In this document: piece by piece, positions 1-64,000 of the stretch | How positions within the stretch are numbered: position 1 is the first letter of the stretch | How the letters are laid out: each line of letters starts with the position of its first letter | Assembly: GCA_951406725.2 (NCBI GenBank) | Contig: OX597832.1 | Coordinates: forward strand, 3,720,001-3,784,000 | Length of the DNA stretch: 64,000 nucleotides | Direction: 5' to 3' | Origin: Octopus vulgaris | Taxonomy: Eukaryota | Notes under the pieces: model-generated | Told to the model about the DNA's origin: nothing | The model's input: the letters and a program-made list of their open reading frames with translations, nothing else | The model's database searches: none | Program-made: the position numbers and the translations under genes

Positions 1-127
1 AATTTTAGCCGTTCATTTTCCCTGAATATTTCTCTTGGTCCATTGTAACTCGGTGAACCCTCTTTAGCGTTTAATAAAATATGTTTATATTCAGGAAAAA
101 GCCCCATCTCATATTTAAAAACACTAC

Positions 128-190
<63 letters not shown>

Positions 191-196
<6 letters not shown>

Positions 197-1980
197 ACCA
201 CAAAAGTAATGTCGCACACATACTAAACAGAAACCGGTTTATTAACAGACTGCTATAACATTGATTGAAGATTGCTAATTAAGAAACCGCTCTGTCCTAA
301 TGATAAAACTTCAAAACCTGAAACATGTTTGACGTCACATAGTGTCACGTGATGAAAGGATGCCCTGGATCCAAAGAGATGAACTCAATATCTCGTGTGA
401 TTATCGTTAGCGTTAATTACCGCCAGGCATCTTCTGTACATTGAATGCACCAAATGATTGATGAAGGCCATTGAGATAGAAGCTCACACTCTGTTAAAAC
501 TTGCAGTGAGTTGTGCCGGATGTCATTTAGCCTTCTTTGGATTTTGTCCCACAGATGATGTATGGGGTTCAAGTTCGGACTTAGGGCAGGTCATGGTAGA
601 CTCTGGATGTTGTACTGTTAGAGGAAGTCTGTTGCCAACCTGGCAGTATGGGCACGGGCGTTGTCGTGTTGAAACACGTGATTCTGATGACTGGCAAAGT
701 ATTACACAATGTGAGGCCTCAACACTTGGTCGATGTAGCGAGCAGCGGTTACTCCATTGCCTTGACTTTGGCCGATGTTTTGGAAGACCACGGGTCCAAT
801 TTTTTTGTTGAGCGCAATCCCGCCTCATACTATTATGCTCTGTCCTTCTCACGAGTTTCTCTCTACCACACAACCATCGGCATAATGTTCACCTCTTCTT
901 TCCCAAACCCTAGCTCTGCCATCTGGCACAGAAATGCAATATCGAGTATCGTCAGAGAAGATTACGGTCCTCCACTGCTGATATCGCCAGTTCTGACGTT
1001 TTTGAGCTCACTGCAGACGTGCCCGTCAATGACAATCTGTGAGGATGAGGCCCCTAGCCGGACGTCGACAAGAGAGATTGAAATATCTCAGTCGACGGCG
1101 AACTGTCTCAGCACAAATAGGTCTGTGGTGAGTTCCTATGGCCTGCCTAGCTGAATCTGTTGCCCTCCGGAATAGGTCCTGCAAGTGCAGGCAGTGCAGG
1201 TGTCGATCTTGACGTACCGTTGTAACCCTCGGTCGGCCAATGCGTTGATGATCATCCATGTTGTGTGTGGTACTGTATCGTTCTCTCAGCCGCTCAGTTG
1301 TCCGAATACTGCAATTCAAGTCATTAGTGATGACCCATGGACGTTGACCAGCATCGAGACGCCCGATGGCTTGCTTCCTCTGATCTCATGTCAGTCTTGG
1401 CATACTTACTGCGTTCAGGAAACGAATTTATTTTCCACTAACAACCTGAGTTAAACATAGAAGAGGACTGTACAGGAGAAAACAAGGGGATACATATGAG
1501 GTCAGGGACTTGAACGAATGTTTAAACAATATGATAAATGATAACCCGTAATTAAAAATCAATGACAATAATTCGAATGAATAACAATTAGAAAGGTGGA
1601 ATGGTTCGAACCCACAAACCACATTCCTACGCCGAACCGTTTTGTAGCCTTTTACATGTTCACTCAACCAGGCTCTTTCACTCCCAGCATACGAACCACC
1701 TCCATCTTTTGCCATATTTGCTGGATGGCAGGCATCTCCTCTCCAGCCGTACTTTCCTTCTCAAAGCGATAATATTTTGGACATTCAACACACCACGAGT
1801 TCCTACACAAGACAACCCCGACAGGTGTCGAGGGACTATCAAAGACGTTTGTAGACTGGCGACACCAAAACAATGAACTTTGGTTGCAACACAACAAGGC
1901 AGGAAATGGTTAGTCTTGTCAAGCCGATCTCTGGACAAAGAGAAGGCACCGAGTTGCTGCTTCTGATGATGCTGATAATA
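191..1980 (-). mobile_element. Degenerate Tc1-family DNA transposon (transposase relic about 385-1403)
   Basis: Minus-strand translation with stops: MPRLT*DQRKQAIGRL...GRPRVTT..QDR, WRTVIFSDD, FQHDNARAHTA, SPNLNPIHHLW, SMYRRCLAVINAN..TRY*. Bounded by (TA)n on both sides; ends approximate. Confidence 0.88.
1425..1770 (-). mobile_element. 3' fragment of an L1/Tx1-type LINE inserted in the Tc1 5' region
   Basis: LRRKVRLERRCLPSSKYGKRW parallels the ORF2 C-terminus [21 protein letters not shown] at about 28100-28160. Followed by a T-rich 3' UTR ending in AATAAA. Confidence 0.6.
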
Positions 1981-1992
1981 CATATACATATA

Positions 1993-2051
<59 letters not shown>

Positions 2052-2329
2052 GAAGGAAAATGCACACAGTTTACATAGTTTTAATATGTTTTGAATTTAT
2101 TTTATAAGTGAAAGAATATTGTGTTGCAGAGTTTTCTATGATAAACGAATTACTTTGGGTTTCTCCTGTATGTTTTATTCCAATGTATGTCCCTGTTTAT
2201 TATACGGAACAGGGGACGTAATTGCTCATTTTATGGGGAGGAGGTAAAGAAATATACAAAAACTCAGAAGCTAATGTAGTGAAATGAAATATTTACACTG
2301 ATGTGTATGTGAACACGAATTTTCTTTGC

Positions 2330-3575
2330 TTAAATGCTCTTGGGCAGAAATTGTTCCTTTGCACTGATAGATGGAGAAAACTGTGACGTTCGGTTGGATA
2401 TTACCTGCACATCTCTCTACGTGTTCACTCAAAGGAATCTACCTGTACTGTGATAAACGGATCTGTTCCTTATGTTGTGTGGTTCTCCGTCTAAGTGCCA
2501 TACTTGTCCGTCCTATATACTCGTATGTCTCATTGTTGTATGCCTCAGTGTTGTATACCTCATTGTTTCTAGGGTTGTACGTTGATACATATGGTCGTTT
2601 TGAGATGTTTCCCATAGTGTTTTAATGCCTAATTCCTTGGTACACTTAATTCCATCGTCTATAAGTGAGGGTGGCTATTGTCTCTCAGTTAGTGTTGTTC
2701 CGAGGTCTTGAAGACGGAGGTCCCAGGTATTTCCATTAAACACTATTATGCAAATCCTTTTTGCTAAATTAAAGGGGATATACCTTCTGATGTGTTTCGG
2801 GTGGCATAAGCTAAACAGAAGATATTGTTTTGTGTCCGTTGGCTTATGGTAAATGTCAGTTACAATTTGGTTGTTAATTTGCTTAGTATTGTTTTAAATT
2901 CTAAAACTTTATCAATGGTCTCATTCCAAATGATAAAGCAGCCATCCAGATACCTTTTCCAGTTTTTCCTTATATAATGATGAAATGGATATTTCATATT
3001 TCATATTTTTTTGTGACACTTCATATATGGTGAATTCAAAATATCCCATTATTAGGTTCGCAAGAACAGGGGCTACTTACGTTCCCATCGCACTTCCGCA
3101 TTTTGGACAATAGTAGGTGCTGTTAAATAGGAAATAATTGTTTTGAAGTATAAATTTTAGTTTTTCAATAATAAAAACTTGGTTTATGCGTTCCGAAAGT
3201 TCTTCGGGATACTTTTCCAACCAGAATTTTTTATTGCTTCTATTCCATAGTCATGTGGGATATTGACGTAAAGATTAATAATATCGAAGGAACTCACTAC
3301 CTTAGCTTTTGAGTTTTTGTATATTTGTTTACCCCTTCTCTCCAAATGAGCAATTACCAATTGGAGATAATCGAAATTCTTTTGCTGCCTTTTTCTTCCT
3401 GTTGAAAGACATAAATTATTTTCTTGTTGTTTGTATTCGTAATTGTGTACCATATTCTCCATTTTTCGTCTTTTTGTGTACCATGTTCTCCGTTTTTGTC
3501 TTCGTTGCCGTACACATTCTCTAGCTTTCTTACAAAGGGGTCTAATGCTCTTAGATTAGACCTTGGGGTGGGCAA
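2330..3575 (-). mobile_element. Penelope-like element remnant (RT + GIY-YIG)
   Basis: Broken minus-strand motifs: SFDIINLYVNIPHDYGIEAIK, CGSAMG, RYLDGCFIIW, YEYIGRTSMALRRRTTQHK. Confidence 0.75.
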
Positions 3576-3862
3576 CCAGATAGAACCGTTTCAAGTGTAA
3601 CGGTCGTGACTTCTGCGACTTGACTGAGGAAAGAAGGCCATGAATGACCCGTATTTTTTTGCCTGTCCTAATTGTTGTTTCTCTTGTCCGCTTTGTATCG
3701 TCTATCTGTCCGAATGTTTTATTGTACTCTATTGCATTTTTGTTCCATATTTATGTGTGTGTGTGTGTATTCTATTCTATTATTCTATTACTCTTTCGTT
3801 TTTCTCCCCTTTTTCTCTCTTGTCCTTTCTTTAATTTTTTTCCCTTTTCCTTTCGCCATTCC

Positions 3863-3905
<43 letters not shown>

Positions 3906-4422
3906 TCCTTTACTCTCTGGTGGCTCCCACGTGACCATCGGTCATCTTTCTTTCTTTTCCTAACTTGTGTTTCTTTCTGATTCAGCTGGACGAATCAGAC
4001 ACATTCTTGTCCAAGCTTGCTTCTTCGCGTTCGCCATCTCATCTCATTTAGGCTTAACAGCCCTTCCTGTTTGTTTTCACTATCCTGTTTTTATTAACAA
4101 TTTTGAGCCTCCGCAAGATCCCAAATTTTATTTAATTTGATTTGCGGGAACAGCTGTTTTATCGAAGGCGTATCTTGTCGTTAAATTGCTCGAAATACAG
4201 ATTAGAAAAACAGCCAACAACTAATGAAGGGCCGTTCGTTATGTTACTTGTCTTGTTTTCCATTTGTTTCTTTCGTTGTTGCAAAAAAGTTCATATTCCA
4301 TGTATTCGTATTTTGTATCTCATGTTTTCGTGACGTCCTATGCCCATATATGCATATGTATATACGTCTATATGTATGTGCATATACGTATGTATATATG
4401 CATATATATTATTTATATTATA

Positions 4423-4469
<47 letters not shown>

Positions 4470-4471
<2 letters not shown>

Positions 4472-4890
4472 CTTTATTTGTTTCAGTCATAAGACTGCGT
4501 CCATACTGGGGCACCACCTTCAAGAATTTTAGAGTTAAACAAATCGATCCCAATAATCTTTCTAAAGTTTGGTACTTATTCTATCGGTCAATTTGGCCGA
4601 ATTGCTAAGTTACGGGGGACTTAAAGATACAAACACTGGTTGTCAAGCAGTTATGAGGGACAAGCATGGAGACATGGCGCGCGCACACACACACAAACAC
4701 ATGCGCACACACACACACACACACATACGACGGGCTTTTTTCAGTTTCCATCTACCAAACCCACTCACAGTATTTTAGTCAGCCCGAGGTTACAGTAGAA
4801 AACAAATGCCCAATGTACCACGCAGTGGAACTGAACTCTAAAACATGTGACTGAGAAGCAAAGTTCTTACTACACTGCCACACCTGCGCA
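4470..4890 (-). mobile_element. tRNA-headed CORE-type SINE (octopus OR1/OR2-like)
   Basis: Same head/core/microsatellite/tail layout as the intact copy at 57508-57950, in reverse orientation. Confidence 0.75.
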
Positions 4891-5304
4891 TATGCATTCA
4901 TGCATACGCACGCACGCATACACGCACACACACATGTACACACGTTCATACATACGTAAATACACACACACGTACATACATACGTAAACACATACGTACG
5001 TACATACATAGATACATACATAATACATACATACATGTTTATACCTGTAATTATTGTGGCACTGGGATATGTAACACACTGCTTAAGAACCAATCTTGAA
5101 AAATGAGGCTTCTCAAAGCAAGAAAGGAGGAAGCTGATTCAATGACCTCAGATCCAAGCCGTCACTGGAACTATAAAAATCTGTAAAACTTTCCTCAAGT
5201 TTATCATTTAAGTATATATGAGTATATCTAGACATGCAGCAATATGCATGAGAATATGTACATAAAACAAACTTACACACACATGCCAACATGCATGCAT
5301 AAAT

Positions 5305-5577
5305 GCATACATACATACATACATACATACATACATACATACATACATACATACCCTCTTGATGTTGAAATTCCAATGAAGGAGCCTGAGATCTAGGTTA
5401 GAAAACGGCTCTTTCTCTATTGGCATGAAATCTTGAAATAAAACTAAATAACGACATACATACATACATACATACATACATACATACATACATACATACA
5501 TACATACATACATACATACATACATACATACATACATACATACATACATACATACATACATACATACATACATACAT
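5305..5577. repeat. (TACA)n microsatellites (two tracts)
   Basis: Pure TACA runs at about 5305-5353 and 5454-5577. Confidence 0.95.
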
Positions 5578-6785
5578 GGCAAAGGTTCCATCGTATCGGA
5601 GATTTCCTGGGTTCTCAGAATATGCTTGTATATATTCAAGACCATCATTCATATCTTATGAAGAAAACGCAGAAGAAACTTTGTGCTCACTGAATATATT
5701 TTAATAAAATATGTCTATATATGCACATACATACATGCGTATGCGTTTTAAATATATATAAATAGATTAAACTAAGTAGTTTATACGCTCATATAAGTAA
5801 TTAATTAATTAGTTATTGAATTACTTATACACATCTGGACTAAAAACGCTGGAGATCGGAATTACCAAATCTTTTAATTAACCTGCATTCGATCTTTTAT
5901 TCTTCCCGCTATTAATTTGCTCTTGAGACTTTCTGATAATTACTCCTAAAATAGTTTTCAACAAAATAATGCTCACAAAACATCTGTTTTGAGTCTAGTA
6001 GCTAACCGCAAAATATTCCATCGTGATGGATTTAAGTAAGAAATATTTCTGTAACTTTCTTTTTATATTTCAAACGAGAAACTTGTTTATTCCTTCCTGT
6101 TTTACATTTTTATACTTTCGATAAACAACTATTCTAAGCAACATTTCGGTATAAATGCTGAATTCAGCTGCGGTGAGTTGAAATTTTTTGACGTCGAGGT
6201 GTATGGTGATATGTATAAACAATAACGCAGACCGGACGTAGTTGTTTAGTTACTAGTTTTCTTGTAAAACTGCATCTTAGTAATAAAGCAGCTGGATGAT
6301 GTACTTCTAAAGTAAAGATGGCGAATTCTCTCTTGTGACCCCATTACTTAGAAATTTATTTGTAAACTTTGAAACTAGTGATAGTTATGTGCAGTTACGA
6401 GTTAATGTTTCTGTGTTAACTTCGTTGTCTATCCCAGATAATCTCAAAACTTCTTTTGATTTTAAAAATGTAGTAGTAGGTAAATGTAAAAGCGCCCTGG
6501 ACATAGATTTTCTAAATTGCTTACATAAATGTTTCTTTTAAATAATCAAAGTTCAACCCTCTTTAAGAGCTTTGATATTTTATACTTTTTGGCGTGAAAG
6601 ATGGTTCATTACATAGCTACTATTTTTACCATCAAGTATATTTTCCCAATATATTTTTTCCACAAAATCCAAAGCAACTTGAAAAGAAATAATCAAATAA
6701 AGACGATTTTTAATAGTTGTATCAGTTGCCATATTTCTTGCACAAAATAATAACTCTAATACCATTAAACTCGCAAGATCTAAAG

Positions 6786-6821
6786 CCCTAACCCTAACCC
6801 TAACCCTAACCCTAACCCTAA
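6786..6821. repeat. Interstitial telomeric repeat (CCCTAA)6
   Basis: Six perfect CCCTAA units, the complement of TTAGGG. Confidence 0.9.
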
Positions 6822-7392
6822 ACCTGTTTGGGATTGGGCACCAGCTTTGGCAACTAAACTTTTCATAAGCTATATTTACATATTCTTCATAATAGCTGAA
6901 GTATCTGTCCTCCCCAGGAATACTCAGAATAACTCATCTGATCTACGATTCTAAAACTGGTTGTCCAATATCTCATCGTTATGCCATTTTCGCATCGAAA
7001 GATTTTAAGTGTACATTTTATTTTACTTTTTAAAAAGTTTTTTTTAAATGTTTATTTCGTCATTCCGTGAAAGATCTTTACTACAAATTCTTAAGAATAA
7101 CTTGATAGTATTCTTTACATCCTCTTTTTCTGCCCCCCCACCTCCCGTCTCACTCTCCATACAGACATCACTATTACTTCCCTTATATCCGTTACTGCGC
7201 AGCCTGCTGAAAACGGTAATTAATGAAAAGAAAGAAAGGACATCCGTATCTAGATTCACTTTTCTGGTTGATTTCAGACACTTTAATGGAATGTTTGACG
7301 TCAAAGCGGAAGCAGACACTACGACTATATCCTATTTGAATCTACAATTTATTATTTTTTCAAAATTAATTTTAGCTATCTTATTGATCAAT

Positions 7393-7408
7393 AGTAGTAG
7401 TAGTAGTT

Positions 7409-7466
<58 letters not shown>
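7393..7466. repeat. (AGT)n microsatellite
   Basis: Visible trinucleotide run; produces the poly-Ser in ORF 7048..7575. Confidence 0.95.
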
Positions 7467-7867
7467 CATGGGGGTATCCGCTGTAACTGCGCGTTGCTGC
7501 ATCCTCCATTTGTTGGTAATTCCTTCCTCCTGGCGGAAAGCACCTTTGCACTACTCACGTGACAAGTTTGGGTAGACGTTGCGGATGAGGGTTTTATGAG
7601 GTCGGAATGTAAATTCTATCTCAACCTCCTTTAGTTACCTTTTACGAAACACAGAGGAAACGTTGGGTTTATCCTTTGAGTAGCCGATCTCTAATTACAT
7701 TTCTAGCAGGCAGTTATATGTAGTGCCTCATGATCTTGAGGTTGCTTTATATTTTGGAATGGATTTTAATAACTTTTGACAATATTCTTCTTGTTGAAGA
7801 TTACGTAATATATTTAGTGTATATGAATTAACAATATACATACATACGCACGCACACACACACACGC

Positions 7868-7901
<34 letters not shown>

Positions 7902-8098
7902 TCATATATAGTTCAAATTTACACAAAATAAAAAGACGAAGACAGGTACGGGAACAACAAGCAAGTGTATTAGTTTGACGCTCGAGAAAGTGAGAAAGTC
8001 TTTGATGTTTCGAGCCTACGCTCTTGGACAGAAAGGATTGAGAGGGAAAAAATGGAGAGAGAACGAAAAGAAAACCGTGAGAGAAAACAATGTGTGTT

Positions 8099-8151
<53 letters not shown>

Positions 8152-8369
8152 AGTAAAGTGTATGGAGACTTGTACATCCACAAAATTTAGTTTATAGTTA
8201 TATACAGCATTTTATGATGACCTAACGTGTTTCCGCTGCAGCGACTACTCACTGTTGCAAATTCAACTTTGCAATATTGTCGGCGCAGCTTCATCGTCGT
8301 GGTTAGCCGTTAACTTGAACTTAACTGAGAGCTAATACGGTATCCACCTAGAAAATATGTCCCTCTGAA

Positions 8370-8423
<54 letters not shown>

Positions 8424-9035
8424 CTAATACTAATCTTGTTTAAAAACATTTAGGTGTTAAGACACGTTGTAGAAAATACTTGGGCTAAATAGTTGAACGT
8501 CCATAATTCCGACATTATTTGTTGCTTTGGCTGTTATTTCTAGCGGGTAGAATTATTACGCGAAGACTCCAACACTAATGTAGCTAAAGAGGTGATGATG
8601 GGACCGATCCTCCCTGGTCAACTTTAGCAAGGTAACTCTTTATATATCTGTTATATCATTTTTCTCATGGTGTTGTGCTAACCTGCAGGACTGTCCCAGC
8701 CGGCAGAAATTCTGACTTCACTGCTTGGTTCCAAAGACAAACGCAAAAATTTCGGAGACTTCAGAGTCTATCAGCAAGAGTCAATTCAGTCGGATGCAAA
8801 AGACGAATTATATTAGTGTAATGTGAAGAGAAAATATGCCGTATTTGCCGGCGAATAAGATAGACCCCTATTTTACAAGTTAATTTTGTGAGAAAAAACT
8901 GAAAAAACAAATTTATTATATTTCATCTAACTTATTGAAAAATATTTTAAAGTGATTTTGTAAGGGAAACTGTAGGATTCTGTACAATGTAGTGATAATA
9001 GAATGGAATAAGTATGATATATAAACTACATTATA

Positions 9036-10718
9036 AAAAATTCTGGGTCATCAATTAGAATTAAAGGGGGATCAGCTAAGAAGCGTTTAGAAAATTGGTC
9101 AACTCATTTTAAAAACCTTCTTGGGAAGAATGCCAAAATCCCTGATAACCCCACTCTTCCAAGTGTGCCTATATCAGACACGCTGGACATCAAAACCTCC
9201 CCTTTTACCATATTTGAACTAACAGCAGCCACCAAGCAACTAAAAGCCTCGAAAGCATTTGGTCCCGACAACATCCCAGCTATAATTTGGAAGGATGATA
9301 GATTTCACACACTTTTGCTCAACCTTTGCAACCACACACTTTCCACCTTTGTCGCTCCAAAGATTTGGCACCAATCTCAAATCATCCCAATACCCAAAAA
9401 AGGCGATTTATCCCTCGTCACCAACTACAGGGGTATATCTCTAATGTCAATTGCTGCAAAACTGTACAACAAACTGATTCTAAATCGTCTTGTCCTTTTT
9501 GTTGAACCTTTGCTCCGAAAGAACCAAAATGGATTCAGACATGGGCGCTCAACGCTGAGCCTGATACTATGCCTACGCAGACTTATTGAAGAATCAAAAG
9601 CATTTAATCGCGATCTTGCAATGGTATTTGTAGACTTTTCTAAAGCGTTCGACTCTGTAGATAGGTACAAGATGTTTGAAATCCTTAAGCTCTATGGGAT
9701 ACCAGACAAAATCATTTCTGCCATCAAGGTCCTCTACACAGATACGTCTTCAACCATCTTAACCCCTGACGTAGAAACATCATCTTTCTCAATCAAAGGC
9801 GGAATACTGCAGGGAGACACACTCGCCCCATTTCTTTTCATCATTGTCGTTGACTATGTGCTACGTATGTCAGTTGATACCATCTCTGGCAAGGGTTTTG
9901 AAATAAAACCAAGAAGAAGTTCCAGACACCCAGCTGAATACTTGACAGACACTGACTTTGCTGACGACATCGCTCTTATCAGTGATTCTCTCTCCAATAC
10001 CCAGTCTCTTTTACAATCTCTCTAACAAGCCTCAAATTGTGTAGGTCTTTACCTCAATGAGGCCAAGACTGAATATATAAACAAGTGCCTGTCCAACAGT
10101 GATTGCATCATCCATACTCTCAACAATGCGCCCTTAAATATGGTTTCTGATTACAAATATATTGGGTCATACATATCATCATCTGGAAAAGACTTTCTAA
10201 CTAGAAAGGGTATGGCCTGGTCAGCCTGTAATGACATTCATAAGATCTTGTCATCAAATCTAAGTAGAGACTTCAAACTTGAAATCTTCAAAGCTACAGT
10301 CGAACCAATTCTACTATATGGCTCAGAAACCTGGACGTTATCAAACAAGCTTGAGAGGCGGTTGGATGGAACCTACACTCGCCTCCTTATGAGAGCTCAA
10401 AATCTCTCGTGGAGGCGCCATCCAGCCAAAATGGAAATATATGGGAAACTACCACCTGTGTCATCTCTTGTGAAAGGTAGGAGAGTCCAGTTTGCTAGAC
10501 ATTGTTGTAGAGCTGAAAAAGAGGTAATTTCTACTCTTCTCCTCTGGAAGCCATCTACTCGCAATACCAGAGGGCGCACACTCTCCTACCCTGATGTAAT
10601 CTCCAGGGATACAGGCATCCAGCAACAGGACCTCCGTAATGCCATGATGGACCGTGAAGTCTGGCGTAGCATGGTAAATTCCATTGTCTCGACCACGGTC
10701 GAACAATGATGATGAATG
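9036..10718 (+). mobile_element. 5'-truncated RTE-clade LINE (reverse transcriptase)
   Basis: One reading frame from about 9036 to 10709 with a single stop at 10023-10025. RT motifs: NYRGISL, QNGFR, FVDFSKAFDS, LQGDTLAPFLF, FADD. (GAT)n tail. 8-bp target duplication ACATTATA at 9028-9035 and 10719-10726. Confidence 0.93.
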
Positions 10719-10943
10719 ACATTATACGAGTACCGTTATTCAGTTATATCTTCGTTCAGATGAACGGTATAGCTGTTTATATTTTGGTCAAGAGAATTTT
10801 CACACAGGATATAAAATTTGTATTTTTCGTTATTGTGTTTTGTGTTATTGCCTTTGGCTGCCAGATTTGTTATCACTAACTTATTGCAAATGGATGATTG
10901 TTTAACATTCCTTTCATATTTCCAGGAGAATTTTCATTCAGAT

Positions 10944-11190
10944 CAGTGGTTCCCAAACATTTTCAATGGACCCCTTTGATTTCTATTTTACTTGGGTGGA
11001 CCCTTGTAACCATTCGATGTTTTAAAACATTTTACATTTTTATAATTAAATGTTATTAGGAATTGTATAGAAAATTGTTAAAATATTTTGTGCATTGTAG
11101 AAGTTTAACCAATTTATTGAACATTAATTTTAACAGCAAAATCTTATGTGGCCCTCCAAGGGTCATATTAACCCAGGTTGAGCACCACTG
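10944..11190. mobile_element. hAT (Charlie-like) MITE
   Basis: Termini CAGTGGTTCCCAAAC ... GGTTGAGCACCACTG; the 8-bp flanks match only partly. Confidence 0.65.
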
Positions 11191-11825
11191 ATTTAAGTAG
11201 TTTTAAAAACGTCTCTTAATGGTAACAAAATCATTAAATAATGTAAGATACACACCAGGTGTGGGTTATGTATGCTGGGGAAGATGGTTCAACGAGATGA
11301 TGTGACTACCAACGTATCGAAAGTAGTTTGTGCTAACAGACTGTGATATTTAAATTTTTTTCAGTATCATATTATTAGTAGCGATTACTGTGCGTAACGT
11401 ACTTACGCTTACCCAGTTCTCTAGCTTATAACACTCGATATCTCATATATAGTACGGCTGCATAAGATGTAGGGCGATTTTTTGTACATTAAAAAATTTA
11501 AAAAAGCGCGTCGTATACTCCAACAAATTAACTTTTCAGATGGGTCTCTTCCATACCTCTTCAGAGATCTTTCCGATTGACCTGGGACTCAATTTTCTTG
11601 AAAGTTTCAGTACACATGTAGCTCTGAGTGCCAATTACAAAAGCCAACGACTTTTTTTAATTTCTTAAAATTAATAATGTAAAAAATTACGAACCATTAT
11701 AGATTAAAAGTTTTGCAATAATATGGATTTTTCTCTGCGCGTCTAATGGAAAAGATCCTATTTTAGTGGAGGTGTCTATATTTTATATTGGGTGGATATA
11801 ATTTACAGTATTTTTTAAATTTTAG

Positions 11826-11972
11826 AATAATGCTGGTGAAATCAGAGAGGACTCTCCTCTTAATTTAAATGTGATCCCTCTGTGGGAGAAGAATATAACT
11901 GGAAGAGGAATTCGTATTTGTGTTCTTGATGATGGTTTAGACTATACACACCCAGATATTGCCAGAAACTAC
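11826..11972 (+). CDS. Convertase exon A (catalytic Asp)
   Basis: tttag|AATAAT...AACTAC|gtgagt, 147 nt, phase 0/0: [49 protein letters not shown]. Confidence 0.93.
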
Positions 11973-14900
11973 GTGAGTATTATTCAACTTTCAACTAATT
12001 TATTTATTATATCTTATTTATTGCAAAATTTTTACTTGATTGTGTGCAGGTTAGTGAGGAGTACACCCTGTATTGCTATTTAGTATCAATTATGAGGCAG
12101 CACGTTTGAATCTGGTCAAGCGGGTTAAATATTTCAACCTTCAGTTATCATTTAAAATTGTGGTGAATGGAAATATATTTCTTCGGCCAGTATATCTAGA
12201 AAAGTAAGGTAGTGTGCTAGCAGAATTGTCAGCACGCCGAGTGTGATGCTTCGTGGTTTTTCGTCTGTGTAAGTTGAATTTTTACGTTGCCGTATGGTTC
12301 AAGATTGTATTTGTTTTGTGTAATTGTTTTGGATTTTTGCTGTTCGCAGCGGTGGTGTTTTTTTAAGAAATGACAAGGAGGAACATGTATTCTGACCTCA
12401 GTGAGTCGGATCTATCGACTTCGGAAGAAAAACTAGCGAGGGCGGTCAACAGACTGGATATGGAGTTAGAAGGAAGAAGGACTTTCGCAGGAGCAATGAA
12501 ACCAACAAGAGGTTAACTTTCTAAGTTACCGGATGGCCAAAAATGGGTGAAGAAGGTAGGCGGTGACGTGGAATTGTCTCTGCCAAGGAAAACGATGAAG
12601 AGGTTTGAAATAAAAACTATAACATACAAAGTGTTTGCGACAGAAAAAGAAAGATAGATTCAGTCGAAATGGAAACCGCGGAGGAGGCATTATGGTCAAC
12701 AGCGGAGAAGGTAATATTCCTGACAAGAGGAAATAAGTATGGTACTGTCGTTGTGCAGTTCGAGTCGGAGGAAGTCGCTAGGAGGATGGCTGCAAGGACT
12801 ATCAAAACAGAAAAAGTATTCCTTCTGCCCTCGTATCTGGGAAGGAAGACGTCCATGATCAGGGTGGAAGGGATCCCGCGCCCGACATAGAAGCTGAATG
12901 GGTAGTGGGAGCCATCCTCATTGACAATGAGGATAAGGTAGATATACTTTAGGCCACGATTACGGATGAAGGCAACTGGAAGGGAGGAGTATTAGAGATG
13001 AGCGTCCAGGCGGAAACTGAAGTCCTGGAAAGCTTAACAGAAGTAATCACGATGGGAGACATAAGTCTGCGAGTATGGGTGGAGGGCGGAGCTCCTCGAT
13101 GTCTTAAATGTGGCATTTAATGTCACATAAGAGCTAACTGTCCTCCACCAGCGAAGGAACCAACGAAAGAACCTGTAAAAGTGGTAGAAGATACCCGGAA
13201 GCCGCAAGAGGAACAGAGAGAGGCAGAAGACGAAAAGATGGAAGATCAAGCAAAATGGGAAACCAATGGTAAAAGGAAGAAGAGAAAAAGAAAGAAGGCA
13301 AGTTATAATGAACCCCAACCCACCCCAGCACCACCCACACCCTCTTCGTCCCATCCTTCCCCTGCAGACACAAAACCTACCCACTCCCCGCCAATAAGAA
13401 AACAAAAAAGCAGACAAACAGCACAGCTTACAAAATTCCCCTCCCGTTATAGGTTTATTAGACAAGGAAGACGAGGACCTGTTGGAAATATTGAGGGACT
13501 GTGGTGAAGTTGAATTGCCGGATAATTGAGATGAGGAGGAGTGTATGGGGGTGCTATTAACGGGAAAACAAGTGAAAGAACTCGAAAATGAACTGAACAA
13601 TGTTTTTCTGTTAGTAAGAAAGGAAATAGACCCGGATAAGAAAAAAGAACTTGAAAAACAGTATGGGGTGAAAATAAGGGACTAAGTATTTTTCGAAAGA
13701 CTATAAGAGGAGGACATAGGAAAAGAGGACAGGTAAGTGATGTTATCCGATGGGGCGGGTAACATCACTTTCATCTTTTATTTTCACCCTCTCATTTTTA
13801 TCATGTTTTTTTTGCGCCTTATGTCCCCAGTGTGTTGTTTGTTTCTTATCTTTGTAATCCCGTTCTAGGTAATAAAGAAATTAGAATCGTTTGCCCGCCG
13901 AACAGAACGCTTAGCGGCATTTTGTCTCTCACTACGTTCTGAGTTCAAATTCCACCTAGGTCGACTTTGCTTTTCATCCTTTCCGGGTCCATAAAATATG
14001 TACCAGATGAGCACTGCGGTCGATGTCATCAACTTATCCCCTCCCACGAACTTGCTGCCTTTGTATCAAAATTTGAAATCAATATATAAAAAAAAAGTTA
14101 AATATAAGACAAATTATAAGTGTCTAGTCTAGTGTTTCTCAGCCAGGCGGCCTTCTCCTTCTACTAGAAGGGATTTTTTATCCGACTGGTGGAATGTTGA
14201 TTGGGAGTAGAATTGAAAACAATTTTATTTTATAGAAAATATCCTAACTTGTGTATTAGGATATGTTTCCATATTTGGTGGTGTACAATTGACAATGTTC
14301 GTTATAGTCTTCTAAGTTATAGAAACAAAATATAGAGAAATAAACAAATTTAATTCAATTTCAGTTCGCGCAATTGTAAATACAAAAGGTTTTATACTCC
14401 ATAGTGATGGAGTATATAATTCTGCCAAAGTAAAGAATAACTTTTAATTCATTTATTAATATTTAATTCGATGACAGTGTGAAATAAATTAAAACATGTT
14501 TTTCTCACTTGTGGGATGGATTAAACTGATGTCTATAGATATAAAGTGTAACTTAATATAAAACATTGATTTTAGAAATCCCATTCAAACACTTATCACA
14601 GAATAGAATTTTAGTAACTGTTAAAAAAAAAAAACCTTGCATTTATTTGAAAATTAGACTTTTGGCACTCTTAATATGTTATGGGATAACTGATTTCAAT
14701 TATGTTTATGCTACTCATTAAACTTTATTGGAAATATCTTCGAGAGGAAATAGTTATGAAATGTGAGGAAAGAAAATGTTTAACTCGTATGTGACTCAAG
14801 ATTTGGTGTGCCTCCCACACACTTCCTTGACGTCAACGATTTACGTCCTTTTATCAATGCTGTTACTTCCAGTCACACACCTACACACACATATGCAAAC

Positions 14901-17900
14901 ATACATATAAACACGTACATCTATGCAGATTATATTACTCCATATTGTTTGATAACCTTTTGCACATAGGGTGTTATCTATACGTAACCTAGAAGCAATA
15001 TGTATGCATGTACTCCTAGCATGAACAAAAACCTTAAAATATATACTCCGGTGGAGACATAACTAAGTCTCCTTCAACAACACAAAAAACAAACACAATT
15101 ATTGCACACATCAAGTAAACATGCAACTCAAAACTAAAAACCTTCGCAGTTTAGTATCGCTAATCCTAACAAATTTGACTTCATATCAACGTATTTACAA
15201 CAATAAAAACTGCACCTTCAATGTTTTGCTTTTCTCTTCAGCACCAGAAACTATTTCAGCTATGAAAAGCTTCTATACATGGCACAAATTACTTTGTAGA
15301 ACTTATTTATCTGGGATGAGGCACTACTGCACTCACATATATTCTACGCATTCATCTTGCCAAACAATGTATTACAAACTGATGCTAACATACTAATAAA
15401 CTGAAATGTGTTCTTTATCTGATACTTCAACTGTTCTTGTTCTGCTGGAGAATAATTATTTCCAAAAAGTTGAGAAACTTTCTTTGTATAATCTTTTACC
15501 ACAAATGTTATACTAAGATTTACAACAGCATTGTTAAGTACAGAGCATTAACTCTTGTATCTCAAGCAAGTCCGCCTCGCTCAGCTTCGAGTATTCAAAA
15601 GCAGACAAAACAGTAGAAAAGAAAAGCGACATGCCACAACTTTCACACTACATTCCATATCACAAACCACTACAAGTTGACGTGTACAGTATAGTCCTTA
15701 ACTTGATGGAAGCAAGGAATATCTGATCTGTGAGTTGTAGCTATTTATTTGAACATTTGTTTCCGTTCTATAAAAAATGCGTGATTAGGACTGACTTAGA
15801 GCCATACAATAGCAACAAATTTCAAAGTTGCTATATATGAGTTTCACATATTCGGATAATCTCCCTGACGACCTCATATTCTTATAACTTTGTCAAACCT
15901 GCATCCCAAATACTAGTCTTCCTCTTGGAAGCAAGTAAATAGCAGTTCATTGCTGTTAAATTGCTGAAAACATCAAGTGTGATAAACATGGACATGACAT
16001 ACTGTACACACATCCAAAAGTTCCCGACTGATTCTGATTCTAGCAAACACGCACTGTCTCCCTCTCTCATTTTATCGATTCCAATGAAGATAAAAGAGAA
16101 ACTCAAGTTAAGATTTGAACTCCGAATGTAAAAGAACGAAAGAAAATACCACATGACATTTTGTTTGAAGACCTAGTGATTCTATACTGATAATTACAGA
16201 TAACTTTTACTTACTATTTTGTAGAAAAAAAAAATTCTATTGAGAAGGTATTCTGTAAATTCTGTTGATTTATTATTTTCTCCTTTTCTACCTCCCAACT
16301 CTTATATAACTACAATTTTCAAATTCTGCAATTCTGGTAACATGTTTCGGTTTGATTTTAATTTTTCTCATTGGTTTCAGTCATTAAACTGAGGCTATAA
16401 TGGGGCCCTGCTTTCAAGGGTTGGGTCAATCGTTTCGATCCCAGTCTTTATTGGAGTCTGACACATATTTTGTCAATCTCTATTTATCGAACCTTTAGGT
16501 TAAGTTAAATATAATAAGCTTACAATATCAGTTTTTAACAAGTGTAAACTAAAATACGGACATACGAAGACAACGGACTTCTGTGCTATTTCCGTCAATA
16601 CAATTACACCTCAAATGGTAAACCTGAAGTGGAAGATACTTGAGCATGGTGCTGCACAGTGAGATCGAATCTGGAACAATGTGGTTGGGAAGCGAACGCC
16701 ATAATCAAACAATTACGCATGCGCTTAATATTTGAAATAATATTTAACTTCCCTGATTAATTCTTTTCTCTCTCTCTCTCTTCCCATTCAAGGATGCTGA
16801 AGCCAGTACGAACTTAAATGGTAACTTTGGGGACTCAGATCCCATGCCTGATAATACAAACCCTAGAAATAGGTAAGAATATCACAACTTTAACGATCGT
16901 CATATACGAAATATGGTTTCTTATTTTGTCACAAATTATTATTTTACAAGAAAAAGTGCATCAACTTTGTTTTATCACTGGTATTTCATCAGCTTTGAAG
17001 GAATAAGCGGTAAGAGGATCTGCTGGTGTTTAACACAATATAAAGGGGCGTAATTAAGTATTACAAGACATTTAGTTCGGCACTTTACTGTTACTGTATA
17101 TATTTGAAACAGGTTTTTCAGTAGTCACTTGACTTTCTAGAATTAATAGCCAAATCTCTACTGTTTGAAAATCTATTATATAAAATCCGTTCTGTCTGTC
17201 TGTGTGTGTGTCTTTTAGGATCTCGAGCATCCTCCATCCGATTGCGCTCAAATTTGATATGTAGATACCAACGGGGTCAGGGCGTATATTAGTCTTGAAA
17301 AAATTACAAAAATCGATTCCAGGTGAGAATGCGATCGATAAAGCCGTGGGAACGTGCTTTTGTACGCGCAAGTACATCAGCTGTTTCGATCGATATTACG
17401 CGTACGCGAGAAAAATGCACGTGCAGTTTGCGCAAAAAAGCCGGCCTGTTTGGTGTCTCAAATTTAGGTTAAATCAGTGTTTCTGAAAGGGGAGGCCTAT
17501 GAGACGGTCGGACAAGTTGTTTTGACAAAATTTGGTTTAAATGTTTGACAACTCAGCACCATCCATTGGACGAGGGGGGGGGCGTTTTGCTCGTAAAATA
17601 TAAAAGAAGAAAAAAAGCTTTTGATAATGTAATCCTATACACATATCTCAAAATATGACGGAATGGCCATGTCTGTGAGACTTTTGGTAATAGGAATGCT
17701 TGTTTAATATCCACTTGGAGCTAAACAACAACAATAACAAGTGTGTGCGCGTGTAATTTTTTGTTTTAATCACCAAATCGGAGAAATTAACAAGGATAAT
17801 GATAAACTATAAAAACAATCTAGAAAGGAACCTGTTTCTAGAACAAATTATATTTAAAATAACAAAGGCTAATTATAAAATTCTAAAACAATGGTACCTT

Positions 17901-20900
17901 TTGCTAAATTTCAGATGACATTCTTTGCAATAGAATTCTTGTCAGAAGGAAGAAATAAAAAAAATTATAGCAAGTTATTTTCGTATTTTTAAGAATCTCT
18001 GTTTTATGCAGAACAACTCTAAATGGAAAGAAGAAAATATATTTTACAGTTTGTAAGAACTTTAAAAGAAAATGAAAACCACATTAAATTTTCCAGCAGG
18101 GATTTGTTAAAGAAAATGTAACAGATGGTTTGTGTCAGTCATATATGCTATGGGAGTAGAAAATGTTTGGGCAGAAATTTAATATGTAAAACTTTAAAAC
18201 AAAAAGAAGAAAAACTATTGCAAACTATTTTTAAGATGGAAAAGTCTGTTATTTTACTTTATATATCTTAAAACAATACAACAATTGACTATCAAGAAGA
18301 AGCCATGAGATTATTTTCGTTTTTTACCCTCCTAAAATTCACAAAGCTGTAAATAGATACTTTGCTGCAACTGCGTAGGCACGGTATAACAGACGGTTGT
18401 TTTGTTAGCTTTTGGTGCAGGATTTATTGTCACTAATGGGCGATGACTGCGGTAGATTGTCATCCATCTTATCAAGTTAAAAGGAGAAAGAAAAACTTAC
18501 ATCAACCACTTGACTTCACAAAAAATAACTATAAAACAGGCTACAAATGACTACATTATCTTAGATTAATATCGATAGATAAAATAAAGGTGTTTTAAAA
18601 TCCATCTGTCTGTATTAATATGACAACCGCAAGTTGGCCAAGGATCGTATTCTCCAGAGCCAAAAACTTTTACCCGTTGTATTAAAGCAATCTCTTTCTC
18701 TTCACTCCGTCTCTCCGCCACTAAGTTCACCATCAACACATGTTGTGCTATATATACCAGCCATATAGGTTGCCGCATTGTCTTTGCTTGTCGTGGTATT
18801 ACTGAACCCCTTTCCAGTTATCTTGATAAATTATTATCACCCTGCTCTTACACATTGAGAACACTAACCATGCCTTTAATCTTAATTCTTTCTCTTGTCT
18901 ATTGAACCATTGCAACTCATATTTACCATGGATGTAAAAATCAATGTACGCTAGCATCGTCCGCAGATTTATTCCTTAAACATTTCTTTGACCTTCGCTT
19001 CTCATTAAAACTTAGGATCACCATTTTTTCTCTGCTTAACTGAAGTTGTTTTTACCTTCAAATGTTTTTCCTTCTCTGACGAGTTCAGTCAACAAACTAC
19101 CGCAGAGGTTATGGGTATTAGGACGAGCCCTCAGTTATGCCAATCGCTTTATAGGCCATATAAGGATATTATTCTACTTCATTAGGTTTACCATTGATTT
19201 CTATCAGTTATACGATACAGTCACCGTAATCGGCCTTACTGCACTCTCAGGGACGAACTCATTGCCCTCATTTCAACACTTTCCACCTATCTGGGGAATT
19301 TATACCTACCGTCTCAAAACCTTCTGTTAACTTCCTAGCTATCTATGTTACTATCAATAGCCTTACGTTTCCATCTCTATTCATTGTAAACCTACTGACT
19401 CGCAATCTCACCAGACTGGAATTTGCCTCCTCTCACTCTATTTACACTAGAACTGCTATCTCATCCCATCCCCCACTAAAATCAGTGTACTATAAACACT
19501 TGGATTTTGGATTTTCTTTTCAAATTCGACAAAATCAGTCATTTCTTATTCTGCCTCATTCTGCACTCCAGTGATTCCATGCTACTGACACAGTCTCCGC
19601 TCCTTCTACTCTTAACGAACACATTACAAGACAAAGTTCCTTTCTCGATAACCTTTCACTTGTCCACCTTGCCTTTCTAACGAACCAACCATCGCAATTT
19701 TCATTGCCAGTTCACAGAATCTCTAACTGCTTCTTTCCTACCCCCCCTCTTTTGAAAAAGAGACAACTTTTGTGACTTTTCAGTAGCTTCATTCCCTCCG
19801 GTAATTCTATATACCACTGCTGCTTTTAAAATGTGTTGAAGCTTTTAAAATAACTTCCGGCTTCTTAAACAGTGGGAAATGGTTAAGATACATAAAAACA
19901 GGTGGCCTGAATGTGTGTATATTACGCAATGATTGCATAAATTCATGAAAAATATTGTAACTCTTTAAGATCTTAACTGTAAATTGTATTAAATTAAACT
20001 CTGCCAATCCAGTTTTCAGTGCGCCCCTGTCTTATAAATGCTAAACTCATCATATACCCACGCACGTACACACACACACGCACACACATACAAATGGTGA
20101 GTTTTTGTGTCCTCTCACTCTTTTCTACCCTCTCCTTTCCACCTCTTGTTACAGACTACATTTTGTCCATCTTCTCTCAGGACAATTTTTGTCTTTATAG
20201 TTCCCACCATCCCTTAGAGACTTCATTTTATTCATTCATTAGACTCTGTCCATTTCTTAAAAATCATATTCCAATGCTATCTGACCCTTTTCTCCTCCCA
20301 CCTTGTTTATGTGTGTCTGTGTCATTACGTATGTCTCCTATTCGCCTATTTATACTTACCCCATCTCACTTGATCTGGTTCTCACAAACTCTATGATCCA
20401 CCCTACACTTTTAGTTTTTACCCTCATACAGTTACCCTCACTCATTTATCTTTCCCCCACTTTTCGTTTCCCACATCAACCTCTCTGCATAATTACTATA
20501 CACTACTTAATTCCCAAACCGCAACACTAACATTCTTCTCTGTTTGATGAAGAACAAGCGTCCAAAACGTTAGATTTCGCTTCTTTTTCACGGTCTAAAA
20601 ACAGACACTGAAACTGATTCGAAGACTTAACGAGTCTGTTTTACTTTACTTTTTCAAATTGATACTGATATCTAATGTTGGTTTCAACTTTAGGTACAAG
20701 ACGAGCAAGTTTGGGGGAGCGGCTAAAGTCGATTACATCGACCTCAGTGTTTAAGTGGTACTTGTCTGTCGACGCCGAAAATATGAGAAGCAAAGTCGAT
20801 CTCGGCGGAATTTGAACTCAGAACGTAAAGACGGACGAAATGCCGCTAAGCGTTTCTCCTGACGTGTTAACGATTCTGCCAAGCTCGCCTCCTTATACTT

Positions 20901-23900
20901 ATATCTAATATTACTGCTATACGTAAGGCGGCGAGCTGGCAGAAACGTTAGCACGCCGGGCGAAATGCTTAGCGGTATTTCGTCTGCGTTACGTTGTGAG
21001 TTCAAATTCCGCCGAGGTCGACTTTGCCTTTCATCCTTTCGGGGTCGATAAATTAAGTACCAGTTACGCACTGGGATCGATATAATCGACTTAATACCTA
21101 TGTCTGTCCTTGTTTGTCCCCTCTGTGTTTAGCCCCTTGTGGGTAATAAAGAAATAGGTATTTTATCTACCGTTACGTTCTGAGTTCAAATTCCGCCGAG
21201 GTCGACTTTGCCTTTCATCCTTTCGGGGTCGGTAAATTAAGCACCAGTTACACACTGGAGTCGATATAATCGACTTAATCCGTTTGTCTGTCCTTATTTG
21301 TCCCTTCTGTGTTTCGCCCCTTGTGGGTAGTAAAGAAATAGGAAAGGCGGTGAGCTGGCAGAAACGTTAGTGCGCCGGACGAAATGCTTAGCGGTATTTC
21401 ATCTGTCGCTACGTTCTGAGTTCATATTACGCCGAGGTCGACTTTGCCTTTCATCCTTTCGGGGTCGATAAATTAAGTAACAGTTACGCACTGGGGTCGA
21501 TATAATCGACTTAATCCGTTTGTCTGTCCTTGTTTGTCCTCTCTGTGTTTAGCCCCTTGTGGATAGTAAAGAAATAGGTATTTCTTCCGAGTTTGTGGTC
21601 TGAGTTCAAATACTATCGGGATCGACTTTGCCTTTTATCCTTTCGGAATCGATAAAAAATAAGTACCAGTTGAGCACTGGGATTGATGTAATCGACTTAG
21701 CACCCCCACCTAAATTGCTGACCTTGTGCCAAAATTTGAAACCGATATAACTGCTATGGCTAGATACGGTCTAATTTTAACCAATCATTCATTATCTAAT
21801 CAATCATCAGATACGCTTCTTAAAGAACCAGACATCTCTCACTACTTTAATGATGATAGATATTGCAAAGCTTAAGTATCGGCTGAAATAGTTTTACCCC
21901 TATCATATTGATATATAATTAATTTCGAGTGTTCGGTGAATCTAATATTCATATGAAACGTTTTAAAGTTAATATGAATCTGTGCATTGGTCATTTCAGC
22001 TAGTGTTCCTAAGTTCCAATCTCAACAGAACTCACTTGGCTCCTGAAAAATCGACTATTCTCTCTTCTGCAAATAATGGACTTGTTTAGTCAAAAGAAAA
22101 TAATCAAGTGCGATAATCAATAGCTAACTGCTCTTCTATTTTTAATAAATACGAATTGATGGATTTTCTAAACCTGTTAATTATGTGTGCGGAGTGTGGC
22201 GTACCTTGTGACGTATGTTGTAAGCAATAGATAAATGGTTCGAGCCTCGTCTTTTATTGTTTTTCCTAGAGGGACAAGAGAGACCATGGATGCTGCACAT
22301 CTTCCCTGACTAATTAATAAAAATGAGTAAATAAATGAGTAAGTAAAGTAGGAATAGAAACCAGATTCTAGGATTCGGTTTTGTCGGTAACTTTCATCAC
22401 TCGATAGAGGTAAATACTTAAAGAATAGGTATTACAGTTAGGGGATATATTGGATCTTTTTTTATCTCAAGCTAACCCTAAAATAGTTTTTTTATGGCAT
22501 AAAGAAGTTTTGTAAAGGCGATGTTGTTTTTGGCTGAGGACTTTAAAATCGTAAAATTAAAATACATTCTTTTGACACGGACAAGTTGTGTGTGTGTTGG
22601 ACGAATAGATTGAAATGGTTCATACTTCGTAATGGCATTTAATAAAAGTGAATTACTGCTCTAATTACGTTAAAATATCCTATACAGTGATTAACTTCAG
22701 TTCTATATTTAAGACATGAGAAATTATGTACACTATTTACATTTGACGGATATTTGTCCTCATCTTGTTTGTTAACACAACGTTTCGGCTGATATAACCT
22801 CCAGCCTTCATCAGGTGTCTTGGGGAAATTTCGAACCTGGGTTCTCATTCCTATATGGGGTGGGTGGGGTTAATGAAAGATGTGATGTGTATGTGTTAGG
22901 AATGAGAACTAAGGTTCGAAATTTCCCCCAAGACACCTGATGAAGGCTGGAGTGTATATCAGCCGAAACGTTGTGTTAACAACAAACAGGATGAGGACAA
23001 ATATCTGTCAAATGTAAATAAAGCGATTAATTTGACCATAATTCTTAAACTAAAAAATGTATTGAGTTTTCTGATGGATTTTAACCACGTTTGCATGCAA
23101 GGCATGTGTAAACAGGTTGCTGCCATGTTAACTCTACGAGCAATCCAGGTGTTAGTGATAGGTTCAGTACAAAATCTTTTTAATAAATGATTTTCTGACA
23201 ACTCCTAATCTATTTCTGGTTTCAGTTGTATTAAGATACATAAGTTTCCCATCTGTCGAGGTACGATAGCTTCGCTGTTAAGATAACGTGAAAGCTGTTA
23301 GCTTTCAGTTAACTCTACAAGACAGTGGTCTGAATTTAGCGACAGATCTCCTGCCTTAATGAGAAAGAAAACTATTACCTGAAGTTATCTTTCGTATTTG
23401 CCAGAAAAAAAGAGACAAAAATATTTGTCTTCGACTTATATTTTTTTCTTTTTTGCCGCGTATATTTTAACTTTTAATGCTTCATATATAAAATTGCTGA
23501 CACAGGCATAATCGTAGTTTATCTGGAGTAAAGTACTTTGATCGGGACATCAATTCATGACCTCGATGTTTCTCCCTTGCGAATATATATAGAAAGATAA
23601 AAAGAAAATATTCGAGGGAATTACAGTTGAAAGTATAAACATCACATGCGTGAGAGAGAGAGGGGGGAAAGGAAACTAAGGAAGTTCAACCTCATGATGA
23701 GAACTGACTGATATATCTTTATACGCTAGATATTATGCAATAGTTATATGGTATCATGAGTAAAACTCTTTTGAAGTGGTAGCTTCCTGCTTGGATTCTT
23801 TCCAACAGATGTTATTAAATAAAAAAAATAATAAAATATCCTTGAATTTCCGTCCTGAGACTTAAGCTTAGGGAACTACATTTCCGAATGCTAAAAAATA

Positions 23901-26900
23901 TATTTTCCCTAATGAAATTTAAGAAATTAAATTAAGGTGGTTTAGTTTTTCTGATTTACTAGTATAGAAAGACGCGTGTAAGTGGTACATACAGTTGTAT
24001 ATGGGGGGGGGGACGAATGACAGATGTAATGTGTATGTGTTGTAATAAGAAGAATGCTTACAAGGGTTAAGAGACAGAAATGAAGGAGAGAAGAAAACAA
24101 TGTTATATCCCCACCTCAAAACTTTTATTGCCGTTAATCCAGTTACGAAAAGCGTTTCGTAATTTAGAAGCATACTTAACTTCAAGTACTTATTTAGCTT
24201 TTAGGTCAAAATTCTGTGTACCCCGAACTGTTTTTCTAATAGAAGTTGCAGCTGTAGCTATTCAGCTACAGACACTCTCAGAGAGGTCATTGAAGCGGTA
24301 TTTAGTCTGTCCCATTTGTTTTGAGCAATAACTTTTAGTTCTAGTTTCGAGGTTACACTATAGAATAATACGTGACTGTTACCAATTTAAACGCATCTCA
24401 TCATCTGTTATATTTTCTCATACATCTGTTGTGTAAAACAGTCTACGCCCACAATGTTTCTACTATTTTCTTACCTTCCCATCTAGCATTTACAAAAACA
24501 CAAAATTTCATAGACGTACGCAAATAGCTCAAAAGCACTCACCACCATTCCTATTATATCAAGGATAAAATTGTTCTTTATTACATCATAGAAAGTATGT
24601 CAACGTTGTTTGCAATCCTTTATAGTTAGCTAACATAACTAAACGTTTTACTGGATATATAACAAATCTCACTCAAAGGAGATACAAACAATTTGTTTTG
24701 AAGTTTCAAAGAAGTTGAAAAATAACCTAAAACGATCTTTTCTTCTGGAAGTAATAATTTCTGAAATCTGGTAACAAATTTTCCAATAGTCGACAGATGT
24801 CATCCCTTTTCACTGATCATAATTATACAAACAGTTTCTACTGAAGTTTTGGCTTTTGTCTTCTGTGAATACCATATTCTCACATGTTAGCTGGAGGTTA
24901 CGGAGCATAAAAAGAATGTTGTGATCTTTACGCATTACTTTAAAACATAAATTATATAAAAAGTCTGTCTGCAGTAAACTTACTACTCTATTCTGAGAAA
25001 ATATCCTTTGTAAAACTATTGATTCCAAAGTAATTTCATATATAAATTTAACCATTCTTCAATGTTTTCTTTTATAAAGTTATCCTTTCCAAAACAAATT
25101 CTTTATAGTGTTACCATATAAATATTGTAGAATTATTTCTGTGTGGTTCTTTTCTAGTCACGGTACCCACTGTGCAGGAGTAGTGGCAGCAGAAGCGAAC
25201 AATAGTGTCTGTGGTGTTGGCGTAGCGTATGATGCCAAAATAGGGGGTAAGATATATTATCCTTTTTGTAAGTGTTTGTTCTGTTTTTATGTGTTTCTTC
25301 TATTTATTGTTCTTATCCACAAAAGTAAAGCGACAAGCTGGTAGAATCGTTACTGCACAAGACAAAACGTTTACCGGTATTACTTTCGGCTCTTTAAGTT
25401 CTGAGTTCAAATTCCGCCGAGGTCGTCGGCGTCTTTCATCCTTGCGGGATCGATAAAATAATTACTAGTTGAACACTGGTACTCTGAACCAAAATTTGAA
25501 ACAATTATTCAATAGCTTTGCTAACAAAGGCATGTAATGACGAAATTTAATGTGAAGATGCATCATAGAAGTGAGTGAATGAATAATATTACTTGACTGA
25601 TTATTAATGTGGCCATTTATTATATATCAATTATTGTGACAATATTGAAGGTGATTATAATACAAATCGTTACAATATATGCAACTTCGTCGAGTTGTTT
25701 GTATATACAGTTTGTAGATCTCCATTCTGTAAGATAGTTATTTAGTTTCATCTCTGTTACTGCTAGAGAGAAAGACAGTATGCTGTTAGTAACGGTAAGA
25801 AGTTTGCTTTTTCTGGTCAATCTCTCAGTGCATTTGATAAAGACCATACGCTGAGAACTTGTTTGACAATGTGGAAAAATGTGGATTCAGTTTCGAGTCT
25901 TAGCTGAGGCATTCTGTAGCTGTTTGTTATATTACCCTCGTTTCAGATAATTTGTCGAAAACGAATTTTCGAAAATTGGAAAAATTGCAGGAATGTGCAC
26001 TATGAAAATTGAAGAACGTTCGAAATTCTGAATACATAGTATGATGTTATAGATTGATGTAGTGCCAGGCAAGCACTTTCTGGAATACAATTTGGTTATT
26101 CAGTGGAGTGCATCGCAGTCAGTTGTCTTGGTTTCATAGAAAGTTGTAGTCGTTCGAATCATGAGAATGGAAAATTTCGGTAATTTCCTACGAAGGCTGT
26201 AATTCTTTTAAGGCAGGACTATTTGTCAGAAAGTCGATGCTTATTGTCCAATGATTATTATTCAACACTCTACTGATGCAATCTACTTGATTCCCATTAA
26301 AAATATAAGTATGATAATTCTTTAAATTAATTTTCTATTTCCTTTAAATTCATCATTCAATAAATCTTATTCACAAATTTAATCCGCCATAGAACGTTAA
26401 CTTAGAATTATACAAAGCGGCTACTTCGTTTCTCACATGTCAGTATTGGAATAATGATTAGAGATCATTAAAGGGATCTTTTGACTAATGGATATACAAC
26501 TAACGGATGTTAAACTACTTAGTGTTGGTCTAACAATTGTTGGACTGTTGAACGCTTGATTATTGATTTCCATTGATTATTTATATTTTTGATTGATAGA
26601 ATATATATCGTTGAACTAATGATTGAATGTAAGATTTATGATTGTAGAGCTAGTGATTTGGACTGTTGATTCGACTGATTATTTAAACTGGTGATTGTCA
26701 GAATGATAGTTATTATACTAATCCTATCCGAATCAAGGATGGTTAGGCTAATGACTGTTAGAGTCAGGATTATAGAAATGAAGATTTTTCGACTGTTGAG
26801 AGCGACATGATTATTGAAACAATGGTTGGACTGATGATTTTCGGGGTAGGGGTTGTTTAATCATTATTAAACTAATTATTGTTGGAATAATGAATGTTGT

Positions 26901-29900
26901 TTGATAATTTTCGGAGTGATAGTTGTTTTACTCATATTTGTTGAACATTGGTTGTGTAAAGGGGCCGTGAATGTATGTTCTAAGCCGGGTCACCAATTTG
27001 TAAGGGACCGTACGATGTGAGGTGAAGAGAATGGCTCTTTAGTACCACATCACACAGCTGTTACAATAAAAGAGAAAATTGATAGAACCATTTACTTGCC
27101 AGATGGAAAAAGAAGACAGCAACCGCGTAGAATGATTAAGAAAAGATTTATTGATATGTTAACATGTGTGTCTGTGTGTGCGTTATGTATATAGAATAAT
27201 AGACAAGACGTCATGAGAACAAAATGTATGCGTGTGTGTTAAGTACATATGTGTATGCGTGTGTGTTAAGTACATATAAGGATGGCAATGAAGAAGACAG
27301 TGAAAGAGTCTATAGCCATCGAATTGAGAAGTAAGTTCATAGACACAAGAAAGATGATGAATAACACCAGTTCGTAGTCAACGGTACACGGTAGTTGAAA
27401 TACTGTATCAAGAAGCCGCGACCGTGATGCTGAGCCGGTTACAGATATATGTCATAGTGAAGTCGTGACTGTGATGCTGCTGCCTGGGTCACTTGGTACA
27501 GGAGTTCATGCAGGTTGTATATTCGCTGTTGATCCATGGAAAAATAATTCACGAACAGTGAAGTGTTGGAACCTGGGTGATTTGCTTGCTGAGCTGTGAA
27601 CATAGAGAGATGATGTTGACGGTGTTAAGGACATGGTGGTGACGAAGTCAGAGGTTGCCGTAATGCTGTTGGACGAAGTTGGTGAGTCTCAACGTAGCTA
27701 CTGTGGTGGTGTTTGGCTGGCGTTGTCGCGGAAACTGGCTGTGTCTTTGTGGTCAGTGGCTAGACCTTAGAAGGTCTGGGACCAAAGAATTTCTTTATCT
27801 ACCTATAAAAGGTATACATAGAAGTGACACTACAAGGGACGAACACTTACATTCTTACAAATGGTTTGGGTTGCGATGAAATGGAAACAAAAAATCGAAA
27901 AAATCGGATAAAAGGATGAAATAAAATTATATACAATTAAAAATTTATAAATAATGTTCCGGAATATTTTTTATGGTTAACCCGCTTTGTTTTTAAAATT
28001 TTCTCCTTTGGATTTTTTTTTTCCTTTTTCCTTCTTTTCGCCTTGACCGGCTATGCTAGCACGACCCCATTCATTCTCAAATTCCTTACTACAGATATCC
28101 ATCTTTTCCCGAACGTACTTTGCGACAGGCACTTTTTCTCCAGACGGATCTTTCTCGACAGGTGGAAGTTGAAATAGCTTACCAACCCGAGTCCGGACAT
28201 GAAGGGACTAGTCCCAGTCCCTTTCGCTCGTGTCGTCTATACCGTTTCTTTCAGTATGGCTACTTCGCAGAAAAACGATGCCTTCTTTTCCTTGTTGAAG
28301 GAAGAAGGCGGTACGATCTTAATCATTGACTTAGTCGAGAGCCGTACTCTCTCTGCATCTGACATCAGTTGTTCGACATATGTTATCAACTCTCTCAACT
28401 CCTCACAGTGTACGAAGGCGTGCACGACAGTTTCGCTGGCGCGCCCGTACCTCGGACATGTGGGGATGGTGTCAAAACCGTGTCTAGACAACATCTCTCG
28501 AACCGGTAAGGCCGATCGGTAGCACAACCAAGCCAAGAATTTCTGGAAGTCATCCAGGTACCTCGGCCGGAATGTCCTTCCGAACAGGTTGGTCAGTTGC
28601 TCCTCATCGAAGCTCAGAGTCTCCCCCAGGACATCGTCGGAATTATGCTCTACCAACCCTCTATAAAAATCTGCAGTGGTAACCTCGCTGCCGGTATTGC
28701 TCGTCCGAGAGAACAGAGTGAGTGCTTGTCTGCACTCCCTCTACAATTCTCCCATCCTAGGTCTCCGCTTGATCCATGTACCTAAGTCCCTGAGGGACTT
28801 CAGTTGTGGAAAGAGTTGCTTGGCATGCGATGACCACACCTGCTCACCATCTAAGTAGCACCAGAGATGTCTCAGCCTCAGCGCGTACTTGTGCATCATC
28901 AGCCAAGGCATCCCCAGCCCACCCTTTAACAGATTTTGGCAGCAGATGGAGCACCTCACGAGTGGCATTTTCTCTTCCCACAAAAAGCGAAAAAGGATCC
29001 GTTCCAACTTGGTCAGCCACAAACCGGGGCAAAGCACGACGGTTAGGCGGTAGGTTATCACCGATGCTATAAACACTTGTGCAACCTCAGCCCTTCCTTG
29101 CCGAGTTGCAAGCCAACTGATTTGTCCTGGTTAATTTTTGCTCCTGCCACCGCTTCGCATCCTTTGATGCTGTCTTCTACACGAGGTATCTGCTCTTCAT
29201 CAGACACGGTGATGGTAACATCATCCGCATATGCCGTCGCACTTTTACCGTAATACAAATCACGCGGGTCTGCTCCCATAGTTCCCAACCTCCGCAGCAG
29301 CGGCGCAAGAGCCAATACATACCGCAGCGGGGACAGGGGGCAGCCCTGGCGAACCGAACGCTCGATTACGAAGGGGTTCGAGAAGAACCCATTTACCCGG
29401 ACGACAGATTCGATGTTGCCATTCATAGCTTCGATCCAGCCTCGGAAAGTTGGGCCCAATCCGACCGCCCGGAGGACCGTCGCCAGATACCGATGGTCGA
29501 CCCTATCGAATACCTTAGACTGGTCTAAATTCACCAGTGCCCCACTTTTGCCAGGAATTTTACCAATCAACTGTATGGTGTAGCGAATGAGGTGAAGGTT
29601 GTCATGTATTGTCCTTCCTGGGATGGCACATGTCTGTGCCTCTCCTACCAGGTCGCCCACGACAATCCTCACTCTTTTGGCTAGCACCTTGGCCAAAAGC
29701 TTAAACTCTGTGCTTAGCAGAGTTATGGGCCGAAAATTATTAATGTTATTCCCCTTGTTAGGGTCCTTTTTGATCAGTGTCACCACTCCTCAGCTTACAG
29801 ATTTGGGAATTCTCCCATTCTGCTGCCAATTCGCATATAAATAGGACAGTACGTTCCCGAACAAATCTGGCATACTTTTATAAAATTCATAAGGTAGACC

Positions 29901-32900
29901 ATACAATGCCGGCGACTTGTCCCCGGGGCAATCGGAAAACACCTCTATAACCTCCTCGGCCCTTTACAGTGCTCAGCGTCACGCGTCGAAAGACGCGGGC
30001 CGCCGGCCAGAAAATGCCGGAGTGCATCCCCATGGTCTAGCGCCCCGCTCCTCCCGAACAACGTTGCAAAGTTCTTGCGAAAGCCTTGCGCATCTCTTCT
30101 TGTCCTTGGATCTCCTGTCCATGCTCGTCTACCACAGACCTTCTCTTAGCCTCCATGCCACGTCGGGTTTCTTCCGAGCGATCCCACCCTGTAACATTGA
30201 TTCCCTCGCGGCCCAGTTCACGTATTTTAGCCCGGACTCTGCATCCTTCGTGTTTAACATTGAGGTGTCGGTCCAGGGCCGATCTTGCTGCCAACACTTG
30301 GGATGCAGAGCCCATACTCAGTGCCTCTTCAAATGCCTTAACTAATTCCCTTTCTACTCTAGTCTGCTCTAGACTTAACTGCTTGCTAAATCTAATCGAC
30401 TCAAGTCGAATAGCTCATTTTAGGGTACTCCACCACCGGTTGTTAATCACAGAGCCGGTTAGTGACCTCATTACTAACACATTAATCTGGCTACAGTAAG
30501 TTTCGCAATCCAATAGGGACTTGTTTAACTTCCAATAGCCAGATCTCTGTCTATGAACCTTATCTATATGCAGCCTACACGTCACTAATTTTTGATCCGT
30601 ATAGGGTACATAGGTAAACTGCGAACAGCTTAAATTAGACTTATCTCTAGCATTAACTATTATCCTGACTACATAAGACCTGATAGATCCGTAGTTATTA
30701 GACCAAATCCACATTGGAACGCTCGGATTATCAAGTCTTTATCGATCTGCCAGCCTAAATCGCTTCAGTAGATCGACGAGGTGTGAGTTACACTTCCTAA
30801 CATTCGAGCCTACGCTATCCAGGCGTGCATCCAGAATAGCGTTAAAATCACCTAGCAAAACTAGTGTCCTTGATGTCACATGAAAGTTCTCCAGGCGTCG
30901 ATAAAACTCATCCAGTTTGCGTGGCGTGCCAGGCGCGTAGATGCCAACCAGCCTGAAGGCCTTACCTCTGTATGTCAGATCCAGAACGACCGGCTCGCCT
31001 TCTAGGCCAACGAAGATCGTACGTGTCTGCAGGGCCAGGCTTTTCCGGAGCAAAACTACAACACCTCTTCTCCCCCGGCTAGGAGAAATGATTTTCTCAT
31101 AGTCTAGAGAGTTGAGAAGGCCTGCAGCTTGTCTAGCCTGATCTCTGTAGCAACCATAATATCAATTCTGTTTGACCTGAGCTCGTCGAAGCGGCAAGCC
31201 TGCTTCTTCTTCGAACCCAGGCCACGGACATTTAAACACGCAATGCATAGCGCAGCCATATCAAACACGAAAAAAAGGAAATTCGAGCTTACCTGCTCAT
31301 TCATCATTCGTGTGGTGGTTGGGTTATTCTCAATATTTCTAGGACAAGTTCCTCACCTCCTTTCTTTCGTACAAAAATGGTTCAACCGACGGGTTAAATA
31401 CCTTCGGTAGTTTCTTCAATTCTGCTATTTCTTTTGGGTGCCTGTTTTTGAGTTCGTTGTATAGTTTTCGGGAAATTTTTCCCAACGTCACTGGGCTCAT
31501 CTTATTGTCATTGACATATAGGGATGACCCTATCCAGGTATTTATTATTTTGTATGCGATTGTCGCAGTATCTTCTCTTTCAGGAATATCGATTGTCACC
31601 GACATAAATTAGTTTTCTTTCTTTTCCTTTTCCCTTCAGTTCGGGTTTCTTGATAATTTTGGTTTTGGGACCGCTTCCTGTGTATTGGTGGGCGACTCCA
31701 TTCTTTTGGTTCTCTTACGTGACACCGTCAGGAAGTCCATATTTTCAGCTGACGGTGTCACAACTGACTCTGGTTTCTTGGGATTTTTCCCCAGTAATGG
31801 AGGCGGTCACTTTCTGTGTAATGGCCTTCTTGGCCGTAAGCGCCACTTCTCCATCTTTCTCCTTAAGGTCATTTTTACTGGTAGAGGCGGTCACTCTCTG
31901 TGTAACGGCCTCCTTGGCCAGAAGTGCCGCTTCCTTATTTTTCCCCTTGGGGTCAGTTTTACTAGTGGAGGTGATCACCTGCTCTGTCACAGTCTCCGTG
32001 GCTGGGGGACCGTCTCTTCGTTTTTCTCTTCCTCCTCCTCCTCTGCTTCCTTGTCCTTCATTTTTTGTGGGGCATTTTGACCTCAGGTGCCCTTTTTTCC
32101 ACAATCAAAGCACCTGGGTCTTCTCCCCTCCTCATGTACTGCCAATACTGATTCCTCTACATGTATCGTCTCGAGTAAACTTTCCAAATCCAGACTTGTT
32201 GCTTGTGCTAAGATCTCCAGAGTTTGACCCCACCAATTCTGTGGAGCGTCTCTGGAGATCTGAATGATATTTATTTTGTCCTCTCTCTTGTAGAGGAGTG
32301 TGGAAACGATCCATGCCACCTTCACCTCTGTTTTTAATCCTTATCCGGGATGTTCTGCGTCCCAGATATAGAGGCAGTAGCGTGATGTTGCCACATTGCA
32401 AGGTTCTAGTTGAGAACTCTCTTGCCTTCTCAATCGACTCGAACCTTGCTTCAATGGTGGCGTACCTTGTACCTCGGGTTAGGTACTTTATTTCGTTCAT
32501 CACCGACCCGAGACACCTTTCAACTATACTTTCTTCAAAAACTTTAGTCTTTTCTTTTCTACATCATATGATTTGTATATAATTGTCTTTTCTTTTGTCG
32601 TGTTCCTTATTTCACTTGGTAGTGTTATGTTGCTTTCACCGTTTTCTTCGGTAAGCATTCCATAGTAGGCCTGAATGTCTTTCTTTTTCAATATAATTGT
32701 TTCACGTCCACCAACAGCGGCGGAAAAATTATTATTTTTTTTTTTTTCTATTTTGTTCTTCTACAGAAGACATTTTTTTTTTTAAATATTAAAAAAAGAA
32801 AAATATTCAAAATTCCACAATTTTTGTTCCGAAAGGAAACGCGGTTCAAACTTAACTGCAAGCGGTAAACACAATTTATATATCCTTCCCCCTTGGGAGA

Positions 32901-35900
32901 GGATAACAGTTCTCAATATTAACACAGACAAGAAATTTTAACAACGTTTCCCTTACGAGAAACCAACAAGCACAATGTAACAATTCCTGCAAGCAGGCAA
33001 CAATTATAACGACTAACCTTCAAGGTAAACACAAGCAAATATATCACGTAAGAATGTGAGCGAACGACAGTCTGGAACCAAAGACCTCGAAAGAGGAAAA
33101 GCTGAATTTTTATAAGGAACTGTAGGCTCAAAACAGGGTAGAGAACAGGCTGTCGAACGTGATCGTATTTAGGGCCTGCAACTTGTTATACACTACAGAT
33201 GGTGCGACAGAGTAAGAAACTAATTGCACCAATACCAACCAATCAGTGTAGTAGACACAATGGGATCCAAATAGCTGCCAAAAGCTAGCTTTCCCTGCTA
33301 CGTTCGAATGCACGTATATATAATAAATGGGATAGAGGAATTACAACTGAGTCTACGCTACAGTCGTGGGCTTAATGGTTGAATTACGAATGGTTGTTGG
33401 ATAACTTCGATTGTTAGATTGGTGATCGCTGGAACTATGGTCCATTGAAGTGTTAAATGATAGAAAATGATTTTAGGCTAATGTCTGGGGTCAAATGAAA
33501 AATGGTCGGTTGAATAATGATTTGTAAAATGATGTAAGTTAATTTAAGGAATTTAGAATAAATGATTGTCAGATTAATCCTTGTTGGACTAATCATTGTT
33601 AGATTGATGATTGTTGAACAAATGATTGTTCTATTGATAATTGTAAAAGAAATGAGTGTTGGATTAGAGCTTGTTAGACTAATGATTGTTGAAGTGACTA
33701 TAGTTGGACAGATTATTGGTGCACTGACTATTGCTATGCTAATGATTGTTGGACCCGTGATTGTTGGAATAACTATTGTTGGACTACTGATGGTTTGACA
33801 AGCGATCGCTCTACTGTTGGTTGTTGGATTAATGATGGATGGAGCAGTCATTGTTAAATTGATTTTCGTTGGAGTAATAGTTGTCAGACTAATTTTCATT
33901 GCGCTAGTCATTGGACTAATGATTTTTATAAAAACTATTGTTAGATTGATAATCGTTGGACTAATGATTGTTGAACTGATAATAATTGTTGGTCAAATGA
34001 TTGTTAGACTGTTTATTGCTTTTGACAAATGATTGTTGGAGTGATTATTGTTTTTTACTTATGATTATTGGACTAATGGTTATTAGACTCATGATTATTG
34101 GACTAATGTTTGTTTGACTAATTGTTGTTCGATGGATGATTGTTGAACTGATGATTGTAGGATTGTTGGACTGATGATCATTGAACTTAACATTTTTGGA
34201 GTAGTCTTATTAATCCAACTGCTACTGTTAGATAAATGATTGGGTATCTAATCCATATTGGAACAATGATTGTTAAATTAGTGGTAATCATTTGAATAAA
34301 GATGACTGGACTAGTTATTGTTAGAATAAACAATGTAGTAATTATTGAATTAATGAGCGTCCTTGTATTAGATTACACAAGTAATGAGTGTTGATGTGAC
34401 AATTGTGGGACTAATGATTGCTAAACATATGATTGTTGGAACAATGATGATTGAACTGATACTTGAATGACAGCTGTTTACTGGACTAATGATTGTGCAT
34501 TTACTGATTGTTGGTCTGATGATTGTTGAACTAGTGAGTGTTGACTAATGATTAGTTAATTAGAATTTTGTTGGACTGAAGACTGTTAGTTGGATGATTA
34601 ATATTAGATAATGGGTTGTGCACTAATGATTGCTGGACTAATTATCTTTGGACTGATGATAGGTTTTTATTTTTTTGTTTTGGTAATTGTAAACTAATTG
34701 TTCACCTGGGGATTGTTAAACTAATGAGTGTTGCATCAAGGATTTTAGACTGGATAAGATTTATCTAATGACTGTTACATAATGATTTTAGGGTGAATGC
34801 AAATTAACTATTGACCAGTGGACTAATAACTATTGTTTATCAGATGAATGGTGAACTAATGGTTTATGGAATGAATGATAGATTAATGATTGTTGAATTA
34901 AGGATTTTGGGAATGATGATTATTAGACTAACAACTGTTGGACAGTATGTTACTCATGTATATAGTTTCAGTACCTTGTCTTTCTACTGTAGAATCTTCT
35001 CTATCCTCCACTATAGTCTCCTTTTTTTTTTTACCTCTATTCACCTTCCTCTACCCTCACCTGTATCATCTGTACCCTCCTCCCTCCACAATCTTCATCT
35101 TCCATCAACTGTACACTCTCCTTTTCTCTACCTCCAACTCTAAATTCTCTTCTACCCTTATTTTCACTGCATTATCTATTCTTCTACTCTCAGCTGTAAA
35201 GTCTCCCTCTTTCCTCTGCCCTATAGCATCCCATTCTTCTTCCTTTCGCTATAAAGATACCTTATCTTTTCCCCTCTTCAACATCCACATTCTCTTGCCC
35301 CTCCTCACCCACACAACACACTTTCTTTGCTTCTTCCTTCTACTGTATTCACTACCTTTCTTTCCTCTCTTCTTTTATTTCTAATCTTCCTCTCTTTAGA
35401 CTTCAGCTCATTCCTCACCAATACATTTATTTTATTTTCCACCCGTTCACTCCTGTTTGCTCCCTCCCTATATCCTTTTTACTATGGAACTTCAGCTATT
35501 TCATTCACAGTGAAATATTAATGATATTATATAACAATTTTTGCGTTTAGATGTTTAAGTGTTTAAATGGGGCCATTTTACAGAAAACTTCTTACTTAAA
35601 TGCTACTCTTTAAGTGTAAAAATTTGCTTAGAATTTTATCTTTGAAACCTAACAAATCCTATTTGCTAAATGATTCATAACGAGTAGTCTGACCTTGTTC
35701 TTGATACTTCCGGAAGTTTTGATATCTCAAACTTTGAGACCCTCCCACTGTTTATGTAGGGTCATGTCTCACTTGCCTTTCCTGCTTCTTTGATTTTGAT
35801 GACACTCACAGCTGCAAACCATTTGACAAATACGAGTGGTTTCAAATAAAACGGAAATAGAAAGGAAATTAACTTTCTTTTTATCACGTGGTCAAAGAGT

Positions 35901-38900
35901 TTTACATTTTTGTTTCCCTGGTCTTTTAAGGAAGGGTGGAGAATATGTGAGCTACAACTTAGGTATTAGGAAATCTAGTTCAAATGTATAGAGTTTCCTT
36001 GAAAAAACCAATTTTCCATTCATTAAAATTGCTGATTCAATGAGGACAAAATATATATTAATTTAACCCTTAAAGAGGCTTAAGTTAAAATCTAATCAAG
36101 GACATTGCCATAAGTCTTTAACATTATTATAAATGTTACGGTTTGCAATGCATGAAAATAGATTCTGACCTCATTAAATGTTTAAAAAGTTTTCTCATAC
36201 AACATAAAATATAAATTTGATTAGATTTCTATTCCTATGATAACAGGTCAAAATAAATGGATTGATTGACTAATTGCTGAAATGACTAAGCTGTTTCATT
36301 ATGTACCATATTTGATGGTATGTTTTCAAAGAATATCTTAAAGAATAATCTCAGTTCCTATATGCAAAATTGGACTTCCCATAAACTTTAATGCACTGAA
36401 AACATTTTTTCCTGAATATGTGCAGCTAAAATTGGGGTGCAGCTAATGTGCTAGTACATCTTTTATGCATCACATATGGTATTTATAAATAATTATATTA
36501 TTATTTTTGTTTAGTCCAGATCAGCTCTGGTCAAGCTAATCTGTGATTGGAAGTGCTTCATCCATTACCATCCCATCTTTCAGGAGAGTTAGTATTTCTA
36601 GAACTACGTCATCTGTTATGTCATTCCTTCTTCAGATAGCAGTGTATGATATCAAGAAGATTTAGCTTCTATCTCTTGCATGTCTAGAAAATCCATAGGG
36701 CTCTGTGGATGGTGAGCAATGTTTCTATTTTTTTTTTACGATGGTAATCTTTGCTTCTTTGTGGTACTTATTTATGGCTCAGTCATTGAGAGCTAAGTAT
36801 TTTTCCAAGATCACAGTACAATGATATCAAAGAAATTTTAACCACCAATCCATCATCCATCAGCTGGTCAGCCACACTCTAATAATGTAATCGACGATAA
36901 CACTAGTCAACTATAACATTAAAATATAAACTTTCAAAGAAAATGAAAATAAAATTAATTTTCTAAAGTAAAATCTAAATGACATTAACTGTTTAAACAT
37001 TTTATTCATACAGGTATCCGGATGCTTGATGGTATTATCACAGACTTATTGGAGGCAGAAGCTCTGTTATTTAAACCAAACTATATTGACATTTACAGTG
37101 CCTCTTGGGGTCCAGTTGATGATGGTATAAGAATGGAAGGTCCAGGCAAATATACAAAATTGGCTCTTCAAATGGGTGTTCAACAGGTGGGTAATTCTAA
37201 TAATAATATTGGTTTCAAATTTTGGCACAAGGCCAGCAAGTTTGGAGGAGGGGGTAAGTCAATTACATTGACCCCAGTGCTTAACTGGTACTTACGTTAT
37301 CGACTCCAAAAGGAAGAAAGGCAAAGTTGACCTCAACTGAACAATTCTAATAATAATATTAATTGGCATAATTAGCTGTAAATAGATTATTGGGTTCAAA
37401 ATCATTAGGTTGTGTGTTCAATTCTCAGGATGGCTGGCATGTGTCTTTGAACAAAGCACTTCATTTCATATTGTTCAAGAGTATAAAAGGGGAACCAATG
37501 GTATTTGAGGCCTAACCTGGTGATGGACTAATGTCTCATTCAAGAGAAATCTTTTGCTCTCAGTCATCCAAATGCTTTGAAAATCTGAGTTATCTCTGGC
37601 TTCATGAGTTTGTAGGCTCAAGGAAGACCTCAAGCCTAGAAGCTGGTCATTGCCATTTTTTTGTACCACATCTAATTCTCTGGAATGGAAAGAACAAGAA
37701 ATATAGTTTCATAATAAATGTTATATCCTATAACATATCTATTCTGTTACATGATATAACATATTTATCATGTTATATAATAAATATAGCATAATATAAC
37801 ATTTATTATATGTTATATTGATTATAATATAATATGTATAGCATATTTATTATGGTATGTTGTAATAAATATAACACATTTAATGTAACATAATAATGTT
37901 AACAAAATTAACATTAATTATGTTAATAATGTTAACATTATTGACATAATGTTAATATGTTAACACTATATTAACATATGAAAATGTCTTGAAAATATTC
38001 AGAAGCAAGTCTTCTCAAACATTGTTGGGAGTCTTTGTTTGCTTACATAGAACCAAAGCTATCAGTTAAAAAAATCATCCTTGTCCAAACATAGATTTGT
38101 GTTATTCTCAGTTGAAACATTTTGATATCTGCCAGCATTTGAGCTTGGTACATCATCACTTCATCTTGTAATTCATTTTTACCTATAAGGAAGAAATGAA
38201 CAATTTTATATTGATTCACTGATGTTAGTGAATTCAAATGTAGTCACTGCTCTTCAAAAGTTTAGCCTGATCTTCTTCAACAGCATTTTCTATTGGATTA
38301 AGTCAGAAGTTTTGTTGAGATGCTGGGTAGGCACAGGCATGGCTGTGTGGTGAAGAAGTTCATGTAAAGAAAAACTGTCCCTGGGAACAAAGTAAGGTCC
38401 TGGAGCAGTTGAGTTAGACCTCTGTAGAAGAGGACTCCTCAAAGAGGGGCTGCAAGAGGAAGAAGGTGAACAACAATGGGTTCTCACTGAAGGATCCTAG
38501 GGATGAGGAAGGGGAGGCGAATCTCCCAGTCATGGAGGAGATGCACCCTCCCTCAGTTGAAAGGAAAAATAAGAGGAAGTGGAAAAGAAACGGGACATTG
38601 CCGGCAGTCGGTGACATAGTACCGGAATGTCCCAGAACTATGTCAGTTGGGGTTGTGCCACCGGCAGGGGAAGAGACACCATTGATGAGAACTGCGCCGC
38701 CGATGGTAGAATTAGATATCCCAAGAAATATCACTTGTACCCATGCGACGCCGACACGGCACCTGCTTTGATCTTGAATGAGGTGTGGGGGATGGTGGAG
38801 GATATGGACACAAGCGATGTTGAGGAGGAATATGGATAAGAGGTTGAAAAGCCTCAGTGTTATTGAAAGTTCCTTTTGTTATTAAATGTTGCAAACAGTG

Positions 38901-39948
38901 TAGAGGTTTATTGCCTCATGAACAATATACAAGAGATCAATGTACTTGGGAAAAAATCGATCAGTGGGCGTCGTTTTTTCCCCTATTAATCATCATTTTC
39001 ATTTTCATTTCATATAACATTATGTCTATGTCCAGCCCGCAGCTTCCTTCGTTTCTCTATGTAAGGCCTTATGGCCAATATAATGAAATGAAGAAGTTCA
39101 TGTGTGTCAGGTTCAGTCTCACTGCACAGCACCCTGGACAGTTGTTTTTCATTATAGCCCTAGGCTGACCTATGTCTAGAGAGTGAATTCAGTAGGCAGA
39201 AATTCTGCTAAAGCTTGTCGTGTGTGTGTGTTTCCCCACACCCACTGCTTGACAACCTGTGTTGGTTTGTTTATGTCCCCATAACTTAGCAGTTCAGTAA
39301 ACAAGACCAACAAGATAGGTACCAGATTTTGAAAAATATGTGCTGGGACTGATTTAACTAAAACTCTTCAAGGTGTTGCCCCAGCATGGCCACAGTCCAG
39401 TGGCTGAAACAAATAAAAAAGATAAATGTACCCTTAATCACATACCATTCCAACAATTATAGCAAATTTTAATACACATTATTGAGTTTATGGTTATTCC
39501 CCTGCTTGTCTGGATTTAGATTGAATGCTAACCCATTAAACCAACTTTAACATCAAACTTTAATTCAGTCGATTACTGCTAAGTGTAATCAGGAACACTG
39601 TATTGTCTTCCATTCTCCGTCTGGTCTTTTTAGTGTTGGAAGAGAAGAAATTTTTATAACAATTACTTACTTTTATTTATTTTTACTCTTTTACTTGTTT
39701 CAGTCATTTGACTGTTGCCATGCTGGAGCACTGACTTGAAGGGTTTTAGTCAAACAAATTGACACCAGGACTTATTTCTTAAGCCTAGTACTTATTCTAT
39801 CAATCTCTTTTGCCAAACCACTAAGAGATGTAAAAACACCAACACTGGTTGTCAAATGGTGAATGGGGAGGGGGAAACAAACACACACAAAGACACACAC
39901 ATAGATATATACATACATACATACATACATACATGCATACATACATGC

Positions 39949-40009
<61 letters not shown>

Positions 40010-41317
40010 CATATATATGATGGGTTTCTTTCAGTTTCCATCTACCAAATCCACTCACATGGCTTTGGCTGGCCCGAGTCTAGAGTAGAAGATATTTGCC
40101 CTAGGTACTATGCAGTGGGACTGAACTGGGAACCATGTGGTTGGAAAGCAAGCTTCTTATCACACATTCAGGCCTCCACCAATTTTTTTTTTTTGTAATT
40201 CATCAAGAAAATATTCTCAGAACTGTTTAAGCTTAAAATGAGAACCTTATCTTTATAGATGAAACATTCCTTTACTATCTTAATTTCAAGTGTCTTATTC
40301 CTGGTTGTGTATGTGATGCCAGATGAGATGTCAACCGAGTAGCTTTATTTCTAAACTAAAAGTAATAATGCTCTTATTCACCATGTCACTGATGTGCATA
40401 CAATTAATGCTACAACTTTGGGTTATTCAAATGTACTTTTCACTAAACCTTGATGTCAGTACTGGACCTACTGTATATTAAATACTGCTTCTTTGATTTC
40501 TTTGTTTTCACTGTAGTTCTCTGGCAATTATGGAAATTTTATTCTATAGTCTTTTTTTTTTTTTGCACTGTGCATGTTTAGCCATTTCTGACATTGATGT
40601 ATATCCATTTAGGAGTTGTTTTTTTTTGTTTTGTTCTGTTCTGTTCTGACATAGAAGGGCTTACTAACCTTTCCTTTATAAGAACTTTTGAAAATAGTGG
40701 ATATTATAGAGGCAATTCTTCTGTTCTAGCCACTCATGGGAAGATTTTATTTTGGTGAGGAATATGCAGAGTGTGGTGTTACTTTTAAACACAGCTCTTT
40801 GTGTTACTCTTTTACCCTTTTACTTGTTTCAGTCATTTGTCTGTGGCCATACTGGAGCACCACCATGAAGGGTTTTAGTCAAAGAAATCGAACCCAGGAC
40901 TTATTCTTTGTAAGCTTAGTACTTACTCTTCCGGTCTCATTTTTGCCAAACCACTAAGTTACAGGGACGTAAACACACCAACACCAGTTGCCATGTGATG
41001 GTGGGAGACAAACACAAATACACACACACATGCGCATATATGTGCATATATATGATGGGCTTTTTTCAGTTTCCATCAACCAAATCCAATCACAAGGTTT
41101 TGGTTGGCCCAAGGCTATAATAAAAGACACTTACCTGAGGGCCCACATAGTGGCACTGAATCCGGAACAATGCAGTTGGGATGTAAGCTTCTAACCACGT
41201 AGCTATGCATTATAGACATTTTGAATTTACTCAAGTAAATCTTGCAATAAGGTAGTTTAATTTGCCCTATGATGAATATGGTATTTGTTATTCAAGAATA
41301 CATTTTTTCATGACTCA

Positions 41318-41350
<33 letters not shown>

Positions 41351-44300
41351 CTTCTTCTTCTTCTTCTTTATTCCAGAAATATCTTGGCTGATGTTTTAGA
41401 CATTTGACAGTTTTGTGTCCCTTTTTTTTTTAGAAATGTATGCATAATGAATTTCCTGATTTTAATAGATTTTAGTGGCTGTTGGTTTTTTTGTTGTTTT
41501 TTTTTAATACACTGGTGTTCTGATTCCTGCTTCTGACCTTTTATACAAAAAACAAATGATCTGAAAAATACTCATCCCAACATATAAAAGTTCCTAATTC
41601 CAGTCCAGTCAAGTTATATATACTCAACCAAGAGTAAAATATATGATCATCATCAAAACAGATTGTAGATGTAAATATTGTAAACATGCTTTTTATCAAA
41701 AAAGTAAATTAATGATCTGAAATATCATTATCTTTGAGTGAATGTTATTATCTTGATTTCAGGGTCGTAATGGACTTGGATCAATCTATATATGGTCTAC
41801 AGGTAATGGTGGTGCCAGATATGATGATTGCAATGCTGATGGTTATGTTGGTAGTATAGAAACTGTAGCAGTGGGCTCTATATCAGACAACGGCTTAAAA
41901 CCTGATTTCCTGGAAGAATGTCCATCAATGTTTGTAGTAACACCAACAGGAAATAAACCCTTTAAACCATTCAAAAAAGGAAATAAGGAAAGGATACAAG
42001 TTGTAAGTTGCTTTTCATTGTGCATAAAGCTTTCTTTTTCTCTTTTACTACTTTTGCTATGTATAATAGTTTAAATTATTAGGTGTAGTGGTTTATATCG
42101 TTTTAAATATATCACAATAAATAATTATAATCTTCTAATTAAATTAAGGAAAGAGAAAATAATAGTTCAATCTTACTAAACAGTTGTAAAGTTTAATTAT
42201 GTAACATACAGGTGCAAATATGGCTGTGTGGTAAGAAGTTTGCTTCCCAACCACATGGTTCCAGGTTCAGTCCTTACTGTGTGGCACCTAGGGCAAGTGT
42301 CTTCTACTACAACCTCAGACCAACCAAAGCCTTGTGAGTGGATTTGGTAGACAGAAACTGGAAGAAGCCCATGACATGTTTGCTTGTGTATCTGTGTTTG
42401 TCCTCCACCATCACTTGACAACCGATGTTGGTGTGTTTACATCCCTGTAACTTAGCAGTTAGACAAAAGAGACCGATAGAACAAGTACTAGGCTTACAAA
42501 AAATAAGTCCTGGGCTGATTTGTTTGACTAAAGGAGGTGCTCCAGCATGGCTGCAGTCAAATGACTGAAATGAGTAAAAGAGAATATCAGAATGATTTCA
42601 TATAATTTCTCTGATACTTACATGTACTCCTGATTTGCCTTATATGGTATGTTAGATTTAAAACTTAAACTAAAATAGAAATCAGTAAAAGCCAATAAAA
42701 ATTTGGTCTTGTGTACAAAGGATCAATGCTGTGCTCACGTACACAAATTTGCACCTTGCAAAAAAACTTGTATTTCACATTGTAACCAGTTGCAAATTTT
42801 TGTGTAGAGGAGTGGAGCTCACTGTTATAGACATAAAAGTTTGAGGTACTAATCCTTCCGCAAGAAGATTTGTATTTTCTTACTGGGGATAATACTGTTT
42901 AGGAAATATGAAGCAATTAACACTGTTAGATATAAATACTTTGGATAAATGAAATATTGATTAATAATTTTCTCTGAGGATGCCAGTGGGGGTGACATCT
43001 CATGCAACATGCCACATGGACACTGAGGATGAGGAAGTGTCTCACAGAGATGGGAACAGACTAGGACACAGCTTGAAAGGTTGCCTAGGATGACCCAAGT
43101 AAATACCAAAAACGGTGAATGAAGTGATGTTCTTCAATGGTTCATACCTCCACACCTGACCTGAAAACAAAAAGAAAGAAGAGTTGCATGAAAATTTTGA
43201 TAGTTTGATCATGCTACACTTTGTAATTGGTTAGCAAGCTGGACATAATATCTTCATATTGTGTTACTTACTGAACTTGATTTATAAAGAATTAGAGATA
43301 TCAGGTCTTGTTACTTGTGTGATCTAATTAGAATGAAACTTCTTTTGTCTCCTACTTGTAACATTAATTCTTTTGATACCAAAACTCCTGAGACTGCCAC
43401 TTGTCTTATGTTACAAATTTCAAGTTTTAAAATGAGCGAAACTAAAACCTTCCATGAAGATATCATGTCAATTTATGTTCCAAACACCATCTTAAAAATG
43501 ACAACCTTATTTTAACAAATTCTTCCATTAATTTGATAATTAATTGAAGCAAAGGCAGAATTTTTTGACAGTAATATGGTAACAAAATTGTTAATGTGCC
43601 AAACAGGTCAAGGTCTTCCTAAAAGACTCGTTCCAGTTTGGAAATTGGTAGTTTACATATTAATCTTCATTTTTGCCCTTTCTTGAACATCCATTGTCCA
43701 CTGAACTATCATTTCTGGTTTATATATCATTAACTGAATAACTAAGAAAATTCATGCTCAATAAAATGTTATTTTTACTGCATTTAAATGCTTTCTGTAA
43801 TCAATCTTGTCTAAATTAATTATTTTTTTTGTCTATTAAGTTATATTTAAACATATTAAGGACAAATCATAGAATGATATTATAAAATGTACATCCTTAT
43901 TTTTGTATGAAGTCTTTGTAAGTACTTGTATTTCCAAACCTTGCTTATTAAATTTTCTTCACTAATTTACTTTATCATAATAATCTATCATTTCATACAT
44001 TTTGCATGAAGCTGGAGGATGAGGGGGAGGAGGAGGAGACAATGACCTTTTGAAACTCTCCCAGACAAGCAGGATTAATGTCATTGATGACCAGCTTTAA
44101 TTACATAAGTTGTGTGTGTGTGTGGAAGATGTTAAAGAGAATAGTTTTAGGTAGGAAGTATTGGGAAAAGGTTTAGTTCTGAGTTTGGGAACGATCTCCC
44201 TTTCCTCTCTGATAGGGATGGTGAATGAAGGAGAAGCAAAAACAATTGGCAGAGGTGGTGCATTGCTCATAAATTTAAAAGAGTAAAAAGTGATAGAAGA

Positions 44301-44943
44301 CAGACAAAAAAAAAGCACAACATGGCTGTGAACCAATGATTGTAATGCGTTGATGAATGCATCTCAGACAATCAGTCAATTGGCCTGTTAATAGGGTGTT
44401 TTCTAGGATGTTGTGTATGTATCATCAGTACAGTTCAGTTATATAAACAGAAATCTAATGTGCGTCATACAAAAAGCTTTGTAGAGATGATGTAGTATTA
44501 GCTATATATTGTATATGTGCGTGGTTGCTATGAAAGAACAACAGAGACAGTAACGCCTACCATGACAGTCTTAGCTGTCATGAGGAAGGGTGTGTAGTGA
44601 TGTCAGAATATTTCCTAAATATGTGCAATGGTTGAGATTTGTGTTTTGATAAGAACACAAGGTTGTAACAGCCTGTTAGGGTGAGCTTTAGGCTGTATAT
44701 TGTTCGTGTTTGTCTTTAAAAGGTTAAGTAAGACCGTATCAAATGTACAGGAGTGTGTGTTGTTAGAAATGACAATACAAAGTCAACAATGTTAAAACGA
44801 AAGTGGGTGTTGGAAGTAAAATCAAACTCTGAGACACTACGAGGGAGCGATCTGGCAAGAAATGTTTGGTCCAAAAACTTGAGACACACGTGACCCAAGA
44901 GTTTTACATATATACATGCTCACATGCATACATACATACGTAG

Positions 44944-44994
<51 letters not shown>

Positions 44995-45056
44995 TGTGTA
45001 TATGTATGTATGTGTGTATATATATATATATGTATATACACATGTATGTATATATG

Positions 45057-45120
<64 letters not shown>

Positions 45121-45403
45121 TGTATCATACATACGTACATGCATACATACATACATACATACATACATACATACATACATAAAAAGCACCATTTGAGCGT
45201 GGCCGCTGCCAGTACCGCCTGACTGGCCCTCGTGCCGGTGGCACATAAAAGCACCCACTACACACTCGGAGTGGTTGGCGTTAGGAAGGGCATCCAGCTG
45301 TAGAAACTCTGCCAGATCAGACTGGAGTCTGGTGCAGCCATCTGGTTCACTTGACCTCAGTCAAATCGTCAACCCATGGAAAGCGGACGTTAAACGATGA
45401 TGA

Positions 45404-45459
<56 letters not shown>

Positions 45460-45990
45460 TAGAGATAATGGAGAAATTATACAAAATGTATAAATAGATG
45501 ATGAGTAAAGCACTGTCACAGTAGTCATATGCTTGTCTCAAAGCTTAAGCCACGCAAGTGTAAGTTGTTATCCGTAAATTTTTTTCAGGAACTTCGTAGT
45601 GGCGGTTGGGATAATAGTATTAATAAAATAGATGTAATGAATAAAATGTTTTATTAGGTACGACACATGTTTCGACCCGTTCTGGGTCTCTTCGGGTACA
45701 TCAATAAAAAAAAAAAGTCTTTACTAGAGATTTTCTGATTCGGTTTTATGTACCGTTATAAGTCCATGAACTTCGAGAATGAGTACAAAGAAGAGAAAAA
45801 TTGAAACGCAAAAAATTCAAATGTGAACGTGAAACTTATACATAGAAAAATAGCGTAATGAGCCTTCGTTGTTGTAACTATTAAGAGAAAGAAAAGGATG
45901 TAGAAGTTGAAAGGAGAATGATACTTAGACGAAATTTTTTTGTGTTCGTGCTTAGACGCGCGTATACATACACAGATACATATGTAAATG

Positions 45991-46047
<57 letters not shown>

Positions 46048-46342
46048 TATATGTAGAAAAATACAAACTGGGACAAGAACGTAAAACATTTAGAAGACGA
46101 TACAAAAAACACGGACGGGACATTCGAAGCCTTTAATCTTCAGTCAAGAACCGGATCATCCTCGCAATTTCGGCTGATTAATCTTGAGATCGCTCCGATC
46201 CGGCCATCCCCAAGGAAAAACTAAGCTACGAGCATTAGATTTCTTGGAAAAAGGATCGAATGTATACGAAACAAGGACAGAAAAACGGACGATGCCACTA
46301 CATACGCACATCCAAGTATATGGGTATATACATACAGCTATG

Positions 46343-46391
<49 letters not shown>

Positions 46392-48947
46392 CAGGCTTTC
46401 AGTTTTTGTCTACCAATTCCACTCACAAGGCCAGTCTGGGATTATAGCAGAAGACATATGTTCAGGATGCCATGCAGTGGGATTGAATCTGAAACCATTT
46501 GGATGGGAAACAAAAGCTTCTTACTACACCGCCAGGTCTACGCCTCTGTGTGTGAGCTTGCGTGTGCGTGCCTGTGTTTGTTCGTTCGTTTGTTTGTTTG
46601 TGTGTGTGTGTGTGTGTTTGTTCGTTTGTTTGTGTGTGTCTGTGTGTCTGTGTGTACATGCGTGCATGTTTGTGTGTAAAGACAATAGGAATTAAGAGGA
46701 TCGGTACAAGAAAATCACAATTCAACAAATATGGAATTAGTTAAACGCTTCAGTAGAGAAAGACAGAACCTTAACGTTTCAGACGTCAGTGCTTCATCAG
46801 AAGAAAAGACAGAGAAAATGATAAGGGAGAATGAGAAAGAGAAATAGTCTGTGTAGTAAAAGAAGTGAGAGGAGAGATATAAGAGGAAGGCGAAGGATTA
46901 TAAACTAGACGGCAATCTTGTTCCGTTGGGATAGTTATGAACGGAGAAAGTGTCGACTCGTGTATCAGAGAATATCTGTCTATATGTGTATGTGTTTGTT
47001 AAAGTACGGCATATGTATGTATAAGCATGGCTGTGTGGTAAGAAGTAATGCTTTTCAACCTTATGGTTCCGAGTTCAGTCCCACTGCATGACATGACACC
47101 TTGGGCATATGTCTTCTACTATAACCTCGGGCCGACCAAAGCCTCGTGAGTGGATTTGGTAGGCGGAAACTGAAAGAAGACCGTCGTACGTACATACATA
47201 CACACATACATACATACATATCAGGTCATTAAGAATGAAATGTCCGATTTTGAACTGAAAGTTTATTTTACTTTATTTCAACAAAAAGCAATGCAATTAA
47301 TCAAAGTATGCACCTAAATTATCAACACAATTTTGCTATTTTATCAGTAGCTTATTTATGCCAGCAGCGAAGAATTCTGGAGAGCAAGAGGTGAGGAAAT
47401 CACAAACGGCTGTTTGCATCTTCTTCTGATTTGAAGTTTTTTCCTTGCAAAAAGTTGTCTAATGCCTGGAAAACGTGATAGTCAGTGGGTGCAAGGTCGA
47501 GTGAATATGATAGATGACAGGGTACTTCCTGTAATTTAAGTAGAGTTCTTTGTGCGACATGTGGTCGAGCATTGTCTTGCAAGAGAATTGGCCTGTCTCT
47601 ATTGACCAATCTCGATTGTTTAATTGCAACTTCACTCATCATTTCATCCAACTTTATCCGCTTTAATTGACTTACCAGGTCTCATGAAGCTGTAGTGGAC
47701 GACACCAGCGCTGGAGCACCAAACAAACACCATTAGCTTTTTTTGGTGACTATTCTTTTTTGGATTGTGTTTTGGCATTTTGCTTCTATCCAACGACAGT
47801 GCAGAACGCTTGCTATTGGTAAAAGAATCCATTTTTCATTACACGTAACAATACGATGCAAAAATGGTTCGTTTTTAGCCATGACAGCAAAGACCAGCAA
47901 CTTTTAAGACGACTTGTTATTTGATGCTCGTCCAGCTTTTTTACCTTGTCAAGCTTCTTTGCCTTGCCGATTTGTTTCAGATGGTTTAATGCAGTTGGAA
48001 TCGAAACTACAAACCTTGCTGCTAACTCACGCGTAGTTTGAGATGTATCTGGTTCCACTATAGTTTCCACCTCATCATTATCTACCACGGGACCGATTTT
48101 TTCTAGAGTAAAGTCACCAGACCGGAATTTCTCAAACTATCGACATACAGTGCGCTCATTCGCCACATCTTCACCAAACACCTCATTGGGGTTTTGAGCT
48201 GTCTGGGATGCATTGGTTCCATGACGGAACTCATATTCATAAACAGCACGAATTTTTGATCCACCCATGGGTTCACAAAAATTGATTTGCAAGAGAAAAC
48301 TCACAATATAATCAGACACCATGAATTGCATTTCGAAAAGTGATAATGTAACTCTTCAATGTTGTAAAACAAAGAATTGTCAGAATAAAATATTAGAGTT
48401 AACGACTGCCAAACTTGGTGCATCAGAAAATCGGACATTTCATTCTTAATGACCTGATATGTGTGGTAAGAAGTTTGCATCTCAACCACATGGTTCCAGG
48501 TTCAGTCTCACTGCGTGGAACTTTGGGCTAGTGTCTTCTACTATAGCCTCGAGCCGACCAAAGCCTTGTGAGCGGATTTGGTAGACGGAAACTGAAAGAA
48601 ACCCGTCGTGTGTATATGTATTTATGTGTATGTGTCTGTGCTTGTTCCCTGCCATCGCTTGACAACTGACGCTGGTGTGTTTTTTCTCCGTAACTTAACG
48701 GTTCGGCCTAAGAGACTGATAAAATAAGTACCAATCTTACAAAGAATGAGTCCTGGGGTCGATTTCTTCGACTGAAAATACTTTAAGGCGGTGCTCTAGC
48801 ATGGCCTCAGTCAAATGACAGAAACAATTAAAATAATATCGTTAGAGGTGCGGAATTGCGTTTGGCCCTCTGGCCCATAACTGATGAGGAGTTGGTGACC
48901 CCCTGTGTCTGTTTTCTGTTCGTTTGTGCATTTATTGTGCTTTTAAA

Positions 48948-48988
<41 letters not shown>

Positions 48989-49773
48989 ATTTGTGTCGGT
49001 GTTTGTCCTCCACACTGCTTGACAACCAGTGTTGGCGTGTTTACGTCCCCGTAACCTAGCGGTTCGACAAAGAGGACGATAGAATAAGTACAAGGCTTTA
49101 AAAAAAAGGTACTAGGGTTGATTCGTTCGACTATATTTGAACGTGGTACCCCAGCATGGCCATAGTCTACTGACTGAAGCAAAAGATTAAAAGATTATTG
49201 TAGAAGTATACTGGCATTGGGTGAGGATAAGCGTTGGCGTGTATGTGTATTGTTGTTAGAGGGTAGAGTGAAAGTGTGTACGTGAGGAGATGAGAGTGGG
49301 TGCATGCCTGTGGGAATAAAGATATTAGTGAAACACATTGGACAGTAAAAGCAAGAAGGAAGATGCATTGATGAGTATGTGGTAAGTGCATATACAAAAG
49401 CAAGTAGAAATGGAAACTACAGGAATGTGTCACCCACGCGACATTGTTTACGCTTAACTTCCTTAAAAATGCATATTTTTAATGAAATTTTTCAGAGATG
49501 CGTTTTTGAGGCTACATATTTCGATTATCTTGATAAAATTTGAAGTTTCAGATCATCTCTTCCTCTAATATCTCTTTATATTTTTCATGAAAAATTTGTC
49601 AGCATATTAGGCACAGGCGTGGCTGTGTGGTAAGAAGCTTGCTTGCCAACCACATGGTTCCGGGTTCGGTCCCGCTGCATAGCACCTTGGGAAAGTGTCT
49701 TCTGTTATAGTCTCGGGCTGATCAAAGCCTTGTGAGTGGATTTAGTTGACGGAAACTGAAAAAAAAGCCCGTC

Positions 49774-49820
<47 letters not shown>

Positions 49821-50939
49821 TAAGTTTGTGTGTTTTGCGCCTTAAAATTTGGAGCAAAAAGGTTTTGTAAGGGATTATGATACTATCCATGTATAAGAAA
49901 CTCCCATTTTCTTTAACCTAATTTTTGACAAAAATTGGGTTCCTTATACACGTTAAAATAAGGTACCTCCTATTCAGATTAACCCCCACCCCCGATAACT
50001 TCAAATCGCTTTCAGATTACCGCCGGGGGTAATCTGAAATCGAATTCAAGATACCCCATACGATTTTAAATTACCCCCACCTAAGATCCCTCTCCAAATG
50101 TTTATCACTGTGATTGTAAATAGGGAGACAATAGGTGAACCCATTAAATGTGTGTTGATGTTTATTATGTGTGTATATGCGTAATGTACATTGTACATGA
50201 AAGAGAAAGTAATATAAATTAAAGAGAAAGTCAGAGCTTTCATTTAGTTGGAGTTTTCACTTAATTATTTAGAGCTGAAGAAATTTAAAAGAAGCATATC
50301 CAGAATGGCTACTTTTAGTACACAAGGCAAAGCTAACAACATTGATTTGATATTTGATTATGTGGTTAACAACAAATTTGGACCTCATATGTCCAAAAAC
50401 GAAAAGGCAAACCTACGTTGGCTCTCTGTGCCTTATGTCGCACAGGGTGGTCAACTCTACTATCGTTGTAGAGTCGAGAGAGTTAAAAATTCTGAAAATA
50501 AATACTGAGAAGTCTTGGTCATTCGCAACCCGGGTAAACAGAAGAGTATTATTTCAAGTATTTACATGGGCTGTGGAGATAGGGATACTGCCCGCTGCTT
50601 CGGAAGTCATCTTGGTGTTGACAGAATAAGGGATAAAATTTTAGAGAGGTTTTGTTGGGAAAATGTGAGCAACAACACGAAAGAGTTCATTTTGTCTTGA
50701 GATCAGTGTCAAAAAATGAACCCTGTTCACAAAATTAATGTTGGAGAGCTTCCCAAATGAAGTGATGGCCCAAATTGGTGTCGATATCACCAATTTACTG
50801 AAAATAGATGATGGTTATTGTTGCAATTGTGTGGCAATGGATTACCTTTCTAATTACGAAAAAGGAGGCAGTCAAAATTTTGAATAATTCTTTATTAGCG
50901 CCTTCATTCATTTATCCGAACTCTTCAAATAAAACAAAG

Positions 50940-50996
<57 letters not shown>

Positions 50997-51389
50997 TGTA
51001 CATTTAAACACATAAGAGATGGCCATAATAAGACATCTAACATGCTAGAAGGAATAGTTAAAATCCAAACCACTATTAGGGGTAATTTCGAAAGGGAATG
51101 AAAAATAAAAACATTTACCATCTATTTCCTGTACCATGGTTTCGAGCTATATCCAGCAAATAAGATAATTTGCTAGACGCAGCTATCATCAGCAGGAAAG
51201 CCAAGGTTAACATATAAATACGAGGCAATACAGAACATGCCTCGCGCTTACATGTTATAATTTTTCAAATTCACCGCGCAATATATGAATAATATATAGT
51301 CTATTGACTAGTTTTTTTCTTCACGCTAGACCACTGGTAGCCAAAAATTTCTAAATAATTTTTTACTACCCTGAAATTTATTAATAATG

Positions 51390-51420
<31 letters not shown>

Positions 51421-51657
51421 TAAGGGTAGAAATTGATATTTATCAATTAAGACCAGTGGTCTAGCATATTAAAAAAGAATCCGAAGATTAAAATATTTAT
51501 ATATACCAATTAAGGACTGAACACGAAAAGTGGACAGTCAACATGCTAGATATAGACGTCAAATCGCCATTCACCACATAATCTTTTGTGGTGAATGGCG
51601 ATTTGACGTCTATATCTAGCATGTTGACTGTCCACTTTTCGTGTTCAGTCCTTAATT

Positions 51658-51704
<47 letters not shown>

Positions 51705-51776
51705 CTGCAACCTTTCAGGATATGCTCCCATTCTGAGGATAACGTCATTCCTTTTTGGTAACGATTATATGTTGTG

Positions 51777-51807
<31 letters not shown>

Positions 51808-52282
51808 TGAGAGAGAGAGAGAGAGAGGGAGAAAGACTTAGATAGATAATCACTTACTCAGGCGGAACGAGCAGTGTCCTTAATCATTTTCAGATCCCCG
51901 ATATTAATTGGAAAAAAGACTGACGTATTCTTAAAGTGGAAACCTGTCCTGAAAAGCATGCAACAGAGTTGGCTTCACTAAGGACACCCAAGGATCAGAT
52001 AGGGGTGTTAAACTGGGTGATTTAATTCTACCTTAGCAGGAATTGAACTCAGAACTCATTTGTTTTCGCAGTGTATGAAAAGTGTGTCAGGTCACATAAA
52101 ATAGATCATGCTCGAGTCGAATGTAAAGTTTTCTAAACTGCTCATAAAAATATCTAAATCATTCTTTCTTTAAATTTTTAGGTAACAACAGGTTTACATG
52201 GTAGCTGTGTGGAAAATTTTGGAGGGACATCAGCAGCAGCTCCACTTGCTGCCGGTTGTATTGCTCTGGTTCTGCAGGCCAA
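11826..52282 (+). CDS. Kexin/furin-family proprotein convertase (S8B subtilase), catalytic-domain exons; partial gene
   Basis: Six AG/GT-bounded exons (11826-11972, 16793-16872, 25158-25246, 37014-37186, 41763-42002, 52182-52282) splice in frame into a subtilase domain. Motifs present: VLDDG (Asp), SHGTHCAG (His), TGNGG (oxyanion Asn) and GTSAAAP (Ser). Orthologue (furin/PC1/PC5-like) not assignable by eye; the Asn oxyanion residue argues against PC2. Confidence 0.95.
12268..13882 (+). mobile_element. ORF1-only (HAL1-like) L1/Tx1 derivative
   Basis: Decayed ORF of about 12370-13685, homologous to Tx1 ORF1 at 31305-32690 ([20 protein letters not shown]; [22 protein letters not shown]). CX2CX4HX4C knuckle at 13100-13141. 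No ORF2. About 200-nt 3' UTR ending GGTAATAAAGAAAT. Flanked by SINE-head sequence on both sides. Confidence 0.8.
13883..14085 (+). mobile_element. tRNA-headed SINE with Meta/MESC-like central domain (short-tail type)
   Basis: B-box-like GAGTTCAAATTCC followed by GACTTTGCTTTTCATCCTTTCCGGGTC...TACCAG. A matching head fragment lies at 12205-12267. Confidence 0.75.
16370..16725 (-). mobile_element. Degenerate CORE-type SINE
   Basis: GTTTCAGTCAT tail and ACAATGTGGTTGGGAAGC head remnants match the family at 57508. Confidence 0.55.
16793..16872 (+). CDS. Convertase exon B
   Basis: Polypyrimidine tract, caag|GATGCT...AATAG|gtaaga, 80 nt, phase 0/2: [26 protein letters not shown](S). Equivalent to furin DPGASFDVNDQDPDPQP. 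Not captured in the ORF track. Confidence 0.9.
17172..17480 (+). mobile_element. Non-autonomous Helitron 5' portion
   Basis: A|TCTATTATATAAAA...(GTCT/GT)n...CCGATTGCGCTCAAATTTG, a typical Helitron-derived 5' end. 3' end not identified. Confidence 0.55.
18690..19830 (+). mobile_element. Penelope-like element RT remnant
   Basis: Broken motifs [19 protein letters not shown] and CKPTDSQSH occur in the order expected for a Penelope-like RT. Confidence 0.6.
20675..20894 (-). mobile_element. Meta/MESC-like SINE (short-tail type), minus strand
   Basis: Reverse complement of the SINE unit in the adjacent array; head-to-head with it. Confidence 0.8.
20925..21749 (+). mobile_element. Tandem array of four Meta/MESC-like SINE units
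   Basis: Units at about 20925-21156, 21157-21340, 21345-21576 and 21577-21749. The first three end in ...CCCCTTGTGG(G/A)TA(A/G)TAAAGAAATA. Units 2 and 4 start internally at GGTATTT. Confidence 0.88.
22774..22819 (-). ncRNA. Minimal type I hammerhead ribozyme motif
   Basis: Minus strand: GACAC-CTGATGA-A-GGCTG(loop)CAGCC-GAAAC-GTT-GTGTT. Confidence 0.7.
22932..22977 (+). ncRNA. Minimal type I hammerhead ribozyme motif
   Basis: GACAC-CTGATGA-A-GGCTG-gagtgtatat-CAGCC-GAAAC-GTT-GTGTT. Stem I is GACAC/GTGTT, stem II is 5 bp, and palindromic ACGT replaces stem III. Confidence 0.72.
25158..25246 (+). CDS. Convertase exon C (catalytic His)
   Basis: ttctag|TCACGG...GGGG|gtaaga, 89 nt, phase 2/1: [29 protein letters not shown](G). 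Confidence 0.95.
25325..25505 (+). mobile_element. Degenerate Meta/MESC-like SINE
   Basis: GAGTTCAAATTCCGCCGAGGTCG...TTTCATCCTT..GGGATCGATAAA, about 80 nt after exon C. Confidence 0.7.
26955..33362. mobile_element. Solo LTR-like element (about 1.1 kb once the nested LINE is removed)
   Basis: Begins TGTAAAGG and ends CGCTACA (TGTA...TACA). 4-bp flanks GTTG/GTCG differ by one CpG-type transition. Interrupts the minisatellite. Confidence 0.6.
27789..33069 (-). mobile_element. Full-length but inactivated L1/Tx1-clade LINE
   Basis: ORF1 about 32690-31305 with knuckle [17 protein letters not shown]2 31259-28051 with APE motifs (CLNVRGL, ATE, LLGDFNA, GYWKLN), RT motifs ([31 protein letters not shown]) and C-terminal [15 protein letters not shown]. 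Frameshifts and stops present. 15-bp target duplication GTCTGG(G/A)ACCAAAGA at 27774-27788 and 33070-33084. Confidence 0.93.
37014..37186 (+). CDS. Convertase exon D
   Basis: tacag|GTATCC...CAACAG|gtgggt, 173 nt, phase 1/0: [57 protein letters not shown]. Confidence 0.95.
37205..37340 (-). mobile_element. 5'-truncated Meta/MESC-like SINE next to the exon D donor site
   Basis: Reverse complement of the short-tail SINE 3' half, flanked by duplicated AATTCTAATAATAATATT. Confidence 0.7.
38328..39425 (+). mobile_element. CORE-type SINE interrupted in its tRNA-like head
   Basis: Head GGCACAGGCATGGCTGTGTGGT stops at 38365. The SINE resumes at 39104 with CAGGTTCAGTCTCACTGC and runs to the tail GGCTGAAACAAATAAAAAAG. 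Confidence 0.8.
38366..39088 (+). mobile_element. 5'-truncated retro-insert, probably a second ORF1-only (HAL1-like) family
   Basis: Perfect 15-bp target duplication TGAAGAAGTTCATGT (38351-38365, 39089-39103). Starts with ..ENCP (knuckle end), then charged K/R/E-rich coding-like sequence. No RT. 3' end GGCC-TTAT-GGCC-AATATAATGAAA. Confidence 0.62.
39680..40180 (-). mobile_element. CORE-type SINE
   Basis: Full reverse copy with an internal (TACA)/(TA) tract. Confidence 0.82.
40800..41205 (-). mobile_element. CORE-type SINE
   Basis: Full reverse copy. Confidence 0.8.
41763..42002 (+). CDS. Convertase exon E (oxyanion Asn)
   Basis: tttcag|GGTCGT...CAAGTT|gtaagt, 240 nt, phase 0/0: [80 protein letters not shown]. 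Confidence 0.94.
42205..42585 (+). mobile_element. CORE-type SINE
   Basis: TGGCTGTGTGGTAAG (A box), GGTTCAGTCC (B box), GGCACCTAGGGCAAGTGTCTT (core-like), tail ATGACTGAAATGAGTAAAAGAG. Confidence 0.82.
44100..44870 (-). mobile_element. Highly decayed Penelope-like 3' region (putative GIY-YIG remnant)
   Basis: Cys-spaced and YI-like remnants on the minus strand; weak. Confidence 0.3.
45181..45410 (+). mobile_element. SINE 3' portion with (GAT)n RTE-type tail
   Basis: GGCGTTAGGAAGGGCATCCAGCTGTAGAAAC...GACGTTAAACGATGATGATGAT. A related copy lies at about 63478-63610. Confidence 0.65.
45519..45565 (+). pseudogene. 18S rRNA 5'-end fragment
   Basis: CAGTAGTCATATGCTTGTCTCAAAGcTTAAGCCAcGCAaGTgTAAGT matches the conserved eukaryotic SSU rRNA 5' region with about 4 differences. 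45521-45539 equals the NS1 primer sequence GTAGTCATATGCTTGTCTC. Confidence 0.85.
45658..45699 (-). ncRNA. Type I hammerhead ribozyme motif with a core substitution
   Basis: Minus strand: GTAC-CCGAAGA-GACCC(agaac)GGGTC-GAAAC-atgt-GTC-GTAC. The core reads CCGAAGA instead of CUGAnGA. Confidence 0.6.
46769..46804 (-). ncRNA. Minimal hammerhead-like motif
   Basis: Minus strand: TCTT-CTGATGA-AGcactgacgtCT-GAAAC-GTT-AAGG; stem II is weak. Confidence 0.45.
47022..47190 (+). mobile_element. CORE-type SINE 5' half
   Basis: Head and core followed by (TACA)n, which carries the mariner left end. Confidence 0.78.
47221..48457 (-). mobile_element. Mariner (Hsmar1/cecropia-like) DNA transposon, inactivated
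   Basis: Perfect 31-bp inverted termini TCAGGTCATTAAGAATGAAATGTCCGATTTT with TA on both sides. Frameshifted transposase: [47 protein letters not shown]. Confidence 0.93.
48460..48830 (+). mobile_element. CORE-type SINE lacking its first ~15 nt
   Basis: Starts GTGTGGTAAGAAGTTTGC immediately after the mariner TA. Further partial copies at about 48985-49195, 49609-49790 and 46390-46545. Confidence 0.8.
50305..50850 (+). pseudogene. Gypsy-type integrase N-terminal relic (Ginger/GIN-like transposase)
   Basis: MATF...EKANLR...GQLYY...[21 protein letters not shown]...FILS*DQCQK (decayed HHCC zinc-binding region), then QIGVDITNL...CVAMDYLS (start of the integrase core). Stops and a frameshift; no RT upstream. 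Confidence 0.7.
51125..51199 (-). ncRNA. Type I hammerhead ribozyme motif with long stem II
   Basis: Minus strand: TTTCCTG-CTGATGA-tAGCT(long hairpin)AGCTc-GAAAC-catg-GTA-CAGGAAA. Perfect 7-bp stem I, GUA cleavage triplet, palindromic ACCATGGT stem III. Confidence 0.75.
51506..51659. repeat. Perfect palindrome, 73-bp arms, 8-nt loop, within (TA)n
   Basis: 51506-51578 is the exact reverse complement of 51587-51659. Confidence 0.95.
52182..52282 (+). CDS. Convertase exon F (catalytic Ser)
   Basis: ttttag|GTAACA...GCCAA|gtaagt, 101 nt, phase 0/2: [33 protein letters not shown](N/K). Not captured in the ORF track. Confidence 0.94.
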
Positions 52283-52857
52283 GTAAGTATTTAGAATACT
52301 TTTGATCACTCAGTAGTTTTACTGGAAAATGAGACCCTGGGGATACACTCCAATTTCTTCATAGCACTGCATGTGTATTAATTATATTGCGGTTTAAATT
52401 TTATTAGATGTTCAGCAGAGTGTTTTACTCTGATTACTGTCTTGAAAAAGGATAAATAGCTCATAACTATGTACAAAGTCAGTATTAGTTTACACCAGGG
52501 CGTAGTAAAGTATATATATTGATGTTAGTCTAGCAAGTGTTAAGAAATTAGCCATAACCTAATATATCATGAGCATTTTTACAATTTAGTATTGCAGCGT
52601 ATGTTCATATGCTTAAAACACATATTGTCTTGCTGTGAAATGAAACTCAAGAGATATATCCCGTGCTGAAATGATTCTGTATTGAATGAAGTATTATATT
52701 TCACATACAAAACTTTTAGCAGAACTTTCAGATCAGATAACAGGACAGAAGAATTTCTTTATTTACTGCATAGGTTGAAATGTGTTTGGCAGAGTTCAGA
52801 GTTAAATATATTAACTGTTGTTATGTAAACCCTGATCAGCTCTGATGATTATAATTA

Positions 52858-53460
52858 TTAGCGAGCTGGCAGAATCGTTGGCACTTTGGACGAAATGCTT
52901 AGCGGTATTTCGTCTGCCGCTACGTTCTGAGTTCAAAATCCGCCGAGGTCGACTTTGTCTTTCATCCTTTCGAGGTCGATTAAATAAGTACCAGTTACGC
53001 ACTGGGGTCGATATAATCGACTTAATCCGTTTGTCTGTTCTTGTTTGTCCCTTCTGTGTTTAGCCACTTGTGGGTAGTAAAAAAATAGGTATTTCGTCTG
53101 TTGCTACGGTCTGAGTTCAAATTCCGCCGAGGTCGACTTTGCCTTTCTTTCAGGACCGATAAATTAAGTACCAGTTACGCACGGGTCAAGGTAATCGACT
53201 ATTCCCCTCCCCCAGAACTTCTGGCCTTGTAGAAAGGATTATATTAGGCGGCAAATTGGCAGAATCGTTAGCACGCCGGGGAAATGCTTAGCGGCATTTC
53301 GTCCGTCCTTACGTTCTGAGATCAAATTCCGCTGAGGTCCACCTTACCTTTCATCCTTTCGGGGATCGATGAAATAAGTACCAGTTGAGCACTGGGGGTC
53401 AATGTAATCGACTATCTCACCACCACTAAAATTTCAGCCTTTGTGTCTTTAATAAAAAGG
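52858..53460 (+). mobile_element. Cluster of three Meta/MESC-like SINE units
   Basis: A long-tail unit ends at 53087 and is followed by an internal restart GGTATTTCGTCTG (53088-53100, repeating 52904-52916). A separate short-tail copy starts at about 53246. Confidence 0.85.
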
Positions 53461-53493
<33 letters not shown>

Positions 53494-53502
53494 ATTATTA
53501 TT

Positions 53503-54042
53503 GAGTGAAAGAGCAGTGCATGCCATCAAAGTGACACTGCAGTAAAATATACGAAGCCCAGTATACCCATCATGATTACCCGTCTGATTAGGGTACACCA
53601 GCCACACACATCACGATCATATGTGCGCGACATGGTGATCTCATATCAAGATAAACAGTGCATGACCATTGCAGGTGGGGCCCAGTTAGAATTTTCTTCA
53701 GGTCGAGTAGCCCATCCCGCTCAAAAGGCCCCTGAATAAGAATTGTTTAAGGATGTTGAACAAAACACCTATGTTTCCCAAACCCCAAAGAATTCTTTTC
53801 AACACATGGCTATGATACTCGCTCACTATTTCTCCTCGTGATCACACGCACATATCGTCAGCCACTACGGGATATGCTCAACTGGTTACGGTCAAACAAC
53901 TTACAAGCAAATCTGTCGTATTGAGCAGAATATTTGCTGTAGCCCATCTTTTATGCCAAAACAAAGCAATGTATATGATAACACTTCTAATCAGTTAAGA
54001 TCAGAAGCCATGAGAGCCAGTGCCTGGTACTGCATCAGGGCA

Positions 54043-54045
<3 letters not shown>
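53503..54045. mobile_element. Non-coding interspersed element embedded in (TAA)n
   Basis: About 540 nt of complex sequence with sharp (TAT)n boundaries on both sides; family not identified. Confidence 0.45.
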
Positions 54046-54102
<57 letters not shown>

Positions 54103-54127
54103 TATTGTTGTTGTTATTGTTATTATT

Positions 54128-57100
54128 GTACTAATTGTTCAACACTTGGTAGTTTGAGGCAAATTCCAACTGCATCACTTGCTACACATCCGTGTTGCTG
54201 GGGTTGTGTGCAGCATTGTGGGTTCTTTTTGTCGTTGGGCGTGTTGAAACTCTTACCGGTATTGTTTTGTGTTAGTTTTTTTTTCTCTTGAGGTGTGGTG
54301 CAGTCTTTTGTTGTGTTACTGCTTGCATTGCGTGTCGAGTGTGTAATGCGCTGATTTTCAAGCTTGCTGGTAGAAATTTATTTCACTGGGCAATTGCTGC
54401 ATAGAGTGTGTCTTGTGTTTGTGGGTTGTTTTCTTTGTGTTGTATTATTGAACTGAAAATGTATTGCACAGGGTGTGGGCTGTTCCTAGCAGGGGTATAT
54501 TTTGGATAGTGTGTAGTGTTGAGGATCCTGGTATAGCTTCTACGTTTTTGTTCATATATCTTTTTTTTATCATGTTCAATACTCCAATTATTATTGGTAT
54601 TGTTTTTACCTCCATGCCCCACATCTTGGATACTTCAATTTCGAGGTCTTTGTACTTCGACAATTTCTCCACTTCTTTTTGGACAATATTTTGATCAGGA
54701 GGACTGCAACGTCTCAAGCACTCTTTCAACTCGATGATCATACCAAATACTTCTAGCTTCAAATCTTCATTTCTGACTAAGCTTCTTGTGCAAAACTTTC
54801 ACACCTTGGTCATGCCTCCATGTCTTATATTCTCCCCGAGCCAATTTAGGACATTCTGCAACAATGTGTGCCATTGTTTCATCCCAAATTCCACACACTC
54901 TATATATCACTGGTACCTTTCCCCTAAACACATATTTTCTCAAGTTTGATTTTAACGCTTGATCTTGAACTATTATAATAAGGCTCTGTTTCTTTTTCTT
55001 TAATTGTCCTTTCTTCAACCAAACCCAGGGTTTTGTTTCACGTATATCGTCAGTGGCTTTCCAAAACTGACCATGAAAAGATTTCTCTTCAATCTGTTTA
55101 ACACGCTCTTTTTGAATTTCATTCTTGCTCTTTTCTCCTATTCCACATCTGATCACCTGCATCTTATTCACTGTCTTTAATAATTTCTCTGTGCTGTTCT
55201 ATAAATATTCAAGTAGGCTTTTTCGTTCCATCTGTACACACCCTTCCACAGCAATTAAACCTCTTCCACCCGGGTCTCTCATGTACAACTGGTTGATATC
55301 AGCTTTCGGATAGTAAACTCCGTTGATTGTCAGAAGCCTTCTAGTTTTTCTCTCCAGTTTCTGTATGGTTTTGATCCAGTCAACAATTCCAGTTCCATAT
55401 CTGAATACCTGTACCACTCTTGCATTTATTGCTTCAATAACATTTAAAGAATTCAATTTTGACAGTAATATTTTCCTCACTCTTCTTGTATATTCCCGAC
55501 TGATAATTTGCTTCATCTCTTTATTTTTTTTATTTCATCTGCTTCCAGTATTCCCAAATGCTTATACCATTCTCCTTTCTCAACAGCTTTCATTGTTTGC
55601 CCCTTTAGCATTTCGGTTCCCTAGCTTCCTTCAAATTTTGCTCATTTTTTTATCACTATAGCGCACTTTTCAATCCCAAATTTCATACCTACACCATTTG
55701 AGAAACTATGAACAGTATGTACAAAACTTTCAAGTTGCTTCTCATTTTTCGCTTAAAGCTTTATTTCATCCATAAAAAGGAAATGATTTATCTGACCATA
55801 TCCTTTCCCCAAATCATTAACTATTTGAATATTTCGTAGTCTCAAACTGAGTGGTATCATGGTTAATACAAATAGTAATGAAGATAAGCTATCACCTTGA
55901 AATATATTACGTCTGATGTTCATCTTCCCAAGTTTTTGTTTTTCTCCTATCAGTTCAGTATTCTATTTTTTTTACTTTCATTACCATTTTCTCCATATTT
56001 TCTGCCACTTTAAACATGCTCATTATTTTACTTACCCAACTGTGCCGGAACATGCTATATGCTTTTCCGTGCTCCAACCATGTTACATTCATTCCCATCA
56101 ATCTGCGTCTACAATTTCTAATTATCATTTTATCAACTAATTTGTTGTCTTTTGTTGCCCTACTTTTCTTCCTGCATCCGTTCTGTTCTACTAGAAGTAG
56201 ATTGTTACTATCCAGGATGATTACATAACTTTTCCGCATAAATAGTAATAAGAATATAGGTCGAAAATTTAGTTCCAATTTACCTTTCAAGAGGTCCTCG
56301 AGACATAAAAACATCCGTTCACTTGTCATCCAGGTAGGGACATGACTTGCTGCAGGCATTCATCCAGGCGTGCAGTGATCTTTTCATGCAATTGTGTAAA
56401 ATTCTTCAGCCAGTAACCTTGTACTCCAACCGGACAAAATCCTTTCCAATTTGCCATATTTTTTAACTTCAGCTTATCTGAGTACAGATCAATTCTGACG
56501 TTCTTTTGTTTTGGTGCAGTTGCAAGTTATCTTTCCACTTGTCTTAGCAACTCGGCATCTTTTTTATGATCCAAAGCTCCCCTCAAAATACTTTATTTTC
56601 TTCCGCATCAGGAATCACGTCCTAAAGTTGTTCTCCCTCTATTTCCTCAAAAAAGATGCCTTCTGTTCGATTGAAGCAATCTACATCTAGCACCATATCT
56701 TTTTTACAATTTTGCCTTTAATGCTGTCACTTCTCTTTGTGACTATTCTCCATGTGCAGTTTTTTTTTCTTTTTCTTCTAACCTGTACTTCCCATTCAAT
56801 TTTCTCATTCTTGAGTTCTCTCATTATCCTATTCAGTTGCCTCAGTTCTTTCCACATCCTTTTCAACTTCATCTATATTCCCTTCCTCTAGTTTGGTTCT
56901 TTCTTTTCTCTCTCCTCATCTTTTTCAAGTTTTCTGCTTGTATCTTATTATGTCAGCTACAACATTAGCAACAGCTATGATTAGTTTGTTTGGTTTCACT
57001 AATGTTCTCTATTTCAACCAAGCTCTAAACCGCCAATTACTCCACCTGTGTCTCTCCTTACTTTTCCTCTGTCTATATATTTTACATTTGGTGGCACTTC

Positions 57101-57400
57101 ATTGTTCACACCTGATTTTATCTCGCGGCATTTCTAGAATCTCCTTCCCTTCATTGTTCAAGTCTTGTGCAGCATTTACTGTCGCTTGCCCAACTAGATC
57201 ATCTTCACTATTTACTTCTTCAGCATTCTCAGGCACTTAGTCATTTCCTTCTTTTTCATTTCCTTTATCTCTTACTCCTTAATACCAATTTCTGTTACTG
57301 TTGTCTCACACCTTCCTGCTCATTTTTTATTCTTCTCTGGATTTCTTCAACCTCTAATCAAGATTTCCCGTATAGATGGCGGAGGTCGGTGCACCCCAAA
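54128..57400 (-). mobile_element. Decayed R4/Dong-type non-LTR retrotransposon (RT + restriction-like endonuclease)
   Basis: NFRPI, EQNGCRK, IFQGDSLS, HFLFMDEIKL, GGRGL, HGQF, QDQAL, VCG..DETMAHIVAEC..RHD, EKLSKYKDL, LGTAHTL. 3' UTR abuts (TAA)n. Confidence 0.85.
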
Positions 57401-57507
57401 ATGCAAGCAAGTTTTTAATGTTGCAGATATAAGTAAAACACGATAGAAATTTAAACTGGAATTTGTTGAGAAAATGAAACAAATTTAAGAAATGTATTTA
57501 TATATTT

Positions 57508-57673
57508 AGGCGCAGGAGTGGCTGTGTGGTAAGTAGCTTGCTTACCAACCACATGGTTCCGGGTTCAGTCCCACTGCGTGGCATCTTGGGAAAGTGTCTT
57601 CTGCTATAGACTCGGGCTGACCAATGCCTTGTGAGTGGATTTGGTAGACGGAAACTGAAAGAAGCCTGTCGTA

Positions 57674-57721
<48 letters not shown>

Positions 57722-57950
57722 TGTATGTGTGTGTATATGTTTGTGTGTCTGTGTTTGTCCCCCCACCATCACTTGACAACATGCTGGTGTGTTTACGTCC
57801 CCGTCACTTAGCGGTTCGGCAAAAAGAGACCGATAGAATAAGTACTGGGCTTACAAAGAATAAGTCCCGGGGTCGATTTGCTCGACTAAAGGTGATGCTC
57901 CAGCATGGCCGCAGTCAAATGACTGAAACAAGTAAAAGAGTAAAAGAGTA
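57508..57950 (+). mobile_element. Intact CORE-type tRNA SINE (octopus OR1/OR2-like)
   Basis: GGCGCAGGAGTGGCTGTGTGGTAAG..GGTTCAGTCCC head, GGCATCTTGGGAAAGTGTCTT core, internal (TA)/(TG) tract, (GTAAAAGA)n tail. Family name is from memory and was not searched. Confidence 0.85.
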
Positions 57951-58148
57951 TTGTTATTCTACATGTAAATGAAGTAAATAAATCATTTTTACCTAGCCTT
58001 TTAATTTCTGCTTACGATTCCATTAGTACAAATTACGATCATAGAGCCAAGCAAAAGAAAAAAAGAATGATGCATGAATATTTAAATACCTAGTACTATT
58101 CTTCAGTAGGACAGAGAAAGCCAACAAGCTTTCCAATGTTGTTGTTGC

Positions 58149-58206
<58 letters not shown>

Positions 58207-58535
58207 GCTAATTGTTCAACACTTGGTAGTTTGAGGCAAATTCCAACTGCATCACTTGCTACGCATCCGTGTTGCTGGGGTTGTGCGCAGCATTGTGGGT
58301 TCTTTTCTGTTGTTGGGAGTGCGCAAACTCTTCCCGGTATTGTTTCTGTTATGCTTTTTTTCTCTCTTGAGGTGTGGTGCAGTCTTTTGTTGTATTACTG
58401 CTTGTATTGCGTGTCGAGTGTGTAATGAGTTGATTTTCAAGCTTGCTGGTGGAAATATATTTCACTGGGTAATTGTTATATAGAGTGTGTCTTGTGTTTG
58501 TGGGTTATTTTGTTTGGGTTGTATTATTGAACTGA
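58207..58535 (-). mobile_element. 3'-UTR-only copy of the R4/Dong-type element in (TAA)n
   Basis: Closely similar to 54128-54455; (TAT/TAA)n on both sides. Confidence 0.85.
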
Positions 58536-58606
58536 TAATAATAATGATAATAATAATAATTATTATTATTATAATTATTATTATTATTATAATTACTATT
58601 ATTATA

Positions 58607-58648
<42 letters not shown>

Positions 58649-58649
58649 T

Positions 58650-59095
58650 ACTTTTAATCTGCATGTTTGTTATAATCACTTGGTGAGACACACCCAACAT
58701 CCTAGGGCGAGTGAAGGATAAGAGATGTTATAGTATGACTGAAAGCTTGGGGAGGGAGAGTGGCAGGAGCAGTAGGGAAATATCTTCAGACATTTAAATT
58801 GATAGGGCTTTTCTAAGAATGTCAGAAATACTTGTCAGCACAATCCTTTGGATTTCTTTGAGACATGGTTCTCCTGGTAGTTTCTGGCAAGCAAGCTTTG
58901 ATTTTGTGCCGCCAATATAAAACCTTCAGTCTCTGCTTTCAGCCCTGAACTTCTCAGCCACTGATGGCTTGGTTTTCATCAGCATTTCGGCTTCGAAGTA
59001 TATACTGTCCATGCAGAGGCTTCTGGCTCCATTTGTTTTTGCCCATTTTTTTCTGTAGTCTGATTGATCCATTTTGCTTGTTTGGCGACAATGTT
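58650..59095 (-). mobile_element. Internally deleted R4/Dong-type fragment (second family)
   Basis: KPLHGQYILR..QWLRSSGLKAETEGFILAAQNQSL fused to LPGEPCLKEIQRIVL..SDILRKALSI*; (TAA)n on both sides. Confidence 0.72.
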
Positions 59096-60315
59096 CTTCT
59101 TCTTATTATTATTATTATTATTATCACTATTATTATTATCGTTATTACTGTAAAGATGTATCATGAAGTACTTCCTCACACTCCAAATTTTTAAAACACT
59201 AAGCTGTTTGAGACATCTCTCTTTTGATTCATCTGTTTCTTATTGGTTTTGCTAGCTCAGCAAGTCAATTATGAAGTGTTTCTGCTGTTTTTAAAAATAA
59301 GCTATAACTTCCCATGATGTATACAAGGTAGCTAGGCTAATTCAAAATGAAGTCATAGTAAAGCTCTGGTTACATTATATAAACTACCAACCCGTTTGTT
59401 AATAGGACAACAGTGTAAAGATTTAGCCAGCTGTCACTAACTACTAATGCTTATATAAGTTATCTTATCAATTTAATAAAAAGTATATGGAACCAATTTC
59501 TTTTAGCAAGTTGAATTAAATTCTTATCTTCTCAAAAACAGGAAATCATGATGTTTTGGATCGAACATGAGAAGTTTTTCATAACTTAATATATTTCCGT
59601 TTTTGAAATTAAATTATTCTGAAGAGTTTTATGTTAATTAACTCAAGAAGTTGATTAATTTAGCCTGATTTAAAATCTCTGTTCAAGAGTATAGAATAAT
59701 AGAGAAATACAAGTACTGCTTCAGAATTGACAAATGCAAAGATTCAGTAAGTAGGTCAGTGTAAGTTTTCTAATAAGTCATTAAACTATGTAAATAACTG
59801 TATTTAAAATTATTTTGTATTAGAGATTAAAAAGAAAAACATTTTAACCCTATGTTTTTCTTAAGTGTTGTGGGTATCAAGTGATCCAATGTCATTTATT
59901 TGCTGATATGTTGAAATATTTATTGTTGAATATTATGAATTTATGGTGGTATATCATGCTTTAGTTTCACCTTTCAACAAAAAATCAAGGAGGGTCAAAA
60001 TGTATTGGGATTTGATCTGCTATTCAGCAAATATGCATATCATGCATTTAAAAAAATTTTTATCTTATATTTTGTTCTTCAATACATGCAGCTACTTGGT
60101 TCATTATTTTTGTTTTAAAACTAATTTCCATACTTTACTGAAAGTTAGAAATACTAATTAACTTCAGAAATTTCAGTTTTTTTTTTTAAACAACTAAAAG
60201 TCATACAGATAAAGTTGATGAAGTGACATAGAAGGTCAAGTTTATTGGATGACAATTCATAACATTTTAATATAGATAAGACAACTCTTCCTCTATAGCT
60301 CTAGTTATCTAATTA

Positions 60316-60760
60316 TCTCTTATTATAAAAGGCAGATTTTATCTGCCTCCCTTTGTATCTTATAGAAATCTACAATATAGGATTTCTTCAATTACAATTT
60401 ACCTAGCATTTTTAAGAGTAGAATGCATCGAGTCATGCCAGGTCCAGTTTTTAAAATTTAAACTCCAATTAAGCAAAATTTACAGAAAACTCACATTCTG
60501 GTGTGTATGTCAAATGCTTTTCTTAATGTGGTTTACACCACACGCACACGTACACACACAGTATGCAACGAATAAACTGAAACTAATTCACTGTGTGTGT
60601 GTTGACAGGTAGACAATAGAATGCGATGGCGATGTAATATTTGTTTCTGTCTATGACGCTGATAGATACATGAGTAAAATGTATGGCAAGCTAAGAGATA
60701 AGAGTGAGTGAAAATGTTCTTGGAAGAGAGTAAATAGCAAGAGAGTGATTTGAGGAAGAC
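60316..60760 (+). mobile_element. Helitron-derived 5' fragment
   Basis: A|TCTCTTATTATAAAAGG start, similar to the complete copies downstream. Right end uncertain. Confidence 0.45.
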
Positions 60761-60808
60761 TTTACATTAAATAACCGTAGTGGCTTGTATATATATATAT
60801 ATACATAC

Positions 60809-61060
60809 ATAAGACAGTAAGGTGTGATTTGAGGGAGATTTGGCTGCTATTTCTGCCATGTAGGGGTCTCCCTCATAGGCTCATACATACATATATACAT
60901 AGATAAGACAGTAAGGTGTGATTTGGAGGAAATTTGGCTGCTATTTCTACCAGGTCTAGCTACCATGTAGAGGTCCCCCTCATTGGCTCATATATATATA
61001 CATACATAAGACAGTAAGGTGTGATTTGAGGGAGATTTGGCTGCTGTTTCTACCAGGTCT
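60809..61060. repeat. Three tandem copies of a ~100-bp unit
   Basis: ATAAGACAGTAAGGTGTGATTTGAGGGAGATTTGGCTGCT recurs at about 60809, 60903 and 61006. Confidence 0.85.
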
Positions 61061-61423
61061 GTTAGGCCTTCTCATGTAAACTCAAGCTTTCTCATGCCTT
61101 GAACATAAGACCAAAGCAGAGAATGTATTCTTTTATTCTTCTGCTTTTTCCAGCCATTGGTCTGTGGCCATGCTGGGGCAATGCCTTGAAGAATTGTAGT
61201 TTAATGAATCAACTCTAGTTTTATTTTTGTAAGCATTGTACTTATTCTATCTGTTTCCTTTGTCAAACCACTAGGTGACAGGGATGTAAACAAACCAACA
61301 TTCGTTGTCAAGCAGTGGTGGAGGACAATCACAAGCACAGACACGCACACACACACACATACATGCATACACATATACACACATACATACATACATATAT
61401 ATATATATGTGTGTATATATATA

Positions 61424-61643
61424 TTGCAGCGTGGAAGGTGTTTGTAAGCCATTTAAGAAACACACAAAAACCGTTAGATTCACTTCAACATTTAAATTTA
61501 ATTTACCAAAATATTTTCCTCGCTTTGAGACCGCGACCTCAAAGCGACGAAAATATTTTGGCAAATTAAATTTAAATGTTGAAGTGAATCTAACGGTTTT
61601 TGTGTGTTTCTTAAATGGCTTATAAACACCTTCAACGCTGCAA
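61424..61643. repeat. Near-perfect palindrome, 106-bp arms, 8-nt loop
   Basis: 61424-61529 versus 61538-61643, with 4 mismatches by eye. Confidence 0.93.
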
Positions 61644-61801
61644 CTGTTTTCGTTCCAGCACACGATCTCAGATCAAGTCACTTGCTATGCAAGTACATCT
61701 CTGTAACTATATATATATTTATATATATATATGTATATTGGTAAAAACAGTAAGATAACAAAAGAAAGAAAGAGACCTCAATATTATGTAAATAGAGGAA
61801 A

Positions 61802-62196
61802 TCTTTATATATAAAAGTGAGGTTGTGTGTCTGTCTCCTACGATTTAGATTCCTAACTACTCCCACATTTTGCGGTGCAGTTTAACCAAAACCGGGTATC
61901 TTATAGTCGTGATTCATATCGAGCCCGTCTGGGTATTAGCGCGCGTCTACGATGAGTCTACGATTTTAAAAATAATTTAACATTAATTTTTCCCATTTTT
62001 AATCCATTTTTGACATATATAAGGGAAGTAACTCTCTAAAATTTATTATTAAATCTCAGAACGTAAAAAGCTACAGTAACACCCCTCCCCCTTTGTGGTT
62101 AGCCATATTGAGATGGCTATTATACTTTACATCTCTAAAAATGCTTATATAATTATTTCCCTTACAAACCCGAGCAACGCCGGGCGATACTGCTAG
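61802..62196 (+). mobile_element. Complete non-autonomous Helitron
   Basis: A|TC start, subterminal hairpin CCCGAGCAACGCCGGG, CTAG|T end, no target duplication. Confidence 0.85.
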
Positions 62197-62536
62197 TCTA
62201 TGTTAGCTTCAAGAGCTCTTTGTAACTACTCTGTTTTAGCCAGCATAAAGCTAAATTTTGTGGAGTTAGAAGCATATTCATAGTCAATAAACTAAATTTT
62301 TTATCTTTTCTCTTTTACTTGTTTCAGTCAGTAGACTGTAGCCATGCTGGGATGACACCTTGAGGAATTTTTAGTCAAATGAATTGACTTCATTACTTGT
62401 TTTTTTTTTTTTAAGCCTGGTACTTATTCTGCTGGTCACTTTTGCTGAACTGCTAAGTTTCAAGAACATAAACACACCAGCACCAGTTGTCAAATACAAT
62501 TGGCAAATACAGACACACACAAACATATACACATTA

Positions 62537-62914
62537 TCTCTCTATATATAAAGGGCAAAATGTCTGTGTACGTGTCCTTTATACAAATCCACAATTTTTC
62601 AGTTAGCGGGCTCGCACTTTATATGGTCATTTAAAACTATCCAAGGGTGGTCGCGCACATCTTTAAATTTCCCCAGTCACTCCGCAAAGCCATTAAAAAA
62701 TCAACAGAAGTGACTTTTTTGTGAATTTTCTATCCAAAACCCAATCAAAATGTCCGAAACTTGATACGCCAATTGAATGCCAGGTAGCTGTATGTGATTG
62801 GTTGGAGATTTGGACAGTACTCGCATGTATGTGCGCACGCATGCAGCTGTGTGTATGTGTGTGTGTATGTGTGCACTAGCACTATGACCCGGCGTTGCCA
62901 GGTCATAGTGCTAG
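62537..62914 (+). mobile_element. Non-autonomous Helitron inserted in a CORE-type SINE
   Basis: A|TCTCTCTATATATAAA start; ends CCCGGCGTTGCCAGG...CTAG|T. Host SINE halves at about 62305-62520 and 63170-63290 on the minus strand. Confidence 0.78.
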
Positions 62915-62941
62915 TATATATATATACACATAAGTAACTAG

Positions 62942-63114
62942 TATAGTTGTCACTAAAGTGACAGAGAGTGCGATTAAGCCCCAGCATTGCTGGAGCCTGT
63001 CTCCCTAGTCAGCCATTATAAAAGTGCTCTCATGTAGCTAAGAGTTCTTTTGACTCTTATTTCTAGCTATACTGGTACTTACTAGCACTCTCCATCACTT
63101 TAGTGACAACTATA
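62942..63114. mobile_element. MITE with ~30-bp inverted termini
   Basis: TATAGTTGTCACTAAAGTGA..GAGAGTGC / GCACTCTC..TCACTTTAGTGACAACTATA. Confidence 0.78.
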
Positions 63115-63618
63115 TTTGTTGCCTATCGGTTTTAAATTACGAATAGCCACCTTAATATTATATATATATATATGTATAATGGGCTTCTTTCAATTTCCAT
63201 CTACCAAATCCATTCACAAGGCTTTGGTAAGGCCAAAATTATAGTTGAAGACACTTGCCCAACGTCCCATACAGTGGAACTGATCCCAGAGTTGACCCTA
63301 GTATTTAATTTTTTAAGTACTGGTAATTATTCTGTCAGTCTCCTTTTACTAAACAGTTAAGTTACTGAGACATAAACAAACCAACACCAGCAGTCAAGAA
63401 GGGATACACAAACATGCACACACACACACACACACACGTACACACACACGTATGCATATTTATACATACATACATATGTGTTAGGAAGGGCATCCAGCTG
63501 TAAAAACCATACCAAATCAGACAGGAGTCTCATGCAGCCCCTCAGTTCACCAGCTCTGGTCAAAGCACCCAACCCATGGACAACAGAAGTTAAATGATGA
63601 TGATGATAATGATACACT

Positions 63619-63674
<56 letters not shown>

Positions 63675-64000
63675 TACATATAAACATGACAAGCTTCTGT
63701 CAGTTTCTGTCTACCAAATCCATTCACAAGGCTTCGGTTGGCTCAGGGCTATAGTAGAAAATGTTTGTCCAAGGTGCCACACTTGCATGTACTGTAGGGT
63801 ATTGTGAAAACACTCCTGAGTATTTCCCAAGAGATTTTGCATTTGACAATATCATCAGAAGGTCAATCCTCTGCAAGGTAGATTCAATGTTATATAAACC
63901 AACAAAATACAAAGAACTCATTGATTATTTTTAATATCTCATATCCTCTCTGTTTTAATCTGGTACCCATTGGCTTTCTTTTCATGTCTTGTGAACATCC

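Follow-up and report, generated by a model that had tools for sequence, protein, structure and literature searches.

Non-autonomous LINEs that have kept ORF1 include HeT-A, HAL1 and Ag-Sponge (PMC5786205). They come from three clades, with HAL1 belonging to L1, HeT-A to Jockey and Ag-Sponge to CR1 (PMC5786205, PMC5753468), and HAL1 is derived from mammalian L1 (PMC5753468). The ORF1 proteins of such elements have been proposed to multimerise with the proteins of a helper (PMC5786205, PMC5753468), and the reason for keeping ORF1 is not settled.

Target preference is documented in the Tx1 clade, where Tx1 inserts in Tx1D, Tx1-Mar and SINEU insert in Mariner-N4_AMi, and Keno, Kibi and Koshi are further cases (PMC4494074). 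Tx1 families and their SINEU passengers target other transposons, with 20% used as the criterion of target specificity, and co-transcription with the target can strengthen targeting (PMC4494074). Neither a SINE target nor an ORF1-only Tx1 derivative is listed in the accessible part of that survey (PMC4494074). The literature searched on HAL1-type, Tx1, target-specific and octopus repeats gave no description of the octopus family considered here, which Repbase may contain. The accessible part of an octopus repeat annotation lists L1-Tx1 families without the terms ORF1, target or non-autonomous, and its supplements may hold the family (PMC13282606).

The locus lies in a 64,000-nucleotide stretch of Octopus vulgaris DNA (contig OX597832.1, positions 3,720,001 to 3,784,000; hereafter the window, from whose first letter coordinates are counted). 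The element that it holds is dead and belongs to a multi-copy family of ORF1-only non-LTR retrotransposons; it is not a LINE shortened by a local deletion. We put at about 85% the probability that this family moved as a 1.66-kb unit, likely through the endonuclease and reverse transcriptase (RT) of a Tx1-like LINE, preferring base 15 of a SINE or TG-like sites and carrying a 5' end that resembles the SINE site. By analogy, it would work like HAL1, HeT-A and Ag-Sponge, as a Tx1-like, target-preferring variant not found in the literature searched.

Structure of the Window Element

The element sits in sense orientation in the intron after a subtilase-family exon (11826..11972, + strand, as are all features of the element; Pfam Peptidase_S8, E 9e-5), which has visible splice signals and belongs to a host gene that is presumably furin/proprotein-convertase-like. 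Alignment of SINE heads places the first 14 nt of the target SINE, now decayed, upstream of the insertion (12208..12221). The original prediction set the 5' junction after 12267, but the start of the element has to be moved from 12268 to about 12222. Comparison of 5' loci shows that 12222..12267 resembles SINE bases 15-60 in diverged form, carries letters diagnostic of the family and overlaps the target duplication. The 5' UTR that follows (12268..12369) is common to copies.

The decayed ORF1 (12370..13706) runs from an ATG at 12370 to a stop at 13704-13706 and is predicted to encode two RRM-like domains, a CCHC knuckle, an acidic/basic and proline-rich linker and a C-terminal domain. As originally proposed, it is homologous to ORF1 of the LINE elsewhere in the window (27789-33069), with 38% identity (tblastx E 1e-34). 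The knuckle, at 13100-13141, has an in-frame stop within it, and 181 core codons contain two stops and two indels. Since ORF1 continues past the knuckle into the C-terminal domain, the 3' UTR is only ~175 nt long.

Comparison of copies defines a shared ORF2-loss junction at 13728..13770, made up of a conserved, splice-donor-like CAGGTAAGTGATG, at the position where full LINEs begin ORF2, and a 15-pair hairpin (13735-13770). The T-rich 3' tail (13771..13881), delimited by the 3' ends of copies, has a predicted terminal hairpin and ends in AATAAAGAAAT without poly(A). ORF2 is absent between ORF1 and the 3' end GGTAATAAAGAAAT (13868-13881), in agreement with the proposed lack of endonuclease and RT. 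The 3' junction does re-enter the SINE head further upstream, as had been noted: SINE sequence begins with base 15 at 13883, 33 nt before the GGTATTTCGTCTG motif, and SINE comparison places this remainder of the target (13883..14085) in a short-tail subfamily. The overlap of 5' and 3' sequence is imperfect (15 of 19 nt) and, as first described, no clean duplication. By eye, the target SINE head has what we take to be A- and B-box-like parts, of which the element's 5' end presumably has the A-box-like part only, without the B-box-like part. ARAGORN finds 0 genes in the SINE head, and Rfam returns nothing at threshold.

Copies and Mobility

A DNA search of the 2.8-Gb genome with the window element gives at least 49 matches; the best 40 of 720 candidates scored include four further full-length copies at 83-88% identity and more full-length relatives near 70%. 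A search with the 3' UTR yields 21 near-complete matches at 80% identity or above. Six full-length family copies are mutually 80-87% identical. The 1.66-kb unit, which has ORF1 and lacks ORF2, is present in ~20 genome copies that are 80-88% identical, and ORF1 passes into the 3' UTR through the same junction and hairpin at the former ORF2 start. Clear target duplications are present in five of 21 copies examined end to end (L143, 20 nt; L145, 17; L151, 13; L157, 24; L154, 15), four of them 5'-truncated. Three more copies have duplications within simple repeats, and the remaining copies show none. Truncation at the 5' end together with a duplication at the element's own 3' end indicates that the ORF2-less unit itself was retrotransposed. 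The family thus has the features of ORF1-present non-autonomous LINEs: ORF1 is kept, ORF2 is absent and the deleted unit is amplified.

The decay of the window copy and the LINE lying 14 kb away might suggest a local deletion of ORF2 from a single LINE copy. There is almost no chance that this is correct, given many copies with one junction and the window LINE's ORF1 being only 38% identical. The proposal of an ORF1-only, HAL1-like, Tx1-like derivative present in multiple copies is upheld by these family copies, by the shared ORF2-loss junction and by the ORF1 clade described below.

Landing Sites in the Target SINE

The flanks of family copies are not random. Twenty 3' ends are intact, and eight of these (40%, against a target-specificity criterion of more than 20% of flanks in one repeat) lie at SINE base 15, two at AGA sites outside SINEs and ten at TG-like sites; the background for SINE base 15 is 14 of 3713 candidate sites. 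The family therefore prefers base 15 of this abundant SINE or TG-like sites. At base 48, the GGTATTTCGTCTG site, the count is 0 of 20. The original prediction of SINE-head targeting survives for the eight copies at base 15, but not for the 13-nt site that it named, and half of the copies are at TG-like, non-SINE sites. That site, supposedly shared with the long-tail SINE, was identified through GGTTTTTCGTCTG (12255..12267). This sequence has a single occurrence in the window and agrees with the junction of the long-tail SINE in 12 of 13 nt; none of the 20 intact family 3' ends is found at the site.

The two target classes, AGA and TG, are weakly clustered on the tree (4-5 changes vs ~8 when shuffled). 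A tail word complementary to AGAAAC is present in copies of both classes alike and so does not explain the split. Among LINE relatives, AGAA flanks are seen in 7 of 12 with the AGAAAC-complementary tail type vs 0 of 17 others, and the seven are one subfamily.

Long-tail SINEs stack at two landing sites in the SINE, base 48 (the GGTATTTCGTCTG site) and base 15. Exact tail-to-base-15 junctions number 1137 genome-wide and 0 in the control, and 29 of 30 base-15 junctions examined carry the long-tail SINE tail. Across the genome, insertions of the long-tail SINE into SINE heads are at base 48, at base 15 and sometimes at base 1, and stacks of this SINE are visible in the window at 20926-21750 and 52860-53445.

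One could also read the stretch from 12205 to 14085 as a composite SINE, in which head, ORF1 passenger and SINE body were moved together by the SINE's partner. At one locus (L154/L125) the host SINE is enclosed as a whole by a 17-nt duplication, and several full-length copies are flanked by SINE on both sides. However, no SINE follows 12 of 20 3' ends, and the duplications of truncated copies fall right at the element's own 3' end. Nor are the downstream SINEs of one subfamily or unusually similar: the eight host SINEs include at least three tail subfamilies, and their similarity (0.77) does not exceed that of controls (0.79), which makes them separate targets and not cargo. A composite SINE is accordingly very improbable.

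Other families of the ORF1-only lineage each have a repeated flank of their own, none of them the SINE head (L019, L027, L029, L139 and L268; L023, L024, L026 and L030; L195 and L198). A distinct flank for each family points to repeated target switching.

Origin of the SINE-Like 5' End

The 46 SINE-like nucleotides at 12222-12267 belong to the element itself and form its 5' end. A SINE-like head with the same departures from the SINE is present at 14 of 16 5' loci examined (19 were found), and 10 of these 14 heads have GTCAG where SINEs have GTTAG. Of 132 SINE-type heads in the fetched DNA, eight have the GTCAG-type C, and all eight are family 5' ends. Of the options in the original prediction, the right one was thus a SINE head that belongs to the element as its 5' end. 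One full-length copy with a TG-tract 3' flank (L146/L163) still has the head. In two copies (L152, L154), private letters of the target are found on both sides, so the junction can fall on either side of the overlap; this and the SINE-like 5' end explain why the duplication of the window copy had seemed too diverged. A long-tail SINE has inserted at base 15 of one family head (L175).

The letters of the head also bear on whether the window copy was inserted at the GGTATTTCGTCTG site of the long-tail SINE, the upstream head being target DNA. This would fit a 5' junction at the end of the motif (12 of 13 nt) and a site that a sister family uses. It would, however, need a 45-nt duplication against the 13-24 nt measured, it is at odds with the 0 of 20 family 3' ends at this site, and the head letters are family-specific and accompany the element to the TG-tract copy. 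We regard such an insertion as highly unlikely.

The head as part of the element has a candidate origin. A sister ORF1-only family has junctions at the base 48-60 site (5' in L016/L189, 3' in L020/L194), suggesting capture of the head at that site and its retention once the insertion site had changed. It was likely captured when an ancestor used this downstream SINE site, and GGTTTTTCGTCTG is likely a fossil of that ancestral junction at bases 48-60.

A Long-Lived ORF1 Lineage

A protein search listed 150 ORF1 matches, and 121 ORF1 loci were tabulated. All loci of the window lineage run into CAGGTAAGTGATG, the hairpin and the 3' end in place of ORF2. In full LINEs, ORF2 begins immediately after AGGTAAG, which maps the loss of ORF2 to this position. 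In a tree made by a quick method from 53 rows, with 21 frameshifted rows dropped, array units thinned and both the window copy and the window LINE absent, the ORF1-only rows, 44 of the 53, group in a single ladder-like clade (SH-aLRT 99) with the window family near its base. No ORF2 is found at the junction among the rows of this clade.

Comparison of seven families gives 21 pairs, of which 15 have dN/dS values of 0.06-0.17 (with dS above 1) and six are saturated. Within the window family, dN/dS is 0.23 for changes shared by at least two copies and 0.71 for singletons, as expected from selection in source copies and decay after insertion. The C-terminal part shows weak constraint in an in-frame test (0.54 shared vs 0.79 singleton). 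Purifying selection and an intact 472-codon ORF1 frame in young relatives argue that ORF1 is functional in source copies. Pfam zf-CCHC is detected in 17 of 20 ORF1 relatives at E<=0.05, and a fold model of the ORF1 core of a sister copy (pLDDT 68) has tandem-RRM proteins as best matches, plus the knuckle; ORF1 is thus predicted to be an RNA-binding protein gene. Its only database homologue is an Octopus sinensis protein (64%).

With its shared junction at the old ORF2 start, covarying hairpin and saturated synonymous sites, this is one long-lived ORF1-only lineage. An unlikely alternative is that ORF2 was lost once per family, each time from a different LINE parent, and that selection on ORF1 is therefore older than the losses. 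Independent losses do exist, in that L253, L278 and L277 share another deletion and L273 and L274 are a third ORF1-only type, and the searches score best candidates only. But one junction and one hairpin are common to all families of the clade, none of its rows bears ORF2, and the value of 0.23 comes from shared changes inside the window family alone.

The ORF2-Loss Junction

Across 30 motifs, hand-chosen from 40 distinct ones for covariation analysis, the hairpin shows 95.6% pairing. Its covariation is 0.249 vs 0.151±0.012 in shuffled alignments (0 of 500 shuffles reach it), and the count of pairs changed on both sides is not above that of shuffles (287 of 500). In the ORF1-only lineage the predicted hairpin covers AGGTAAG. 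This motif is retained at the ORF1-ORF2 boundary in every LINE or derivative seen (window 13728-13740; window LINE at about 31285-31295, - strand; L075, L254, L253, L181). Its conservation in differing reading frames points to a role at the nucleotide level, such as a splice donor or a U1 site.

The retention of GTAAG makes it unlikely that ORF2 was lost through splicing at the donor-like motif. Contigs from four runs of guessed type span a young unit without a splice-like joint, which is not evidence either way. A stop-start overlap at the junction is present in the frame of the young family; it is not claimed for the window family, whose ORF1 stops ~30 nt earlier. Apparent ORF1-ORF2 joins in L181, L183, L265 and L269 are nested or neighbouring insertions.

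Young Relatives in Tandem Arrays

Among the 150 ORF1 protein matches listed, 112 are 56% identical and stop-free. Eight regions that were fetched show 1.7-kb units arranged head to tail. Four of the eight regions end in a LINE with ORF1 and ORF2, and in two of these ORF2 is open over 1132 codons. For 56 array units, median identity is 99.0% within an array and 97.7% between arrays. The 5' junctions are variable and short truncated units occur inside the arrays, which favours repeated insertion over simple duplication. The arrays, built by the youngest members of the ORF1-only lineage, are likely recent or active (on G000, C2:138.76-138.79 Mb, L061-L063; C17:67.74-67.76 Mb, L065-L067; and C8, C14, C15, C1 and C3, L068-L080). 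They reach 14 intact ORF1-only units and are nested in the ORF1 of an older LINE; often an array ends in a full LINE whose 5' end carries a repeat of its 12-nt target.

Candidate Parent and Helper LINEs

An autonomous helper likely acts in trans for the window family, and the parent or helper LINE appears Tx1-like from sequence comparison. The full LINE beside the young relatives has APE, RT and zf-RVT domains (Pfam), with L1 ORF2p as its closest solved structure (E 1e-64); one match only among 35, at 26%, is named 'Transposon TX1'. Full LINEs have the same 3' tail as the ORF1-only family, and some have flanks of AGA type (L289) or GTGTG type (L292, L299, L307).

The search for a helper turned up long-tail SINEs, ORF2-bearing LINEs flanked by other sequence and two further families without ORF2, but no full-length LINE at SINE base 15. 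Among ORF2-bearing relatives, 0 of 29 readable ends lie at this base. Two of 30 relatives are at base 15, both ORF2-deleted. The ORF2-less families at this base are L253/L278, 87-91% identical to a full LINE (L281), and L273/L274. A SINE-like 5' end that differs from that of the window family is common to L253, L278 and L277 and to L275 and L276, which are ORF2-less, independent and at SINE base 15.

The decayed, full-length window LINE (27789..33069, - strand), with ORF1 and ORF2, is a distant relative. It is neither the parent nor a SINE-targeting helper, given the 38% ORF1 identity and a 15-nt duplication in non-SINE DNA. It shares a 3' flank with an unrelated LINE copy, L315 (76% over 85 nt), which indicates one targeted site in another repeat.

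A Possible Mechanism and Its Relation to Known Systems

In the mechanism we propose, the ORF1 protein would coat its own RNA and join it to the particle of the helper, and selection may keep ORF1 because of this joining. The helper RT would grip the shared 3' tail and prime at a nick near AGAAWCG, with a second cut ~15-20 nt downstream of the nick. The SINE-like head would anneal the finished cDNA to the target, giving a seamless 5' junction and rebuilding the site for later arrivals. The head may have been captured when an ancestor at base 48-60 was transcribed together with a SINE head, after which the family would have switched helper or site; the two target classes could correspond to two helpers. 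A wider reading, to which we give slightly less than even odds, is that one coding parasite lineage has, since the time of synonymous saturation, survived longer than many of its helper LINEs through repeated changes of helper and target. It would each time have captured its landing site as a 5' end, so that insertion rebuilds it, and its youngest branch would be active, building tandem arrays of intact ORF1 genes before full LINEs.

Like HAL1, HeT-A and Ag-Sponge, the octopus element is an ORF1-only, multi-copy derivative of a LINE by internal deletion, and its young relatives stack head to tail beside a full LINE as HeT-A does. Unlike them, it has a Tx1-like parent instead of mammalian L1, Jockey or CR1, lacks poly(A), inserts with a sequence preference in a SINE head, has a 5' end resembling the target and forms one lineage that has persisted to synonymous saturation. 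HAL1 itself has a poly(A) tail and a T-rich L1 target. The family is not HAL1 proper: it ends in AATAAAGAAAT without poly(A), uses AGA and TG targets and has an RRM-like plus CCHC ORF1 whose only database homologue is from Octopus sinensis.

In R2-type mechanisms, the 5' target sequence is co-transcribed. The octopus element likewise has a 5' end homologous to the target and a junction without clean duplication, but in its case the look-alike has diverged and belongs permanently to the element, instead of being read-through of the current target. As with Tx1-clade LINEs and their passengers, it occupies a fixed position in another repeat or microsatellites and shows sequential tandem insertions (PMC4494074). 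Its duplications are similar in length to that of SINEU-3 (16 nt), and like SINEU it may be a passenger with the target of its helper (PMC4494074). It differs from the Tx1-clade passengers in coding for protein and in having a SINE head or TG-like tract as target.

The octopus ORF1 offers a clean case of strong selection long after the loss of ORF2. Old and young families with different targets coexist, and intact young copies adjoin LINEs with open ORF2, so that the need for ORF1 in cis, the choice of helper and the capture of targets become testable. If the reading of helper and target switching is true, the lineage would provide a platform, both natural and general, for mobilising coding cargo in trans to specific sites, and would directly test why ORF1 is needed in cis. 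There is also a warning for annotation: ORF1s of this kind are listed among host genes, and the real element boundary is masked by the SINE-like ends.

Other Repeats in the Window

The window also contains long inverted repeats of MITE-like or fold-back type at 51493-51672 (97%), 61424-61643 (95%) and 22734-23020 (81%). A 388-nt direct repeat (91%), possibly LTR-like, is found at 54075-54460 and 58152-58539, its two copies 4 kb apart.

What the first reader, a model, noticed from the sequence alone, without database searches (positions are those of the whole stretch)
20925..21749. A SINE subfamily that appears to insert site-specifically into the head of its own SINE family
Seen: the long-tail SINE ends ...TAAAGAAATA. 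At 21157, 21577 and again at 53088 the next bases are GGTATTT.., the same internal position of the SINE head (GCTTAGC^GGTATTTCGTCTG) upstream of the B box. The downstream pieces differ in subtype and decay: long-tail at 21157, old short-tail at 21577, another short-tail variant at 53088. That argues against one fixed dimer being copied. No long-tail copy in the window occurs outside a SINE host. Known: Tx1-clade LINEs are often target-sequence specific, and SINEs borrow 3' tails from partner LINEs. Inference: a SINE acquired a Tx1-type tail and is targeted to its own family's tRNA-like head, building tandem arrays.
Basis: partly seen in the sequence, partly recalled or inferred. Interest (0 to 1): 0.78.

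Follow-up and report, generated by a model that had tools for sequence, protein, structure and literature searches.

The report
SINE that nests inside older relatives
A very abundant short jumping repeat (a SINE) usually lands at a short GGTAT-like sequence in ordinary DNA, but about a third of its ends sit at one fixed point inside another copy of its own family, likely because it inserts there and its matching front end replaces the older copy's front end.

Summary
The junction is real and common. Genome-wide, 31,047 of 95,640 long-tail ends are followed in register by the SINE's own GGTATTT site.

Targeting is not SINE-specific. Most insertions lie in unique DNA (60 of 88 young units), with target-site duplications (TSDs) of about 15-16 bp that start at a short motif, H^GGTAT.

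The nested cases are later insertions into older copies, not a copied dimer. Hosts come from several subfamilies and scatter across the tree. They are about twice as diverged as the unit in front (28 of 34 pairs), and the host's older TSD often encloses the whole array (19 of 34), as in this window.

The motif alone predicts 4-5% of insertions in heads, against about 30% seen. Most nested copies have only one head, mostly donor-like, which points to a homology-assisted join. Long arrays also grow by local duplication.

The tail matches 3' ends of L1/Tx1-type LINEs, but the exact partner was not found and empty alleles were not obtained. Verdict: new variant of a known kind.

The parts
20907..20920 (+). 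Left TSD of the old short-tail host SINE; encloses the whole array
   Evidence: 12 of 14 identical to 21744-21757
20926..20973 (+). SINE head with A-box-like motif (motif recalled); matches the long-tail consensus exactly, so likely donor-derived
   Evidence: 0 of 48 differences
20974..21156 (+). Unit 1: young B-subfamily body plus long tail, begins at GGTATTT
   Evidence: 3 of 116 core differences from the long-tail consensus; B pattern has 2,834 exact copies
21157..21340 (+). Unit 2: older long-tail unit in register
   Evidence: 8 of 117 core differences; differs from each neighbour at 16 positions
21341..21392 (+). GGAA plus a second complete head (rare junction type, 2 of 352)
21393..21576 (+). 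Unit 3: long-tail unit
   Evidence: 7 of 117 core differences
21577..21743 (+). Headless body and tail of an old short-tail (S3) SINE, the original host
   Evidence: 17-22 of 117 differences from all four subfamily consensuses
21744..21757 (+). Right TSD of the host
52861..53087 (+). Long-tail SINE in register on a short-tail host
53088..53237 (+). Headless short-tail host body
27789..33069 (-). Decayed L1/Tx1-type LINE with a related 3' tail and a 15-bp TSD; its target starts TCTTT, so it is probably not the partner
   Evidence: tblastn; tail score 50 vs shuffle maximum 32; TSD

Best explanation
This is a high-copy SINE with an L1/Tx1-LINE-type tail whose copies sit at a short H^GGTAT-like motif, mostly in unique DNA with TSDs of about 15-16 bp, and about a third of whose tail ends lie in register at the same motif inside other copies of its own family, likely through later target-primed insertion in which the new copy's head pairs with and replaces the host's head. 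Shown: the motif, the TSDs, and that hosts are older and heterogeneous. Inferred: a Tx1-type endonuclease nicks at the motif; the cDNA's head anneals to the homologous host head, which makes these insertions complete more often and leaves one donor-like head with no new TSD; repeated rounds add unrelated units, and later unequal exchange or slippage adds near-identical ones.
For: Motif from the upstream TSD copy: G55, G58, T79, A69, T57 of 89, with G at -1 in only 3 of 89; TSDs in 89 of 179 unique-ending arrays against 0 of 179 in the null. 31,047 of 95,640 tail ends are in register. Hosts from at least three short-tail types plus long-tail copies; 28 label changes on the tree against 28.7 in shuffles. 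Hosts are as diverged as free copies (S1 0.091 vs 0.101, p=0.73), and the unit in front is less diverged in 28 of 34 pairs, more in 4. Host TSD around the array in 19 of 34, null 0-3; its mismatch is 7.9% against 2.7% for long-tail monomers (p=0.0008) and 11.5% for free short copies (p=0.21). Hosts keep host-type bases 13-15 nt from the junction and more often keep an intact GGTAT (29 of 34 vs 22 of 69). The motif alone predicts 3.9-5.3% in heads. Classical nested copies with a kept host head are 4-6 of the 216 full-headed arrays scored, within that range, while 45-47 of 51 host-ending arrays have one head; best-fit donor fraction 0.9-1.0 over 33 loci. Antisense insertions, where homology cannot help, number 3 against 51 sense (p=0.005).
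Against: No partner LINE with the same tail and target was found. No empty allele was seen, so head replacement rests on divergence only. In-register heads are more diverged than monomer heads (0.056-0.085 vs 0.030-0.049), so some host sequence remains. The sample is almost all from contig C1 and centred on search hits, which favours young copies. The motif matrix treats positions as independent; counting only exact HGGTATTT sites lowers the excess to about 3-4-fold by my estimate. The antisense test rests on 3 events. Long-into-long pairs show only weak age asymmetry (16 vs 6 of 25, p=0.052).
Confidence: 0.68

Rival explanations
1. The partner endonuclease, or the local structure or chromatin of the host, recognises the SINE head itself more strongly than the 5-bp motif suggests; head replacement is only a side effect.
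For: The cut lies exactly at the loop-stem border of a predicted hairpin (RNA fold, z=-2.57). Hosts are somewhat better conserved at +6 to +9 (p=0.023) as well as +1 to +5. Tx1 families are often target-preferring (PMC4494074, passages).
Against: Unique-site TSDs of the B subfamily show no conservation beyond +5. Classical two-head insertions are no more common than the motif predicts. The hairpin uses G-U pairs that would be weaker in DNA.
Confidence: 0.12
2. Read-through RNA guides the choice: transcripts run past the tail into the master copy's own flank, and that extension pairs with the nicked target, so masters that sit in a SINE head seek SINE heads.
For: Target class differs by subfamily: C48 has 7 GG vs 13 TA/TG flanks, the others 61 vs 9 (p=1e-5), and C48 nests in only 6 of 33 cases against 48 of 80 and 33 of 87. 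TSD positions 1-2 mismatch more often (11-12 of 89) than positions 3-12 (1-4). 3' target pairing raises R2Ol efficiency (PMC6530143, passages).
Against: The position 1-2 mismatches go both towards and away from GG. No signal at +6 to +9 in unique targets. Different partner LINEs at different times would give the same subfamily pattern. RNA ends were not examined.
Confidence: 0.1
3. In-register arrays arise at the DNA level: ordinary insertion followed by deletion between the two heads, or ectopic conversion and tandem duplication.
For: Arrays of four or more units often hold runs of units 0-3 differences apart, against a median of 15 for random pairs. One array duplicates 29 bp of flank. Heads carry some excess divergence.
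Against: Two-unit arrays differ by a median of 12, close to random pairs. Old short-tail hosts cannot come from duplicating the unit. Random deletion would give about half donor head, which is 5.8 log-likelihood units worse than 0.9. Host bases resume within 13-15 nt of the junction. It also leaves the sense excess over antisense unexplained.
Confidence: 0.08
4. One or a few fixed dimer masters were copied as a whole.
For: One TSD pair encloses the whole array in 19 of 34 cases.
Against: Hosts form no clade, the closest two differ by 8.9%, and the enclosing TSDs are older than long-tail insertions.
Confidence: 0.02

Closest known systems
SINEU-3 and Tx1-Mar of crocodilians (PMC4494074; passages seen)
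   Same: A SINE moved by Tx1-type LINEs with a preference for one site in another repeat.
   Different: SINEU-3 is almost exclusive to a Mariner element (77 of 88 truncated copies). Here the preferred repeat is the SINE's own family, the preference is about 30%, and the host head is usually missing.
Alu-into-Alu hotspot at position 133 (PMC2836564; abstract and one Results section seen)
   Same: Self-insertion at one nucleotide, in sense orientation.
   Different: About 16,000 sense events, at an A-rich linker, with both host parts continuing exactly. Here about a third of all tail ends are nested, at a non-A-rich motif in the promoter region, mostly with one head.
SINE-derived satellites of squamates and tandem Dip/B1 SINEs of jerboa (PMC10702118; passages and Discussion seen)
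   Same: Tandem units of 150-180 bp class with a longer end unit that reaches the SINE terminus.
   Different: Those are attributed mainly to duplication or recombination, or are full-length multimers. Here the unit border is the element's own insertion motif and short arrays hold unrelated units.
R2 with target-matching RNA ends (PMC6530143; passages seen)
   Same: Homology between RNA and target helps integration.
   Different: R2 is an autonomous, strictly site-specific element. The passages seen cover 3' pairing; joining by 5' homology in R2 and chimeric L1/Alu replacement are recalled, not read.
Octopus tRNA-derived SINEs OR1/OR2/OK (named in PMC4824008 and PMC4758252 passages; original paper not seen)
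   Same: Probably the same broad family; this is recalled resemblance only.
   Different: No sequence comparison was possible, and no target preference was mentioned in the passages seen.

Membership tests
tRNA-derived SINE | Short, non-coding, dispersed at high copy with TSDs | tested here: met
   232 bp; 95,640 tail ends; TSDs in 89 of 179
tRNA-derived SINE | tRNA-related head with A and B boxes | tested here: inconclusive
   A- and B-box-like motifs visible (consensus recalled) and the ends pair, but ARAGORN and Rfam found no tRNA
tRNA-derived SINE | Pol III transcription | not tested
   No RNA runs were laid
SINE mobilised by a Tx1-clade LINE | 3' tail shared with the LINE | tested here: met
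   Scores 49-52 vs shuffle maxima 29-32 for three LINE 3' ends; CR1-like control 14. L203 has APE and RT domains
SINE mobilised by a Tx1-clade LINE | LINE belongs to Tx1 rather than L1 proper | tested here: inconclusive
   Best PDB hits are L1 ORF2p (1e-41) over R2 (1e-19); homologues carry no clade name; the Tx1 label rests on recalled motifs; no RT tree built
SINE mobilised by a Tx1-clade LINE | Partner LINE shares tail and target | tested here: inconclusive
   Related tails use other targets: (TCTA)n/(TA)n, ^GAR, ^TCTTT; no exact partner
Target-specific retroelement | Preference: more than 20% of flanks of one repeat type (threshold from a cut-off passage of PMC4494074) | tested here: met
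   32.5% genome-wide; 26 of 88 young B units
Target-specific retroelement | Near-exclusive use of one target | tested here: not met
   162 of 230 arrays end in unique DNA
Fixed dimeric SINE | Downstream halves form one co-aged clade | tested here: not met
SINE-derived satellite | Homogeneous tandem units within a locus | tested here: inconclusive
   Met in several arrays of four or more units, not in most two-unit arrays
CORE / Meta / Deu SINE superfamilies | Diagnostic central domain | not testable with these tools
   No reference sequences were available from a tool

The most novel reading that the evidence does not exclude
The SINE steers itself onto its own kin by sequence homology. RNA read through from the master's flank sets a target preference that each subfamily inherits, and head-to-head pairing completes the insertion. 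Young subfamilies thereby overwrite the promoters of tens of thousands of older copies and seed SINE satellites.
Probability: 0.2. Interest if true: 0.8.

Novelty: new variant of a known kind. Interest (0 to 1): 0.52.

Why it matters
If the homology-assisted join is right, this genome holds tens of thousands of natural events that report on the least understood step of LINE/SINE integration, the 5' join. It would also give a concrete route from dispersed SINEs to SINE-derived satellites, and show a young subfamily taking over the heads of older ones while avoiding new genomic sites. In practice such chimeric arrays would inflate SINE family counts and distort repeat ages; a recent octopus annotation lists 893 unclassified recently active SINE families (PMC13282606), though I did not test a link.

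Tried and rejected
Empty alleles: contigs of five public runs laid on the window array and on a second locus were swamped by repeat copies, and no listed contig spanned either site, so there is no verdict. Partner LINE: none of the 30 best RVT_1 loci showed the long tail at a LINE end; two hybrid tail patterns returned one SINE and 14 places, mostly of the CC family; ten CC-family loci showed no Tx1-like coding region joined to the tail. A first test for a kept host head missed decayed heads and was replaced. The first age test used the long-tail consensus for all hosts and is biased; one search replaces it. The subfamily-target link was confounded by loci chosen for non-G flanks and was redone without 17 arrays. 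No stable tail hairpin (z near 0). A Dong/R4 partner was considered from recall and dropped when the tail matched APE-type LINEs. Earlier scan findings: none.

Full report
Observation. Four copies of the long tail lie in the window. Three are followed by GGTATTT at the head register and one (21340) by GGAA and a full head. The array 20926-21743 reads head, unit, unit, head, unit, old headless short-tail body, and one 14-bp TSD encloses it. The units are 3-8 of about 117 core positions from the long-tail consensus, and the last body is 17-22 from any subfamily consensus. The simplest history is one old SINE that received three younger insertions.

Genome-wide counts. The window lies in G000, 2.8 Gb. 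The 33-nt tail has 48,995 exact copies, 10,027 of them followed by a non-G. A 20-nt tail end occurs 95,640 times, and 31,047 of these (32.5%) continue into the SINE's own internal sequence by a strict pattern, so this is a lower bound.

Sample. I analysed 1.29 Mb: the window plus stretches of contig C1 centred on hits of three searches. It holds 247 arrays with 352 tail junctions: 179 unique, 152 in register at GGTATTT, 9 at a second register (AGAAACG), 12 other. Arrays within about 300 bases of a stretch end were left out. Without 17 arrays from loci chosen for a non-G flank, 162 of 230 arrays end in unique DNA. For young B units, 60 of 88 are followed by unique DNA and 26 by the head site; in 60 arrays lacking both search patterns, 41 end in unique DNA and 15 at the head site. 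The element is therefore not confined to SINEs.

Target motif. TSDs were found in 89 of 179 unique-ending arrays (null 0 of 179), most often 15-16 bp, starting right after the tail. The upstream copy gives H^GGTAT, with G rare at -1. The motif differs by subfamily: B uses GGT in 28, 30 and 32 of 33 sites, whereas C48 uses N-R-T-A-T and prefers TA/TG flanks (p=1e-5). This could reflect different partner LINEs or different RNA 3' extensions; I could not separate them.

Nested or dimer. Short-tail bodies behind a long unit belong to at least three types. They are as diverged as free copies of the commonest type (0.091 vs 0.101) and more diverged than the unit in front in 28 of 34 pairs. On a tree of 103 bodies the 34 hosted ones need 28 label changes against 28.7 for shuffles; support is rough and mostly low. 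The host's TSD encloses the array in 19 of 34 cases (null 0-3), and its mismatch rate (17 of 216) is above that of long-tail monomers (28 of 1037) and not distinguishable from free short copies (27 of 235). Host-type bases resume within 13-15 nt of the junction, and hosts are better conserved mainly at +1 to +5. A fixed dimer is rejected.

Why so many nested copies. A matrix built from unique-site TSDs puts 3.9-5.3% of expected insertions in heads, against about 30% seen. Counting only exact 8-nt sites shrinks this to about 3-4-fold (my estimate). Classical nested insertions, with host head and TSD kept, number 4-6 among 216 full-headed arrays, which fits the motif. The excess consists of arrays with one head (45-47 of 51). 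That head tracks the inserted unit rather than the host (best donor fraction 0.9-1.0 over 33 loci), though it is somewhat more diverged than monomer heads. Antisense insertions at the GGTAC site number 3, fewer than the motif ratio predicts (p=0.005). I infer that the cDNA's head anneals to the host's head and replaces it. This step is not shown directly. The cut also falls at the loop-stem border of a predicted hairpin, which supports a structural rival.

Array growth. Adjacent units in two-unit arrays differ by a median of 12 positions (37 arrays), near the random median of 15. Several arrays of four to seven units hold runs only 0-3 apart in front of an older last unit. Independent insertion seeds the arrays and local duplication likely extends them.

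Partner. The tail aligns with the 3' ends of three LINE copies whose coding regions are of L1/Tx1 type (scores 49-52, shuffle maxima 29-32), and not with a CR1-like control (domains; PDB; homologues). One such LINE is in the window, with a 15-bp TSD. The closest tail (score 84) belongs to a roughly 450-800-bp element with no coding region found and a ^GAR target. No LINE with the SINE's exact tail and target was found. Tx1 rather than L1 proper is a recalled assignment.

Literature. Closest cases are SINEU/Tx1-Mar (PMC4494074, passages), the Alu self-insertion hotspot (PMC2836564, abstract and one section), SINE-derived satellites (PMC10702118, passages and Discussion) and R2 target pairing (PMC6530143, passages; PMC7265360, abstract only). 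An octopus repeat annotation (PMC13282606, first third read and main text searched) has no hit for 'target' or 'nested'. PMC8967140, PMC4824008 and PMC4758252 (passages) did not mention this behaviour. Searches listed no description of it. Repbase, Dfam, the 1994 octopus SINE paper and PMC4795812 were not available, and no supplements were opened, so a repeat-library entry could already note the junction. The octopus attribution is my recall of the repeat family.

Verdict. A real, genome-wide self-nesting hotspot, built on a weak Tx1-type motif and likely on head homology; not exclusive targeting. New variant of a known kind, interest 0.52.

Noticed in passing
G000:C21:42753776-42757475 (L224, L228): A second element with a very similar tail (ends in CC, target ^GAR, TSDs about 15-21 bp) forms 144-bp tandem arrays whose unit starts at an internal ATGAG of its own 3' region, which resembles the same self-nesting.
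   Followed up: partly
L203 and L080 (G000:C1): L1/Tx1-type LINE family inserted in (TCTA)n/(TA)n microsatellites, stacked head to tail at L203.
   Followed up: partly
window 13300-13882: Unidentified non-SINE element with a Tx1-like tail end, joined to an old short-tail SINE at head position 15; no similar sequence in the sample.
   Followed up: partly
9 junctions in the C1 sample, e.g. C1:59853, 1824569: Second insertion register at AGAAACG in the head, possibly tied to a tail variant ending AAGAA.
   Followed up: partly
short-tail subfamilies S1-S3 across the sample: Their 3' junctions start with AATAT or ATTAT, and the S1 tail looks related to the long tail, so the older subfamilies may also have Tx1-type tails.
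   Followed up: no
window 20728-20892, minus strand: An older family member lies head to head with the array, about 35 bp away, forming an inverted repeat; the Rfam miRNA hit is far below its gathering score.
   Followed up: no
L138-L160: A young CR1-like LINE ending in (ATT)n with many open frames of about 949 aa genome-wide (clade label recalled).
   Followed up: no
G000:C1:1775677 and C1:27946267: Unusually long flank duplications (about 45 and 29 bp) around arrays.
   Followed up: no
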